A stretch of DNA of 43,331 nt. Origin: a virus. Where the stretch lies: IMG/VR virus record IMGVR_UViG_3300044856_000108, positions 1-43,331 of that record. One strand, 5' to 3'. This document shows, one piece after another, positions 1-43,331 of the stretch. The position numbers and the translations under genes were made by a program. The number at the start of each line of letters is the position of its first letter. Position 1 is the first letter of the stretch. The notes under the pieces were generated by a model, which ran no database searches, had not been told where the DNA came from, and saw only the letters and a list, made by a program, of their open reading frames with translations.

Positions 1-929
1 TCGCCGCTGCTTCCGATTTTGGCGGAGTCGCCGCTGCTTCCGATTTGGGCGTAGTTGCCGCTGCTTCCGATTTGGGCGTAGTCGCCGCTGCTTCCGATTT
101 TGGCGGAGTCGCCGCTGCTTCCGATTTTGGCGGAGTCGCCGCTGCTTCCGATTTTGGCGGAGTCGCCGCTGCTTCCGATTTGGGCGTAGTTGCCGCTGCT
201 TCCGATTTGGGCGTAGTTGCCGCTGCTTCCGATTTGGGCACGGTCGCCGCTGCTTCCGATTTTGGCGGAGTCGCCAGAACTGTTGTTAGTGCCTTTAATC
301 TTATTCGGGGAGGTTGCCTCTTTGAGCCACTCAACCCCGATATTTATAAGGTCTGCAAGCTTCAGCTCTGCCTTCACCTTAATTTTCGACGAGCAGACCT
401 TTGTGCTTTTTTCATCGTCTTCTCGGTCGATTTTCCCGGATTGCTCCACCTCGCAGAATCGAGATGTCAGCATGTCGTAGTGGTCGAACACCTCAAAGGG
501 GTTTTCGCATGCGTGGAAGCCTTGCTGGCAGCATTTGATTTCACCATCGAATTCATACTCTTTGCCGACCTCGTACTGGAAGCCGCGGCAGCATAGGTTC
601 TTGTCGAACCCCTTGTAGCTTTTGATTATATCACTCATAATTTTCTTTTTTGTTTGATTGTTCCTTTCAAGTTCAACTTCTTTGCAAAGTTTTGCAAGTT
701 CAGCCCTTGCGGCTATAAGTTGGTCTCTAACAACGTCATATTCTTTATTCTTCTCTTGTCGCTGTTTTTCCACAAAGAGAATGTGCATATCGTCATAGGT
801 GATTGTGAAACCACCGCCGTTTGGAACTATTGCACACTCAAAGCCGTTGTGCATGATTGCCGTCAATACTTCATTAAGAATATCACCAGAGATGAAAATT
901 TTTCTGGGACATTTACCACCAACTGCCAT
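1..929 (-). CDS. 5' part of a tandem-repeat protein: Cys-rich N-terminal domain followed by 9-aa repeats of the SGDSAKIGS type. The ORF runs off the window start and resumes at the window end.
   Basis: My manual minus-strand translation is open from the ATG at 927-929, which lies 2 nt after the stop of the upstream gene, down to position 1. An in-frame alternative ATG lies at 636-638 and gives MSDIIKSYKGFDKNLCCRGFQYEVGKEYEFDGEIKCCQQGFHACENPFEVFDHY... The repeats start after ...KGTNNSSG at about 272. The ORF track omits this ORF because it has no stop inside this end of the window. Confidence 0.75.
   Translation of the reverse strand, partial: MAVGGKCPRKIFISGDILNEVLTAIMHNGFECAIVPNGGGFTITYDDMHILFVEKQRQEKNKEYDVVRDQLIAARAELAKLCKEVELERNNQTKKKIMSDIIKSYKGFDKNLCCRGFQYEVGKEYEFDGEIKCCQQGFHACENPFEVFDHYDMLTSRFCEVEQSGKIDREDDEKSTKVCSSKIKVKAELKLADLINIGVEWLKEATSPNKIKGTNNSSGDSAKIGSSGDRAQIGSSGNYAQIGSSGNYAQIGSSGDSAKIGSSGDSAKIGSSGDSAKIGSSGDYAQIGSSGNYAQIGSSGDSAKIGSSG
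3..272. repeat. 27-bp perfect-register tandem repeat, 10 units, coding
   Basis: The unit is gccgctgcttccgatt(t)tgg(c)g(g/t)ag(tc/tt). Variants seen here encode DSAK, NYAQ, DYAQ and DRAQ followed by IGSSG on the minus strand. Confidence 0.95.
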
Positions 930-931
930 AA

Positions 932-1129
932 TCACTGTTCTTTAATTTCATAATTTCTTTTCTGAAGCTCCTCTATAAGAGCTTCGTCTGTCGCCTTGTC
1001 TAAATTATTCTCTATCACTTGTTGACTTTTACCTTCATCAAGAAGGTTAAGTGCGCTTTGTGCAAGATACGCTATCACATCATTGCCCAAACTTTCAATA
1101 TCTACACTAACAGATGTCTCAATTTCCAT
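932..1129 (-). CDS. hypothetical small acidic protein
   Basis: 65-aa ORF, tightly packed in the minus-strand gene series, with its stop 2 nt before the next ATG. Confidence 0.55.
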   Translation of the reverse strand: MEIETSVSVDIESLGNDVIAYLAQSALNLLDEGKSQQVIENNLDKATDEALIEELQKRNYEIKEQ

Positions 1130-1205
1130 TTTTTCGTTCCTCCTCCTTTATTCGTTGATACCCAATCATAATTAAATCCATTGTTATTTCTTTTGTTTAA
1201 TTTGT

Positions 1206-1742
1206 TCATTTTGTTCTGTCCATTGTTTTTTCAAGTTCGTTTGTGCTGGCCTCGTAGAGGGGATTGATTTTCTCCTCCAGGGCGGCCTGTATCTTAGAGT
1301 ATTCCGAAAGCTGGCGGCTGCCGAAGCACCGCTCCATTCCGGAGAGCACTTGTTTGCACGCCTTTTTCAGGGTGTCAACATCGTCCACGAGGTCGTAGCC
1401 CTCGGCGGTGTGGGTCGTGCGCTCCATGTACTCTGCGAAGTCGAGTGAGAGGCCGTTGGCGTAGTCACACGCCATCATAACTTTCAGAACCATGCGGTAC
1501 ATCTCACGCTGTTCGGCCTTTACCTTGGCTTGAAATTCCTCTATCTTGCCGTCAACTAAGCGCATCTGAGCCTTTGCCCTTTGCTCCGCCTCGGCCAGTC
1601 CGCAGGCGGAGAACGCCTTTATCTGCATCGCCAGCTTTTCCTTTGCCCGGTGGTAGCCGTCGAGGTAGTCCTTGCTGGTCGCCCCGGTCACTTCCGGGGT
1701 GATGTCTTCAACGTTGAATGTTTTTGGGATTTCAATCTTCAT
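1206..1742 (-). CDS. hypothetical protein, helical or coiled-coil in character
   Basis: 178-aa ORF whose start overlaps the upstream gene stop in an ATGA-type junction at 1739-1742. Confidence 0.6.
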   Translation of the reverse strand: MKIEIPKTFNVEDITPEVTGATSKDYLDGYHRAKEKLAMQIKAFSACGLAEAEQRAKAQMRLVDGKIEEFQAKVKAEQREMYRMVLKVMMACDYANGLSLDFAEYMERTTHTAEGYDLVDDVDTLKKACKQVLSGMERCFGSRQLSEYSKIQAALEEKINPLYEASTNELEKTMDRTK

Positions 1743-1939
1743 CGCAGTATGTATTTTTCGTTTATCGTGGCCTTTCGGCCGTTGTTGTCAGTTATCTCGT
1801 AGCGGTGGCCGAGCCACCAAGGCAGCAGCCGTGTCACCGTGCCACAACGGTAGTCCCAAACGTCAGCCCAGAAGCAGCCGCATGTGAGTGGGACGCGGAA
1901 GCGCACGCTGTCGCCGATTTTGAATTTTCTTTTGAACAT
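1739..1939 (-). CDS. hypothetical small protein
   Basis: 66-aa ORF positioned between the MBL-fold gene and the next gene, in the same orientation. Confidence 0.5.
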   Translation of the reverse strand: MFKRKFKIGDSVRFRVPLTCGCFWADVWDYRCGTVTRLLPWWLGHRYEITDNNGRKATINEKYILR

Positions 1940-1951
1940 GATTATTACTCT

Positions 1952-2683
1952 TTACTTTGTCAATTCCATAACAAGCCCCTTGTGCGCGGCGTAGGCCGGT
2001 TTCCCTGTCGCTTGCCGCACCGCGTCGCAGAACTGCTCCGGGTCTGCATTGCGCGCGCTTAAATGCACCAGCACCACCTCCTTCACGTCGGTAATGTCGT
2101 TGGCTCGCAGAATGCCCAGCGTCGTGTCCAGCTCCATGTGTGAATGCAGTAGGCGGTCTTTGGTCGCCACCGGCGTAACACCGTCCATGATGTTGCCGTT
2201 CAGCACTCTGTCGGAGTAGTTGGCCTCAAGCATGAGGTGGTTCACGCCGGCTGGCAGCTTGTATTCAAGCATCATGGTGTCAGTTACGAACACCAGCCGT
2301 CCGAGCTCTGCGTGCTCGATGATGTAGGCCACGCAGGGCACATCGTGCGCAACAGGAATAGGGTACACCTTGAAGCCGCCCACCTTGTACCACTTCATCG
2401 GCTCTATCTCCTTGCAGAAAGCCTTGCATTTGACTTTCTTGGCTTGAAATACGTCGGGCAGGGCAAGCACGTTGATGCCTCGCTCCAGAAACTTGTCAAG
2501 GAACTTGGCATGGTCGCCGTGCCTGTGGCTGACGACGCAGCCCACAATCTCCGACAAGTGCCAGTTGACGGCTTCCATCACTTGCTGGAAGTCAACGCCG
2601 CACTCGATTACGAGTGACTCCTCTGAACCTTGCAGCACATAGCAGTTGCCGCTGCTTCCGCTGCCCAAACACCGCAAAACCAT
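1952..2683 (-). CDS. MBL-fold metallo-hydrolase, a likely nuclease partner of the recombinase
   Basis: N-terminus is LGSGSSGNCYVL and the HxHxDH motif is present as SHRHGDHAKF. It lies immediately downstream of the RecT-like gene. Confidence 0.85.
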   Translation of the reverse strand: MVLRCLGSGSSGNCYVLQGSEESLVIECGVDFQQVMEAVNWHLSEIVGCVVSHRHGDHAKFLDKFLERGINVLALPDVFQAKKVKCKAFCKEIEPMKWYKVGGFKVYPIPVAHDVPCVAYIIEHAELGRLVFVTDTMMLEYKLPAGVNHLMLEANYSDRVLNGNIMDGVTPVATKDRLLHSHMELDTTLGILRANDITDVKEVVLVHLSARNADPEQFCDAVRQATGKPAYAAHKGLVMELTK

Positions 2684-2692
2684 GCCTTTTCA

Positions 2693-3637
2693 TTAATAAC
2701 CGGGTTCATTTTTCTTGGCCGCTGCCGCTGCACCTGCTTGCGGAGCGGCGAGTATCTCGCCTGTCTCGGTGTCAACGCTCTCAACCGGGGCGGTGTCAAC
2801 GTCAAGCGTCTGCGCGTTGGCACTCACGTCAATCGTGTTGTCGCGGTCGGCCTGGCTCTGCTCCGCCTCGATGTCACCGCTCATTGCACTCTGCATCTCA
2901 ACCGAGAGGTAGCCGTACTTGCTCAAAAGGCGGCGCACCACCGTCTTGATGGCCATGTCGTTGAAGTTGCCCTCCCAGCCTACTTTTCCGGTTATAAGGC
3001 CGTCGTTCGCCTTTGCCATAAGTTGCTCCGCGGTTACGGCACGGCTGATGCCCTTGGAGTAGTGCTTTGCGTACTTGGCCATATCCTCCACGCTCATGTA
3101 AAGGGTCTTTGTGAAGCCGTTGAGCAGCTCGAAGTAGCAGAAGTAGCCAACCACCTTGTCTGATTTCTTCTCTCCGGCAAAATTGATTTCACCGCTGAGC
3201 TTGCTGACCTGTTGATGCTCTCCCTCGTACACGAGGTCGGCGTTGATTGTCTTGTACTGGCCGGTGCGCATCGCCAGCTGTATATATCCCTTGTAGCCAA
3301 GGATGAATGTCGGGGTGGGGACTTTCTGCCACTGGCCGTTTGCGTCCTTCACGTTGTTGTTGTAAACCACGATGTATGAGAAGCCGAGAGCCTTGTTAAG
3401 CGGCAGTTGCAGCGTGGCCGCGCGCAGAGCCTCGGCCACCACGGCCGCAGGCTTGCAAGTCTGGAGAGCCTTGTCACCTCCATAGAGGTCAATAAGCGAT
3501 GCGACGAAAGCGTCTTTGTGCTTGCCCAGAGCGTTCTCGAATTGCTGTTTCACACTATCGGCATTGAGCATTGCCTTGAATGCCACCATTGGTGTTTGGC
3601 GTTGAGCCGTTGTTGTCTGTAAAGTGTTGGTTGTCAT
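2693..3637 (-). CDS. recT: RecT-family single-strand annealing protein
   Basis: 314 aa with RecT-like blocks: AALRAATLQLPLNKALGFSYIVVY, LGYKGYIQLAMRTGQYKTINADLVYEGE and FCYFELLNGF. Confidence 0.85.
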   Translation of the reverse strand: MTTNTLQTTTAQRQTPMVAFKAMLNADSVKQQFENALGKHKDAFVASLIDLYGGDKALQTCKPAAVVAEALRAATLQLPLNKALGFSYIVVYNNNVKDANGQWQKVPTPTFILGYKGYIQLAMRTGQYKTINADLVYEGEHQQVSKLSGEINFAGEKKSDKVVGYFCYFELLNGFTKTLYMSVEDMAKYAKHYSKGISRAVTAEQLMAKANDGLITGKVGWEGNFNDMAIKTVVRRLLSKYGYLSVEMQSAMSGDIEAEQSQADRDNTIDVSANAQTLDVDTAPVESVDTETGEILAAPQAGAAAAAKKNEPGY

Positions 3638-3673
3638 AATTCTTTTTGTTTTTAGTTAAAGTTTTTATTTAGT

Positions 3674-5635
3674 TTAATTTATAGTCAAATCTGTGTCCGC
3701 AACATAGAGCCTCACTTGCTGGCTCTCGGTGTCGAGCGGCTGGAGCACACCCTCCGCGTTGTCGATGAAAATCGGCGCGCTGATGCCCTCAAATTGGCAG
3801 ATGGCATTGATGATGTCGAGGCCGCAGTTTATCTGCTTCGCGCTGTTAAGCGAGGAGTAGGGCACGCCGTCAACCGTGGCCTCGCAGGTTTCCACTTCGC
3901 CGCCGTTGATTTGCGTGTCGAACATCTTGAATTTCACGAACTTGAACATTCCGTTTATTCGTGCCTCTACCGCGCTGATTTTCGCCTTTTGGAAACTCTG
4001 GATTGTGAAGTCGGTGCGTTCATAGCCGGCCAGCTCGTCATTGAGCGTGCGCATCTGCTTCTTCAGCTCCTCGATGCGTGCGTTGTTGCGCTCGATGATT
4101 TCCTTTGTGGCGAGCTTTGCCTTGATTTCGTCGATTTCACCGAGCAGGGCTTTCTTGTCGTCTTTGAGCCCGGTGTTGCTGTCGTCGGTAGAGGACTGGC
4201 CGAGCAGCTTCAGCTCGTCCTCTTTACCGGCAATGGCCTTGAGCGTGCTCTGGTATTCCTCATCGGCCGCCAGCTCGCTTGACACAAGCGATTGGTCGGG
4301 CTTCACGATGTCCTCCGAGTAGAGAGGCTGCGCTTCGATTTCTTTGATTTTGCCGTGGATTTCAGCTTGCTCCTTGCCGTATTCGTCGAGGGCGGTCTGC
4401 AAGCCGTCGAGTTGCTTCTTCACGCCCTGTCCCTCACTCACGTTGCGCTCCAAGTCCTTTGCCTTGCGGCCGTTGAACTCTGCGAGCATTTCCGCTTGGC
4501 GGCTCTCGATGTCGTCAACATCGAGCGGCCTCTTGCAAGTCGGGCAGATGAAATCCTTGTCGTCGAACACCAGCTTGCGGTCGTTAATCTCGTGCCACTG
4601 CGCAATCAGCCGCTCGCGCTGCTCCGCCAAGTTCTTGATTTCCTTTTCGGCGTTTTTCGCATTGTAGGCAATGTTACTGGCTTGCGTCTTGAGCTCGCCC
4701 ACTTGCATCTTGAGCCTCGTCTGCTCGGAGTGCCGATTATGGTAGTTTTGGAACACTTTCCCCTCCGCCTTTATCTCGGCCTTTGCCTTGCTTTCCTTTA
4801 GCGCGGCCAGCTCTTTGGTGATGGCGATTTTGCGCTCCGCAAGCTCATTCACGGCCTTGGCCTTGTCTTGCAGCATTCCGTCAATCTTGTCAACTTGCTT
4901 CTGCTTCATCGCAAGCTCGGTGCTGAGTGCCGCATAGTCCAGAGGCTCCGGAGTGTCGCGCTTGCGCTCGTCGATGCGCTCCGGTATGCCGTCAATCTCG
5001 GCTTTCACGTTGCGCTTCTTGGCGGCGATTTCACGCTTGTACTCATCGAGCGTCTTGCCGGTCAGATTGGCGAGCAGCCGCGTGAAGTCGGCGTTGCCGG
5101 CCGCCACGTCGCTGTCGGTTATCCCACCGGCCATGCGCACCAGCATTGCCCTTAGCGTGTCGGGCTTCTGCGCCACGAAATAGCTTGGCGAGGTTATGAA
5201 CTTGAACACCTGCTCGGAGCAGAGCCCCGAAATCTTCTCGCCCCAGTCCTTGACCGACATTGGCACGTCGTTGTAGAGCCTTTCCTCCTCGTGCCCCGTG
5301 AACTCCTCCTCGGTAGCTCCGCGGCGCTTCACCCACTTCTCCTTGTAGCGTCGGCAGAGCTTGATTTCCTCGCCGTCCACGTCGAGGAGCAGCGTCACCT
5401 CGTGCGGAAGCCTTGCTATAGGCTTGCCGTCAGCCCCGATTGTCTTGATGTCGAAAGTCTTGCGGTCGTGGCTATCCTTACCGAAGAGCACCCATGTAAA
5501 GGCGTCGAAAATCGTAGTCTTTCCGCTTCCGTTGCGCCCGGTGATTTTGGTTAGATTTTGACCAAAATCAACACTCATGCTCCGTATGCCCTTGAAGTTC
5601 GTCAAGGCCATTGATTTGATTTTGATTTTTTTCAT
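3674..5635 (-). CDS. Rad50/SbcC-like AAA ATPase with a central zinc hook
   Basis: Walker A is GRNGSGKTT at the N-terminus. A long coiled-coil middle carries CPTC (DFICPTCKRPL, encoded at about 4535-4546). The C-terminal IFIDNAEGV resembles a Walker B and D-loop. Confidence 0.8.
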   Translation of the reverse strand: MKKIKIKSMALTNFKGIRSMSVDFGQNLTKITGRNGSGKTTIFDAFTWVLFGKDSHDRKTFDIKTIGADGKPIARLPHEVTLLLDVDGEEIKLCRRYKEKWVKRRGATEEEFTGHEEERLYNDVPMSVKDWGEKISGLCSEQVFKFITSPSYFVAQKPDTLRAMLVRMAGGITDSDVAAGNADFTRLLANLTGKTLDEYKREIAAKKRNVKAEIDGIPERIDERKRDTPEPLDYAALSTELAMKQKQVDKIDGMLQDKAKAVNELAERKIAITKELAALKESKAKAEIKAEGKVFQNYHNRHSEQTRLKMQVGELKTQASNIAYNAKNAEKEIKNLAEQRERLIAQWHEINDRKLVFDDKDFICPTCKRPLDVDDIESRQAEMLAEFNGRKAKDLERNVSEGQGVKKQLDGLQTALDEYGKEQAEIHGKIKEIEAQPLYSEDIVKPDQSLVSSELAADEEYQSTLKAIAGKEDELKLLGQSSTDDSNTGLKDDKKALLGEIDEIKAKLATKEIIERNNARIEELKKQMRTLNDELAGYERTDFTIQSFQKAKISAVEARINGMFKFVKFKMFDTQINGGEVETCEATVDGVPYSSLNSAKQINCGLDIINAICQFEGISAPIFIDNAEGVLQPLDTESQQVRLYVADTDLTIN

Positions 5636-5706
5636 TTCGATTGAGTTGAGATTTTGTTATTTGTTTTTATGCCGTTTTAAGCCGTTAAAATTTTCCAAAC
5701 GTAGAA

Positions 5707-6444
5707 TTATTCGTTTTTGCCGTCAAATTGCCGTGGCGGTGCGTTTCCGTGCGTTTTGGGCGGTGTCTGCGCCTCATGCCGTGCTCCGTCTGCGCCGTTT
5801 TCACGCCTCGCCTCCTCGTAGAGCCTCCGCATCGCCGCCTGTGGGGTGGGGTCGTCCCAGCCTCTCAGCTTGCGGTACTGCTCCCAGTCCATCGCCTCCG
5901 CCTCGGCCTTGCGGTCGGCCTCCGCCTTTTCCCTTGCCTCACGCCTCATGCGCTGCTCCTCGGTCTCGCGCATCAGCTCCCGGTATGCCGTCTGCAAAGC
6001 GTCGAGCAACCGCATCGGTGTGGCGTGCTTGCCGAATATCCGGTACTGCCTCGCCTTGGCGCGGTGGAAGAACGTCAGCAGCATACCCGTCGGCAATGCC
6101 CTCAGACGGCTGTCGCCCACCAGCAGCGAGGCGGCGGCGTAGGCCGATTTCTTCGCGTCCTCGAAGCTCTGCTCCGTGTCGTCGTCGGTCAAGGCCACCA
6201 TGACGCTCGCCATGTGCATCGCCACCAGCGTCACCATCGCCTCGTCACCGTAGCTTCTGGCCATGCGCACCAGCAGCGGAGTGTGAGCCGCCTGTTCCGG
6301 GTGGGCGGCGCAGTAGCCCTGCACGGCCGGTGACCACTTCTGCCACATCGCCCCCTGCGAGCCGTAACGCTGCCGTATAGCCACCGCCCAGGGCTCGTTG
6401 CACACTGGCTGCTGCTGGTTTTGTCTTGTTGTCGTAAGTTCCAT
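5707..6444 (-). CDS. hypothetical protein
   Basis: 245-aa ORF lying between the replication gene and the ATPase gene. No motif recognised. Confidence 0.6.
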   Translation of the reverse strand: MELTTTRQNQQQPVCNEPWAVAIRQRYGSQGAMWQKWSPAVQGYCAAHPEQAAHTPLLVRMARSYGDEAMVTLVAMHMASVMVALTDDDTEQSFEDAKKSAYAAASLLVGDSRLRALPTGMLLTFFHRAKARQYRIFGKHATPMRLLDALQTAYRELMRETEEQRMRREAREKAEADRKAEAEAMDWEQYRKLRGWDDPTPQAAMRRLYEEARRENGADGARHEAQTPPKTHGNAPPRQFDGKNE

Positions 6445-6463
6445 TCTCGTTGTCCTCCCTCGG

Positions 6464-7345
6464 TTAGTTGTTTGCCTGTTGTTTGCTTGCGGCGAGCCTT
6501 GCGGCCGCCTCTTTCATCATCGCCTCCGTGAGCCCTTTTTTAAACTCCTCGGGCGTGTATTTCCGTTTCGGCTGCGCCGAAACCTTGCGTTGCTCCTGCC
6601 GCATCGCGGCCACTTTTACCAGCAGCTGGCTGCGCAGGTGTTTCCAGTTGATGCCGTCGTCCTCGGTGAACTGCCAGTCGGCGAACACTTCCTCGCACAT
6701 GGTCAGCAGCTCCCCTTGGTCGGTGATGCCGGTGGCGCGCATCGCGCTTTCGATTTTGAGCGGCGAGGCATAGAGTGACTGCCTCAATTTCTCGATTTCA
6801 GCCTCGCGCGCGGATGAGTTATCAACAACAACAAATTCTTTTATATCTTCTTTATATTTCTGCGCCCTTTTTTGCGCCCCAAATTGGGGTTTTGATTGCG
6901 CCCCTTGTTGTGTTGGCTGTTCGGCTAACTTGTTGACCTCTTGTGCGTTGTCCTCTGAATTTATTGCGCCCCAAATTGGGGTGTTTATTGCGCCCTTTTT
7001 TGCGCCCCTATTGCGCCCCTCTTCCTTGTCTTGTGCTTGGTAAACATCGTAATTACAGATAGTTATCAGCGTTTTTGATTGCGCCCCTCTGCGTGCCTCC
7101 GTCACCACCTCGCCGCTGGCCAGCAGGGCGGCCAGACAAAGGCGCAATTTCTTATAGCTCATGCCCAGCTCCTCGGCCAGTTTCCTTTGGCTCACCAGCA
7201 CCTGTCCGCGCATAATCCAGCGGCCGTTTTTCCAGCCGTCCTCATACGCCGCCGAGAGCAGCAGCCACACGAACAGCTGCACCATTTCGGCGTTCTGCGC
7301 CCACTCCCATTGCAGGAACTTCTTGTGTAGTTTAATCCAAGCCAT
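6464..7345 (-). CDS. phage replisome organizer or replication initiator, N-terminal winged-helix type
   Basis: MAWIKLHKKFLQWEW...VSQRKLAEELGMSYKKLRLCLAALLASGEV is typical of replisome-organizer N-terminal domains. I prefer the ATG at 7343-7345 over the TTG at 7357. The gene contains an iteron-like array. Confidence 0.7.
   Translation of the reverse strand: MAWIKLHKKFLQWEWAQNAEMVQLFVWLLLSAAYEDGWKNGRWIMRGQVLVSQRKLAEELGMSYKKLRLCLAALLASGEVVTEARRGAQSKTLITICNYDVYQAQDKEEGRNRGAKKGAINTPIWGAINSEDNAQEVNKLAEQPTQQGAQSKPQFGAQKRAQKYKEDIKEFVVVDNSSAREAEIEKLRQSLYASPLKIESAMRATGITDQGELLTMCEEVFADWQFTEDDGINWKHLRSQLLVKVAAMRQEQRKVSAQPKRKYTPEEFKKGLTEAMMKEAAARLAASKQQANN
6861..7087 (+). repeat. iteron-like array: 8 direct copies of TGCGCCC(C) inside the replication gene, a candidate origin
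   Basis: Copies lie at 6861, 6873, 6897, 6965, 6989, 7001, 7012 and 7080. Two are extended to the palindrome-containing GCGCCCCAAATTGGGGT. An AT-rich stretch lies next to the array at about 6830-6860. Confidence 0.6.
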
Positions 7346-7481
7346 AGAGCCTCCCAAGTTTTGCCAGCAGCACCTTTGCGCGGCGTTGCTCGTTGAGCTG
7401 CCTCACGCCCTTTGCCGGGCGCGTGGCGAGGGCACGCAGCAGCCTCACCGTTTCGCGATATGTGGTCTTGCTGATTTCCAC
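7332..7481 (-). CDS. possible small basic protein (49 aa, GTG start)
   Basis: My manual translation gives VEISKTTYRETVRLLRALATRPAKGVRQLNEQRRAKVLLAKLGRLYGLD. It fills the 130-nt gap and overlaps the replication gene start by 14 nt. It is below the ORF-track size cutoff. Confidence 0.3.
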   Translation of the reverse strand: MEISKTTYRETVRLLRALATRPAKGVRQLNEQRRAKVLLAKLGRLYGLD

Positions 7482-7489
7482 TGTCTCGT

Positions 7490-7843
7490 TTATTGTCCGT
7501 AAGTGTTCCGTTTGTCTTCTTGCGGCTGTTCTTCCATAGCCTCCAGCCTCTTGCGCTCCACATACTCCCGGTGCTGCTCCGCGCGCAGTCCGCTGCGTGT
7601 GGGGGCGGTGCTCGGCCGCAGGTCGCCGATGTGGCTGTTTTCGCCCGGCTTGCGGTCTTTGGCACGCACGTAGAACTTGATGTAGTGGGTGTTACCGCAC
7701 TTGCCGGGCTCACGCCTCTTGTCGATTATCACTTGCAGGTAACGCTTGCCGTTGCGGCCTGTCACTATCAGCTCCTTGGGTATGTCATCAAGGCATATCG
7801 AGCCGAAAAGCCTTGTGTTTCCGATGTTGTTCGTTGGTGTCAT
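7490..7843 (-). CDS. hypothetical basic protein
   Basis: 117-aa ORF in the early gene series. No motif recognised with confidence. Confidence 0.55.
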   Translation of the reverse strand: MTPTNNIGNTRLFGSICLDDIPKELIVTGRNGKRYLQVIIDKRREPGKCGNTHYIKFYVRAKDRKPGENSHIGDLRPSTAPTRSGLRAEQHREYVERKRLEAMEEQPQEDKRNTYGQ

Positions 7844-7884
7844 TGCAGTTGTCTTTTAGTGTTCTATTTGTCATTTTGTTTGTG

Positions 7885-8082
7885 TTACAATTTGGCTTCC
7901 CAAGCCATCATTATCTCCCGGCCGGTGTAGAAGCGCCGGCCAGAGGAGCGGCGGTAGCCGCACTTTATCTGCCGCAGGCTGGTCATGCGCCACAGCGTGG
8001 TGCGTGTGATGCCGAGCAGAGCCGCGGCTTCGAGCGTGGAGTAGCGGCCGTTGGGAATTACCTCCGGGGGTGTCGGTGTCAT
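7885..8082 (-). CDS. excisionase/AlpA-like helix-turn-helix protein
   Basis: 65 aa. YSTLEAAALLGITRTTLWRMTSLRQI matches the MerR-superfamily Xis/AlpA-type HTH pattern. Confidence 0.65.
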   Translation of the reverse strand: MTPTPPEVIPNGRYSTLEAAALLGITRTTLWRMTSLRQIKCGYRRSSGRRFYTGREIMMAWEAKL

Positions 8083-8405
8083 GACTCGCCTCCTTTCTTG
8101 TCCTCATCGCAGCCGCCCTCGTCAATGCCTATGTCGGGCAGCAGCCCCATTCCGTGCATCACCTTGGCGGCTTTCACTCCTCCGTAGAGGGCGGCCGCGC
8201 TCACGGCTTTCACCACGAAGAACATCGTGTCGCTGCACTCCGGGGCTTGCTCGCCGGCCAAGAAGATGAAGCTCACCGCCAGCCATGTGCCGAGTGCCAC
8301 GGCCGCTGCCCACTTGGCGAACTCGCCGTATCGGCGAGCCGCTCCAGCTCCGGCGTTATCTGCCGTTGTTGTTGCCGTCATTGCCGTTGTGTCACTGGTT
8401 CTCAT
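8079..8405 (-). CDS. small membrane protein
   Basis: 108 aa with two hydrophobic segments (WAAAVALGTWLAVSFIFLA and MFFVVKAVSAAALYGGV). Both gene junctions are overlapping. Confidence 0.55.
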   Translation of the reverse strand: MRTSDTTAMTATTTADNAGAGAARRYGEFAKWAAAVALGTWLAVSFIFLAGEQAPECSDTMFFVVKAVSAAALYGGVKAAKVMHGMGLLPDIGIDEGGCDEDKKGGES

Positions 8406-8646
8406 TACTGCGCCCTCCCTTGCCTGTGTTAGGTGTGAAATACTTGTGTTGGATTAGCACCAGTCTTACTCCGGGCACCGTCATGTCGAGCTGCTCCGAA
8501 ATCTTGCGCATGATGCGCGTGGGCGGCATCTCCGGGAACTGCTTTCTCCAACTGGTGTAGAGGCGGCAGATTTCACTGTGTCGGCGCACTTTCTCCTTTT
8601 CGCTGTCGGTCATGAAGTCCGTTGCCTTGATTGCCTTTTCTTCCAT
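8392..8646 (-). CDS. hypothetical protein, possibly DNA-binding
   Basis: 84-aa ORF in the early series. Confidence 0.5.
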   Translation of the reverse strand: MEEKAIKATDFMTDSEKEKVRRHSEICRLYTSWRKQFPEMPPTRIMRKISEQLDMTVPGVRLVLIQHKYFTPNTGKGGRSNENQ

Positions 8647-8700
8647 GTCTTTTTTGATTTTGATTGATTTTTGAAATGTTGTTAAATGCTTAATCTCTCT

Positions 8701-8770
8701 TGCGGAGTGTGGGGGAGTCGAACCCCCTCGCGGCTATCCAGCGCGCGTTGCCCTCCGTGGCACTCCTGCG
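8701..8770 (-). other. tRNA-like remnant: T-arm, 3' acceptor and an anticodon-loop-like CTGGATA. It cannot be folded into a full cloverleaf.
   Basis: The minus strand reads ...CTGGATAgccgcgaGGGGGTTCGACTCCCCCACACTCCGCA. The T-arm is encoded at 8711-8727. There is no D-arm and too few nucleotides between the loop and the T-arm. Confidence 0.4.
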
Positions 8771-8784
8771 GTCCTTGCCACTTC

Positions 8785-8982
8785 TTAGTCGATGTAGTAG
8801 CCGCGCAGCACCTTGTCGTATCGCACACGCCCGGCTATCTGCAGGTCGGCTATCGCCTGGCAGACCCTCCAGTAGTGCGTTTCGAGGTTCGCCGCCTCCA
8901 TTATCTCCGACGTGGTGTGCTTGCCGCCCCTTATGGCTCGCTCGATGCGGCGTTTCGCTGCCGCCAGTGTTATCGTCTCCAT
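8785..8982 (-). CDS. hypothetical small protein, possibly winged-helix
   Basis: I prefer the internal ATG at 8980-8982, which gives METITLAAAKRRIERAIRGGKHTTSEIMEAANLETHYWRVCQAIADLQIAGRVRYD.... The upstream extension of the listed ORF looks like out-of-context Arg-rich sequence. Confidence 0.5.
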   Translation of the reverse strand: METITLAAAKRRIERAIRGGKHTTSEIMEAANLETHYWRVCQAIADLQIAGRVRYDKVLRGYYID

Positions 8983-8989
8983 AAGCGGC

Positions 8990-9244
8990 TCACTCGTCAA
9001 ACAAACTGCTCTCGTATCTGTCCTCGTCCTCATCGCCCCTGCGGCTCTTGGGCTTCTCCGGCAGCTTGCGCATCGCCTGCGCACCCATTCCGCACATGGC
9101 GCACGCCTCCGTGCAAAGGGCGTTGTCGCCAACCAGCATCATCATCGCGCCGAAAGCGGCGTTGAAATCCCTCGAGTAGCTCGTCTTGCGCAGCGCAACT
9201 ATCGTCTGCGCCAATCTTAAACTTGTTATCTCCTTTCTTCTCAT
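8990..9244 (-). CDS. first gene of the leftward early operon (Cro position), function unknown
   Basis: 84-aa ORF with an acidic tail, lying directly downstream of the divergent AT-rich control region. Confidence 0.55.
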   Translation of the reverse strand: MRRKEITSLRLAQTIVALRKTSYSRDFNAAFGAMMMLVGDNALCTEACAMCGMGAQAMRKLPEKPKSRRGDEDEDRYESSLFDE

Positions 9245-9418
9245 TTTTCCACTTTGCTTTTATGATTTGTTTTATTTCGAATTTGTCCTTATATTTACTC
9301 CGTTGTTTATAACTATGACGCAAAATTATAACGAAAATCGTATATAAACAACTATTTTCGTAATTTTTTACACAAAATTTTTATAGTTGTATTATAACGA
9401 CATAACTTTCAAAGGATT
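9245..9418. promoter_or_regulatory. divergent control region between the early operon and the repressor-like gene
   Basis: AT-rich 174-bp gap. There are three direct TTATAAC(T/G)A copies at 9307, 9326 and 9392. On the minus strand TAATTTTG, which matches the Bacteroides -7 consensus TAnnTTTG, lies at 9321-9328 and overlaps the second copy. Confidence 0.5.
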
Positions 9419-9862
9419 ATGCTAAACGAAAATTTTTACATATCTCTTAAAAAATTTTTCAAAGACCAAAATATTACGCAGCAACAGGTTGCATACAAAC
9501 TGGGAACGTCGCAGGCTTATGTTAATTCGATATTAACAGGACGCAACCCGATAGGTCGTCAGACGGCTGCAAAGCTGTCGGCTGCCTACGGTCTCAGTGC
9601 GGCATGGTTGTTGACAGGCGAGGGTGAGATGCTGGCCACAAGCCACGGCAGCGTGAACCACATAAGCATAGATGCTGGCAGTCGGATAAATGCCACCGGG
9701 GGCAGTTCGGTGAGCAACGTGGGCAACGTTGCGCAGGGCACGGCGGCAGACACAACCACGGTTGACAAGCTGATAGGCGTGATGACACGCCAGCAGGAGC
9801 AGATGTCGCACCAGCAGGAGCAGATAGACCAGTTAATCCAAATTCTAAAAGATAAGCTATGA
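9419..9862 (+). CDS. XRE-type HTH regulator, a candidate prophage repressor
   Basis: ITQQQVAYKLGTSQAYVNSILTGRNPIGRQTAAKLSAAYGLSAAWLLTGEGEM. It is the first plus-strand gene of the lysogeny module. Confidence 0.75.
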   Translation: MLNENFYISLKKFFKDQNITQQQVAYKLGTSQAYVNSILTGRNPIGRQTAAKLSAAYGLSAAWLLTGEGEMLATSHGSVNHISIDAGSRINATGGSSVSNVGNVAQGTAADTTTVDKLIGVMTRQQEQMSHQQEQIDQLIQILKDKL

Positions 9863-10200
9863 AAGAAAACACAAACCGGGGCGATTGCGAGGGCTATGAA
9901 AGGCTGCTCGACCGCTTCGCCCAGATGCTGCTCCTCAGCGAGCAGCGCATCGACAAGACCAATGCCATGATTGAGAAACTCGTGGACGTGACAGAAAGCA
10001 TAAGCGAGAAGTACATGACCCACATCGACAGCCTTGCGGAGTGCCGCACACGGCTGCTTGACGAGGTGAGCTCGTTAACGCGCCAGCTCATCGCCGAGCG
10101 GCAGCGCAACACGGAGCTGGTTGACCACCTCATCTCGCTCACCATGACAGGGCTGGCGAGCGGCAATGCCGCCAACCACATCAGCGTGAACCACACATGA
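9859..10200 (+). CDS. hypothetical coiled-coil protein
   Basis: 113-aa ORF with overlapping junctions to both neighbours (ATGA-type at 9859-9862 and at 10197-10200). Confidence 0.55.
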   Translation: MKENTNRGDCEGYERLLDRFAQMLLLSEQRIDKTNAMIEKLVDVTESISEKYMTHIDSLAECRTRLLDEVSSLTRQLIAERQRNTELVDHLISLTMTGLASGNAANHISVNHT

Positions 10201-10697
10201 GGGCGGAGGGATTGATTAAGGACAAGGATAAAGCAATGACAACAACGACAACAACAGAAATTAATGAAAGACTGGCGCAGCTCGTGGACCACATGACCGG
10301 GGGGCGGCAAGGCCGCTTCGCAGCTATGGTAGGCTGGTCTCCACAATACCTCGGCAATCTGCTCAAAGGGGCGAGCGGCATCGGCATAAACCCGGTGGTG
10401 ACTCTGCTGGAGCGGTTTCCCGACCTCAACGCCCGGTGGCTTCTGCTGGGCGAGGGGGCTATGTTCACCACGCCCCCCGGCTACAAGCTCCGCCAGCGGC
10501 TCATCAAGCTGCTGGAGGTGGAACGTTACACCCCGGTGATGTCGCCCTCGGAGCTGCGCAAGGCGGAGGAGGGGCGTGTGGATTTCCCGGCCGAGACGGT
10601 GAGCCGGTGGCGCGCCGAAATGGCTCGTCTGACAGCACCGAGATGTATCAAGCCGCAGCCAAAAAGTGTAAAAAACGTGCATACCCCACAAGGGTAG
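10197..10697 (+). CDS. second HTH regulator, paralogous motif
   Basis: FAAMVGWSPQYLGNLLKGASGIGINPVVTLLERFPDLNARWLLLGEGAMF shares the WLLxGEG tail with the 9419 protein. Confidence 0.65.
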   Translation: MRAEGLIKDKDKAMTTTTTTEINERLAQLVDHMTGGRQGRFAAMVGWSPQYLGNLLKGASGIGINPVVTLLERFPDLNARWLLLGEGAMFTTPPGYKLRQRLIKLLEVERYTPVMSPSELRKAEEGRVDFPAETVSRWRAEMARLTAPRCIKPQPKSVKNVHTPQG

Positions 10698-10740
10698 TTT
10701 TATAAATAAATGATTGACAAATGATTGCAGTGAAAGTTGA

Positions 10741-10801
10741 CACGTCTGGAAAGTGTGTTTGCGCCAAAAGCGCAACGGGGGTTCGAATCCCTCTCACTCC
10801 G
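10741..10801 (+). other. putative attP core: the 3' two-thirds of a tRNA-Ser(GGA)-like sequence
   Basis: The anticodon arm is cacgt-CTGGAAA-gtgtg. A long variable-arm hairpin is ttgcgc-caaaa-gcgcaa. The T-arm is GGGGGTTCGAATCCCTC, and the 3' acceptor is TCACTCC followed by G. There is no D-arm and no proper 5' acceptor upstream. It lies 155 bp upstream of the integrase ATG. Confidence 0.55.
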
Positions 10802-10955
10802 CTGAAAATTAGGCGTTTGCTTGTTGATAAAGAACGCCACATAATTGACCTGTCGCGGAAAATACCCCATATTTTATTGCATTTTGGTTGCATTTGGTTA
10901 CATTTAGCTATATTTAGTTTCACAATAACGTGCAAAAAACGTGCACACTGAAAAC

Positions 10956-12140
10956 ATGAAAATCTCATACTATCTTGACAAAAGAAATGGCGGCAGAGTG
11001 TCGCCGCTCAAAATCGCAATTCGGAAGCATGGAGCAACTGCTTTCTTGCCAACTGGCATCAGCCTTGAAGCCGGACAGTGGGACGCTGTGGCGCAACGTG
11101 TCGTGAAGCACCCATTGCGTAATGCGTACAACTCATTCCTGCTTCACCGATACCTCGACGTGTCGGAAGCAGTGCTTGCGGTGCAGCATAAGCCGCTGCA
11201 AGAAATAAAAGCATACTTGGCCGCAAAGTTCTGCGAGGCGGCTCACGGCAAGCCGAGCAGCAAGCAGTCGTTCGTGGCTTTCTTTCGTTCGTTCATAGCC
11301 ACACGCAACAGGGTGCGAACTCGGTCAATCTATAACAACACGTTATCGCTGCTGCACCAATGGTGTCCGACGCTTGGCAGCATCTCGTTCGACGACGTGA
11401 CAAAGCAGTGGATTGAGGCGTTTGACCGCTGGTGCGACGTGGAGCGAGGAAATGCCATCAACACGAGGGCTATTCACTTGCGCAATATCCGTGCGGTGTT
11501 CAATGCGGCAATCGACGAGGGCGTGACGACGAGCTATCCGTTCCGCCGTCTGAAAATTAAAAATGCGGCGACTGCCAAGAGAGCCTTGTCAGTGTCTGAC
11601 TTATGCCGATTGTTTGCCGCTGCACCCACTTTCCAGCGTGGGTGGTGGGCAAAAGATGTCTTTCAGTTAATGGTGTATCTGCGTGGTATAAGTTTTATCG
11701 ACTTGTCGAACCTCACGCCCTCCGACGTGTCGGCTGGGCGCATCAGCTATCGTCGTGCGAAGACAGGAAGATTGTATGATGTGAAAATCGAGCCGGAGGC
11801 AGCGGCCATAATTGACCGCTTACACTCCACGTCGGGGAAATACCTGCTCAATATCCTTGACCGCTATTCAACCTACCGAGTTGCCAATTATGCGTGCAAC
11901 GTTGAGCTGCACCGGCTGCTGCCCGACGTGACGAGCGTGACGACCTATTGGGCGCGACACACTTGGGCTACGATTGCCGCTGAGCTTGACATTCCGAAAG
12001 AAACAATAGCGGCCGGGCTGGGGCATGGTCAGAAGAGCGTGACGGACATTTACATCGACTTTGACAGCCAAAAGGTTGATGACGCAAATCGCAAAATCAT
12101 TGACTATGTGAACGAGATGATGAGGAATTTGGAGAAATAA
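10956..12140 (+). CDS. int: tyrosine recombinase (phage integrase with an N-terminal arm-binding type domain)
   Basis: MKISYYLDKRNGG... at the N-terminus. Catalytic-region patterns are YLRGISFIDL, WARHTWATI and LGHGQKSVTDIYID. Confidence 0.9.
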   Translation: MKISYYLDKRNGGRVSPLKIAIRKHGATAFLPTGISLEAGQWDAVAQRVVKHPLRNAYNSFLLHRYLDVSEAVLAVQHKPLQEIKAYLAAKFCEAAHGKPSSKQSFVAFFRSFIATRNRVRTRSIYNNTLSLLHQWCPTLGSISFDDVTKQWIEAFDRWCDVERGNAINTRAIHLRNIRAVFNAAIDEGVTTSYPFRRLKIKNAATAKRALSVSDLCRLFAAAPTFQRGWWAKDVFQLMVYLRGISFIDLSNLTPSDVSAGRISYRRAKTGRLYDVKIEPEAAAIIDRLHSTSGKYLLNILDRYSTYRVANYACNVELHRLLPDVTSVTTYWARHTWATIAAELDIPKETIAAGLGHGQKSVTDIYIDFDSQKVDDANRKIIDYVNEMMRNLEK

Positions 12141-12143
12141 GAA

Positions 12144-12160
12144 AGGGCATTATATGCCCT
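12144..12160. terminator. hairpin between convergent genes
   Basis: AGGGCAT-tat-ATGCCCT starts 4 nt after the integrase stop. There is no clear T-run. Confidence 0.4.
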
Positions 12161-12238
12161 CCTCATTATCCACGCCCCACAGCACCCTCACGTCCTCGCC
12201 GTCATTGCCTTTGCCGGCTTCACGACAGCCGCCGCACT

Positions 12239-12638
12239 TCATGTGGTAGGGGTGGTGGTCGTCTTGCTGCCCAGAGCCGCAATGAGAGCGGCGTTCTGCC
12301 GTTGCTGGCTAAGCTCCAGCTCCGCACGGTTCAAGCGCAGTTGCAAGTCGTTGCTCCAGTGGCTGTTCAGCGTGTCGATTATGCGCTGCGTGTTGTTCTC
12401 CGCACCTCTCATGATGTCGCACTTGACGGTTGCCGCCGAAGCCGCCATTGCCGAACAAGGCAAGGAAAATAAGATACATCCACGGATTGTTGTTCCAGTT
12501 GCCGCCGCCTCCGTTCATTGCGGCCATCATGGCCATAGGGTCACACTTGTCTCTGCCGCCCATCAGCGCGGCTGTCAAGGCCGCACTGTCACCTCCGTCG
12601 TGGCAATACACCTTTTCTTTAATCACTTCATCTGCCAT
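12239..12638 (-). CDS. Gly-rich membrane-segment protein whose two halves lie in frames offset by one nucleotide
   Basis: Frame A (12309..12638) is protein-like up to ...NNNPWMYLIFLALFGNGGFGG and then turns into Arg/His-rich sequence. Frame B (12239..12463) is protein-like from ...AATVKCDIMRGAENNTQRIIDTLNSHWSNDLQLRLNRAELELSQQRQN. The switch point is at about 12425-12445. Confidence 0.45.
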
Positions 12639-13006
12639 AGCATTATGATTTAAATGTAATTCCCTGCACCATTGCAGGGTACGGCAAATTTACCCACACC
12701 TCTCACCGCGCCCTACGTTAGGACACGACAAAGCCACACGCACCTATCTTTCAGCGTGTTATAAAACTATTGTGTCCCATTCGCGGGACACCGCAAAACA
12801 CAAAATTTGTTAAAACATGCGGCAAATGCGCGCACAAGTGAATTAATTGTATAACTTTACGCCAGTTTTTCATGGGCACAATCGTTTTTGTGCGTTGTGA
12901 ATTGCTCTCAAATTTGTACAACAACGGCCGCTTATCCTCCCGGACAGGTGGCCGTTTCTTTTTGAAAAACATAAAAAACTCAAACAAATGAGAAATGATA
13001 ATATCG

Positions 13007-13621
13007 TTATTTCCTCGCCCGGAACTCCTTGATGCGCCGCAAGTCTTCCTCCGTCAGCCACACCATCGCAGACCCCTTGCGGTGAAATCCCACGCTTGCC
13101 GCCACAGTCACGAGAGCCGCCGCACCGAGCCACATCAGTGCCGTTTGCCACCATTTCAGCCTGTTAACCTCCACCGGCCTCTCCACCGTCACCGTCCTCG
13201 ACTCATGTCTTGCCCTCTGCAAGCTGTCACATCTGGAGCGGTAAATTCCGAGCGAGTCCTTGTACCTTGCCACACTCGTCCGCAAGCTGGCAAGTTCCCT
13301 TGTGTCGCCCACATAGCGGCTAACATACCGCGTGCGGTCGGTGTTCACGCTGCCGTCTGCATTGATTGTCACCCTTGTGGTGTCACGCACCGTCACGCTG
13401 TCAGTCAGCAATCTGCGTTCAATGGTCTTGGCCGTGTCTTGCACACTCGCCTCTCGCCAGCTCGCTACCCTCGTTGTGTCCGTGCGGCTCGCCCTCACCG
13501 TGTCCGTCCGGTAGTCCGTCCGGCTCTCAATGGTGGTTCTGCGGCTCGTGCAAGAGGCGAGCAAGGCGCATAGGCAGATTATTACGAGAGCTTTTTGCAT
13601 AACAAATGTTAAATTTTTCAT
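13007..13621 (-). CDS. lipoprotein with a C-terminal transmembrane anchor, either a unimolecular-spanin-like or a superinfection-exclusion candidate
   Basis: Signal peptide with lipobox LLASC at the N-terminus. The body contains repeated RTD/DTTR motifs. The C-terminal hydrophobic segment is ALMWLGAAALVTVAASVGF, followed by a charged tail. Confidence 0.7.
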   Translation of the reverse strand: MKNLTFVMQKALVIICLCALLASCTSRRTTIESRTDYRTDTVRASRTDTTRVASWREASVQDTAKTIERRLLTDSVTVRDTTRVTINADGSVNTDRTRYVSRYVGDTRELASLRTSVARYKDSLGIYRSRCDSLQRARHESRTVTVERPVEVNRLKWWQTALMWLGAAALVTVAASVGFHRKGSAMVWLTEEDLRRIKEFRARK

Positions 13622-13666
13622 TTTTATAGCGTTTTTGTTTTTTATTACTTTTTAAAGAACTTAATT

Positions 13667-14077
13667 ATGAATCAGGCAACAATCACAACAGACGCATTCG
13701 TTGAAAAAGGCAACGATGGAATGTACTCTTGTTTCACCACAAGCAAAATCGAAAATTGTGCCCTTGCCGGCTATGGTGATACCCCGAATGAGGCGATAAA
13801 TGATATGCTGGCTTCATACGAGGAAATAAAAGAGATGAATGCCGAGGACGGATTGGAAACCCCGAATCTTGAGTTTGTTTACAAATTCGACATTCCCTCA
13901 TTCTTTGCGTACTTTGACTGCATCAATATTTCAAAATTCAGCCGATTGGCAGGAATTAATGCTTCTTTGATGCGTCAGTACGCATCTGGCAAGGCTAATG
14001 CCGGTGATGCGCAAGTTGCCAAGATAAAGGATGGAATTAACAAGTTCAAAAATCAACTTGACAAAATTACCCTGTAA
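13667..14077 (+). CDS. HicB-like antitoxin-fold protein with a C-terminal HTH, and no HicA partner
   Basis: TTDAFVEKGNDGMYSCFT...AGYGDTPNEAINDMLASYEEIKEMNAEDGLETP is a HicB-like pattern. The C-terminal FSRLAGINASLMRQYASGKAN is HTH-like. It is a lone plus-strand gene inside the minus-strand block. Confidence 0.5.
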   Translation: MNQATITTDAFVEKGNDGMYSCFTTSKIENCALAGYGDTPNEAINDMLASYEEIKEMNAEDGLETPNLEFVYKFDIPSFFAYFDCINISKFSRLAGINASLMRQYASGKANAGDAQVAKIKDGINKFKNQLDKITL

Positions 14078-14111
14078 GTCGTCTATCCGATAATAACTCT
14101 TGCCTAAAGTG

Positions 14112-14145
14112 GCTGCTCCCAAATGCCGGAAGCAGTCGCTTTTTT
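14112..14145 (+). terminator. rho-independent terminator candidate for the HicB-like gene
   Basis: GCTGCTCC-caaatgcc-GGAAGCAGT hairpin followed by CGCTTTTTT. Confidence 0.5.
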
Positions 14146-15055
14146 ATGATGTTATCTCCCCAAGCCAATGCCAGTCCAAACTCACGACATTCATGGCTGC
14201 CATGCAGTCAACACGGAAGACTTGCATTTTTGAGCCTGTGTCAAAAGTAAGGGTGTTGCCGCTTAGATACTTTTTAGTTGTCTCGTCAGCTGTAATAAGC
14301 AATTTGTGGTTCCCTTGCATGTCATTTAGGGACATCTTTAACCTTATATGCGTGTTAAAGATGTTTTTGCGGTGGGCTATTATGAATGCCGTCCACTTCG
14401 TCGCTTGCGTCATCACATCTGCATCTTCGGGGATCTCAACAATCCAATTACGAATAAGCGTGTTGTCAGGGTCGCTAACAATCATTTTGCAAGGCAGAAT
14501 AGCATTGTTGAATCCCGGAGTATAGGGATAGCTGTATAGCGTATATGCGTTCACGGTGGGCTTGAGAGCATCAATGGCTTCGGCCAATGTCTTGTTTTCC
14601 ACTTCCAAAGCCGTTATTCGATTGGTGTTACTGCCAACTTCACTGTTGATTTTTCCCACGGCGTTAGCCACCGCGCTGTCAAGGCTCGACTGCAACGTCA
14701 CGCCCAGTGGGGCGGTGTCGTCGCTCGCCCTGCTCCAGAGCACCACTGGAAGCACTTGCGGCGTGTGCACGTTCTTGTAGCCGTCACCGTAGTCAGCGTC
14801 CGGCACTGCCTCCGAGAACTCCACAATCAGCGTTCCGCAACCGAAGCCGTGGTTGTCAAAGAACACTTCCACATGCGTGTCGTCCTGCTTCTTCACACCT
14901 TGCGGCAGCACACCCCCGGTCTGCTCAAACGCCACCTCCTTCACACCCACGCGGAACGCCAGTTTCCAGTCCCACGCCGGCACGCCGTCTGGCATTTCCA
15001 GCACCACCGAGAAATCACTCTTGTAATTTATATGCCTTATGTCGTTGTTTGCCAT
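14144..15055 (-). CDS. tail fiber or receptor-binding-like protein with a low-GC C-terminal domain
   Basis: 303 aa. The central coiled-coil is LDSAVANAVGKINSEVGSNTNRITALEVENKTLAEAIDALK. The portion encoded at about 14144-14540 is visibly more AT-rich than the rest. Confidence 0.5.
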   Translation of the reverse strand: MANNDIRHINYKSDFSVVLEMPDGVPAWDWKLAFRVGVKEVAFEQTGGVLPQGVKKQDDTHVEVFFDNHGFGCGTLIVEFSEAVPDADYGDGYKNVHTPQVLPVVLWSRASDDTAPLGVTLQSSLDSAVANAVGKINSEVGSNTNRITALEVENKTLAEAIDALKPTVNAYTLYSYPYTPGFNNAILPCKMIVSDPDNTLIRNWIVEIPEDADVMTQATKWTAFIIAHRKNIFNTHIRLKMSLNDMQGNHKLLITADETTKKYLSGNTLTFDTGSKMQVFRVDCMAAMNVVSLDWHWLGEITS

Positions 15056-15077
15056 TTTTCTTTCAATTTATTGTTCG

Positions 15078-15200
15078 TCACAAAAGCAGCAGTGCGAATA
15101 TCGTCACCGTCGCCGTTACAGCCACCGCCGCCACCACGGCAAGAGCACAGCCAAGAGCCTTGCCGTTACCGTAGTCATCAATCATTCTGCCGTCACTCAT
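15078..15200 (-). CDS. 40-aa single-pass membrane peptide downstream of the endolysin
   Basis: My manual translation gives MSDGRMIDDYGNGKALGCALAVVAAVAVTATVTIFALLLL. The ATG lies at 15198-15200 and the stop at 15078-15080. It is below the ORF-track cutoff. Confidence 0.4.
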   Translation of the reverse strand: MSDGRMIDDYGNGKALGCALAVVAAVAVTATVTIFALLLL

Positions 15201-15215
15201 AACACTTCAATTAAA

Positions 15216-15626
15216 TTATCGTTGTCTAATCACCTGCCGCCTGTTGCGCGACGAGTAGCTCACGTGCACCCATGCCATGCCATATTCGTCAATCAGCTGG
15301 TCAAAGGGCAGCTTCATAGCCTGTATCAGCTCAAAGAGCCTTGCGTTCTCCTCACGGCTGCCCACATTCAGGTCGGCCGCCTGCCCAACCACGTGCTGGC
15401 TGCTTGCCACACCGCCCACGGCCTTGTTAAGTTTCGGGCAGCGGTAGCCGCTGCTTATGCGGATTGGCTTGCCGTAGCGCAGCCGCAGTGGCTCAAGCAC
15501 ATTACGGCAAAGTTCCTTCAAATTCATCAGCACTGCGTCCGAGGGCACGGAGTTGTCAATTCCCTGCGCCCTCGCCGTGTCGCTGTAAGTGAATTCATTC
15601 AGTGTAAAGTGGTCACTAAGTTTCAT
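15216..15626 (-). CDS. peptidase M15-family endolysin (cell-wall D-Ala-D-Ala / L-Ala-D-Glu peptidase type)
   Basis: FTLNEFTYSDTA...SSGYRCPKLNKAVGGVASSQHVVGQAADL...WVHVS carries the H/D/H zinc-ligand pattern. Confidence 0.85.
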   Translation of the reverse strand: MKLSDHFTLNEFTYSDTARAQGIDNSVPSDAVLMNLKELCRNVLEPLRLRYGKPIRISSGYRCPKLNKAVGGVASSQHVVGQAADLNVGSREENARLFELIQAMKLPFDQLIDEYGMAWVHVSYSSRNRRQVIRQR

Positions 15627-16141
15627 TTATTCACCTCCGTTTCTTCGATTTTCGTGTTACTTTCTTCGTCATCTTCCATAGCCTCCTCCACAGCCTCGCC
15701 CAAGTCGGGCGACTTGCGCTTAATCAACGCAATCAGCAGCTTCTTCACGCTGAATTTCCACTGCACACCGTGCAAGGCGCACACATGCCCCATGATGCTG
15801 TCCACCTCCCACACGCAGCCGAAGCCAAGCCCCACGGCCGCCGTGGTGGTGTGCGTAGCCCACCCCAGGGGCTCGAATATCGCAAGACCCACCACTGCGC
15901 CCACTATGAGGTAGGTGATGTAGTCCACGGCCTTGTTGCATGTTCGCCGGCCGGCTCGGCTGAAGCGGAAGTCATCGTGCTTTTTCATGCTCTCCGACAG
16001 GCCGAACCAGAAGTCAGCCACAATCAGCACCACTACCGCCACAAGCATCCACCGCAAGTCAAAGAGCGCGCTCAGTGCCTCCGTCCCCATTGCGCTCACG
16101 ATTAGCAGCTTTCCGCCGCTCATTACCGCCGTCCTCGTCAT
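15623..16141 (-). CDS. holin, multi-pass
   Basis: 172 aa with 3-4 hydrophobic segments, including LVAVVVLIVADFWFGLSE, and an acidic C-terminal tail. It overlaps the endolysin start. Confidence 0.7.
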   Translation of the reverse strand: MTRTAVMSGGKLLIVSAMGTEALSALFDLRWMLVAVVVLIVADFWFGLSESMKKHDDFRFSRAGRRTCNKAVDYITYLIVGAVVGLAIFEPLGWATHTTTAAVGLGFGCVWEVDSIMGHVCALHGVQWKFSVKKLLIALIKRKSPDLGEAVEEAMEDDEESNTKIEETEVNK

Positions 16142-16154
16142 GTGCCCTGTCTTA

Positions 16155-16433
16155 TTATCCCACCGTCACAAGCACAGCACCCACAGTTCCGGCTATCGCG
16201 CCAAGCACGTCAGCCACAATGTCGCCCCGGCTTGGCTTGCAGCCGTGCTGCCAGTCGGTGAACTCCTTGCACAGCCCGGCGCCCACGGCGGCATACATCG
16301 CTGCCCACGCCACCACGGCTCGGTTCTCGCAGCCGAGCAGCACTGCCAGCAGACCGCCCACAAAGGCGATTGCCAGGCACACGCAGAAATGATAAATCTT
16401 GTCAATTCCAAATTTTTCCCATAACCATAACAT
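16155..16433 (-). CDS. small membrane protein, a possible second holin or antiholin
   Basis: 92 aa with 3 hydrophobic segments, immediately upstream of the holin. Confidence 0.55.
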   Translation of the reverse strand: MLWLWEKFGIDKIYHFCVCLAIAFVGGLLAVLLGCENRAVVAWAAMYAAVGAGLCKEFTDWQHGCKPSRGDIVADVLGAIAGTVGAVLVTVG

Positions 16434-16485
16434 AATTACCTCCTTTTTTATTTATTTAATTAATTAAACATTAAGTTTCTTATAA

Positions 16486-17079
16486 TTAATCTCCTGTGAA
16501 CTTCTCGTTGTAAATCCAATAGTCACTCTCCTGTGCTCCGCTCAAATCCCTCGCAGGGCAGTACAGGCCATAAACATCTCCTTTCTTGCACGGATACCAA
16601 ATCTCACCATTGACTGAGAACTGGTAGATGTTCAAATCAGATAGTTGCAATTTGTTATAATAGTTGCCTATATTTAGCTGCCAATCACAATCTTCCCATT
16701 TGTCCTCCGTGATAGTTAATTCATAATTATCTATATAATATGTCAGACGGTTCAGTTTTTGAAAATGATACTTTTGATTGTTAATGACCTTGAAATTACC
16801 CAAATATAATATTGCGTTTCCGAAATACCGATTATATGAAGGTCCCATTTGAAGTACGATGTAACCAAAACTTTGTTTGCTTTTGCCCATGTACCTACCG
16901 ATAACCGCTTCTTGTGATTTACCGTCGTTGGGTACATTATTATGGCTGTAGATATAATCTATTGTGGTCTCTTTAGTAACTCGGTAGGGGGTAAGCACTC
17001 CTGCGTTGTTTGTGCGGAGGTGGTCTAACAGGGTGTAGCCACCTCCGTTAATCACAAGTAGTCTTCTGAGTGCGCTCAT
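16486..17079 (-). CDS. low-GC distal fiber or receptor-binding candidate
   Basis: 197-aa ORF rich in Tyr and Asn, in a sharply AT-rich block. It overlaps the stop of the collagen-like fiber gene. Confidence 0.55.
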   Translation of the reverse strand: MSALRRLLVINGGGYTLLDHLRTNNAGVLTPYRVTKETTIDYIYSHNNVPNDGKSQEAVIGRYMGKSKQSFGYIVLQMGPSYNRYFGNAILYLGNFKVINNQKYHFQKLNRLTYYIDNYELTITEDKWEDCDWQLNIGNYYNKLQLSDLNIYQFSVNGEIWYPCKKGDVYGLYCPARDLSGAQESDYWIYNEKFTGD

Positions 17080-17957
17080 AATGCCGTAAATTCAGCGACA
17101 ACAGCCAAGTTGTCAATTATACTAATCACATATCGCTTGCCCTCATGAAAGGTTGGAATTGCGTTCCACATCAGCTCCTCCGGCAGGCTCACCGCGCAAC
17201 TTGCGTCAGCCGTGAAGTCAAGCACATACTCATCGGCAAGTTCTCCGTGGGCGGAGAAATCGTAGCCGTCGCTGCCGTCCGAGTAATGCACGGTTGCCAC
17301 GCTTACCGCCGTCACGGGAGCGGTTGCCTTGTAGATGCGGTTTGGGTATATGTCCGCAAGCTCCATGCTATCCACGCTTTCTATCGGAAAGTTCTGCAAA
17401 TCCCCGGTGTCGCCTTTGTCGCCCTTTACTCCCGTCGCGCCGTCCTTGCCGTTCTTGCCGTCACTCACCAGCAGCAGCGTCGCCTCGTCGATGGCCTGCG
17501 CCGTCTGGTCGGTGGTCGGGTCGCCGTCATAGAGCGTTATCTCCACGCTCGTTGAGCCGGTGGCGGCGTTGGGGTTGATTGTGCCCGGAGCAGAAAGCAC
17601 GTTGCTCATGGCCGAAGCAGAGCCTTTCCACTCCACCTTGATGCGCCAGCCTTTGGGCAACGCCGTCAGTTGCTCAATCTTGCCGCCCTCGCTCTTGGTC
17701 ACGCCCACGAGCACGGCGGTAGTGTCGGCCTTGAACGTCTGGCCGCTCACCATGAGGCGGTACACCGTGGTTCCGCTCGCCACAATCTTCTTGAAAAGGC
17801 TCACCGGCAGCTTCTTCACCGTGCTGCCGTTTGCCGCAATCACGTTGTCGGTGTCGGCAAGCGCACTGCTCGCCTTTATGCCGTCAAGGTCGGTAGCCCC
17901 CAGCCTCAGTTGTGCTATCACCGCCGCTGTAATTTGATTGATGTCTTCCGTTGTCAT
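17076..17957 (-). CDS. tail fiber protein with a collagen-like G-X-Y segment
   Basis: The G-X-Y run is GKNGKDGATGVKGDKGDTGD. It lies after the large tail tip protein. Confidence 0.7.
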   Translation of the reverse strand: MTTEDINQITAAVIAQLRLGATDLDGIKASSALADTDNVIAANGSTVKKLPVSLFKKIVASGTTVYRLMVSGQTFKADTTAVLVGVTKSEGGKIEQLTALPKGWRIKVEWKGSASAMSNVLSAPGTINPNAATGSTSVEITLYDGDPTTDQTAQAIDEATLLLVSDGKNGKDGATGVKGDKGDTGDLQNFPIESVDSMELADIYPNRIYKATAPVTAVSVATVHYSDGSDGYDFSAHGELADEYVLDFTADASCAVSLPEELMWNAIPTFHEGKRYVISIIDNLAVVAEFTAL

Positions 17958-17991
17958 ATCTTCTTTTTTTCGTTTAATGCTGTAAAAAAAA

Positions 17992-20900
17992 TCACGCCTT
18001 GTGCCAGTTCAGTCCGCGGTCGCTGGTCTTTTCAATGCCGGCCGCCGTTATGCGCCAGCCGTAATCCCCGGCCATCATCGTGCAGCCGGCCGGCTGTGCG
18101 AATGTCGTCCCCTTGCTGTCGGTATAGGTCTTGTCAGTCGATTGCAGGTGGAACACGAACTTGCTTTCCCAAATCGACGCGAAGCCGTTTGCGCCCACCA
18201 CCGTTTCCGTCAGCAGCGAGCCCTCGTCTGCGGTAGGCACGAGAGCCACCTCGCCGCTGCCTTGATAGCCGCCCATGGTCAGCTTCACCGTGCCGCCACG
18301 CTCCGCCTCGCCCACCGAAGTCACCTGCACCGCAACTTTGTACGTCAGCTTCAAGTCGGTTATCGTCTTGTCGCACTTGATGCGCCAGTTGCCGCCGCCC
18401 ACGCTCTCCGCATAGCCTTGGTACTGCTGCACCAGCTCGTCGCTTATGTGGCGGCTGTAAGCCACCTCCACCGTCTCGTCCATAACGCCCAGCGCGCTTG
18501 TCACGGCCGCCTTGGCGGTGAAATAGATGTAGCGGTCGGCTGTCGTCACGGCAAACGTCGTGTGGGTCATCACCGCGCTCACCGTCACCTCGGCAGTGCC
18601 GGTAATGTTCTGCTCGGCAGTCGCCCCGGTTATCGCCTCACGGTCAACGGCAGAGGTCAGCTCACGCAGCATCGGTATGTCGTCGGCGGTGATGTTGAGC
18701 GAGCCCAGGTCGAGGAACGCCGTCTTAATCTTGCCACGCTCAAACAACGCCACCGTCTTGCCCTCGTCGTCCACGATGCGAGTGTGCGCCGCGGAGAGCG
18801 TTATCGTTTCAGCGTCTATGTCAACGCCGGCCTTTTTAATCTTTCCGTTGTTGCTCTCCGTCACCGTGAGCGCAATCCTGTTCGCAGTCTGCTCAATCTC
18901 AGTGCTGCTCATGCGCATCTCCGCCACGCTCACCTCGGCTATGTCAACAGGGTTCTGCGTGTTGATAAACAAGCCATCAAGGCGTGCGAATGTGCTTTCT
19001 GTGGTTATCACGTCCTCCGCCCAGTCGCCGCTGTCGCTGGTGGCGCTGCGCAGCTCTTCGTCTATCGTATTGCCGTCAGCGTCAGCCCCCAGCAGTCGGT
19101 AGCCTATATCCTGCGTGCCATTCAACAAGTCACGCACCTTGATGCGGAGTGTCAGCCTTGATGGTGTGGTGGGCTGCGTCACCCACCCGGTGCCTATCGT
19201 GTAGTCCTCCCAGCCGTCATTCTCGGAGATGTATGTTATGCCGTCCTCTGATTTCAGCTCCCACTGCGGAGCGGTCTTGCCCTGCACGATTGGCAAGCCG
19301 GCGCACGTCAGCACGCCCTCGCCCATAGCCAATGCCTTTCCGCCGGCCACCGCTGCCGCTCCGTTGTCGTCAGTCCAGCCGGCAAGACCGTTGAACAGCC
19401 AGCCGTTCACCAGCAGATTGTTCGTCGCCCAGTTGTCACTTATCACGCTGCGGAGCTTGTTGTCCATAAGCTCAAACAGCTGCTTCACGTCGTTGCCGTT
19501 CGAGAGCACGAATGTCCCTCGCAGATAGGCGTTGTCGGCATACAGGCCGTCACCTTGCGGCTGTGCGTCAACGGGGAAATGCGAGTCCACTATGCCCTCC
19601 AGATTGCCCAGCCTTGCACGCAAGCAGCCGGTGAAAGCGGTGTCCTTGCTCGCAACTCCGCTCATCACATCTACCCTCGGCTGTCCGTCCTCGGTGGCGG
19701 ATATGAGCACGAGGTCTTGCCTGTCTGCGTTCTGCGTGTTGCCCATGAGCACGCACTCGTCTCCCGGTTGCGGCGTGTCCTGCCCCAAAAATTCACTCTT
19801 CGGCACAAGCACGCTGTCCTTGCTCTGCACGCCGCTCACCTCCACCCAGTAGCCGCGAGGCGTGGCGGCAGTCTCTCCGCCGTCAACATCAACCGTGGAG
19901 AACGTCTGGCAGCGCATCAGGTCGTGGGCGGCGAAGGTGTTCTCCGCCTCAAAGGTGATGATGTAATTCGTGGCACTCTCCGACACGGCCTTTATCTTGC
20001 CGTTGGCCGCGCTCACGCATATCTGGCCGCCCACGCTGCGCACCTTGCCTATGAGCAGCTCAAGCACCGCCCATGTCTTACGCACCGTCAGCCTGTCAAG
20101 CGTGGCGCAGCTCTCGCCGCTGGCATTCTGCCAAATCCTCCAGCCCTCGCCCATGAAGCCGTCACGGAAATTCTCCGAGCCGGTCTGCCCAACGATTGCC
20201 TTTGCTATGGTGGCCAGCGCGCGCACCACGATGTCCTCTGACTCCAGTCCGCTCTCGAAGTTGATGCGCCCCTTTGCCGTGTCGTCGATGTCCTTGCGCA
20301 AAAACTCGTTCAACGCCTTTTCCTTGTCGGCAAACTGCTTAACCGCCCTCGCAGCAGAGAAAGCATTGCTCTCGCTTGGCGTGGTGCTGTCATGGGTGGT
20401 AATAAGATAGACTGACGTGCCGCCGCCAGTGCCGCCTACACCAGTGTAGGTATATCCTTTGTACGCAAGTGTGTCGATATTCTCCGACAATGCTTCCAAC
20501 TTGCTGTATTCACTATTGTCACTGACGGTATAAGTGACCTTGCTGCCGTCAAGGTACTTCTCGAAGCCATACACTCTCGATGAGCGGCTGTCTTTGAAAA
20601 AAGCCGGATTGACGAGCTTGATTTTCTGGCCAAGACCAAAGTCAAGCTCGTCAGCTGTGGCGTGTGTCTGCTTGCCGCTCTCGTCCTCAGTGTAGCCATA
20701 GTATCGCACGATGTTGACAGGGCACGTGTAGCTTTTTGCGTCAACTTTTAGCTTTTCCGCGTCTTTTTTTGCAGCCGCCAGCAGCTCCTTTTCAGCCAAT
20801 TCGATGTAGTTGTCGCTTCCGCCCAAATCTGCTGACAGATAGCTTATGTCGAAATTGTAGAGGGAGTATTTGTCACCGACGGCTGGCTTCAAGTCATCGT

Positions 20901-22047
20901 TTGGCAGTTTCACTCCATAGGAGTCGTTGCGCACAATCTCATAGACTTGCGCCTCTGGATTCCAAGTGCCGTCGTCGAGCTTCTCGTTCAAGCCGTCGGG
21001 ATTGAAGTTCACATCGAAATCCATGCCGGCCAACGCCCCGGACTCGAATATCATCTTAAAACCCTCGTTGCTGTTTTTCAGCTTGTAGTCGTTTGAGAGC
21101 TTTATCCCGGCATCGGTGAAGCGGAATGCGTTCCATTTTGTCACCGCACCAGTGTCAGAGTCGGTGTCGGAATACTCTTTTGTCGTAACAGAAGAAATCG
21201 TGCCGATACGGTGCGGATAGATGTCGTCGTACACGAAGACCGTCTCCACGGCTTGCTCCGTTGGCAAATTGTTGGCCGTGTCAACGTAAGGCGTGCCCTG
21301 CGGCAACATCAACCGCTTCTCCCTTATGCTGCCAACCACCACCTCGTCGCTGTCTGGGCGATAGGCTTGCGTCAAGTTCCGTTTGCTTCCAAAGGCGATA
21401 ATTCGTGTCGCATAGCTTTGGCTGCTGTCGGTCGCACTCATGCCGTTAACCTCATCTCCCTCTGCAAGTTCAACGTCTGTTCCCAACTCGCAACGCCCGA
21501 AGTGAATGACATTATCCGTGACCCACCATTCGCAGTCAAAGGCTTTTGCGATGCTGCCCAGAGCAGCGATGATGCTTGAATTCTCATAACTCACGAGCTT
21601 CAATTCTGCTGTGACCGAGCTTTGAATGTCGGCCACATAAGCCTTGCCCTCGTAGGTATAGCCAAGAGCCGCAAGGTTGCTTACGACGATTGAGGCGTGG
21701 TGTGCGATGTCGTGCGTGAGGGTGAAGCTGCACTCCCTTGCGTGCTGGCGGTCGTAGTACAGGATTTTGTTCGACCACTTCCAGTAGTGCGCTTGCATCG
21801 GCAGCTCATACTGCCATGCGCCACTGGCCGCAAGGGTAGGGCGGTAAAGCGAGGTGACCTCAAATCTGCCAAACGTACACTTGCACCAGTCGCCGATTGC
21901 AAACCTGACCGGCGTGGCAAGCACGAATTTCAGCAACAGCTCCTCTTTCTTCATCAGCTCTGCTGCGTAGGTACTGCCGTCATTGGGAATGATTGTGGCT
22001 CTCTCGTTCCCCGACAAATCGTATATCGTCAACTGCTCAATTCCCAT
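17992..22047 (-). CDS. large tail tip or host-specificity protein
   Basis: 1351-aa ORF positioned after the tape measure and a small Dit-like gene. Confidence 0.7.
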   Translation of the reverse strand: MGIEQLTIYDLSGNERATIIPNDGSTYAAELMKKEELLLKFVLATPVRFAIGDWCKCTFGRFEVTSLYRPTLAASGAWQYELPMQAHYWKWSNKILYYDRQHARECSFTLTHDIAHHASIVVSNLAALGYTYEGKAYVADIQSSVTAELKLVSYENSSIIAALGSIAKAFDCEWWVTDNVIHFGRCELGTDVELAEGDEVNGMSATDSSQSYATRIIAFGSKRNLTQAYRPDSDEVVVGSIREKRLMLPQGTPYVDTANNLPTEQAVETVFVYDDIYPHRIGTISSVTTKEYSDTDSDTGAVTKWNAFRFTDAGIKLSNDYKLKNSNEGFKMIFESGALAGMDFDVNFNPDGLNEKLDDGTWNPEAQVYEIVRNDSYGVKLPNDDLKPAVGDKYSLYNFDISYLSADLGGSDNYIELAEKELLAAAKKDAEKLKVDAKSYTCPVNIVRYYGYTEDESGKQTHATADELDFGLGQKIKLVNPAFFKDSRSSRVYGFEKYLDGSKVTYTVSDNSEYSKLEALSENIDTLAYKGYTYTGVGGTGGGTSVYLITTHDSTTPSESNAFSAARAVKQFADKEKALNEFLRKDIDDTAKGRINFESGLESEDIVVRALATIAKAIVGQTGSENFRDGFMGEGWRIWQNASGESCATLDRLTVRKTWAVLELLIGKVRSVGGQICVSAANGKIKAVSESATNYIITFEAENTFAAHDLMRCQTFSTVDVDGGETAATPRGYWVEVSGVQSKDSVLVPKSEFLGQDTPQPGDECVLMGNTQNADRQDLVLISATEDGQPRVDVMSGVASKDTAFTGCLRARLGNLEGIVDSHFPVDAQPQGDGLYADNAYLRGTFVLSNGNDVKQLFELMDNKLRSVISDNWATNNLLVNGWLFNGLAGWTDDNGAAAVAGGKALAMGEGVLTCAGLPIVQGKTAPQWELKSEDGITYISENDGWEDYTIGTGWVTQPTTPSRLTLRIKVRDLLNGTQDIGYRLLGADADGNTIDEELRSATSDSGDWAEDVITTESTFARLDGLFINTQNPVDIAEVSVAEMRMSSTEIEQTANRIALTVTESNNGKIKKAGVDIDAETITLSAAHTRIVDDEGKTVALFERGKIKTAFLDLGSLNITADDIPMLRELTSAVDREAITGATAEQNITGTAEVTVSAVMTHTTFAVTTADRYIYFTAKAAVTSALGVMDETVEVAYSRHISDELVQQYQGYAESVGGGNWRIKCDKTITDLKLTYKVAVQVTSVGEAERGGTVKLTMGGYQGSGEVALVPTADEGSLLTETVVGANGFASIWESKFVFHLQSTDKTYTDSKGTTFAQPAGCTMMAGDYGWRITAAGIEKTSDRGLNWHKA

Positions 22048-22052
22048 GTCCG

Positions 22053-22505
22053 TCAGCTTCTGTTATGTGGATTTGGCTCATTGAATTTTAGCACGAACTT
22101 CGCCAATCGTCCATTAAATTCACTATACTGCGAGCAACTTGTGTACAGCAGATGGTAGGTCTCACCCTGCGTCCACGTCTTGCCCCAATTCTCGCTCCAA
22201 TCGACGCGCAAATCAACAGCTCCGGCCTCCAGTGTGGCAATAAGAGCAGCATACCGCGTCAAGAATTGCGCATAACTACTGGCTTGCAAACCAATAGTGA
22301 TTTGCACATCTCTAGCATTGACCTTTGGCGCAAAGCCGGGCAGTGTGCGCTTGCCGTCAATAGCTGCATTGCTGTTGGTGGGATAGTCTTTCAGCCCACC
22401 ATGCTGATGCAGTGCGGCGACAGAGCCATTGCCGAGCAACACGCCCTGCAAACCTCCGGTGGTGTTCACCTCTTTGCCGTTGATATTCAGCTTGTATCTA
22501 ATCAT
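22053..22505 (-). CDS. distal tail protein-like
   Basis: 150-aa ORF with an ATGA overlap to the tape measure stop. The call rests on position only. Confidence 0.5.
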   Translation of the reverse strand: MIRYKLNINGKEVNTTGGLQGVLLGNGSVAALHQHGGLKDYPTNSNAAIDGKRTLPGFAPKVNARDVQITIGLQASSYAQFLTRYAALIATLEAGAVDLRVDWSENWGKTWTQGETYHLLYTSCSQYSEFNGRLAKFVLKFNEPNPHNRS

Positions 22506-25500
22506 AACCGTTGCGTATGCTTTTTAATGTCATTCAACGTGTCCTTTATCTCAAAGAGCTGCCGTGTGTTGCGGCTTATATCCTCGAGGTGTCCGAGGCT
22601 CAACAGGGAAAATCCGCGTATCTCGTCAATGCTCGTTGCTATTCGGCCGACACCTTGCCGCATCGCGGCCGTATCCATTTGTATTGCCGCGAAGCGGCCA
22701 TTCAACTCCTCGGCGGTCTCTTGTCCCATGCTCTGGAATCCGCCACTTGTGCCGTTCTGGCTGGTCGCGTCGTCGCTCCACCCCATGTTGTTCTTTATGT
22801 TCTCGCGCTCTTTCAACGCATCATCAACAATCTGCTGATATTCCTTTTTGAGACGTGCCTGCTCGTCTGCTGTCAGACTGCCGTCGGCCATTGATTTCGC
22901 CCACTTCGCGTAAAAGTCTTTCAGCTTCTCCTTGTACTTATCGTTTATAAGTCCCTTCAACACCGCATTGCGGAATTGCTTTTCCATGTCATTCGCAAAG
23001 TCCTGCGAGGTCTTTCCGAGGTCGGTGAAGAACGAATTGAAATTGTCAAGCAAGCTGTCAAAATCGGTGAACGTCAGAGCCTTTTGTGCGGCTTCTTCGT
23101 TCTCCTTGATTTTCTCGCTGCTGTTGCCGATTTCTACGAGGTACTCGTAGAAGTCTTTGGCATTGACGCGCAACTCCGCCCAGAATTGAGCAAGGCGGCC
23201 AGTACCGAGAAGCTCTTGCAGTCTTTCGGGACTGATGTTCATTATGGTCTGTTGCCAGTCCTCTCCGAACACACTTACCGCCTCGGCCTTCGCTTGTGCG
23301 CTTAGATTCTTATTCAGCTTGTAGCCTTGGCTGTGGTGATTCCAGTCCGCGCCGGCTGAAATCCACAGTTTAGCCATCTCCCTTGCGGCATTGGCTTGGG
23401 ATTTAACAAGCGCATCGGCTTCCCTTTGCGCGGCTGCGGCCTCATATCCCCAGCTCTCGGAGATGTACTCCTTTTTCTTTTTCAAGATGTCGTCCCACAC
23501 CTCGTCAAGTTCCTTGTGTATGGCGACCATGTTGTTGTATGCCGTCCAGTCGAAGCCTCCGAGACCACCGAACCAGCTGCCGATGCCCTTGATTATGCCT
23601 TGCACAATCTTTCCAACATCTTTTACAATGGTGACAATTATCTGCGGCAGTTGTTCCAAGATTCCACTAATTGCATCACCGATTTTGTTCAGCAAGTCGT
23701 CAATGAATTGCGTCGGGTTGTCACCAAGGGCATCAAGGATTTGCAAAATCGTTCCTACTATGCCACCAATCTTTCCTCCAAGCTCGCTCAGTCCTTTGGC
23801 AACGCCGTCAGACCCCTTGCTCAAAGAGGTCACGAGCTTGCTTATGCCGTTGGCAAAGCCGTAAAGCGAGCCTCCCTTCATCTCATTCAAGTAAGAGGCG
23901 AAGTTCTTCAGTCCATTAGATGCGGCTTGCGTAGAGTTGGACAAGTCAGCTTTCTTGCTGTCCGAGGTGTCTTGCGCCTCGTTCAGTGCTTGCTCGGTGG
24001 CTTTGACGGCTGTCTGCGCCATCTGAACCTTTGACTTGGCCAATTGCCGCGACGAGTCGTCGGTGGCGTTGGCCAGCTCGTTCTGCGCTTTCTCAAGATT
24101 GTCAACAGCTTGTGCGTGCAGCTCCGTCTGATGTTGCAGTGTTCGCACGCTTGCCTGATAAGATTTGACTTGCTGCGAGATTTGCCCCCACTGCTTGAAG
24201 TTGAATGGACTTGCGGCTGTTCCACCAGTCTCTTGCGTCAGCTTGCTGCGTAAATCGGTGTAGCTTTTCTTGCTCTCCGCTGGCAGAGCCTTGAACTCCG
24301 CAGTCTTCATGTATGCCTCGATTTGCTTGATTGTTTCTTTGGCAATGTCGGCAAGCACGTTGCCAACGCCGTCAAACGCGGCACCCCAGTCAATGTTCAT
24401 TGCAAGGTTCTTTGCCGTGGCTTGGCTGAGCGCAGCATCACGTTCACGCTGCAAGGATTTCAGCTGCCACTGCTTCTCCTCGTCACTTACCGCACTGGCA
24501 TTGACTTCCTTGATTTTCTGCGCATACTCCTGCGCAATGGCATACTTCTGCTCTTGCAACGTGCCGTATTTTTCCAAATAATCGAGCATGGCTTGCAGCT
24601 GGCTTTGCAGCTGTTCTTTCTCCAATGCCTCCAATTCCTTTGATTTCTGCTCCTCGTTGAGCCGCTGCGCTTTCACCAGTGCTGCCGTCTGGTCGGCCGT
24701 CAAGCCATTCTCTCCAGTCGTGGCATTGGCCTTTTTATTCTCCTCGCGCCACTGCTTTTGCTGTTGTTCGAGCTCTTCTTTGCGCCCATTGTAGTCGGCG
24801 ACTATCTGCTTGCGCTTTTTCTCCGCACCGTCGGCCATTGCGTTGATTTCGGCTTCGTCATTCTTCTTTTGCAACGCCTCCAGCTCCTTTTGCAGATGCT
24901 CGGCGAGCTTCTTGCGCTCCTCGATTTCCTTGCGTTGGGCGGCTTGCTCATTCTTCCGGTCGGCTTTTCCTCTGCGCCCGGAACTTTTCGATGATGATGA
25001 CGCCGGCTTGACGCCAGCCGATTTGAGTTCGGCCTGCCGCTTGCGCTCCTCGTCATTCTGCCGCTTCTGTATGGCGTTAGCCTGTGCGATGTAACGCCCG
25101 GCCTCTTTCTCAGCCTCCGCTTGTTTGCGACGAGCGGCCAGTTGCCCGGCTTGCTCGTCGTAGGCATAGTAGTGGTATTCTTTCGGGCCATTTATGGCTC
25201 GATAATCCTGCTGCAACTCTTGCCGTATGTTTTTGTCGCCGGCTCGTCTGCGTCGCTCATACTCCTCACGGCTTATCTCTTTTGTCAAAAAATCTTTTTT
25301 TGCGACTTTTGCCGGCTGCGCAGTCAGTTCAAACGCTTTTTTGTAAAGCTCCGCAGCGGCTGCGGCTGCACCCATTGCCGCAGCGCGGTGTTGCATGGCT
25401 CTCTCAAAATGGGCGAGATTGTCGTTACTGTTGAAAAGCCTCTCCGCATCAGCCACATTGTCAATGGCAATGCCGAGGTCGGCAAAGGCACTTTGATTTT

Positions 25501-26728
25501 CCTTTACAAATTGCGACTTTGCTGCCAAAGAGTTTCCGAGGCCGACCCATGCGGCTTTCATTCGGCCTATTGCCGTGGCACTCTCGCTTGCACTTTTGAC
25601 GTATGCGTCTTTGTATGTCTGCTGCAATTTCACGGCCTCCTGGGCACGTTTGTTGGCTTCCTCTTGCGCAGCCTTTGCTTCCTTGTTGCTGCGTGAGAAC
25701 ATGTAGAGAGCACCGACAACCGACAGGATTGCCGTCGCTAAAAGGACATAAGGATTGGCGTTGGCAACAATGTTGAACGCTTTTTGCGCCACCGTGGCGG
25801 CAATGGTGGCTACCGTGCCACGCTTTTGCGCAGCTGCGGCCAGTTCTTCGGCCTTTGTCTTGGCGGCTGTCTGGATAGCCGCAACCTTGAGCATTAGTGT
25901 GGAGCTCTTTAGTGTTGCAGTCTGGATTGAGGTCAGAGAATTGGTTATGGCCATCGCTGACGACAAGTCGGCTTGCACCTCGATGGCATCTTTCGTCTGC
26001 AGACCGAACAGCTGCATTGCGCCCATTGCGCCACCGGCCACGTCGGTTGTCAGTGTCAGCCCACTTGTTATTGCATTGAAAGTGGCAGTGGGTGAAGCAA
26101 GGTTCTTCAACGTCTTGTTCGTGGCGTTCATCGTCACGCGCAGCTCCGCAGCTTTCTGCTTGAGCTGCTCCATTTGCCGCACCAGCTCTTGCCCTGCCGC
26201 ACCGCTCTTTTCCGTGTCAGATAGTGCGGCATACTCGGTCTTGAGCTGCATCAGCTCGTTGGTCGTCTGGCGCAGTTGTGTGCGGAATGAGGCATTGCTG
26301 CCCCCGGTGGATTCCTGCTGCGCCTTAATTTCTTGAAGCAGTTGCTTCATGTCAGCAAGTGCTTGTTTCTCGGCATTAAGCTCTCTTTCGGTCGCCCTTG
26401 CCTGTGCCCCCATTCGTTGCCCGGCCGTGGTCGTGTTGTTTGCAGCGGCCTTATAGCGGTTATACTCGTTCTGCAATTGCTGCACAACGGCCTTTTGTGC
26501 GTTGATGCGCTGTGTCAGCTCATTGCTTGTCTGCTTGAAGGCGCGTGCAGCCGCGCCAGCTCCATTAAAGCCCTGCGTAATGTATTTGTCGACGAAGACA
26601 CCATATCTTGCCGCACGGTCACCAATCTGCTTGAAATAGTCACTCGCTTCTTGCGCACTCTGCCGCAAGCCATCGGTGTTTAAGCCGATAGAGTAATTAA
26701 TTCCTCTGTTGTTGTTACTTTTTGCCAT
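22502..26728 (-). CDS. tape measure protein
   Basis: 1408 aa, rich in Ala, Gln and Lys with coiled-coil character and central hydrophobic segments. The position downstream of the chaperones is canonical. Confidence 0.85.
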   Translation of the reverse strand: MAKSNNNRGINYSIGLNTDGLRQSAQEASDYFKQIGDRAARYGVFVDKYITQGFNGAGAAARAFKQTSNELTQRINAQKAVVQQLQNEYNRYKAAANNTTTAGQRMGAQARATERELNAEKQALADMKQLLQEIKAQQESTGGSNASFRTQLRQTTNELMQLKTEYAALSDTEKSGAAGQELVRQMEQLKQKAAELRVTMNATNKTLKNLASPTATFNAITSGLTLTTDVAGGAMGAMQLFGLQTKDAIEVQADLSSAMAITNSLTSIQTATLKSSTLMLKVAAIQTAAKTKAEELAAAAQKRGTVATIAATVAQKAFNIVANANPYVLLATAILSVVGALYMFSRSNKEAKAAQEEANKRAQEAVKLQQTYKDAYVKSASESATAIGRMKAAWVGLGNSLAAKSQFVKENQSAFADLGIAIDNVADAERLFNSNDNLAHFERAMQHRAAAMGAAAAAAELYKKAFELTAQPAKVAKKDFLTKEISREEYERRRRAGDKNIRQELQQDYRAINGPKEYHYYAYDEQAGQLAARRKQAEAEKEAGRYIAQANAIQKRQNDEERKRQAELKSAGVKPASSSSKSSGRRGKADRKNEQAAQRKEIEERKKLAEHLQKELEALQKKNDEAEINAMADGAEKKRKQIVADYNGRKEELEQQQKQWREENKKANATTGENGLTADQTAALVKAQRLNEEQKSKELEALEKEQLQSQLQAMLDYLEKYGTLQEQKYAIAQEYAQKIKEVNASAVSDEEKQWQLKSLQRERDAALSQATAKNLAMNIDWGAAFDGVGNVLADIAKETIKQIEAYMKTAEFKALPAESKKSYTDLRSKLTQETGGTAASPFNFKQWGQISQQVKSYQASVRTLQHQTELHAQAVDNLEKAQNELANATDDSSRQLAKSKVQMAQTAVKATEQALNEAQDTSDSKKADLSNSTQAASNGLKNFASYLNEMKGGSLYGFANGISKLVTSLSKGSDGVAKGLSELGGKIGGIVGTILQILDALGDNPTQFIDDLLNKIGDAISGILEQLPQIIVTIVKDVGKIVQGIIKGIGSWFGGLGGFDWTAYNNMVAIHKELDEVWDDILKKKKEYISESWGYEAAAAQREADALVKSQANAAREMAKLWISAGADWNHHSQGYKLNKNLSAQAKAEAVSVFGEDWQQTIMNISPERLQELLGTGRLAQFWAELRVNAKDFYEYLVEIGNSSEKIKENEEAAQKALTFTDFDSLLDNFNSFFTDLGKTSQDFANDMEKQFRNAVLKGLINDKYKEKLKDFYAKWAKSMADGSLTADEQARLKKEYQQIVDDALKERENIKNNMGWSDDATSQNGTSGGFQSMGQETAEELNGRFAAIQMDTAAMRQGVGRIATSIDEIRGFSLLSLGHLEDISRNTRQLFEIKDTLNDIKKHTQRL

Positions 26729-26750
26729 GCGCCACGTTGATAATTAATAC

Positions 26751-27026
26751 TTACACAAAACCATCTGGGGTGTCGCGGAAGTTCTCCGGATTGTCAGCAT
26801 CGAGACTGGGGTCAAACTTCTTTTCCTCCACATCGTCGTAGTGGGGGAGAGCCGCGGAGTACAGCTGCAAGTTCGCCACACTGATGTCATACAGCACCGT
26901 CGTTACCGGAAGGTGCAGTGTTTCTGCCCAGCCGACTATCATTCCCCATGGACTTGTCGGCTTGGAGCTTCCTGACTGCCCCTTAGCAGATTTGCCGCGG
27001 ACAGGGAAGCTCCAAGCCCGAAAAAA
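26751..27026 (-). CDS. -1 frame extension of the chaperone (GT-like product)
   Basis: The -1 frame is open from the slippery site through the listed ORF 26751..26942. There are no stops in ...FFRAWSFPVRGKSAKGQSGSSKPTSPWGMIVGWAETL.... Confidence 0.6.
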   Translation of the reverse strand, partial: FFRAWSFPVRGKSAKGQSGSSKPTSPWGMIVGWAETLHLPVTTVLYDISVANLQLYSAALPHYDDVEEKKFDPSLDADNPENFRDTPDGFV

Positions 27027-27532
27027 TCGCCAATCTCCAGTGAACTAAGCAGCTCGACAACCAATGCAGCGACTTGCTTTATAGTCATTGTTTCCGCGAT
27101 TTGCCCTGCGAGCCAGTCGAGCTCAAGCATCGTGTGTGGTTGCTCAGACACTTTGAGCTTGCGGCGGTGTGGCAGCAGCTTGCGCCAGCCTGTCACCTCT
27201 TGCGGCTGCTCTGCAACGCGTCGGCGCACATTGACCGTGCGCTTCTCGTTGATGCGCTTTGCGCCGAGCACGAGGGTTGCGGCAATTCTCGTAATCTGCT
27301 TGCAGTCCTTGGCCTTGTGCAGCACTTCCGCAAGAATGTCCTTGGCATTGCGGTTTACAATCGGCATGAAGCTGACCAGCCGGCTTATGAGAAACAACGT
27401 GGCTGGAGTTGGTGGGGCGATGTCGTAGGCCACCCCACCGATTGTCACTTGCCTCGGTGTCTGCAAGATTGTATCAACGGCGAGCCCCTCAAGTGTCGCT
27501 CCCTCCGCGTGTCTGATTTCTTCGTCTGTCAT
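26939..27532 (-). CDS. tail assembly chaperone (G-like)
   Basis: 197 aa, between the major tail and tape measure genes. It contains a slippery heptamer near its 3' end. Confidence 0.7.
   Translation of the reverse strand: MTDEEIRHAEGATLEGLAVDTILQTPRQVTIGGVAYDIAPPTPATLFLISRLVSFMPIVNRNAKDILAEVLHKAKDCKQITRIAATLVLGAKRINEKRTVNVRRRVAEQPQEVTGWRKLLPHRRKLKVSEQPHTMLELDWLAGQIAETMTIKQVAALVVELLSSLEIGDFFGLGASLSAANLLRGSQEAPSRQVHGE
27020..27026 (-). promoter_or_regulatory. programmed -1 frameshift slippery heptamer T_TTT_TTC
   Basis: The zero frame reads gat ttt ttc (G-D-F-F-G). The X_XXY_YYZ pattern is satisfied, and the downstream ORF is in the -1 frame. Confidence 0.6.
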
Positions 27533-27556
27533 AGCCGTCTGGTTTTGATTGGTTTG

Positions 27557-27628
27557 TAGCGGAGGGCGGATTCGAACCGCCGACCTTTAGGTCATGAGCC
27601 TAACGAGCTGCCACTGCTCCACTCCGCA
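27557..27628 (-). tRNA. tRNA-Met (anticodon CAT) with initiator-like features
   Basis: The manual cloverleaf is U-GCGGAG/UG/GAGC-AGUGGCA-GCUC/G/UUAGG-CUCAUGA-CCUAA/AGGUC/GGCGG-UUCGAAU-CCGCC/CUCCGC-U/A. Confidence 0.85.
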
Positions 27629-27634
27629 ATGTGA

Positions 27635-27660
27635 CCGCCGGCATTGAAAGCCCCCGGCGG
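27635..27660 (-). terminator. stem-loop after the major tail gene
   Basis: CCGCCGG-12 nt-CCGGCGG perfect 7-bp stem lying 30 nt after the stop at 27690. There is no T-run. Confidence 0.45.
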
Positions 27661-27689
27661 TGTGGGCTGCGTAGAAAAATGTAAGGAAG

Positions 27690-28187
27690 TTACTCTGCTG
27701 CCTTTGTTGTTCTCTCGTACCAATATCCGGCCTCGCTAAGGAGAATTCCGAATGTCAAGTCAAGATAGTTGCCGTCTTGCGTACTGTAGCCCGGCTTGAT
27801 GCTCACCGAGCACTTCGGGGCTTTTATGCCGCGCGCGCCGACGTGCAGAGGCTCAACCTCTACACTGAAGTAATCGGACACGACGTGTGTCTTGACCTTG
27901 TAGCTTCCGGTTTCTCCTGCCTCGCCCAATCCGAGCAAGGTATAAACATCGTCACCGGGCTCGATGATGCGAGTTGTCAGCGAGTATGCTCCGGGGAGCA
28001 CCTCGTAACCAACTTGACCTGCGCCCTCCTCCTGCATCTGCAAGGTGTCGCCGTCCTCGGCCGTCAGCTCCGTGGATTGGTACTTCAAGGGCTTGATTTC
28101 CGTAAGGCTTGTGCCCATTGCACCATTTTGCCCAGCCTTGCCAATTTTAATAGTCGGCTTGCTCCATGCCATTATAACAGTTGCCAT
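27690..28187 (-). CDS. major tail protein
   Basis: 165-aa ORF upstream of the chaperone pair, followed by a hairpin. The call rests on position and size. Confidence 0.6.
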   Translation of the reverse strand: MATVIMAWSKPTIKIGKAGQNGAMGTSLTEIKPLKYQSTELTAEDGDTLQMQEEGAGQVGYEVLPGAYSLTTRIIEPGDDVYTLLGLGEAGETGSYKVKTHVVSDYFSVEVEPLHVGARGIKAPKCSVSIKPGYSTQDGNYLDLTFGILLSEAGYWYERTTKAAE

Positions 28188-28220
28188 GAATTCTCTTGAT
28201 TTTAATTGTTGGATAAATAA

Positions 28221-28640
28221 TTACTCGTTCTCGTCAAAACTCTCGTAGCTGATGCGCACCGACACGAAGTGCTGCCGAAGCAGTTCCTCTGACGATGTGG
28301 CGATAGCTTGTGAGAGTTCGATTCTATAGCCAGTGAGGGCAGTCTGCATGCCTTTCACCCAGTCGAGGGCGGCACTCTCGATTTCTGACGTGCGTCGCTT
28401 GTTTTCCACCGGGACACCTGTGCCGTCAGCGTCTATGTCCGGGATATAGACGAGCACCGTAATAGTGCCGCTATCCACTTGCCCGGCCAGCCCGGCCGTG
28501 AACACGACAACAGCGTCTTCCTTGCGGCTGTTTGCCGGCCGTTGCCCATCGTGGTACACGCCGCCGTTTATCAACCGGGCAAGTTCACTGCTTTTCAGCG
28601 ACTTGTAGAAATCTGCCGTTATCTGCGAAGCTGTCCTCAT
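28221..28640 (-). CDS. tail completion or tail terminator-like protein
   Basis: 139-aa ORF in the head-tail joining block. Call rests on position. Confidence 0.5.
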   Translation of the reverse strand: MRTASQITADFYKSLKSSELARLINGGVYHDGQRPANSRKEDAVVVFTAGLAGQVDSGTITVLVYIPDIDADGTGVPVENKRRTSEIESAALDWVKGMQTALTGYRIELSQAIATSSEELLRQHFVSVRISYESFDENE

Positions 28641-28642
28641 TG

Positions 28643-29110
28643 CTATTCTCTGAATAGTTCCTCAATCAATTCACGCACGGCCTTTTTGGCAGACAATTCC
28701 GAGCTGTCGAGCACGTTGTAGCCTTTGGCTGCGACGTAGGCCGCGTAGTGCATGCCGGCCACGACAATCAGTGTTATCCCATCGGGAAACTCTGCGGCCA
28801 AATTCTGGGCATACTCACGGCCAGTTGGCGAGCCTTTGCCAGCCTCATGCTTCGGGTCGTTCCTTGCCGGTACTTGCTCAAATCCTTGCAGGGAGATGAC
28901 ACGTCCGTCTTCAACAATCACAAAGCCAGTGGAGCTGCGCAAGTTGCCTGTCTGGTCTTCGTACGCCTTGCCATTGTACCGGCGAGCCTCATTCACGGCC
29001 TCAAGCCCTATTGCAGTGAGCTCCTCCATCACTTCGGCTCTGGCGTTCTCCAGCACTTCGTCAAGCGAAGCCTTGATTGCTGCTTGCGGTGTTGTCTGTT
29101 TAATCGGCAT
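28643..29110 (-). CDS. HK97 gp10-like tail component
   Basis: ...NARAEVMEELTAIGLEAVNEARRYNGKAYEDQTGNLRSSTGF resembles the gp10-family pattern. Confidence 0.6.
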   Translation of the reverse strand: MPIKQTTPQAAIKASLDEVLENARAEVMEELTAIGLEAVNEARRYNGKAYEDQTGNLRSSTGFVIVEDGRVISLQGFEQVPARNDPKHEAGKGSPTGREYAQNLAAEFPDGITLIVVAGMHYAAYVAAKGYNVLDSSELSAKKAVRELIEELFRE

Positions 29111-29435
29111 GCGATTTGACCGTGATTTTCAGCTGCCCGACGGCCTCCAAAGGTTCGACCGAAGCGACCAAGTAATCTTCCGTCGTGCGGCCTCGGTAAG
29201 TGAGACGCAGGGCGGTGATGTCCGGGTCAACTTCAGCCATGTCAACATAGATGTCGAGTATCGCTGCGGTCACCCTCTCGCTGGTAGCGAGGGCGAGACG
29301 GTTGACTCTCGCCGGCACGACTTGGCACTCAACGGCTTCGCCGTAAGTTCTCTCCGCATCGGTCGGATAGCCATTCTCGTCCAATTCCCCAGGGGATAGG
29401 ACAATTGGCTCGATGTAGCCGTTAGCGATAATCAT
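29100..29435 (-). CDS. head closure or head-tail adaptor protein
   Basis: 111-aa ORF. Call rests on position. Confidence 0.5.
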   Translation of the reverse strand: MIIANGYIEPIVLSPGELDENGYPTDAERTYGEAVECQVVPARVNRLALATSERVTAAILDIYVDMAEVDPDITALRLTYRGRTTEDYLVASVEPLEAVGQLKITVKSHAD

Positions 29436-29770
29436 AGCTTGCTGCCTTTGTAGCCGTACTTGACACCTATGCTTGCCGCCTCGTCAGGCTCGAACTCGTC
29501 GTAAATCCTCATGGCTTTGCGCTTAAAGTCGGCGCGCTGCTCCTCGGTGAAACTGTACGACTGCCCTCCTTGACTGATGTTCGGGGCACAAGCAAGCCAG
29601 ACGAGCAAGTCGGCAGTGGCCAGCCGGTATGATGCGGAAGCCAGCACCTCTTGTGTCGCCTCGTCGCCCATGTCGCACAGCATGAAGCCGCGGCTTTGCG
29701 CCACAGCCATTATCGTGCGTTGCGGAATGGGATAGCCGCTTATGCTCCTTAAAGCGTCTGTAAGTGTCAT
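29432..29770 (-). CDS. head-tail connector protein
   Basis: 112-aa ORF immediately downstream of the capsid gene. Confidence 0.5.
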   Translation of the reverse strand: MTLTDALRSISGYPIPQRTIMAVAQSRGFMLCDMGDEATQEVLASASYRLATADLLVWLACAPNISQGGQSYSFTEEQRADFKRKAMRIYDEFEPDEAASIGVKYGYKGSKL

Positions 29771-29803
29771 TGTGCGAATGATTAAGTGTGGTTACTTTTT
29801 AAC

Positions 29804-30895
29804 TCAACTCCACGCTTGCGCGTCGGTTTTTACGTACACGTTGCGATATGCGCTGTCGAACACCGGGATTGCGTCGGCTTGGCCGATTGTTACCTCTGAT
29901 GTAGGCTCTGCTGTACCGTATTTCTTGATTACGGTATGGGCGCGCTCCGCACGGATAATTGCCGGATTGTCCTCCTTGAGAATGTCGTACTGCGTGCGAC
30001 CGAGGGTCTCGCTCTCGGTGAGCACAATGCGTCCGTCCTCGAATGGATTGCCAGACGACACGCTGCCGTCTTGAAGTTCACGCGTAATTGTCTGGTCGAT
30101 TACTCTCAGCTGAATGCCGTTAAGCCATGCTTGCCGTGCAAGCATTGAGTTAACTTGTGTGAGGTCGGGAGTTTGGGCGATGTTCAATGCGTTTGACGCG
30201 AATGACGCGCAAGCCTTGATGATTTGGTCGCAGCTTGCAATCTTGTAGAACTCATCGAGGTTCAAGAACGCAAACTTCGGATTCAAGCCGCGGCTCTTAG
30301 CCTCCTTGATGATTGTCACCAAGTCGCCGATAACGTCGGCAGAGGTACGGTTGCCCCAGTCGGAATTGGTCTTGACTTTAGCCTCTGCGTCAACGTCATA
30401 GTCAAGGTCAAACTCATTGGCGAATGTTGCGTTGTTGCTGGTTGTGAATTTCATCACACCGGCATTGCTCACCAGCTGCCATGCGATAAACTCCAGCTCT
30501 GACTGCACTCCGTCGAAGCAGAAATCCACGTCCTCTCCCCAGAACTGGGCGAGCTTCGTCGCGTCTGCGTCCTTGGCAAAAGCCAAGGCGGTCTGATAGT
30601 CTTTCAACTCCGAACGCTTCATCTCACGCGAGATTGCGATGAACGGAATATCGCCTTTTGCGCTCTCGAAAATCGGGCGGCGTTTGCGAACGATAGTGCC
30701 GTTGTCAGAATGGAGGTCCGCGGCCACATGAGCCTTTGAAAGCTGATTTTGCAGCGTAGTCCAGCTAAATCCGTTGATTTTCTTCACTGGGAAGTAAGTC
30801 CCGAAAAGGAATGGCTTCGCATCGGCGGTGTTCAAGCGAGCTTGCACCATCTGCTGCGACAGCCCTTGAATGAGGGTGTTAACTATTGTTGCCAT
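29804..30895 (-). CDS. major capsid protein
   Basis: 363 aa. Its place in the scaffold, decoration, capsid order is lambda-like. Confidence 0.7.
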   Translation of the reverse strand: MATIVNTLIQGLSQQMVQARLNTADAKPFLFGTYFPVKKINGFSWTTLQNQLSKAHVAADLHSDNGTIVRKRRPIFESAKGDIPFIAISREMKRSELKDYQTALAFAKDADATKLAQFWGEDVDFCFDGVQSELEFIAWQLVSNAGVMKFTTSNNATFANEFDLDYDVDAEAKVKTNSDWGNRTSADVIGDLVTIIKEAKSRGLNPKFAFLNLDEFYKIASCDQIIKACASFASNALNIAQTPDLTQVNSMLARQAWLNGIQLRVIDQTITRELQDGSVSSGNPFEDGRIVLTESETLGRTQYDILKEDNPAIIRAERAHTVIKKYGTAEPTSEVTIGQADAIPVFDSAYRNVYVKTDAQAWS

Positions 30896-30908
30896 GTGTC
30901 TTCAAGAA

Positions 30909-31469
30909 TTAACCGTGAATTTTTACAAATCCCTTTGGTAATGCTGCCTCCGGGAAATTAACATCATTGATTACTCCGATGAGCCAAGCGTCGGTGATTA
31001 CATTGCTGTTTGGCTCGATGGGCTTTCCAGTGCCTACGAGTGCGTCAACTGCGTGTTTCAACGCCGCGCCCGATGCGGTCTGTTCCTCGGTAGCTTCCAC
31101 GAGCGCCGCGCCGGCATTGATAGTGCCGAGAGCGGCCGACAGCGTAAGGGTGTCGTAACCTTTGGCTGATGTGTCAATTTTGCTCACCGAGGCAGCTTTC
31201 TCGCCAACGGTCATGAGCAGTACGTCACCAACTTTGAGATTGTGCGTTTTCTCGACTTTAACCGAGGTGCTGGTTGTCTTTTCGGCAACTCTTGCGATTT
31301 TCAAAGCATGCCATTTGCCTCCACTGAAGTAGAGGGGGGTGCTTTCCGCAAGGTAATCGCCACCAAGCTCGCTCGTCACAACGGAAACTCCACCACGCAC
31401 GTCAGCGATGCGGTGCATGATGTACTCCTTGGTGCGCGAATCCTTGGTCTTCTTTACGGTCATTACCAT
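30909..31469 (-). CDS. head decoration-like protein
   Basis: 186-aa ORF between the scaffold and capsid genes. Confidence 0.5.
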   Translation of the reverse strand: MVMTVKKTKDSRTKEYIMHRIADVRGGVSVVTSELGGDYLAESTPLYFSGGKWHALKIARVAEKTTSTSVKVEKTHNLKVGDVLLMTVGEKAASVSKIDTSAKGYDTLTLSAALGTINAGAALVEATEEQTASGAALKHAVDALVGTGKPIEPNSNVITDAWLIGVINDVNFPEAALPKGFVKIHG

Positions 31470-31504
31470 GTGATTGTTGCTTTAATGGGTTGATAAAAAA
31501 GAGA

Positions 31505-32218
31505 TTAGAACGGCTGTGCATCGGCGTTTGGCTTGCCCTCGCGGTGTGCGATTGCTTCCATCTGCTCCTTTGTCAGTTCCGTATTTCCGCCGTTGCCGCC
31601 GGGAACCACCGACGGTTGCCCGAAGATTGCGCCTTTGGCGTTCATGTCGGCCTGCATACCACTGACCTCATTGGTGATGTCGGTGACGAGTGTAGAAAAC
31701 TCCTCATCGCTCAAGTTGTCAACTGGCGTGCGAGCATAAGCCTTGCGCAATGACTCTGGTAACTTTGATGTGATTTCGGCGAGGCGTGCCTGTCTGGTTT
31801 CGGTGACTTTACCCCTCTTTATGTTCGCCAGCTCATCGACGAGTCGTTTGTTGTTGTCGATTAGAGCTTGTGCCCAAGCCGGGATTTGGCTCTCCGCCCC
31901 CTGCTGTTGGTTCGCTCCGTTGCCGCCATCGTCATGGCCGGCAGCGTTACCCCCATTGTTGCTGTTGATTGATACACCGTCTTTCAGATTGTACTTACTT
32001 TCGTAATTCTTGACAGCAGTCTTGCTCGCCTCGGTAGCGCGGCTGTCACCATAGTTTTCAAAAAGCTGTTGCATGGTAACTGCCTCGGCCGCAGCCTTGG
32101 CGGCCTCCTCTGTTGCGGCTTGCATTGCCAATTTGTCGGCAACTCGGCCGAGAATGTTGTCACTGACCCCCTCAAATCTGGCTTTCATTCCGTCGAAAAT
32201 AAGCTGTCGAAATTTCAT
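31505..32218 (-). CDS. scaffolding protein
   Basis: 237 aa, helical and rich in Ala, Glu and Gln. It is the first gene after the AT-rich gap. Confidence 0.6.
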   Translation of the reverse strand: MKFRQLIFDGMKARFEGVSDNILGRVADKLAMQAATEEAAKAAAEAVTMQQLFENYGDSRATEASKTAVKNYESKYNLKDGVSINSNNGGNAAGHDDGGNGANQQQGAESQIPAWAQALIDNNKRLVDELANIKRGKVTETRQARLAEITSKLPESLRKAYARTPVDNLSDEEFSTLVTDITNEVSGMQADMNAKGAIFGQPSVVPGGNGGNTELTKEQMEAIAHREGKPNADAQPF

Positions 32219-32248
32219 AGCGTGTCTTTTATTAAATTATTAGGTTTA

Positions 32249-32256
32249 CAAAAATA
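32249..32256 (-). promoter_or_regulatory. candidate -7 box (TATTTTTG) for the head operon
   Basis: It matches TAnnTTTG on the minus strand, about 30 nt upstream of the ATG at 32218. Confidence 0.35.
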
Positions 32257-32512
32257 GATTTAATTTATTATAATAACAACTAATCGGTGTATTTTTACAC
32301 AAAAAATATTGTAAAAACACAAGATGTGGTATTTGTGCTGTTGCAAAATGGTAAAGTAATGGTATAAAATGGCAATAAAATTGTAAAGAAAATGCGTAAG
32401 AGGGTAGCCGCTGACACACAACAAGTTAACGAAAATAAAAAACCACAAAACCCCAGAGGAAACCCCATACTAAAAAAAACGCCAAAAATATTTTTATTCC
32501 AGATATTTGTTA

Positions 32513-32602
32513 TATATTTGCATCAGAAGATGAATAAGCCAATCCAAGTAAGGCTATTGATTGTAGTTCAATAGGTTGCTGCTTGAATTGGCTTTCTTTT
32601 TT
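32513..32602 (+). ncRNA. candidate small plus-strand transcript: a -7 box plus a nested hairpin and T-run
   Basis: TATATTTG lies at 32513-32520. AAGCCAATCCAAG (32536-32548) pairs with CTTGAATTGGCTT (32582-32594). An inner hairpin is CTATTGA-ttgtagt-TCAATAG, and the structure is followed by TCTTTTTT. Confidence 0.3.
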
Positions 32603-34154
32603 ATTCCAACATTTTGCTTAGCTTGTCGGAGTCCATTATTGAGTGTATCTTAAATCCCTCGCCATAAACTTCCCTAACGACAACCCAAGCCTTTTTGCCG
32701 TTTATCATAACTTCAAAAATGTGCGCCCTTGCGCTCGGGTCGTGTTTGTCTGCCACAAAGCCTTTATAGGTTGCGTGCTGCATAAGGCTTTCTATATCCA
32801 ACAAAGCCTCGTTCTTTGCCTCTGCATCATCGAAAGGATGATTTAGCCATTCTTTAACCTTGGCATTTGAAATTGTGGCAGTCTGTCCTATTTGTGGCAA
32901 AGCAATGCCTTTCCCAACTAACATTTCTTTAGCGAGCTGTCTTATGACTTTGCGTCTGTCTTTAGTAGCTTGCGAAAGAGGCTGCTTGACCGGTCTGACG
33001 CTAAGAGTTCGCTCCACTGCCGCCACACGGATACCAGTGTCAGCAGCTTTCAAAGCGGAATTAACCGCCTTTATGTTGTCGCGGACAAAATACGGCAGCG
33101 TGCCGCGTTGCTGGGCGGCGGCAATTCGGCTGGCGTTGTCTTGCACCCACGACGTGAAATTTTCCGGTGGTGTGGCAACATAGCGAGAGCTTCTCTTTGG
33201 ATTGTAAATTCCCTGTCGCCGCATCTTCCGTTCCTCTGCGGTCAGCAGTATGGTTTCGGTGTGACAGCGGCAATTCGGGTGCCAGCCTGTAAAGACAAAC
33301 GTCTTTGGATAATTACCGGCCAGCTCGTCGCAGATGTCGTGCAGCTCCACAATCTCTCCCTTGCTGTTTGTCGTTGTGTGGTTGTTGCTCAACACCACCT
33401 TTATGCCGACAACGAAGTCAAGCTGCTGCAAGCGCAAGTGGTCTGCCAGTCGGTAGGCAATGTTCGTTTCCGTGCCGGCAAGGCGTCGAGCGTTCTTGTA
33501 GCTGCTGCGATACACGCCTTGGCCGGGGTGGAAAGCCGCTGCGCGGCGTGACAGCTGCAAGATGCCGTGCTCGTCCCTCACGCGGCGGAATAACTTGTCT
33601 GGATTGTTGAGATACTGGCGGATTTGGCGGCTCATCTCATCGGCCGACAATCCGTCGCGAATACCGCCGTCAAGTGCAAGCTCCAGCTCGGTCTTGAACT
33701 GCTCCGTCAAATTCCACACACGCTCACTGAGGGTCATGCCACTGGCTTTGCGCTGACGGAACGCCGCCAACGCCTCGGAGTTGGTTTTGTAATAACGCCG
33801 CATCTGCTCGCCAGTCAGATTAAAGCCAAGGGCGAGAGCCACCGTGTCATCGAGCTTGTCATTGGCAAGCTGCCACTCCGCATCGATGCCGCCCTGCACG
33901 ATAGCCCTTATGTCCTTGCTCATTCGCCGCAACAAAGCCTTTATCTGCCTGTTCGCAGCGGGATAATCCTTAAAGCTGAAAATCCTATCGGTGGGCGCAT
34001 CAAACCTTATGCCTATGCGTGCAGCGTCTTGCGCAGCTGCCTTGTAAACGGCGGCAATCTGCCTCTGGTACTTGTCGAGGTGGCGGTTGTGCCTCCTCGT
34101 GTACTCGGTTTCAATTTTCGCAAGTGATTTTTGCGTGCCCTTTTCGTTGGCCAT
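32601..34154 (-). CDS. MuF/SPP1 gp7-family head morphogenesis protein with a C-terminal extension of about 120 aa
   Basis: GTETNIAYRLADHL...TGWHPNCRCHTETIL is the MuF core. The last 300 nt or so are markedly more AT-rich. Confidence 0.85.
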   Translation of the reverse strand: MANEKGTQKSLAKIETEYTRRHNRHLDKYQRQIAAVYKAAAQDAARIGIRFDAPTDRIFSFKDYPAANRQIKALLRRMSKDIRAIVQGGIDAEWQLANDKLDDTVALALGFNLTGEQMRRYYKTNSEALAAFRQRKASGMTLSERVWNLTEQFKTELELALDGGIRDGLSADEMSRQIRQYLNNPDKLFRRVRDEHGILQLSRRAAAFHPGQGVYRSSYKNARRLAGTETNIAYRLADHLRLQQLDFVVGIKVVLSNNHTTTNSKGEIVELHDICDELAGNYPKTFVFTGWHPNCRCHTETILLTAEERKMRRQGIYNPKRSSRYVATPPENFTSWVQDNASRIAAAQQRGTLPYFVRDNIKAVNSALKAADTGIRVAAVERTLSVRPVKQPLSQATKDRRKVIRQLAKEMLVGKGIALPQIGQTATISNAKVKEWLNHPFDDAEAKNEALLDIESLMQHATYKGFVADKHDPSARAHIFEVMINGKKAWVVVREVYGEGFKIHSIMDSDKLSKMLE

Positions 34155-34169
34155 GCTTCGGTGGTGGGA

Positions 34170-34406
34170 TTAACGGTGTTCAAACTCCGGGCATTGTGGG
34201 TCGTTTAGGAACTTGCACCACTTGCCGTGCCCGGTGCGCACATCGAGCTTGCAGCGGCACAAAATCAAATGGCCATCAATGGCCTTGCTGTGCCAATCGT
34301 AGCTGTGACGGCAGTCGCGGCAGTGGAATAGCTCCACCGCCGTTGCCTGCTGCCGCCATGCAGTTTGTGCCTTTTTTGCCATGATTTCTATGATTTCTAT
34401 CGTCAC
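34170..34406 (-). CDS. small Cys-rich, zinc-ribbon-like protein
   Basis: FHCRDCRHSYDWHS...LILCRCKLD...KWCKFLNDPQCPEF. It has an ATGA overlap with the portal stop. Confidence 0.5.
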   Translation of the reverse strand: MTIEIIEIMAKKAQTAWRQQATAVELFHCRDCRHSYDWHSKAIDGHLILCRCKLDVRTGHGKWCKFLNDPQCPEFEHR

Positions 34407-35791
34407 TCGGCGAATCCAATTGCGTCAACTCGGCTTTCTTCCCTTATCTCGTCCATTGTGGCATCGGGGTCTGCACTTATCCCAAGCTGCTGTATGGCCT
34501 CCTTTTGGCTCATCACCGGCTTGCCTCCAGTTGCGGTCGAAAGCCAATTCACTTGGTCTGCACGGTCTGTTATCGAGAATGGTGTTATCTCCGTCTCCAC
34601 TCCCAGCTCGTCAATGTCTTTGGCATAGCTCTCTCCGAGGGCGGCTTTTAGGAACGCCTTTACAACATTCGTTTCACGGTCGAAGAACTCCAGCAATCTG
34701 CCGCTTTCATCTTTCACTTTCATCTGTGCATCGATGAACAGCTGCTTGCGGCTTTCACCGGAAAGGGCGATGCTGCTCATCTTCTCATAGCTCCAGTCGG
34801 GGAGTTGCAGCTGCGTGAAGAATATCGAACGCAACTCGTTGGTGTAGTACTTTAAGTTCTCAACGGCTTGCTGCCATGTGACGTACTGCGCAGTGCTCCC
34901 TTGCGGATATTGCATGACGGCGCGGAAAGCCTTGTTCGGACTTTCTTCATCACCGTACTTGATTACTTGGTCTGAGAAGACGATGAACAACGGCTTGCTG
35001 TTCTCGCGCAAGTAGTTGCCATCGCGGCTTAAGCACCACTCAATTTCATACACGAGAGGCGAGGACTGCTCCCAAATCGGTGCTGGCCGCCACGCATAGA
35101 TAGCCGGGATTTTGCCAATCGTCGTGAATTCGCTCTCGTCCTCCGCCCACTGGCCGGGCGCATTGCTCCACTTGATGTGACGGTCCTTTGTGAAACAGTC
35201 AAAGTATTGCACGGTCGAGCGGCCGACCTTGCGGCTGTAGCCTATGCTAAGCGCTATCATGTCCCCGTATTCGTCAAAGAGGGGATAAAGCTCATCGCCG
35301 AGCATTGGGGAGAAGTTGCGGCAGCGGATTTTCAAACGACTGCTGAAGCCGTAGTCGTTGTTCGGCTGCTCGACGGCATACCACAAGGTTATCACTTCGC
35401 AGCCTGCGAAGAGCATGTTCAATCGCTCCACATTAACACTATTTATCCGGTTACGGTCGTAGATTGCCTCCATGTAGCCGGCTATCATGCTTTGCCGCTC
35501 AGTCTTCGGCTTGTAAATTCGCTTCGGCGGAATGCCGCACACCAACTCCGTCATTCGCTTCGTCGCAAGACGTTGCAAGTCGCACGGAACTCTTGTCACA
35601 TGAGTAATCCCATTGTCGTCAACGATGTCGGGGTACTCAGATTTGTTCATTACAGGGTGCAGCCGTGGGTCGTATTCTTTCCGCAACCCATTCTCGCCAC
35701 CCCACATTGGGACAACAATGGTCTTATTCTTCAGCGCGGCGATGATTTCTTCGATTGTGCCACCACCATTCAGGATTTCTTCGATTGTCAT
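34403..35791 (-). CDS. portal protein
   Basis: 462 aa, directly downstream of the large terminase and upstream of MuF. Confidence 0.7.
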   Translation of the reverse strand: MTIEEILNGGGTIEEIIAALKNKTIVVPMWGGENGLRKEYDPRLHPVMNKSEYPDIVDDNGITHVTRVPCDLQRLATKRMTELVCGIPPKRIYKPKTERQSMIAGYMEAIYDRNRINSVNVERLNMLFAGCEVITLWYAVEQPNNDYGFSSRLKIRCRNFSPMLGDELYPLFDEYGDMIALSIGYSRKVGRSTVQYFDCFTKDRHIKWSNAPGQWAEDESEFTTIGKIPAIYAWRPAPIWEQSSPLVYEIEWCLSRDGNYLRENSKPLFIVFSDQVIKYGDEESPNKAFRAVMQYPQGSTAQYVTWQQAVENLKYYTNELRSIFFTQLQLPDWSYEKMSSIALSGESRKQLFIDAQMKVKDESGRLLEFFDRETNVVKAFLKAALGESYAKDIDELGVETEITPFSITDRADQVNWLSTATGGKPVMSQKEAIQQLGISADPDATMDEIREESRVDAIGFAE

Positions 35792-35807
35792 GAACTTATA
35801 CTTTTGT

Positions 35808-37391
35808 TTATCGACCTATCATCTTGGCCAATCGGCCAAGGTCAATATGCCTTTGTTTGTAAATCGGATAGAATGTGTTCGCGAAAGCGTCGAACTTGTC
35901 GGGGCTTCGTCCGAGCCTCTTCTTGATGTCCTCTTTCGGCTCAATAAAGATGCGGCCGTCAGACTTGAACGACCATTTTATCTCCGTCGCCTCCTCGTCG
36001 AATTGGGAGTCCGGCGGCAGCATCGCCCCGGTCTCATTCTTCGGATTTAGCCAGTCGCGGACTGCCCAAAAGAGGTAGGCTCGCATGTTCGAGAACTGGT
36101 ACTGTCCGGTCACGTCCGTAAGGGGCGCATCGCGGTAGCCCTTTGCTCCGGCGGAGTACTTGCAGCTGATGATGTAGTTGCCAGCAGCCTGTCCTTCAAC
36201 CTCCATGCAGCGGCTGTACACGCCAGCCCCCTCACCAATGGTGTCAATAGACACGTACAAGTCCGGCTCCTCGTGGCGTGCTGCCATGATTTTGCCGGCG
36301 ATTTTCATGTGGTCAGCCTGACCACCGCTATTGTGCGTGTAGAAAGAGCCGGCCAATGCGCCCTTGCGTCGCACGAAGCATGTGCAGTCACGTCCCATTC
36401 CAGCCACGTCAACGCCCAACACGGCCGTATCGTTGCTAAGTGCCGTCGCACCCCTTTCTGTCCACCTCTGGTGCGCCAGTTCAAGCCACTGCAAGGGGAT
36501 AAGTGTATCCTCGGCCACCTTTGGGAACTGTCCGAGGACTTTCTTTCTGAACAAATCCTCCGGGCGATACCACTGACCATCAAATTTAAAATCGTCCATC
36601 TCCGCCCGAACCTCATCACGCTTGATTGGAGTACACCAGCTCTTTACCTTGTCGACGACCCAATCGTAATCAACTTGCCCCGGATAAATCAGCCTGCGGT
36701 TCACTACGTTGGGCGCAGTCAACGAATTGAGGCAGAACCGCTGCCACCGGTCGGATTTCTGCGACCGAGCGGCATAGCCGACAACGGTGTTCGGATTGAA
36801 CACCAACAAGATGCGAGAATTGCCCTGCAAGTTGCCCTCTATGGCCGCGAACGTGTCGTCACTGATGCCTGTTGCCTCCGTCACGACGAACATCGTGTTG
36901 ACGGCGTGAAATCCCGACCATGCCTCATGATTGTACTCGTCGGCTTTGAAGCCGGTGAGAAACCACTCCTCGTTCCCGGTGCGAATGTCGTATGCGTTCA
37001 GCTTGCCCGGAAGAATGAAGCCCCTTTTCTTCGCGCGGTTGAACAAACGGCTGATTTCCGGCATCATGATGTTCTTGACTTGTCGGTCGGTGGGGGCGGT
37101 GAGAGCGACCTTGGTGTTCTGCACCAGCTCACCCTTTGAGTTCCAACGAGGAGTGAGGTAGAGAAAAGCGACGGCGATGCACGCAGCCACATAGTCCTTG
37201 CCACGAGCCGTGCCGCTGCGCACTGACACACGGTGGTTGTGCTGCACGGCCGAGACGATAGCCCTTTGTTCACTGTCGAGCGTGACGCCCAGAACCTCGG
37301 AGATGAAAGAGTTCCAGTCGCTCCGCCAAGATGCGAACAAAGCCTTTGCTTTGGCTTGCGCCGATTGCCGTTGTGCTGCGTCCACTGCCAT
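35808..37391 (-). CDS. terminase large subunit
   Basis: SVRSGTARGKD is Walker A-like, LLVFNPN is Walker B-like, and GVDVAGMGRDCT matches the nuclease-domain pattern. Confidence 0.8.
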   Translation of the reverse strand: MAVDAAQRQSAQAKAKALFASWRSDWNSFISEVLGVTLDSEQRAIVSAVQHNHRVSVRSGTARGKDYVAACIAVAFLYLTPRWNSKGELVQNTKVALTAPTDRQVKNIMMPEISRLFNRAKKRGFILPGKLNAYDIRTGNEEWFLTGFKADEYNHEAWSGFHAVNTMFVVTEATGISDDTFAAIEGNLQGNSRILLVFNPNTVVGYAARSQKSDRWQRFCLNSLTAPNVVNRRLIYPGQVDYDWVVDKVKSWCTPIKRDEVRAEMDDFKFDGQWYRPEDLFRKKVLGQFPKVAEDTLIPLQWLELAHQRWTERGATALSNDTAVLGVDVAGMGRDCTCFVRRKGALAGSFYTHNSGGQADHMKIAGKIMAARHEEPDLYVSIDTIGEGAGVYSRCMEVEGQAAGNYIISCKYSAGAKGYRDAPLTDVTGQYQFSNMRAYLFWAVRDWLNPKNETGAMLPPDSQFDEEATEIKWSFKSDGRIFIEPKEDIKKRLGRSPDKFDAFANTFYPIYKQRHIDLGRLAKMIGR

Positions 37392-37403
37392 TGCTTCGTA
37401 TTA

Positions 37404-37982
37404 TTATTGTTGCTGTTCGTCGGTAGCGTTATCATCGATTACCCCGGTCTGCATGAGCAGATTTGCAAACGTGAGTTCACCGGCAAGCTCGTGCTGCTCC
37501 GGCTTGTAAAGACCAAGCAGTTTGCGACGTTCCACGAGCAACTTGTTTATCAAATCAAGATACCGGGGGTCACCATAGCAGATAACCTCCTCTTTCTGCT
37601 GTTCAACTCTGGTTGTGGTCACATCGCTACCGCCGCCGCCGTCGCCCATTGTCCCTTGCTGCTTGGCTTTCTTCCTCTCGTAGTCGCGCTTGCTCTTGTC
37701 CCATGCTTCCCAAGCCTCTTTCACAAGGTCGTCGATGCGGTTGAGCTCCAGCTGTACACTAAGGTCGATGTTCTCGATGCGCGCTTCTCTCCACTCGGCA
37801 AGAAGCCTCTGCACGTCCTTGTGCACCGTGCGCAGAGAGTACGTCGCCAAGTCGAGGCGAGCCATCACCTCCTCTCGGATTGCGCGATAGGAGTAGCCCC
37901 TCTTGTAAAGAGTGGCCACGATGTCGAGCCGCAAGGTCTGCATCTTCTCTTGACGCTTTTTCTTATTCGGGACTGCGCTCAT
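37404..37982 (-). CDS. terminase small subunit candidate
   Basis: The ATG at 37980-37982 overlaps the upstream stop as ATGA. LYKRGYSYRAIREEV is HTH-like, followed by a coiled-coil. Confidence 0.55.
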   Translation of the reverse strand: MSAVPNKKKRQEKMQTLRLDIVATLYKRGYSYRAIREEVMARLDLATYSLRTVHKDVQRLLAEWREARIENIDLSVQLELNRIDDLVKEAWEAWDKSKRDYERKKAKQQGTMGDGGGGSDVTTTRVEQQKEEVICYGDPRYLDLINKLLVERRKLLGLYKPEQHELAGELTFANLLMQTGVIDDNATDEQQQ

Positions 37983-38257
37983 AGTTCTTTTGTCAGCTTC
38001 AGGAATTCTTGATAAAATTCCAAGTTGCAACTTGAAAGCTCGATATAACTTTTGCCGAACTCAGGGAATGTGTGGACGGCGAAGTGGCTTTCTGTCAAGA
38101 GCCACAGGGCGGTGTAGCCCTGAGGCTGAAAATGGTGGTCAGTGAAGCAGAGAACGTTGAACCCTGACGTTCTCAGGGCTTCATCGAAAATGTCCCTGAG
38201 ACGCTTCGGGTCGGTCTCTGTTATCCACTGAGAGAAATTCCAAATCTTTGCTTGCAT
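37979..38257 (-). CDS. S-adenosylmethionine decarboxylase-like (pyruvoyl-dependent SpeH/SpeD class) small protein
   Basis: LRDIFDEALRTSGFNVLCFTDHHFQPQGYTALWLLTESHFAVHTFPEFGKSYIELSSCN parallels the bacterial SAM decarboxylase (AdoMetDC) core ...[25 protein letters not shown], including the ES/H self-cleavage motif. That motif is encoded at 38084-38092. Confidence 0.65.
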   Translation of the reverse strand: MQAKIWNFSQWITETDPKRLRDIFDEALRTSGFNVLCFTDHHFQPQGYTALWLLTESHFAVHTFPEFGKSYIELSSCNLEFYQEFLKLTKEL

Positions 38258-38268
38258 GGCGTTTCTGT

Positions 38269-39849
38269 TTACTCTGTTTCACTCTCTGAACCCGTCTCGC
38301 CCGATTCAGTCTTTGACAGGTCTTCTTCGGTGTACTCAATCTTCGGGAACTCTTTCTTGATTTGCTTTGGGTCGCCCTTGAAAAAGACAAGGACGTTCTG
38401 GTGCATTTTTGCGACTTTGCGTGTGTCCATCGTGCGCCCTGCTCGCATAGCTGTCGAGGCGGCAGGCTCCACAAGGATAAGCTCATTGTAGAGGCTCATT
38501 CCGCCAGCGGCGAAGATGCGCTTTATATCGCCACAAAAATCGTAGTAAAATCCAGTGCGCTTATCCCTTACGTCACCAACGACGATGACGGCGAAGCGGT
38601 TTTCTTTCAAACAGCCAATGGCTGCTGTGAACGCATTGCGGAGTATCATCATAAACTCCTCGTAAGAGCCTTGGTTGCTCGCATCGTTGGGGAGGTCAGA
38701 GTACTTTTCGAGGTCGAAGTACGGCGGACACGAGAAAAGGAGGTCTTGACTCTCGGACTCAATGTGCTGCGCCACGTTCTGGCCGTCGTCGCAGATATAC
38801 CGAGCCGTCATTCCGGCAGCACGCCTGTTATTCAAAGTCGCTTGCTCCTTTCTCAGTTCAATGCCCACAAAGTCATGTCCGACGTAAGCGGACACAAATC
38901 CGAATACGCTGTCGCCGGCGAAGCAATCGAACACCTTTGCCCCCTTAGCTGGGGTGAACCACTTGCAGATTATCTCCGAAAGCACCGGGTCGAGTAGCGA
39001 GACACCTTTTGCAAGCACTTTGCTTGCGGCTCGCTCTTTAACATCGTCTGAGACATACTTGTCGAGGTATTCCTTGAACGACACTCCGAGCTGCTCTCTT
39101 TGCGTTCGCGACTGTTTATAAATCTCCTTATACTTGATTTCTGGTGATTGTATAAGTGTGTCTTGACGGCTCTCTCCCATATCGCCAATTATCCCTCGCC
39201 ATAGCCTCTTTCTCGACTGCCAATACCCCTTTCTTGTGTCAAGCACGGAAAACGGCGGAATGACAAATCGGTCACAAAGAGAACCATAGGTCTGGCTGCT
39301 ACCCTCTGCGGCAGTTCCTCCGGCTTCCTTGCTCTCACATTCATTCTTGCCAGCGCTGCCGTCTTTAACGTCCCAGTTCCACAAGTCCAGTCCCCAGTCC
39401 TCAAGCTGTGGCGTGTCCCAGTCGTTGGCAAGGGCATCGTAATCCCATTGGCCGAAGCTCACGTTGTCCTTTATGATGAACTGCCGCCGCTCGCTCTCTG
39501 TAAGTGTGCTGCCGTCAATGACTGCCACTGTCGGAGATTGCAGCCAGTTGCCCCAGTATTCGACTAACCTCTGCTTCTCGTCGTGCGCACTTGCGGCATA
39601 CTCCGGGGTGGAGGCCAGCCGCTGCGCGACCTCGTCGGGAGACATCTTCGCAATGGCCTGCAACGCATTGAGCCGCATATTGCCACCGAGTGCCGTAAGC
39701 TGGCCGTCAACGACAACAGGGCGGATTGCAAGCATCTCTGGGAAGACGAGCAGTGAGTTCACCAGCTTCTGGAACTTGTCTTTTGAAATTGTGCGAGGAT
39801 TCGCCTTGTTGATTTTGACCTGCGAGAGCTTCAGTGAGGTTGTGTTCAT
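38269..39849 (-). CDS. ParB-like N-terminal domain fused to a DNA methyltransferase (N6A/N4C type)
   Basis: IRPVVVDGQLTALGGNMRLNAL is the ParB GxxR box. VFDCFAGDSVFG is motif I and FSCPPYFDLE is motif IV. I prefer the ATG at 39849 (MNTTSLK) because a TAnnTTTG box lies at 39868-39875. Confidence 0.8.
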   Translation of the reverse strand: MNTTSLKLSQVKINKANPRTISKDKFQKLVNSLLVFPEMLAIRPVVVDGQLTALGGNMRLNALQAIAKMSPDEVAQRLASTPEYAASAHDEKQRLVEYWGNWLQSPTVAVIDGSTLTESERRQFIIKDNVSFGQWDYDALANDWDTPQLEDWGLDLWNWDVKDGSAGKNECESKEAGGTAAEGSSQTYGSLCDRFVIPPFSVLDTRKGYWQSRKRLWRGIIGDMGESRQDTLIQSPEIKYKEIYKQSRTQREQLGVSFKEYLDKYVSDDVKERAASKVLAKGVSLLDPVLSEIICKWFTPAKGAKVFDCFAGDSVFGFVSAYVGHDFVGIELRKEQATLNNRRAAGMTARYICDDGQNVAQHIESESQDLLFSCPPYFDLEKYSDLPNDASNQGSYEEFMMILRNAFTAAIGCLKENRFAVIVVGDVRDKRTGFYYDFCGDIKRIFAAGGMSLYNELILVEPAASTAMRAGRTMDTRKVAKMHQNVLVFFKGDPKQIKKEFPKIEYTEEDLSKTESGETGSESETE

Positions 39850-39935
39850 AGTTTGTGCGTTTTTGCGCAAAAATACACTAATTTGTTTACATATTAGGCG
39901 TTTATATCAAAAAAACGCATTAAAACGTGTAAAAA

Positions 39936-39973
39936 TGACAAAAAACAAGGGCAACCCTAAATGAGTTGCCCTT
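39936..39973 (-). terminator. rho-independent terminator
   Basis: Minus strand: AAGGGCAAC-9 nt-GTTGCCCTT followed by GTTTTTTGTCATTTTT. Confidence 0.65.
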
Positions 39974-39994
39974 GTGATGATAATCGGCCGCTGG

Positions 39995-40198
39995 TCACTT
40001 GTGACGCAGCAACTCTTTAATTTCGATTTCGACTTTCTTGTTGGTAAAGTGGGGCTTTGTCGCCCCCAGAACATTGCGGAGGGAGTTGTAGTTGACCCCG
40101 ATTTCGCTCTCGTCGATGTAGTCGTAGATTGCCCGAATCGAGCCGAAGCACCAGCTCTCACCGGTGCTTCGCATTGTCAAGTGCACAACTTTTGTCAT
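39995..40198 (-). CDS. hypothetical small protein
   Basis: 67-aa ORF overlapping the upstream stop. Confidence 0.5.
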   Translation of the reverse strand: MTKVVHLTMRSTGESWCFGSIRAIYDYIDESEIGVNYNSLRNVLGATKPHFTNKKVEIEIKELLRHK

Positions 40199-40764
40199 TT
40201 CACCTCCCGAAGTCCAAGCACAAATCTGTGACCGTCGCTGTCGGTGTAGTCAAAATCGTCTGTGGACGCATTGTCGATGAACTCAAGCCTCCTGTTAAGG
40301 ACTGTGGCATAACCGTCCATGTACATACCGGGGTCCAAGAGCTCGTCTGCGTTGTCGTGAATTTCAGCGATTGCTTCCGCATCATCTTCATCGTCCTCGT
40401 TGTAATCCTCAAGGGCGTTGCTCAACATTGCAGCCAGCTCCCTTTCGTCTGGGGCGCTGCGCAACACATATTCTGCACCTTTGTACTCATACTCTTCAAG
40501 AATATCCGCGTCGTTGCGCCCAATGCCAGAGGTAAGCCACTTGCCCTTATACGTCACGCACCAATCGGCGTGATATGAGTTATAGCTCTTGTCCGCAACC
40601 ACGAACTCCAGACCATATTTTTCGGCAATCTCATTGGCTTCATTCAAGTCTGTGAAGCCAACGAGAATGTAATTCCCTCTACAAGGATTGTTGCTTACAT
40701 TCAACAAATCGAGGCAATACTCATTGGCTACATCATCAATGTCAAATTCTTCTGTTCTTTTCAT
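40195..40764 (-). CDS. highly acidic hypothetical protein
   Basis: I prefer the ATG at 40762-40764 (MKRTEEFDIDD...). It has runs such as EDYNEDDEDDAEAIAEIHDNADELLD. It is the first gene after a promoter-like gap. Confidence 0.55.
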   Translation of the reverse strand: MKRTEEFDIDDVANEYCLDLLNVSNNPCRGNYILVGFTDLNEANEIAEKYGLEFVVADKSYNSYHADWCVTYKGKWLTSGIGRNDADILEEYEYKGAEYVLRSAPDERELAAMLSNALEDYNEDDEDDAEAIAEIHDNADELLDPGMYMDGYATVLNRRLEFIDNASTDDFDYTDSDGHRFVLGLREVK

Positions 40765-40811
40765 AACTTTAATTTTTTTGTTTGTTGATTGTTTTTTGTT
40801 CTTAATTACAC

Positions 40812-40847
40812 TGCAAATATATTGCATTTGTTTGTTATATGCAATAT
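40812..40847. promoter_or_regulatory. operator-like inverted repeats overlapping a -7 box
   Basis: The palindrome TGCAAATATATTGCA lies at 40812-40826. ATATTGCAT (40819-40827) is inverted as ATGCAATAT (40839-40847). The minus-strand TATATTTG lies at 40814-40821. Confidence 0.45.
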
Positions 40848-40888
40848 TTATACAGTATTTTTTCAAAAAAAATCAACAAAGCGCCGAC

Positions 40889-41401
40889 TTATTCAGCCGA
40901 GAGAGGCAATCCTGCCCACGTCCATGCCAGCAGAGCCGCGTCACGTCCCTCTTGATTTGTCCTGTTGCGTAGCGGCAAGATGCGTATGATTTCCTCCTGT
41001 GTGATTTTGCCGCCCTTGCCTCGCCACAGCTTTATGCCCCCTCTGGCTGTAAGCGGCAACGGTCTAACAAGGGAGAATGGGATTTGCCAGTGTTCGCACA
41101 TTTCCGCAATCTTGCGGCCTGTCTCATGATTGCGCCCAACGTGGTTGCCTTTGGCTGCGGCAGCGGCCTTTGAGTCGCGGCACAACAGATGCCAGTTTGA
41201 GCGGTTCAGCCAGCCGGCCTCTATTATGACGTGCAGCGGCCTGCCCTGCGTATCGGCTTCACGCTTCGTGCTGCGCAAGTAGTCGAGCAGGTCGGGGAAC
41301 GGCATTGTGGTGGCTTTCACGCTTCGTGCTGCCACGTCAACGCAAGCCACCCCATTCGCCGTCACGTCAGGGTCAATGCCTATGACAATTTGCTGTGCCA
41401 T
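40889..41401 (-). CDS. RuvC-like Holliday junction resolvase candidate
   Basis: MAQQIVIGIDPDVTANG..., HVIIEAGW and GRDAALLAW supply Asp, Glu and Asp in a RuvC-like order. Confidence 0.55.
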   Translation of the reverse strand: MAQQIVIGIDPDVTANGVACVDVAARSVKATTMPFPDLLDYLRSTKREADTQGRPLHVIIEAGWLNRSNWHLLCRDSKAAAAAKGNHVGRNHETGRKIAEMCEHWQIPFSLVRPLPLTARGGIKLWRGKGGKITQEEIIRILPLRNRTNQEGRDAALLAWTWAGLPLSAE

Positions 41402-41852
41402 GACCGTCAGGAGAGTTTGCCTTGAACACGTCAAGGATTGGGGTTTCGGTTATTGCCGCAATCTCGAAGTCGGCGGAGGTGATGCGCATGTGGTTGTCGA
41501 AGCGTCGCAGGGCGGTGTGGAGGTCGGGAGCCTTGACGAGCGTGTGGCTCGCCTTGCGCTTCTCCTCTCCGGTCTTTTTATCGATGATGATGATGTAGTT
41601 GACCTTGAAGTCGAACCAGCGTCCGTCCTCGTCGGGGTCGTTCTCGTTCTCGACAATCTCGGCGATGTTGGATTTCTTTACGGCGTTTATCTCGAAATCG
41701 CCTTTGAGGTATGGTACGACTTCCTCGGTGGCTCTCGCCTCGGCCTCGGTGAAGCTCAAGGCGTCGATGAGATAGGTGTTTGTAACCGTCTTTTCCTTGC
41801 CGCTGTCTTGAATTTCCTTGCAGCGGACTTTTGTTTCAATGAATTGTGCCAT
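41373..41852 (-). CDS. DUF4494-like protein
   Basis: ...VTNTYLIDALSFTEAEARATEEVVPYLKGDFEI...DGRWFDFKVNYIIIDKKTGEEKR...LVKAPDLHTAL matches my recollection of this Bacteroidota-associated family. This is not verified. Confidence 0.5.
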   Translation of the reverse strand: MAQFIETKVRCKEIQDSGKEKTVTNTYLIDALSFTEAEARATEEVVPYLKGDFEINAVKKSNIAEIVENENDPDEDGRWFDFKVNYIIIIDKKTGEEKRKASHTLVKAPDLHTALRRFDNHMRITSADFEIAAITETPILDVFKANSPDGHGTANCHRH

Positions 41853-41855
41853 ATT

Positions 41856-42539
41856 TTATTGATTTTTAGATTTGTAATGAATGTTTCCAATAACGTGGAA
41901 ATCGAATTTTTTAAGCATTATTCCCAGAGGTGTCTGACCACCTTCCGGGAAGCCGGGCTCACGGAGTGCGAAAGCACATGTGTCCTTGTTCCAGATTACC
42001 GTGAAAACCAACCCGGTGCTACACTCGTAAAGGACATCGCCCTCGTGGATTTCAACCCCGTTGGCGTCTTTCGCCCCAATGCTGGCAACACCAGCATTGT
42101 CATTGAGCCAATCCTCTAACGAATAGGTCTTGACATATCGGGATTGCTTCTTGTCGAGGTAATCTTGGCAATACGCCAAGAAATCCTGCTGCTCTTTGAA
42201 TTGCAAGCTGCCAAAGAGTTGTCTGATGTCTGTTTCTTCTTTTCTCATAATTGTTTTTAAGCCCAAAAGTCGGGCGTAAGTCTCAAAATTTCTATTTTCC
42301 ACGGCTGCGTCTTGCGGATACCATGTGGGGTGGCGCTTTTTGAAATCTGCAAAGCATTTTTCGCAGAACCATTGATTTAGCACGGCAATGTAGTAGCCTT
42401 TGTAGTTGTGTGTCAATGCAATGTCACCGCAAAAGTCGCACATCGCCATAATCGGCATAGACGACGCGGTGGCTTTTTTTAATTCGTTGGCAGTGCATTC
42501 AATGATTTTGAATTTTCCGAATTTGATTTGTTTAGCCAT
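41856..42539 (-). CDS. YopX-domain protein with an N-terminal Cys-rich region
   Basis: The C-terminal ...GVEIHEGDVLY...FHVIGNIH is YopX-like. The N-terminus carries a CDFCGD...CEKC motif. Confidence 0.6.
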   Translation of the reverse strand: MAKQIKFGKFKIIECTANELKKATASSMPIMAMCDFCGDIALTHNYKGYYIAVLNQWFCEKCFADFKKRHPTWYPQDAAVENRNFETYARLLGLKTIMRKEETDIRQLFGSLQFKEQQDFLAYCQDYLDKKQSRYVKTYSLEDWLNDNAGVASIGAKDANGVEIHEGDVLYECSTGLVFTVIWNKDTCAFALREPGFPEGGQTPLGIMLKKFDFHVIGNIHYKSKNQ

Positions 42540-42625
42540 TTTTTTACAGTTCTTTAAAAATTGGAAAGTTTTAGAATAAAGTGATTAATGTCTTGTCCGT
42601 CTCAACTCCGAGAATGAAGTCGTTA

Positions 42626-42700
42626 ATAAAATTCCTTGCATATAGCGGTGTAATCCTCTCCGCTTATAGCTCCGCTGATGTAAACCGTCTTTTGGCTCAT
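42626..42700 (-). CDS. 24-aa ORF, a possible truncated remnant
   Basis: MSQKTVYISGAISGEDYTAICKEFY, with its ATG overlapping the repeat-protein stop as ATGA. It resembles the N-terminus of longer nucleoside-deoxyribosyltransferase-like proteins but stops early. Confidence 0.2.
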
Positions 42701-43331
42701 AGCGCGTCAACCTCCTTGAACTCTCCGTCAACCAGCCTATACCACGTGTCTGCCTTGATGCGCTCGCCGTCAACAAACTCTGTTTTGACGCACTTTGGAA
42801 CCAAATGGTCTTTTTCATCGTTATACTCCCATTCAGCCAGTGTTATCCACGAACCTACTTTGGCTTTGACCGCAGAGTTATGGCCTGCGCACATTATCAC
42901 GGAATCCTTGCCGCTGCTTCCGATTTTGGCGGAGTCGCCGCTGCTTCCGATTTTGGCGGAGTCGCCGCTGCTTCCGATTTGGGCGTAGTTGCCGCTGCTT
43001 CCGATTTGGGCGTAGTCGCCGCTGCTTCCGATTTTGGCGGAGTCGCCGCTGCTTCCGATTTGGGCGTAGTCGCCGCTGCTTCCGATTTGGGCGTAGTTGC
43101 CGCTGCTTCCGATTTGGGCGGAGTCGCCGCTGCTTCCGATTTTGGCGGAGTTGCCGCTGCTTCCGATTTGGGCACGGTCGCCGCTGCTTCCGATTTTGGC
43201 GGAGTCGCCGCTGCTTCCGATTTTGGCGGAGTCGCCGCTGCTTCCGATTTGGGCGTAGTTGCCGCTGCTTCCGATTTGGGCGTAGTCGCCGCTGCTTCCG
43301 ATTTTGGCGGAGTCGCCGCTGCTTCCGATTT
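42697..43331 (-). CDS. 3' part of the same tandem-repeat protein: repeats followed by a 67-aa C-terminal domain.
   Basis: The frame that gives ...DSAKIGSSGKDSVIMCAGHNSAVKAKVGSWITLAEWEYNDEKDHLVPKCVKTEFVDGERIKADTWYRLVDGEFKEVDAL with stop at 42697-42699 is the same frame as the listed ORF 42697..42900. It stays open through the repeats to 43331. It joins the frame of 1..929 exactly if the ends overlap by 19 or 46 nt. Confidence 0.75.
   Translation of the reverse strand, partial: IGSSGDSAKIGSSGDYAQIGSSGNYAQIGSSGDSAKIGSSGDSAKIGSSGDRAQIGSSGNSAKIGSSGDSAQIGSSGNYAQIGSSGDYAQIGSSGDSAKIGSSGDYAQIGSSGNYAQIGSSGDSAKIGSSGDSAKIGSSGKDSVIMCAGHNSAVKAKVGSWITLAEWEYNDEKDHLVPKCVKTEFVDGERIKADTWYRLVDGEFKEVDAL
42910..43331. 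repeat. Same 27-bp tandem repeat, 15 full units plus a 17-nt partial unit at the window end
   Basis: Unit order read from the sequence is DSAK, DSAK, NYAQ, DYAQ, DSAK, DYAQ, NYAQ, DSAQ, NSAK, DRAQ, DSAK, DSAK, NYAQ, DYAQ, DSAK. Units 1-5 have the same pattern as units 11-15, which is a higher-order repeat. Confidence 0.95.

Follow-up and report, generated by a model that had tools for sequence, protein, structure and literature searches.

A single gene at both ends of the assembly

The window analysed here, i.e. the whole stretch of 43,331 nt of viral DNA in the IMG/VR record IMGVR_UViG_3300044856_000108, encodes near-identical nine-residue units at both of its ends, raising the question of whether these belong to one protein, to which family it can be assigned and what it may do for the phage. 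The whole feature is a single minus-strand gene that a circular assembly has split at its ends, with the following parts and surroundings:

638..1, minus strand: 5' part of the gene, start codon ATG at 636-638 (translation)
43331..42697, minus strand: 3' part of the gene, stop codon at 42697-42699 (translation)
273..638, minus strand: 5' end of the gene, aa 1-122 (translation, Pfam PF24703, AF2 secondary structure)
342-626, minus strand: DUF7666 head domain, aa 5-99 (Pfam PF24703)
within 273..638, minus strand: helix and low-confidence linker following the head, aa 94-122 (AF2)
1..272, minus strand: part 1 of the repeat array, 10 complete units plus 2 nt, running off the window end (TRF, unit list)
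42910..43331, minus strand: part 2 of the repeat array, a 17 nt partial unit plus 15 units (TRF, unit list, translation)
42700..42909, minus strand: C-terminal domain of about 70 aa, KDSVIMCAG...GEFKEVDAL (translation, PHROG, AF2)
1..127: terminal overlap, identical to 43205-43331 and also to 42935-43061 (sequence identity)
639..929, minus strand: 97-aa ORF, in frame into the ATG at 638 without a stop (ORF translation)
about 660..1205, boundaries approximate: AT-rich segment (composition, alignment to the related locus L087, synteny in L086-L089)

The original prediction had placed the gene at positions 1-929, which holds for its 5' part, while the remaining array and the C-terminal domain are found at 42697-43331. 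The head sequence it quoted is encoded exactly by the minus-strand ORF starting at 636-638, and the proposed architecture, i.e. a head followed by 9-aa tandem units and a C-terminal module of around 70 aa, was correct. Since the window starts and finishes with the same 127 nt, it bears the hallmark of a circular contig assembled at k=127 and opened within the array. After collapsing this overlap, the circular length is 43,204 bp, and the gene encodes 381 aa with 21 units.

The units follow the pattern [D/N/Y]-x-A-[K/Q]-I-G-S-S-G with a period of 27 nt or 9 aa; TRF puts the copy number at 10.2 for 1-275 and at 15.6 for 42910-43331. The number of 24-25 units given originally is inflated, since the first and last 127 nt are identical and four units were thereby counted twice. 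Even the circularised count of 21 is not fixed by a k=127 assembly: because the terminal 127-mer recurs at 42935-43061, a 10-unit block may be traversed a varying number of times, and the k-mers would fit 11, 21 or 31 units alike. The six unit variants described before (DSAK, DRAQ, NYAQ, DYAQ, NSAK and DSAQ) are all present, with differences confined to unit nt 1, 4-6 and 10, and so is the higher-order pattern, in the form of a 152-nt exact repeat offset by 270 nt.

Assignment to the DUF7666 family

The head matches Pfam DUF7666 (PF24703) with 116.6 bits and an E-value of 7e-34, aligning aa 5-99 to positions 1-94 of the 95 in the profile and exceeding the gathering score of 27 bits; the database relatives of the window protein are labelled DUF7666 as well. 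Head, repeats and C-terminal domain are covered by PHROG 4433, a family with no function assigned, which is matched by both halves of the protein (5' half: E 1.7e-48, profile 10-215 of 312; 3' half: E 4e-10, profile 132-311). The family, first thought impossible to name reliably, can thus be named as DUF7666 or PHROG 4433, and the suggested homology search for a well-known family with an assigned function led to these two entries, without any annotated function. The paired Cys residues noticed before are present, but the conserved part consists of one Cys per pair plus H42 and C44, all near-invariant. Other near-invariant head residues are K9, G25, G40, F41, P47, Y54 and G68, with C17 and C37 as the conserved members of the pairs, resulting in the near-invariant signature C...C-x2-G-F-H-x-C.

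The family is very large, comprising 4640 clusters at 50 % identity (E<1e-3), with period-9 repeats in 92 of 111 full-size representatives. Its phages infect Proteobacteria, Bacteroidota, Firmicutes and cyanobacteria, and the head is also found in giant viruses, where some copies are fused to ankyrin repeats. The window protein shows the architecture of gp53 of Salmonella phage ES18, i.e. a DUF7666 head, a number of 8-9-residue units with a variable diresidue after the Gly, and a conserved C-terminal cap domain, and its gene shares with other members the early accessory position and the variable copy number. Differences are found in the unit consensus, xxA[KQ]IGSSG in the window vs TG[DNY]xSAA[TS]N in proteobacterial phages, and in the number of units, which is only 1-3 in the nearest relatives vs 21 in the window assembly, a count not fixed by that assembly. 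The gene is best described as an ordinary member of a catalogued, large and uncharacterised phage family. Literature searches for DUF7666, PF24703, the PHROG identifiers, the repeat peptides and ES18 gp53 yielded nothing relevant, and two papers on Rheinheimera phages do not mention the gene. No GenBank phage was matched when 19.7 kb of the window were compared by megablast, and a profile search of PDB sequences returned nothing.

Array variation among relatives

As anticipated, copy number varies: the closest relatives carry 1-3 units, and relatives in IMG/VR 2 to about 24. Phages with identical flanks possess 14, 11 and 6 units, and another such set 19 vs 13. Among Salmonella isolates, the proteins of S107, ES18 and SEN22, with lengths of 219, 282 and 381 aa, contain about 4-5, 11-12 and 22-23 units, respectively. 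In a Serratia evolution experiment, a deletion of 54 bp (2 x 27) arose in a prophage gene annotated as 'ydhT_1' (PMC12505973). Array length probably changes on laboratory time scales, too.

The claim of DNA-level homogenised units in a recombination-prone locus is borne out by a synonymous difference of 0.10 within arrays vs 0.51 between arrays; at the variable sites, the corresponding values are 0.44 and 0.58. Across 743 units, six codons are constant in their amino acid, yet synonymously varied, whereas codon 1 encodes N, Y or D in roughly equal thirds, codon 2 G, Y, D, S or N, and codon 4 K or Q at about 50:50. Most of 54 diverse arrays with differing unit consensus also have a variable pair after the Gly, with D, Y or N in first place. 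Array evolution thus proceeds in steps of whole 27-nt units, gained or lost with the reading frame kept, and units become homogenised within an array. The diresidue at the turn-to-strand junction and the K/Q two residues further on, by contrast, remain diverse within arrays throughout the family. A variable pair that is kept diverse in otherwise homogenised arrays would be the signature of a tunable binding surface; in part, however, the three sites may vary because exposed positions are less constrained, and not because of positive selection.

Predicted structure and relationship to YdhT

In the AF2 models, every unit forms a 6-residue strand and a 3-residue turn, with a pLDDT of about 67-78 in the array and about 90 in the C-terminal domain. 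Foldseek searches of the PDB with both AF2 models gave nothing significant (best E 0.95 and 1.2), and the top matches of the second search, none of them significant, were all beta-helices, i.e. GlmU, NeuO, pectate lyase and VacA. The beta-solenoid proposed for the repeats is plausible given the strand and turn predicted for each unit and the nature of these matches, and we regard a solenoid-like array as a model of moderate confidence.

The C-terminal domain consists of degenerate continuing repeats and a beta-hairpin cap, matching PHROG 27197 (E 3e-18) and the C-terminal end of PHROG 4433. Sequence comparison indicates that this repeat-plus-cap module is homologous to the same module of E. 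coli YdhT (NCBIfam NF007410; b1669 in the ydhYVWXUT operon): the YdhT model aligns with the repeats and the C-terminus of ES18 gp53 at an E-value of 3e-13, and YdhT itself contains about 14 degenerate units of the same pattern ([DNEY]-x-[AS]-[RQH]-[IV]-[GA]-S-x-G), followed by the same tail and cap (...V.Y.L....F.E) as in the window protein. The likeness is limited to this module. The scores of 37.3 bits (window construct) and 49.8 bits (ES18 gp53) fall far short of the equivalog cut-off of 300 bits, and the N-terminal region of YdhT is unrelated to the DUF7666 head. In further contrast to the phage protein, YdhT has degenerate repeats and is chromosomal, located in an oxidoreductase operon, and it is itself uncharacterised.

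Upstream insertion and start codon

The ORF at 929-639 does continue into the gene in the same frame, uninterrupted by a stop codon, as described originally. The 97-aa 'optional extension', however, stems from some 520-550 bp of inserted AT-rich DNA, missing in the nearest relatives. This segment shows a GC content of 33-41 % vs 51-62 % in the flanks and carries the 97-aa ORF, to which Pfam and PHROG searches assigned no family, along with a 65-aa ORF (932-1129). About 20 nt of native sequence are kept upstream of the ATG at 638. Since all relatives start at MSDIIKSYKGF, this ATG is the ancestral start.

Genomic context

The window phage, which harbours an integrase and repressors, is temperate and has relatives in Prevotella and other Bacteroidales. 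In agreement with the early, non-structural context proposed before, the gene lies in an early operon with SbcC-like, RecT and MBL genes. In phages ES18, S107 and Emek, it is located between the antiterminator N/24 and cIII/kil in the PL operon, and in Acinetobacter and Pseudomonas phages downstream of cI. Frameshifted or truncated copies occur in Emek, BF1-TP2 and several metagenome proteins. Because the gene is often truncated and located in early-left or other early accessory regions, these comparisons suggest that it is dispensable. Scanning the surroundings of its 3' end for terminators and promoters gave matches at chance level, and the only Rfam match in the window was a tRNA located elsewhere.

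A candidate link to T4 rIIB

Homology between the DUF7666 head and the T4 rIIB C-terminal domain (aa ~205-305, PF26926 according to the protein database) is probable, and so is a common fold. Foldseek against BFVD returned three rIIB entries (E 6e-4 to 7e-3), two aligned at about 3 Å rmsd (103-112 columns) and the third at 5.8 Å (120 columns), and the motifs of both domains are colinear, i.e. [YW]K..C..F[DQ]...GK...CxxG[FL]HxC. The DUF7666 HMM scored T4 rIIB-C at P 2.9e-5 and reached P<=1e-3 in seven of ten rIIB-C sequences vs 1 of 1383 decoy ORFs; in the reverse HMM comparison, one decoy family was found at P 9e-5. Using hhalign, the two profiles scored 22.1 vs 11.6+-2.7 in a column-shuffle null, with P 0.003 and a probability of just 10 % across 42 columns. 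DUF7666 was not reported when T4 rIIB was scanned with Pfam. On sequence alone, the link is modest.

Both proteins are early and, as far as the DUF7666 gene can be presumed to be so, dispensable phage proteins. They differ in domain order, as the shared domain is C-terminal after an HTH-like region in rIIB and N-terminal in the window protein. Furthermore, rIIB lacks a repeat array and acts together with rIIA, whereas the window phage harbours no rIIA-like gene. A conserved neighbour was sought in 87 loci, which yielded lineage-specific neighbours only, with neither a universal partner nor a rIIA-like gene. The rIIB protein, a classic of phage counter-defence, is an anti-RexAB protein that acts against RexAB exclusion, and its expression is toxic (PMC10312443). 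If the link were true, temperate phages such as ES18 and SEN22 in Salmonella could be used for studying the rIIB domain.

Proposed function and alternatives

Considering the early position, the repeat rod and the rIIB-like head together, we assign a probability of about 0.5 to the protein being an early-infection accessory factor for host interaction or counter-defence. The DUF7666 head would act as the effector or anchoring module, and the solenoid as a rod of adjustable length, whose ladder of variable residues would face a fast-evolving partner, with unequal recombination between units retuning both rod length and surface. Speaking against this reading are the moderate AF2 confidence of the array and the negative searches for a PADLOC defence system, an rIIA-like partner and a neighbour gene common to several phage lineages. 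The size of the family, the array lengths differing between near-identical phages, the variable diresidue and the possible tie to rIIB make it of interest.

Among the alternatives, a prophage-encoded sensor for superinfection exclusion or abortive infection is unlikely. Here, the variable ladder would recognize incoming phage proteins, and the head would be a toxic effector. Hypervariable repeat surfaces are typical of sensors, the carrier phages are temperate, and the gene is often close to the immunity region, adjoining in SEN22 a gene annotated as 'superinfection exclusion'. In ES18, S107 and Emek, however, it lies downstream of antiterminator N in the PL operon, and the lambdoid PL operon is repressed in lysogens. 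The family is also found in the lytic Rheinheimera Barba phages, and PADLOC matched neither the window protein nor ES18 gp53 to defence families, all of which speaks against a sensor, even if the toxicity of rIIB expression (PMC10312443) would fit one.

It is somewhat more doubtful that the head is an enzyme, such as a minimal ADP-ribosyltransferase-like protein or a Cys/His-dependent modifier, with the repeats only targeting or spacing it. The idea is suggested by an Acinetobacter phage homologue annotated as 'putative ADP-ribosyltransferase' and by weak PARP-like matches in the PDB, i.e. 2x5y as the best match of the first search (E 0.95) and 6hxr, ranked 37th in the second (E 6.1). The PDB matches, however, come nowhere near significance (probability 0.2 or less, TM about 0.2), and Pfam gave no ADP-ribosyltransferase family even at E<=1. 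The near-invariant Cys, His and Lys residues would suit such an enzyme, but the four near-invariant C/C/H/C positions fit a structural zinc site at least as well.

It is tempting to speculate, with little confidence, that the protein is a programmable recognition scaffold, in which one variable diresidue (plus K/Q) per unit, lined up as a straight ladder on a beta-solenoid, would read a periodic or linear target, one unit per subsite, in a manner resembling TALE or PPR proteins. Nucleic acids, glycans and filamentous proteins of the host or of its defence would be examples of such a target. Unequal recombination of 27-nt units would reprogramme length and specificity, and the rIIB-like head would deliver the effect; the family would then offer a way into the long-unsolved rIIB mechanism. 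The comparison is one of analogy only: TAL-effector repeats are also near-identical tandem units with a variable diresidue and recombination-driven copy number, but their units are helical and of 34 aa, in contrast to the 9-aa beta-strand units found here, and there is no kinship in sequence or fold.

Slightly less probable still is assembly of the protein with itself into a cytoskeleton-like or scaffolding structure akin to bactofilins, with repeat number setting its length. The filament and the decoy proposed originally would both be guesses. While the solenoid-like model and the variable rod length would agree with a filament, conserved N- and C-terminal caps would normally be expected to block end-to-end stacking, Pfam gave no bactofilin match, and the 1 to about 24 copies in near-identical phages argue against a length-critical ruler.

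We consider it very improbable that the 27-bp repeats act as DNA, i.e. as iterons, a pac site or a recombination site, with an incidental reading frame. Near-identical direct repeats in a replication/recombination region could be taken as such an element, but arrays that have diverged at synonymous sites still keep the amino-acid pattern, other phyla and the chromosomal YdhT show the same 9-aa period and motif in unrelated DNA, and the ES18 origin of replication is annotated separately.

A collagen-like or tail-fibre structural protein is the least credible reading, since the 37 bits of the 3' half to Pfam Collagen (cut-off 27.2 bits) and the weak matches to several PHROG tail-fibre families are composition-driven, AF2 predicts beta-strands, and the early region that harbours the gene is distant from the tail genes.

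Annotation and assembly artefacts

Several labels carried by this gene or suggested by its repeats were rejected. A collagen triple helix (PF01391) would have Gly at every third residue, in Pro-rich G-x-y triplets, but the unit reads G-x-x-G-x-x-A-x-x, in which every third triplet starts with Ala and no Pro is present. The homologues in Rheinheimera phages are annotated as pentapeptide repeat proteins, but the period is 9 aa instead of 5 (A[D/N]LXX), and there was no Pentapeptide match in Pfam. With RTX nonapeptides (GGxGxDxUx), whose beta-roll also has a 9-residue Gly-rich period of strand and turn, the unit [DNY]xA[KQ]IGSSG does not agree either: it lacks the conserved Asp at position 6, its hydrophobic residue is shifted, and no HemolysinCabind match was found at E<=1; moreover, the window protein is cytoplasmic and early, without a secretion signal. 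Annotations as 'c-type lectin precursor' would point to the variable protein of a diversity-generating retroelement (DGR), but Foldseek gave no CLec match, and variation is not adenine-specific, as it affects unit nt 1, 4, 5 and 10, whereas the adenines at nt 2, 11 and 13 never change. No reverse transcriptase was found among the scanned subset of window ORFs. Finally, the 'spacers' of a CRISPR array annotated in Vibrio phage 1.185.O fall inside the coding tandem array of a homologue. The annotations 'CRISPR', 'collagen', 'pentapeptide' and 'C-type lectin' on this gene are thus artefacts. Beyond annotation, the repeat array breaks short-read assemblies, and contigs or GenBank records that start or end in this gene are artefacts as well.

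A DUF7666 gene split by the contig ends

The ATG at 636-638 opens a minus-strand ORF whose product begins MSDIIKSYKGFDKNLCCRGF, in exact agreement with the head sequence quoted in the original prediction. From aa 123 on, tandem 27-nt units coding [D/N][S/Y/R]A[K/Q]IGSSG follow, and the array reaches the left window end and runs off there; at the right window end, 15 further units continue in unchanged frame and are followed by an ~70-aa domain (KDSVIMCAG...GEFKEVDAL).

1-275, minus strand: tandem repeat of period 27, 10.2 copies (Tandem Repeats Finder)
42910-43331, minus strand: tandem repeat of period 27, 15.6 copies (Tandem Repeats Finder)
42697-42699, minus strand: stop codon of the gene (translation)

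Nucleotides 1-127 of the window are identical to its last 127 nt (43205-43331), as is typical of circular contigs assembled at k=127, and the break falls within the coding tandem array. Collapsing this overlap yields a circle of 43,204 bp and a single gene of 381 aa with 21 units, so that the 24-25 units first proposed result from counting the terminal overlap twice. Since the terminal 127-mer is present three times (1-127, 42935-43061 and 43205-43331) and the array contains an exact 152-nt repeat at an offset of 270 nt, a k-mer graph cannot count the traversals of the 10-unit block; the copy number is not fixed by this assembly, 21 being the count in its collapsed form. The same 152-nt repeat confirms the proposed higher-order pattern, and the six unit variants are likewise found in the unit list.

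Family membership and host

The head matches Pfam DUF7666 (116.6 bits, E 7e-34), PHROG 4433, which has no assigned function, spans head, repeats and tail, and the tail alone matches PHROG 27197. We are highly confident that the feature is a DUF7666/PHROG 4433 protein with a YdhT-like nonapeptide solenoid, split by the contig ends. By tblastn, the head is present in 178 GenBank phage records, including Salmonella phage ES18 gp53, Pseudomonas Hollowayvirus, and Vibrio, Acinetobacter, Ralstonia, Rheinheimera, Blautia and Pseudanabaena phages, as well as Bacteroides phage BF1-TP2 (73 % identity). All translated examples share the order of head, a variable number of 9-aa units and conserved tail. 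An exhaustive HMMER scan returned 4640 clusters (50 % identity) at E<1e-3; of 111 representatives that reach 190 aa, 92 have period-9 repeats, and a few lineages show period 8. The gene is another member of a catalogued family without known function. Three observations described below concern the family as a whole and may be new (the variable diresidue, the YdhT module and a head resembling rIIB); no paper on any of them was found.

Close relatives were located in the genomes of Prevotella sp. oral taxon 376 and P. vespertina, and Segatella copri proteins bear the identical family label, which makes a Bacteroidales host of the Prevotella or Segatella type probable. Prevotella sp. oral taxon 376 F0043 (NZ_PYXG01000001) carries identical 17-unit homologues at ~1.97 Mb and ~2.06 Mb, and these two copies, ~90 kb apart in one isolate, could represent two prophages or a duplicated region.

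Homologues are found under misleading names, i.e. ‘flagellar hook-length control protein’, ‘c-type lectin precursor’, ‘pentapeptide’ and ‘putative ADP-ribosyltransferase’. Similarly, the four ‘CRISPR spacers’ annotated in Vibrio phage 1.185.O (MG592551, 3869-4086) are a misannotation of coding 27-nt repeats.

Upstream extension

An optional 97-aa extension (929-639) had also been proposed. The frame does read without a stop into ATG-638, but several lines of evidence place the ancestral start at 638.

~660-1205: AT-rich insertion, GC 33-41 % vs 51-62 % in the flanks
639-929, minus strand: 97-aa ORF on the insertion, without a stop and fused in frame to the DUF7666 gene
932-1129, minus strand: 65-aa ORF on the insertion

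Besides this GC contrast, the ~660-1205 segment is absent from the nearest relatives, in which a gene of 174-183 aa, homologous to window 1206-1742, immediately precedes the DUF7666 gene. Alignment to a relative limits the shared sequence upstream of the ATG to ~20 nt and reveals, in that relative, an in-frame stop eight codons before the ATG, and every relative's protein begins MSDIIKSYKGF. If it exists, a product fused from 929 would be a recent accident of the insertion. The 65-aa ORF shows a weak JetB/MukE-like PADLOC match (E 9.5e-6) and a match to PHROG 31233.

Array length dynamics

Variation in copy number, as originally predicted, is strongly supported, with 1 to ~24 units among relatives. 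In the closest of these, the head is 89 % identical and the proteins of neighbouring genes are 89-97 % identical, and the arrays comprise only 1-3 units. Among 77 IMG/VR relatives, complete arrays range from 2 to ~24 units (median 11), and the sequence terminates inside the array in 22 of the 77 contigs. Identical head DNA, together with 99.9-100 % identity over a 1.5-kb upstream flank, is shared by phages with 14, 11 and 6 units and, in a second such set, with 19 vs 13 units. Cultured Salmonella phages, compared for protein length, have genes >90 % identical that encode 219 aa (S107, ~4-5 units), 282 aa (ES18, ~11-12 units) and 381 aa (SEN22, ~22-23 units); the Emek copy is frameshifted. In an evolution experiment with Serratia symbiotica, one clone had a 54-bp (2 x 27) deletion in ‘ydhT_1’, which sits within a mitomycin-inducible prophage (PMC12505973); judging by its annotation, this gene would belong to the DUF7666/PHROG 4433 family. 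With high confidence, the array gains and loses whole units while retaining its ladder of variable residues.

Many GenBank phage records start or end within or beside the gene (e.g. Pseudomonas vB_Pae_BR319b/BR320a/CF24a and PSA04, Salmonella UPF_BP1 and Ralstonia Raharianne/Firinga/Albius), i.e. assemblies are routinely opened at the array. All four contigs of a set of closest relatives (L086-L089) stop 10-45 nt past the stop codon of a 1-unit DUF7666 gene, so something just downstream, in the region matching window ~42540-42696, also breaks assemblies and may be a strain-variable junction.

Selection within units

In 743 units from 77 arrays, the amino acid at six codons (A, I, G, S, S and G) is effectively invariant (G6 ~92 %, S8 ~93 %), and synonymous changes are frequent. 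Codon 1 is AAC, TAC or GAC (N, Y or D, each near one third), codon 2 encodes G, Y, D, S or N, and codon 4 is AAG or CAG (K or Q, ~50:50). Units differ at synonymous sites by 0.10 within vs 0.51 between arrays, indicating concerted evolution; at the variable sites they differ by 0.44 within and 0.58 between arrays. The most variable adjacent pair is the dipeptide following the conserved Gly in most of 54 diverse family arrays, which have quite different unit consensus sequences, and its first residue is D, Y or N in ~2/3 of these units. AlphaFold2 secondary structure places residue 1 in a turn; residues 2 and 4 would lie on one strand face, with Ala3 and Ile5 opposite. The unit pattern shows protein-level constraint together with diversity maintained at a surface ladder, which argues against a purely DNA-level role, such as that of DNA iterons. 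Mutagenesis by a DGR was considered and argued against, as the unit's adenines at nt 2, 11 and 13 are constant.

The repeat and tail module

The NCBIfam YdhT model matches the repeats and tail of ES18 gp53 (E 3e-13) and a shortened window construct (E 2e-9), with both scores well under the equivalog cut-off. E. coli K-12 YdhT has an unrelated N-terminus, then ~14 degenerate units ([DNEY]-x-[AS]-[RQH]-[IV]-[GA]-S-x-G) and a tail as in the phage proteins. This points to an old protein fold, whose phage form is non-degenerate and recently homogenised.

AlphaFold2 models of a close 3-unit relative (P0005; mean pLDDT 77) and of the joined window protein (mean pLDDT 74) contain, respectively, a beta-rich head followed by a helix and a confident tail, and units each made of a 6-residue strand (x2-A-K-I-G-S) and a 3-residue turn (S-G-x1). 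Foldseek gave no significant PDB match for either model, nor did a profile search of PDB sequences, and for the long model the non-significant top matches are beta-helices (GlmU, NeuO, pectate lyase, VacA and HxuA). The suggested beta-solenoid is thus a reasonable, albeit unproven, predicted form of the repeats.

Complete arrays of <9 strict units among the IMG/VR relatives (L006-L085) show only even counts (2, 4, 6 and 8; n=16), and those of 9-19 units odd and even counts; 1-unit and 3-unit arrays exist in the protein database. The even counts could reflect relatedness or a constraint of two units per coil.

Probable relation of the head to T4 rIIB

A Foldseek search of BFVD with the short model returned many DUF7666 proteins and three rIIB entries, i.e. 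at E 6e-4 (5.8 Å over 120 columns), 8e-4 and 7e-3 (both ~3 Å rmsd, 103-112 columns). T4 rIIB aa ~205-305 is colinear with DUF7666 ([YW]K, C, F[DQ]xxxGK and C-x2-G-[FL]-H-x-C). Aligning 139 diverse DUF7666 domains with 10 rIIB C-terminal sequences by hhalign gave P 0.003 (probability 10 %) and a score of 22.1, vs 11.6±2.7 in 150 column shuffles, one of which reached it. The DUF7666 HMM gave P 2.9e-5 on the T4 rIIB C-terminal domain and P<=1e-3 on 7 of the 10 sequences, compared with 1 of 1383 unrelated ORFs (0 of 1383 at P<=1e-4); a Pfam scan did not report DUF7666 in T4 rIIB. Homology of the head to the rIIB C-terminal domain is therefore probable. rIIB is an early T-even protein required to overcome RexAB by an unknown mechanism; its expression is toxic and it triggers a CARD/gasdermin defence system (PMC10312443).

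K9, C17, C37, G40, H42, C44 and P47 show complete or near-complete conservation in DUF7666, which for G40 and H42 is in part a product of the selection pattern used. A CCHC zinc site and an active site would both be consistent with these residues.

BFVD matches also include giant-virus proteins labelled DUF7666 (Hyperionvirus and Sylvanvirus) and, more weakly, annotated ankyrin-repeat proteins of mimivirus R267, Megavirus, Moumouvirus and Tupanvirus. If these contain the same head domain, the head joins different repeat scaffolds in very different viruses.

Genomic context and function

Considering its integrase (10941-12140) and HTH repressors (9419-9862 and 10197-10697), the window phage is temperate. 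The DUF7666 gene belongs to a long minus-strand early operon, with a DnaD-like initiator, an SbcC-like ATPase, RecT and an MBL hydrolase upstream, and a Holliday-junction resolvase and a ParB-methyltransferase downstream.

1952-2683, minus strand: MBL-fold hydrolase (PHROG 392)
27557-27628, minus strand: tRNA gene in the structural-gene region (Rfam RF00005, 63.5 bits)
38269-39870, minus strand: fusion of a ParB-like nuclease N-terminal region and a DNA methyltransferase (PHROG 498, E 7e-121)

The copies in ES18, S107 and Emek are placed between antiterminator N/24 and cIII/kil; those of Acinetobacter and Pseudomonas phages are downstream of cI, with the two genes on one strand. No neighbour gene conserved across lineages was found, and the gene behaves as a self-contained accessory module. 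We infer, with a probability of about 0.5, that its product is a dispensable early factor for host interaction or counter-defence and bears an rIIB-like head. Rival explanations, ranked from more to less likely and all well below this reading, are a prophage exclusion sensor, an enzymatic head, a scaffold, DNA iterons, against which the protein-level constraint on the units argues, and a collagen-like fibre.

A 95 %-identical homologue of the MBL-fold hydrolase carries a weak Anti-Pycsar Apyc1 Pfam label; located beside RecT, this hydrolase could be a cyclic-nucleotide-degrading anti-defence enzyme.
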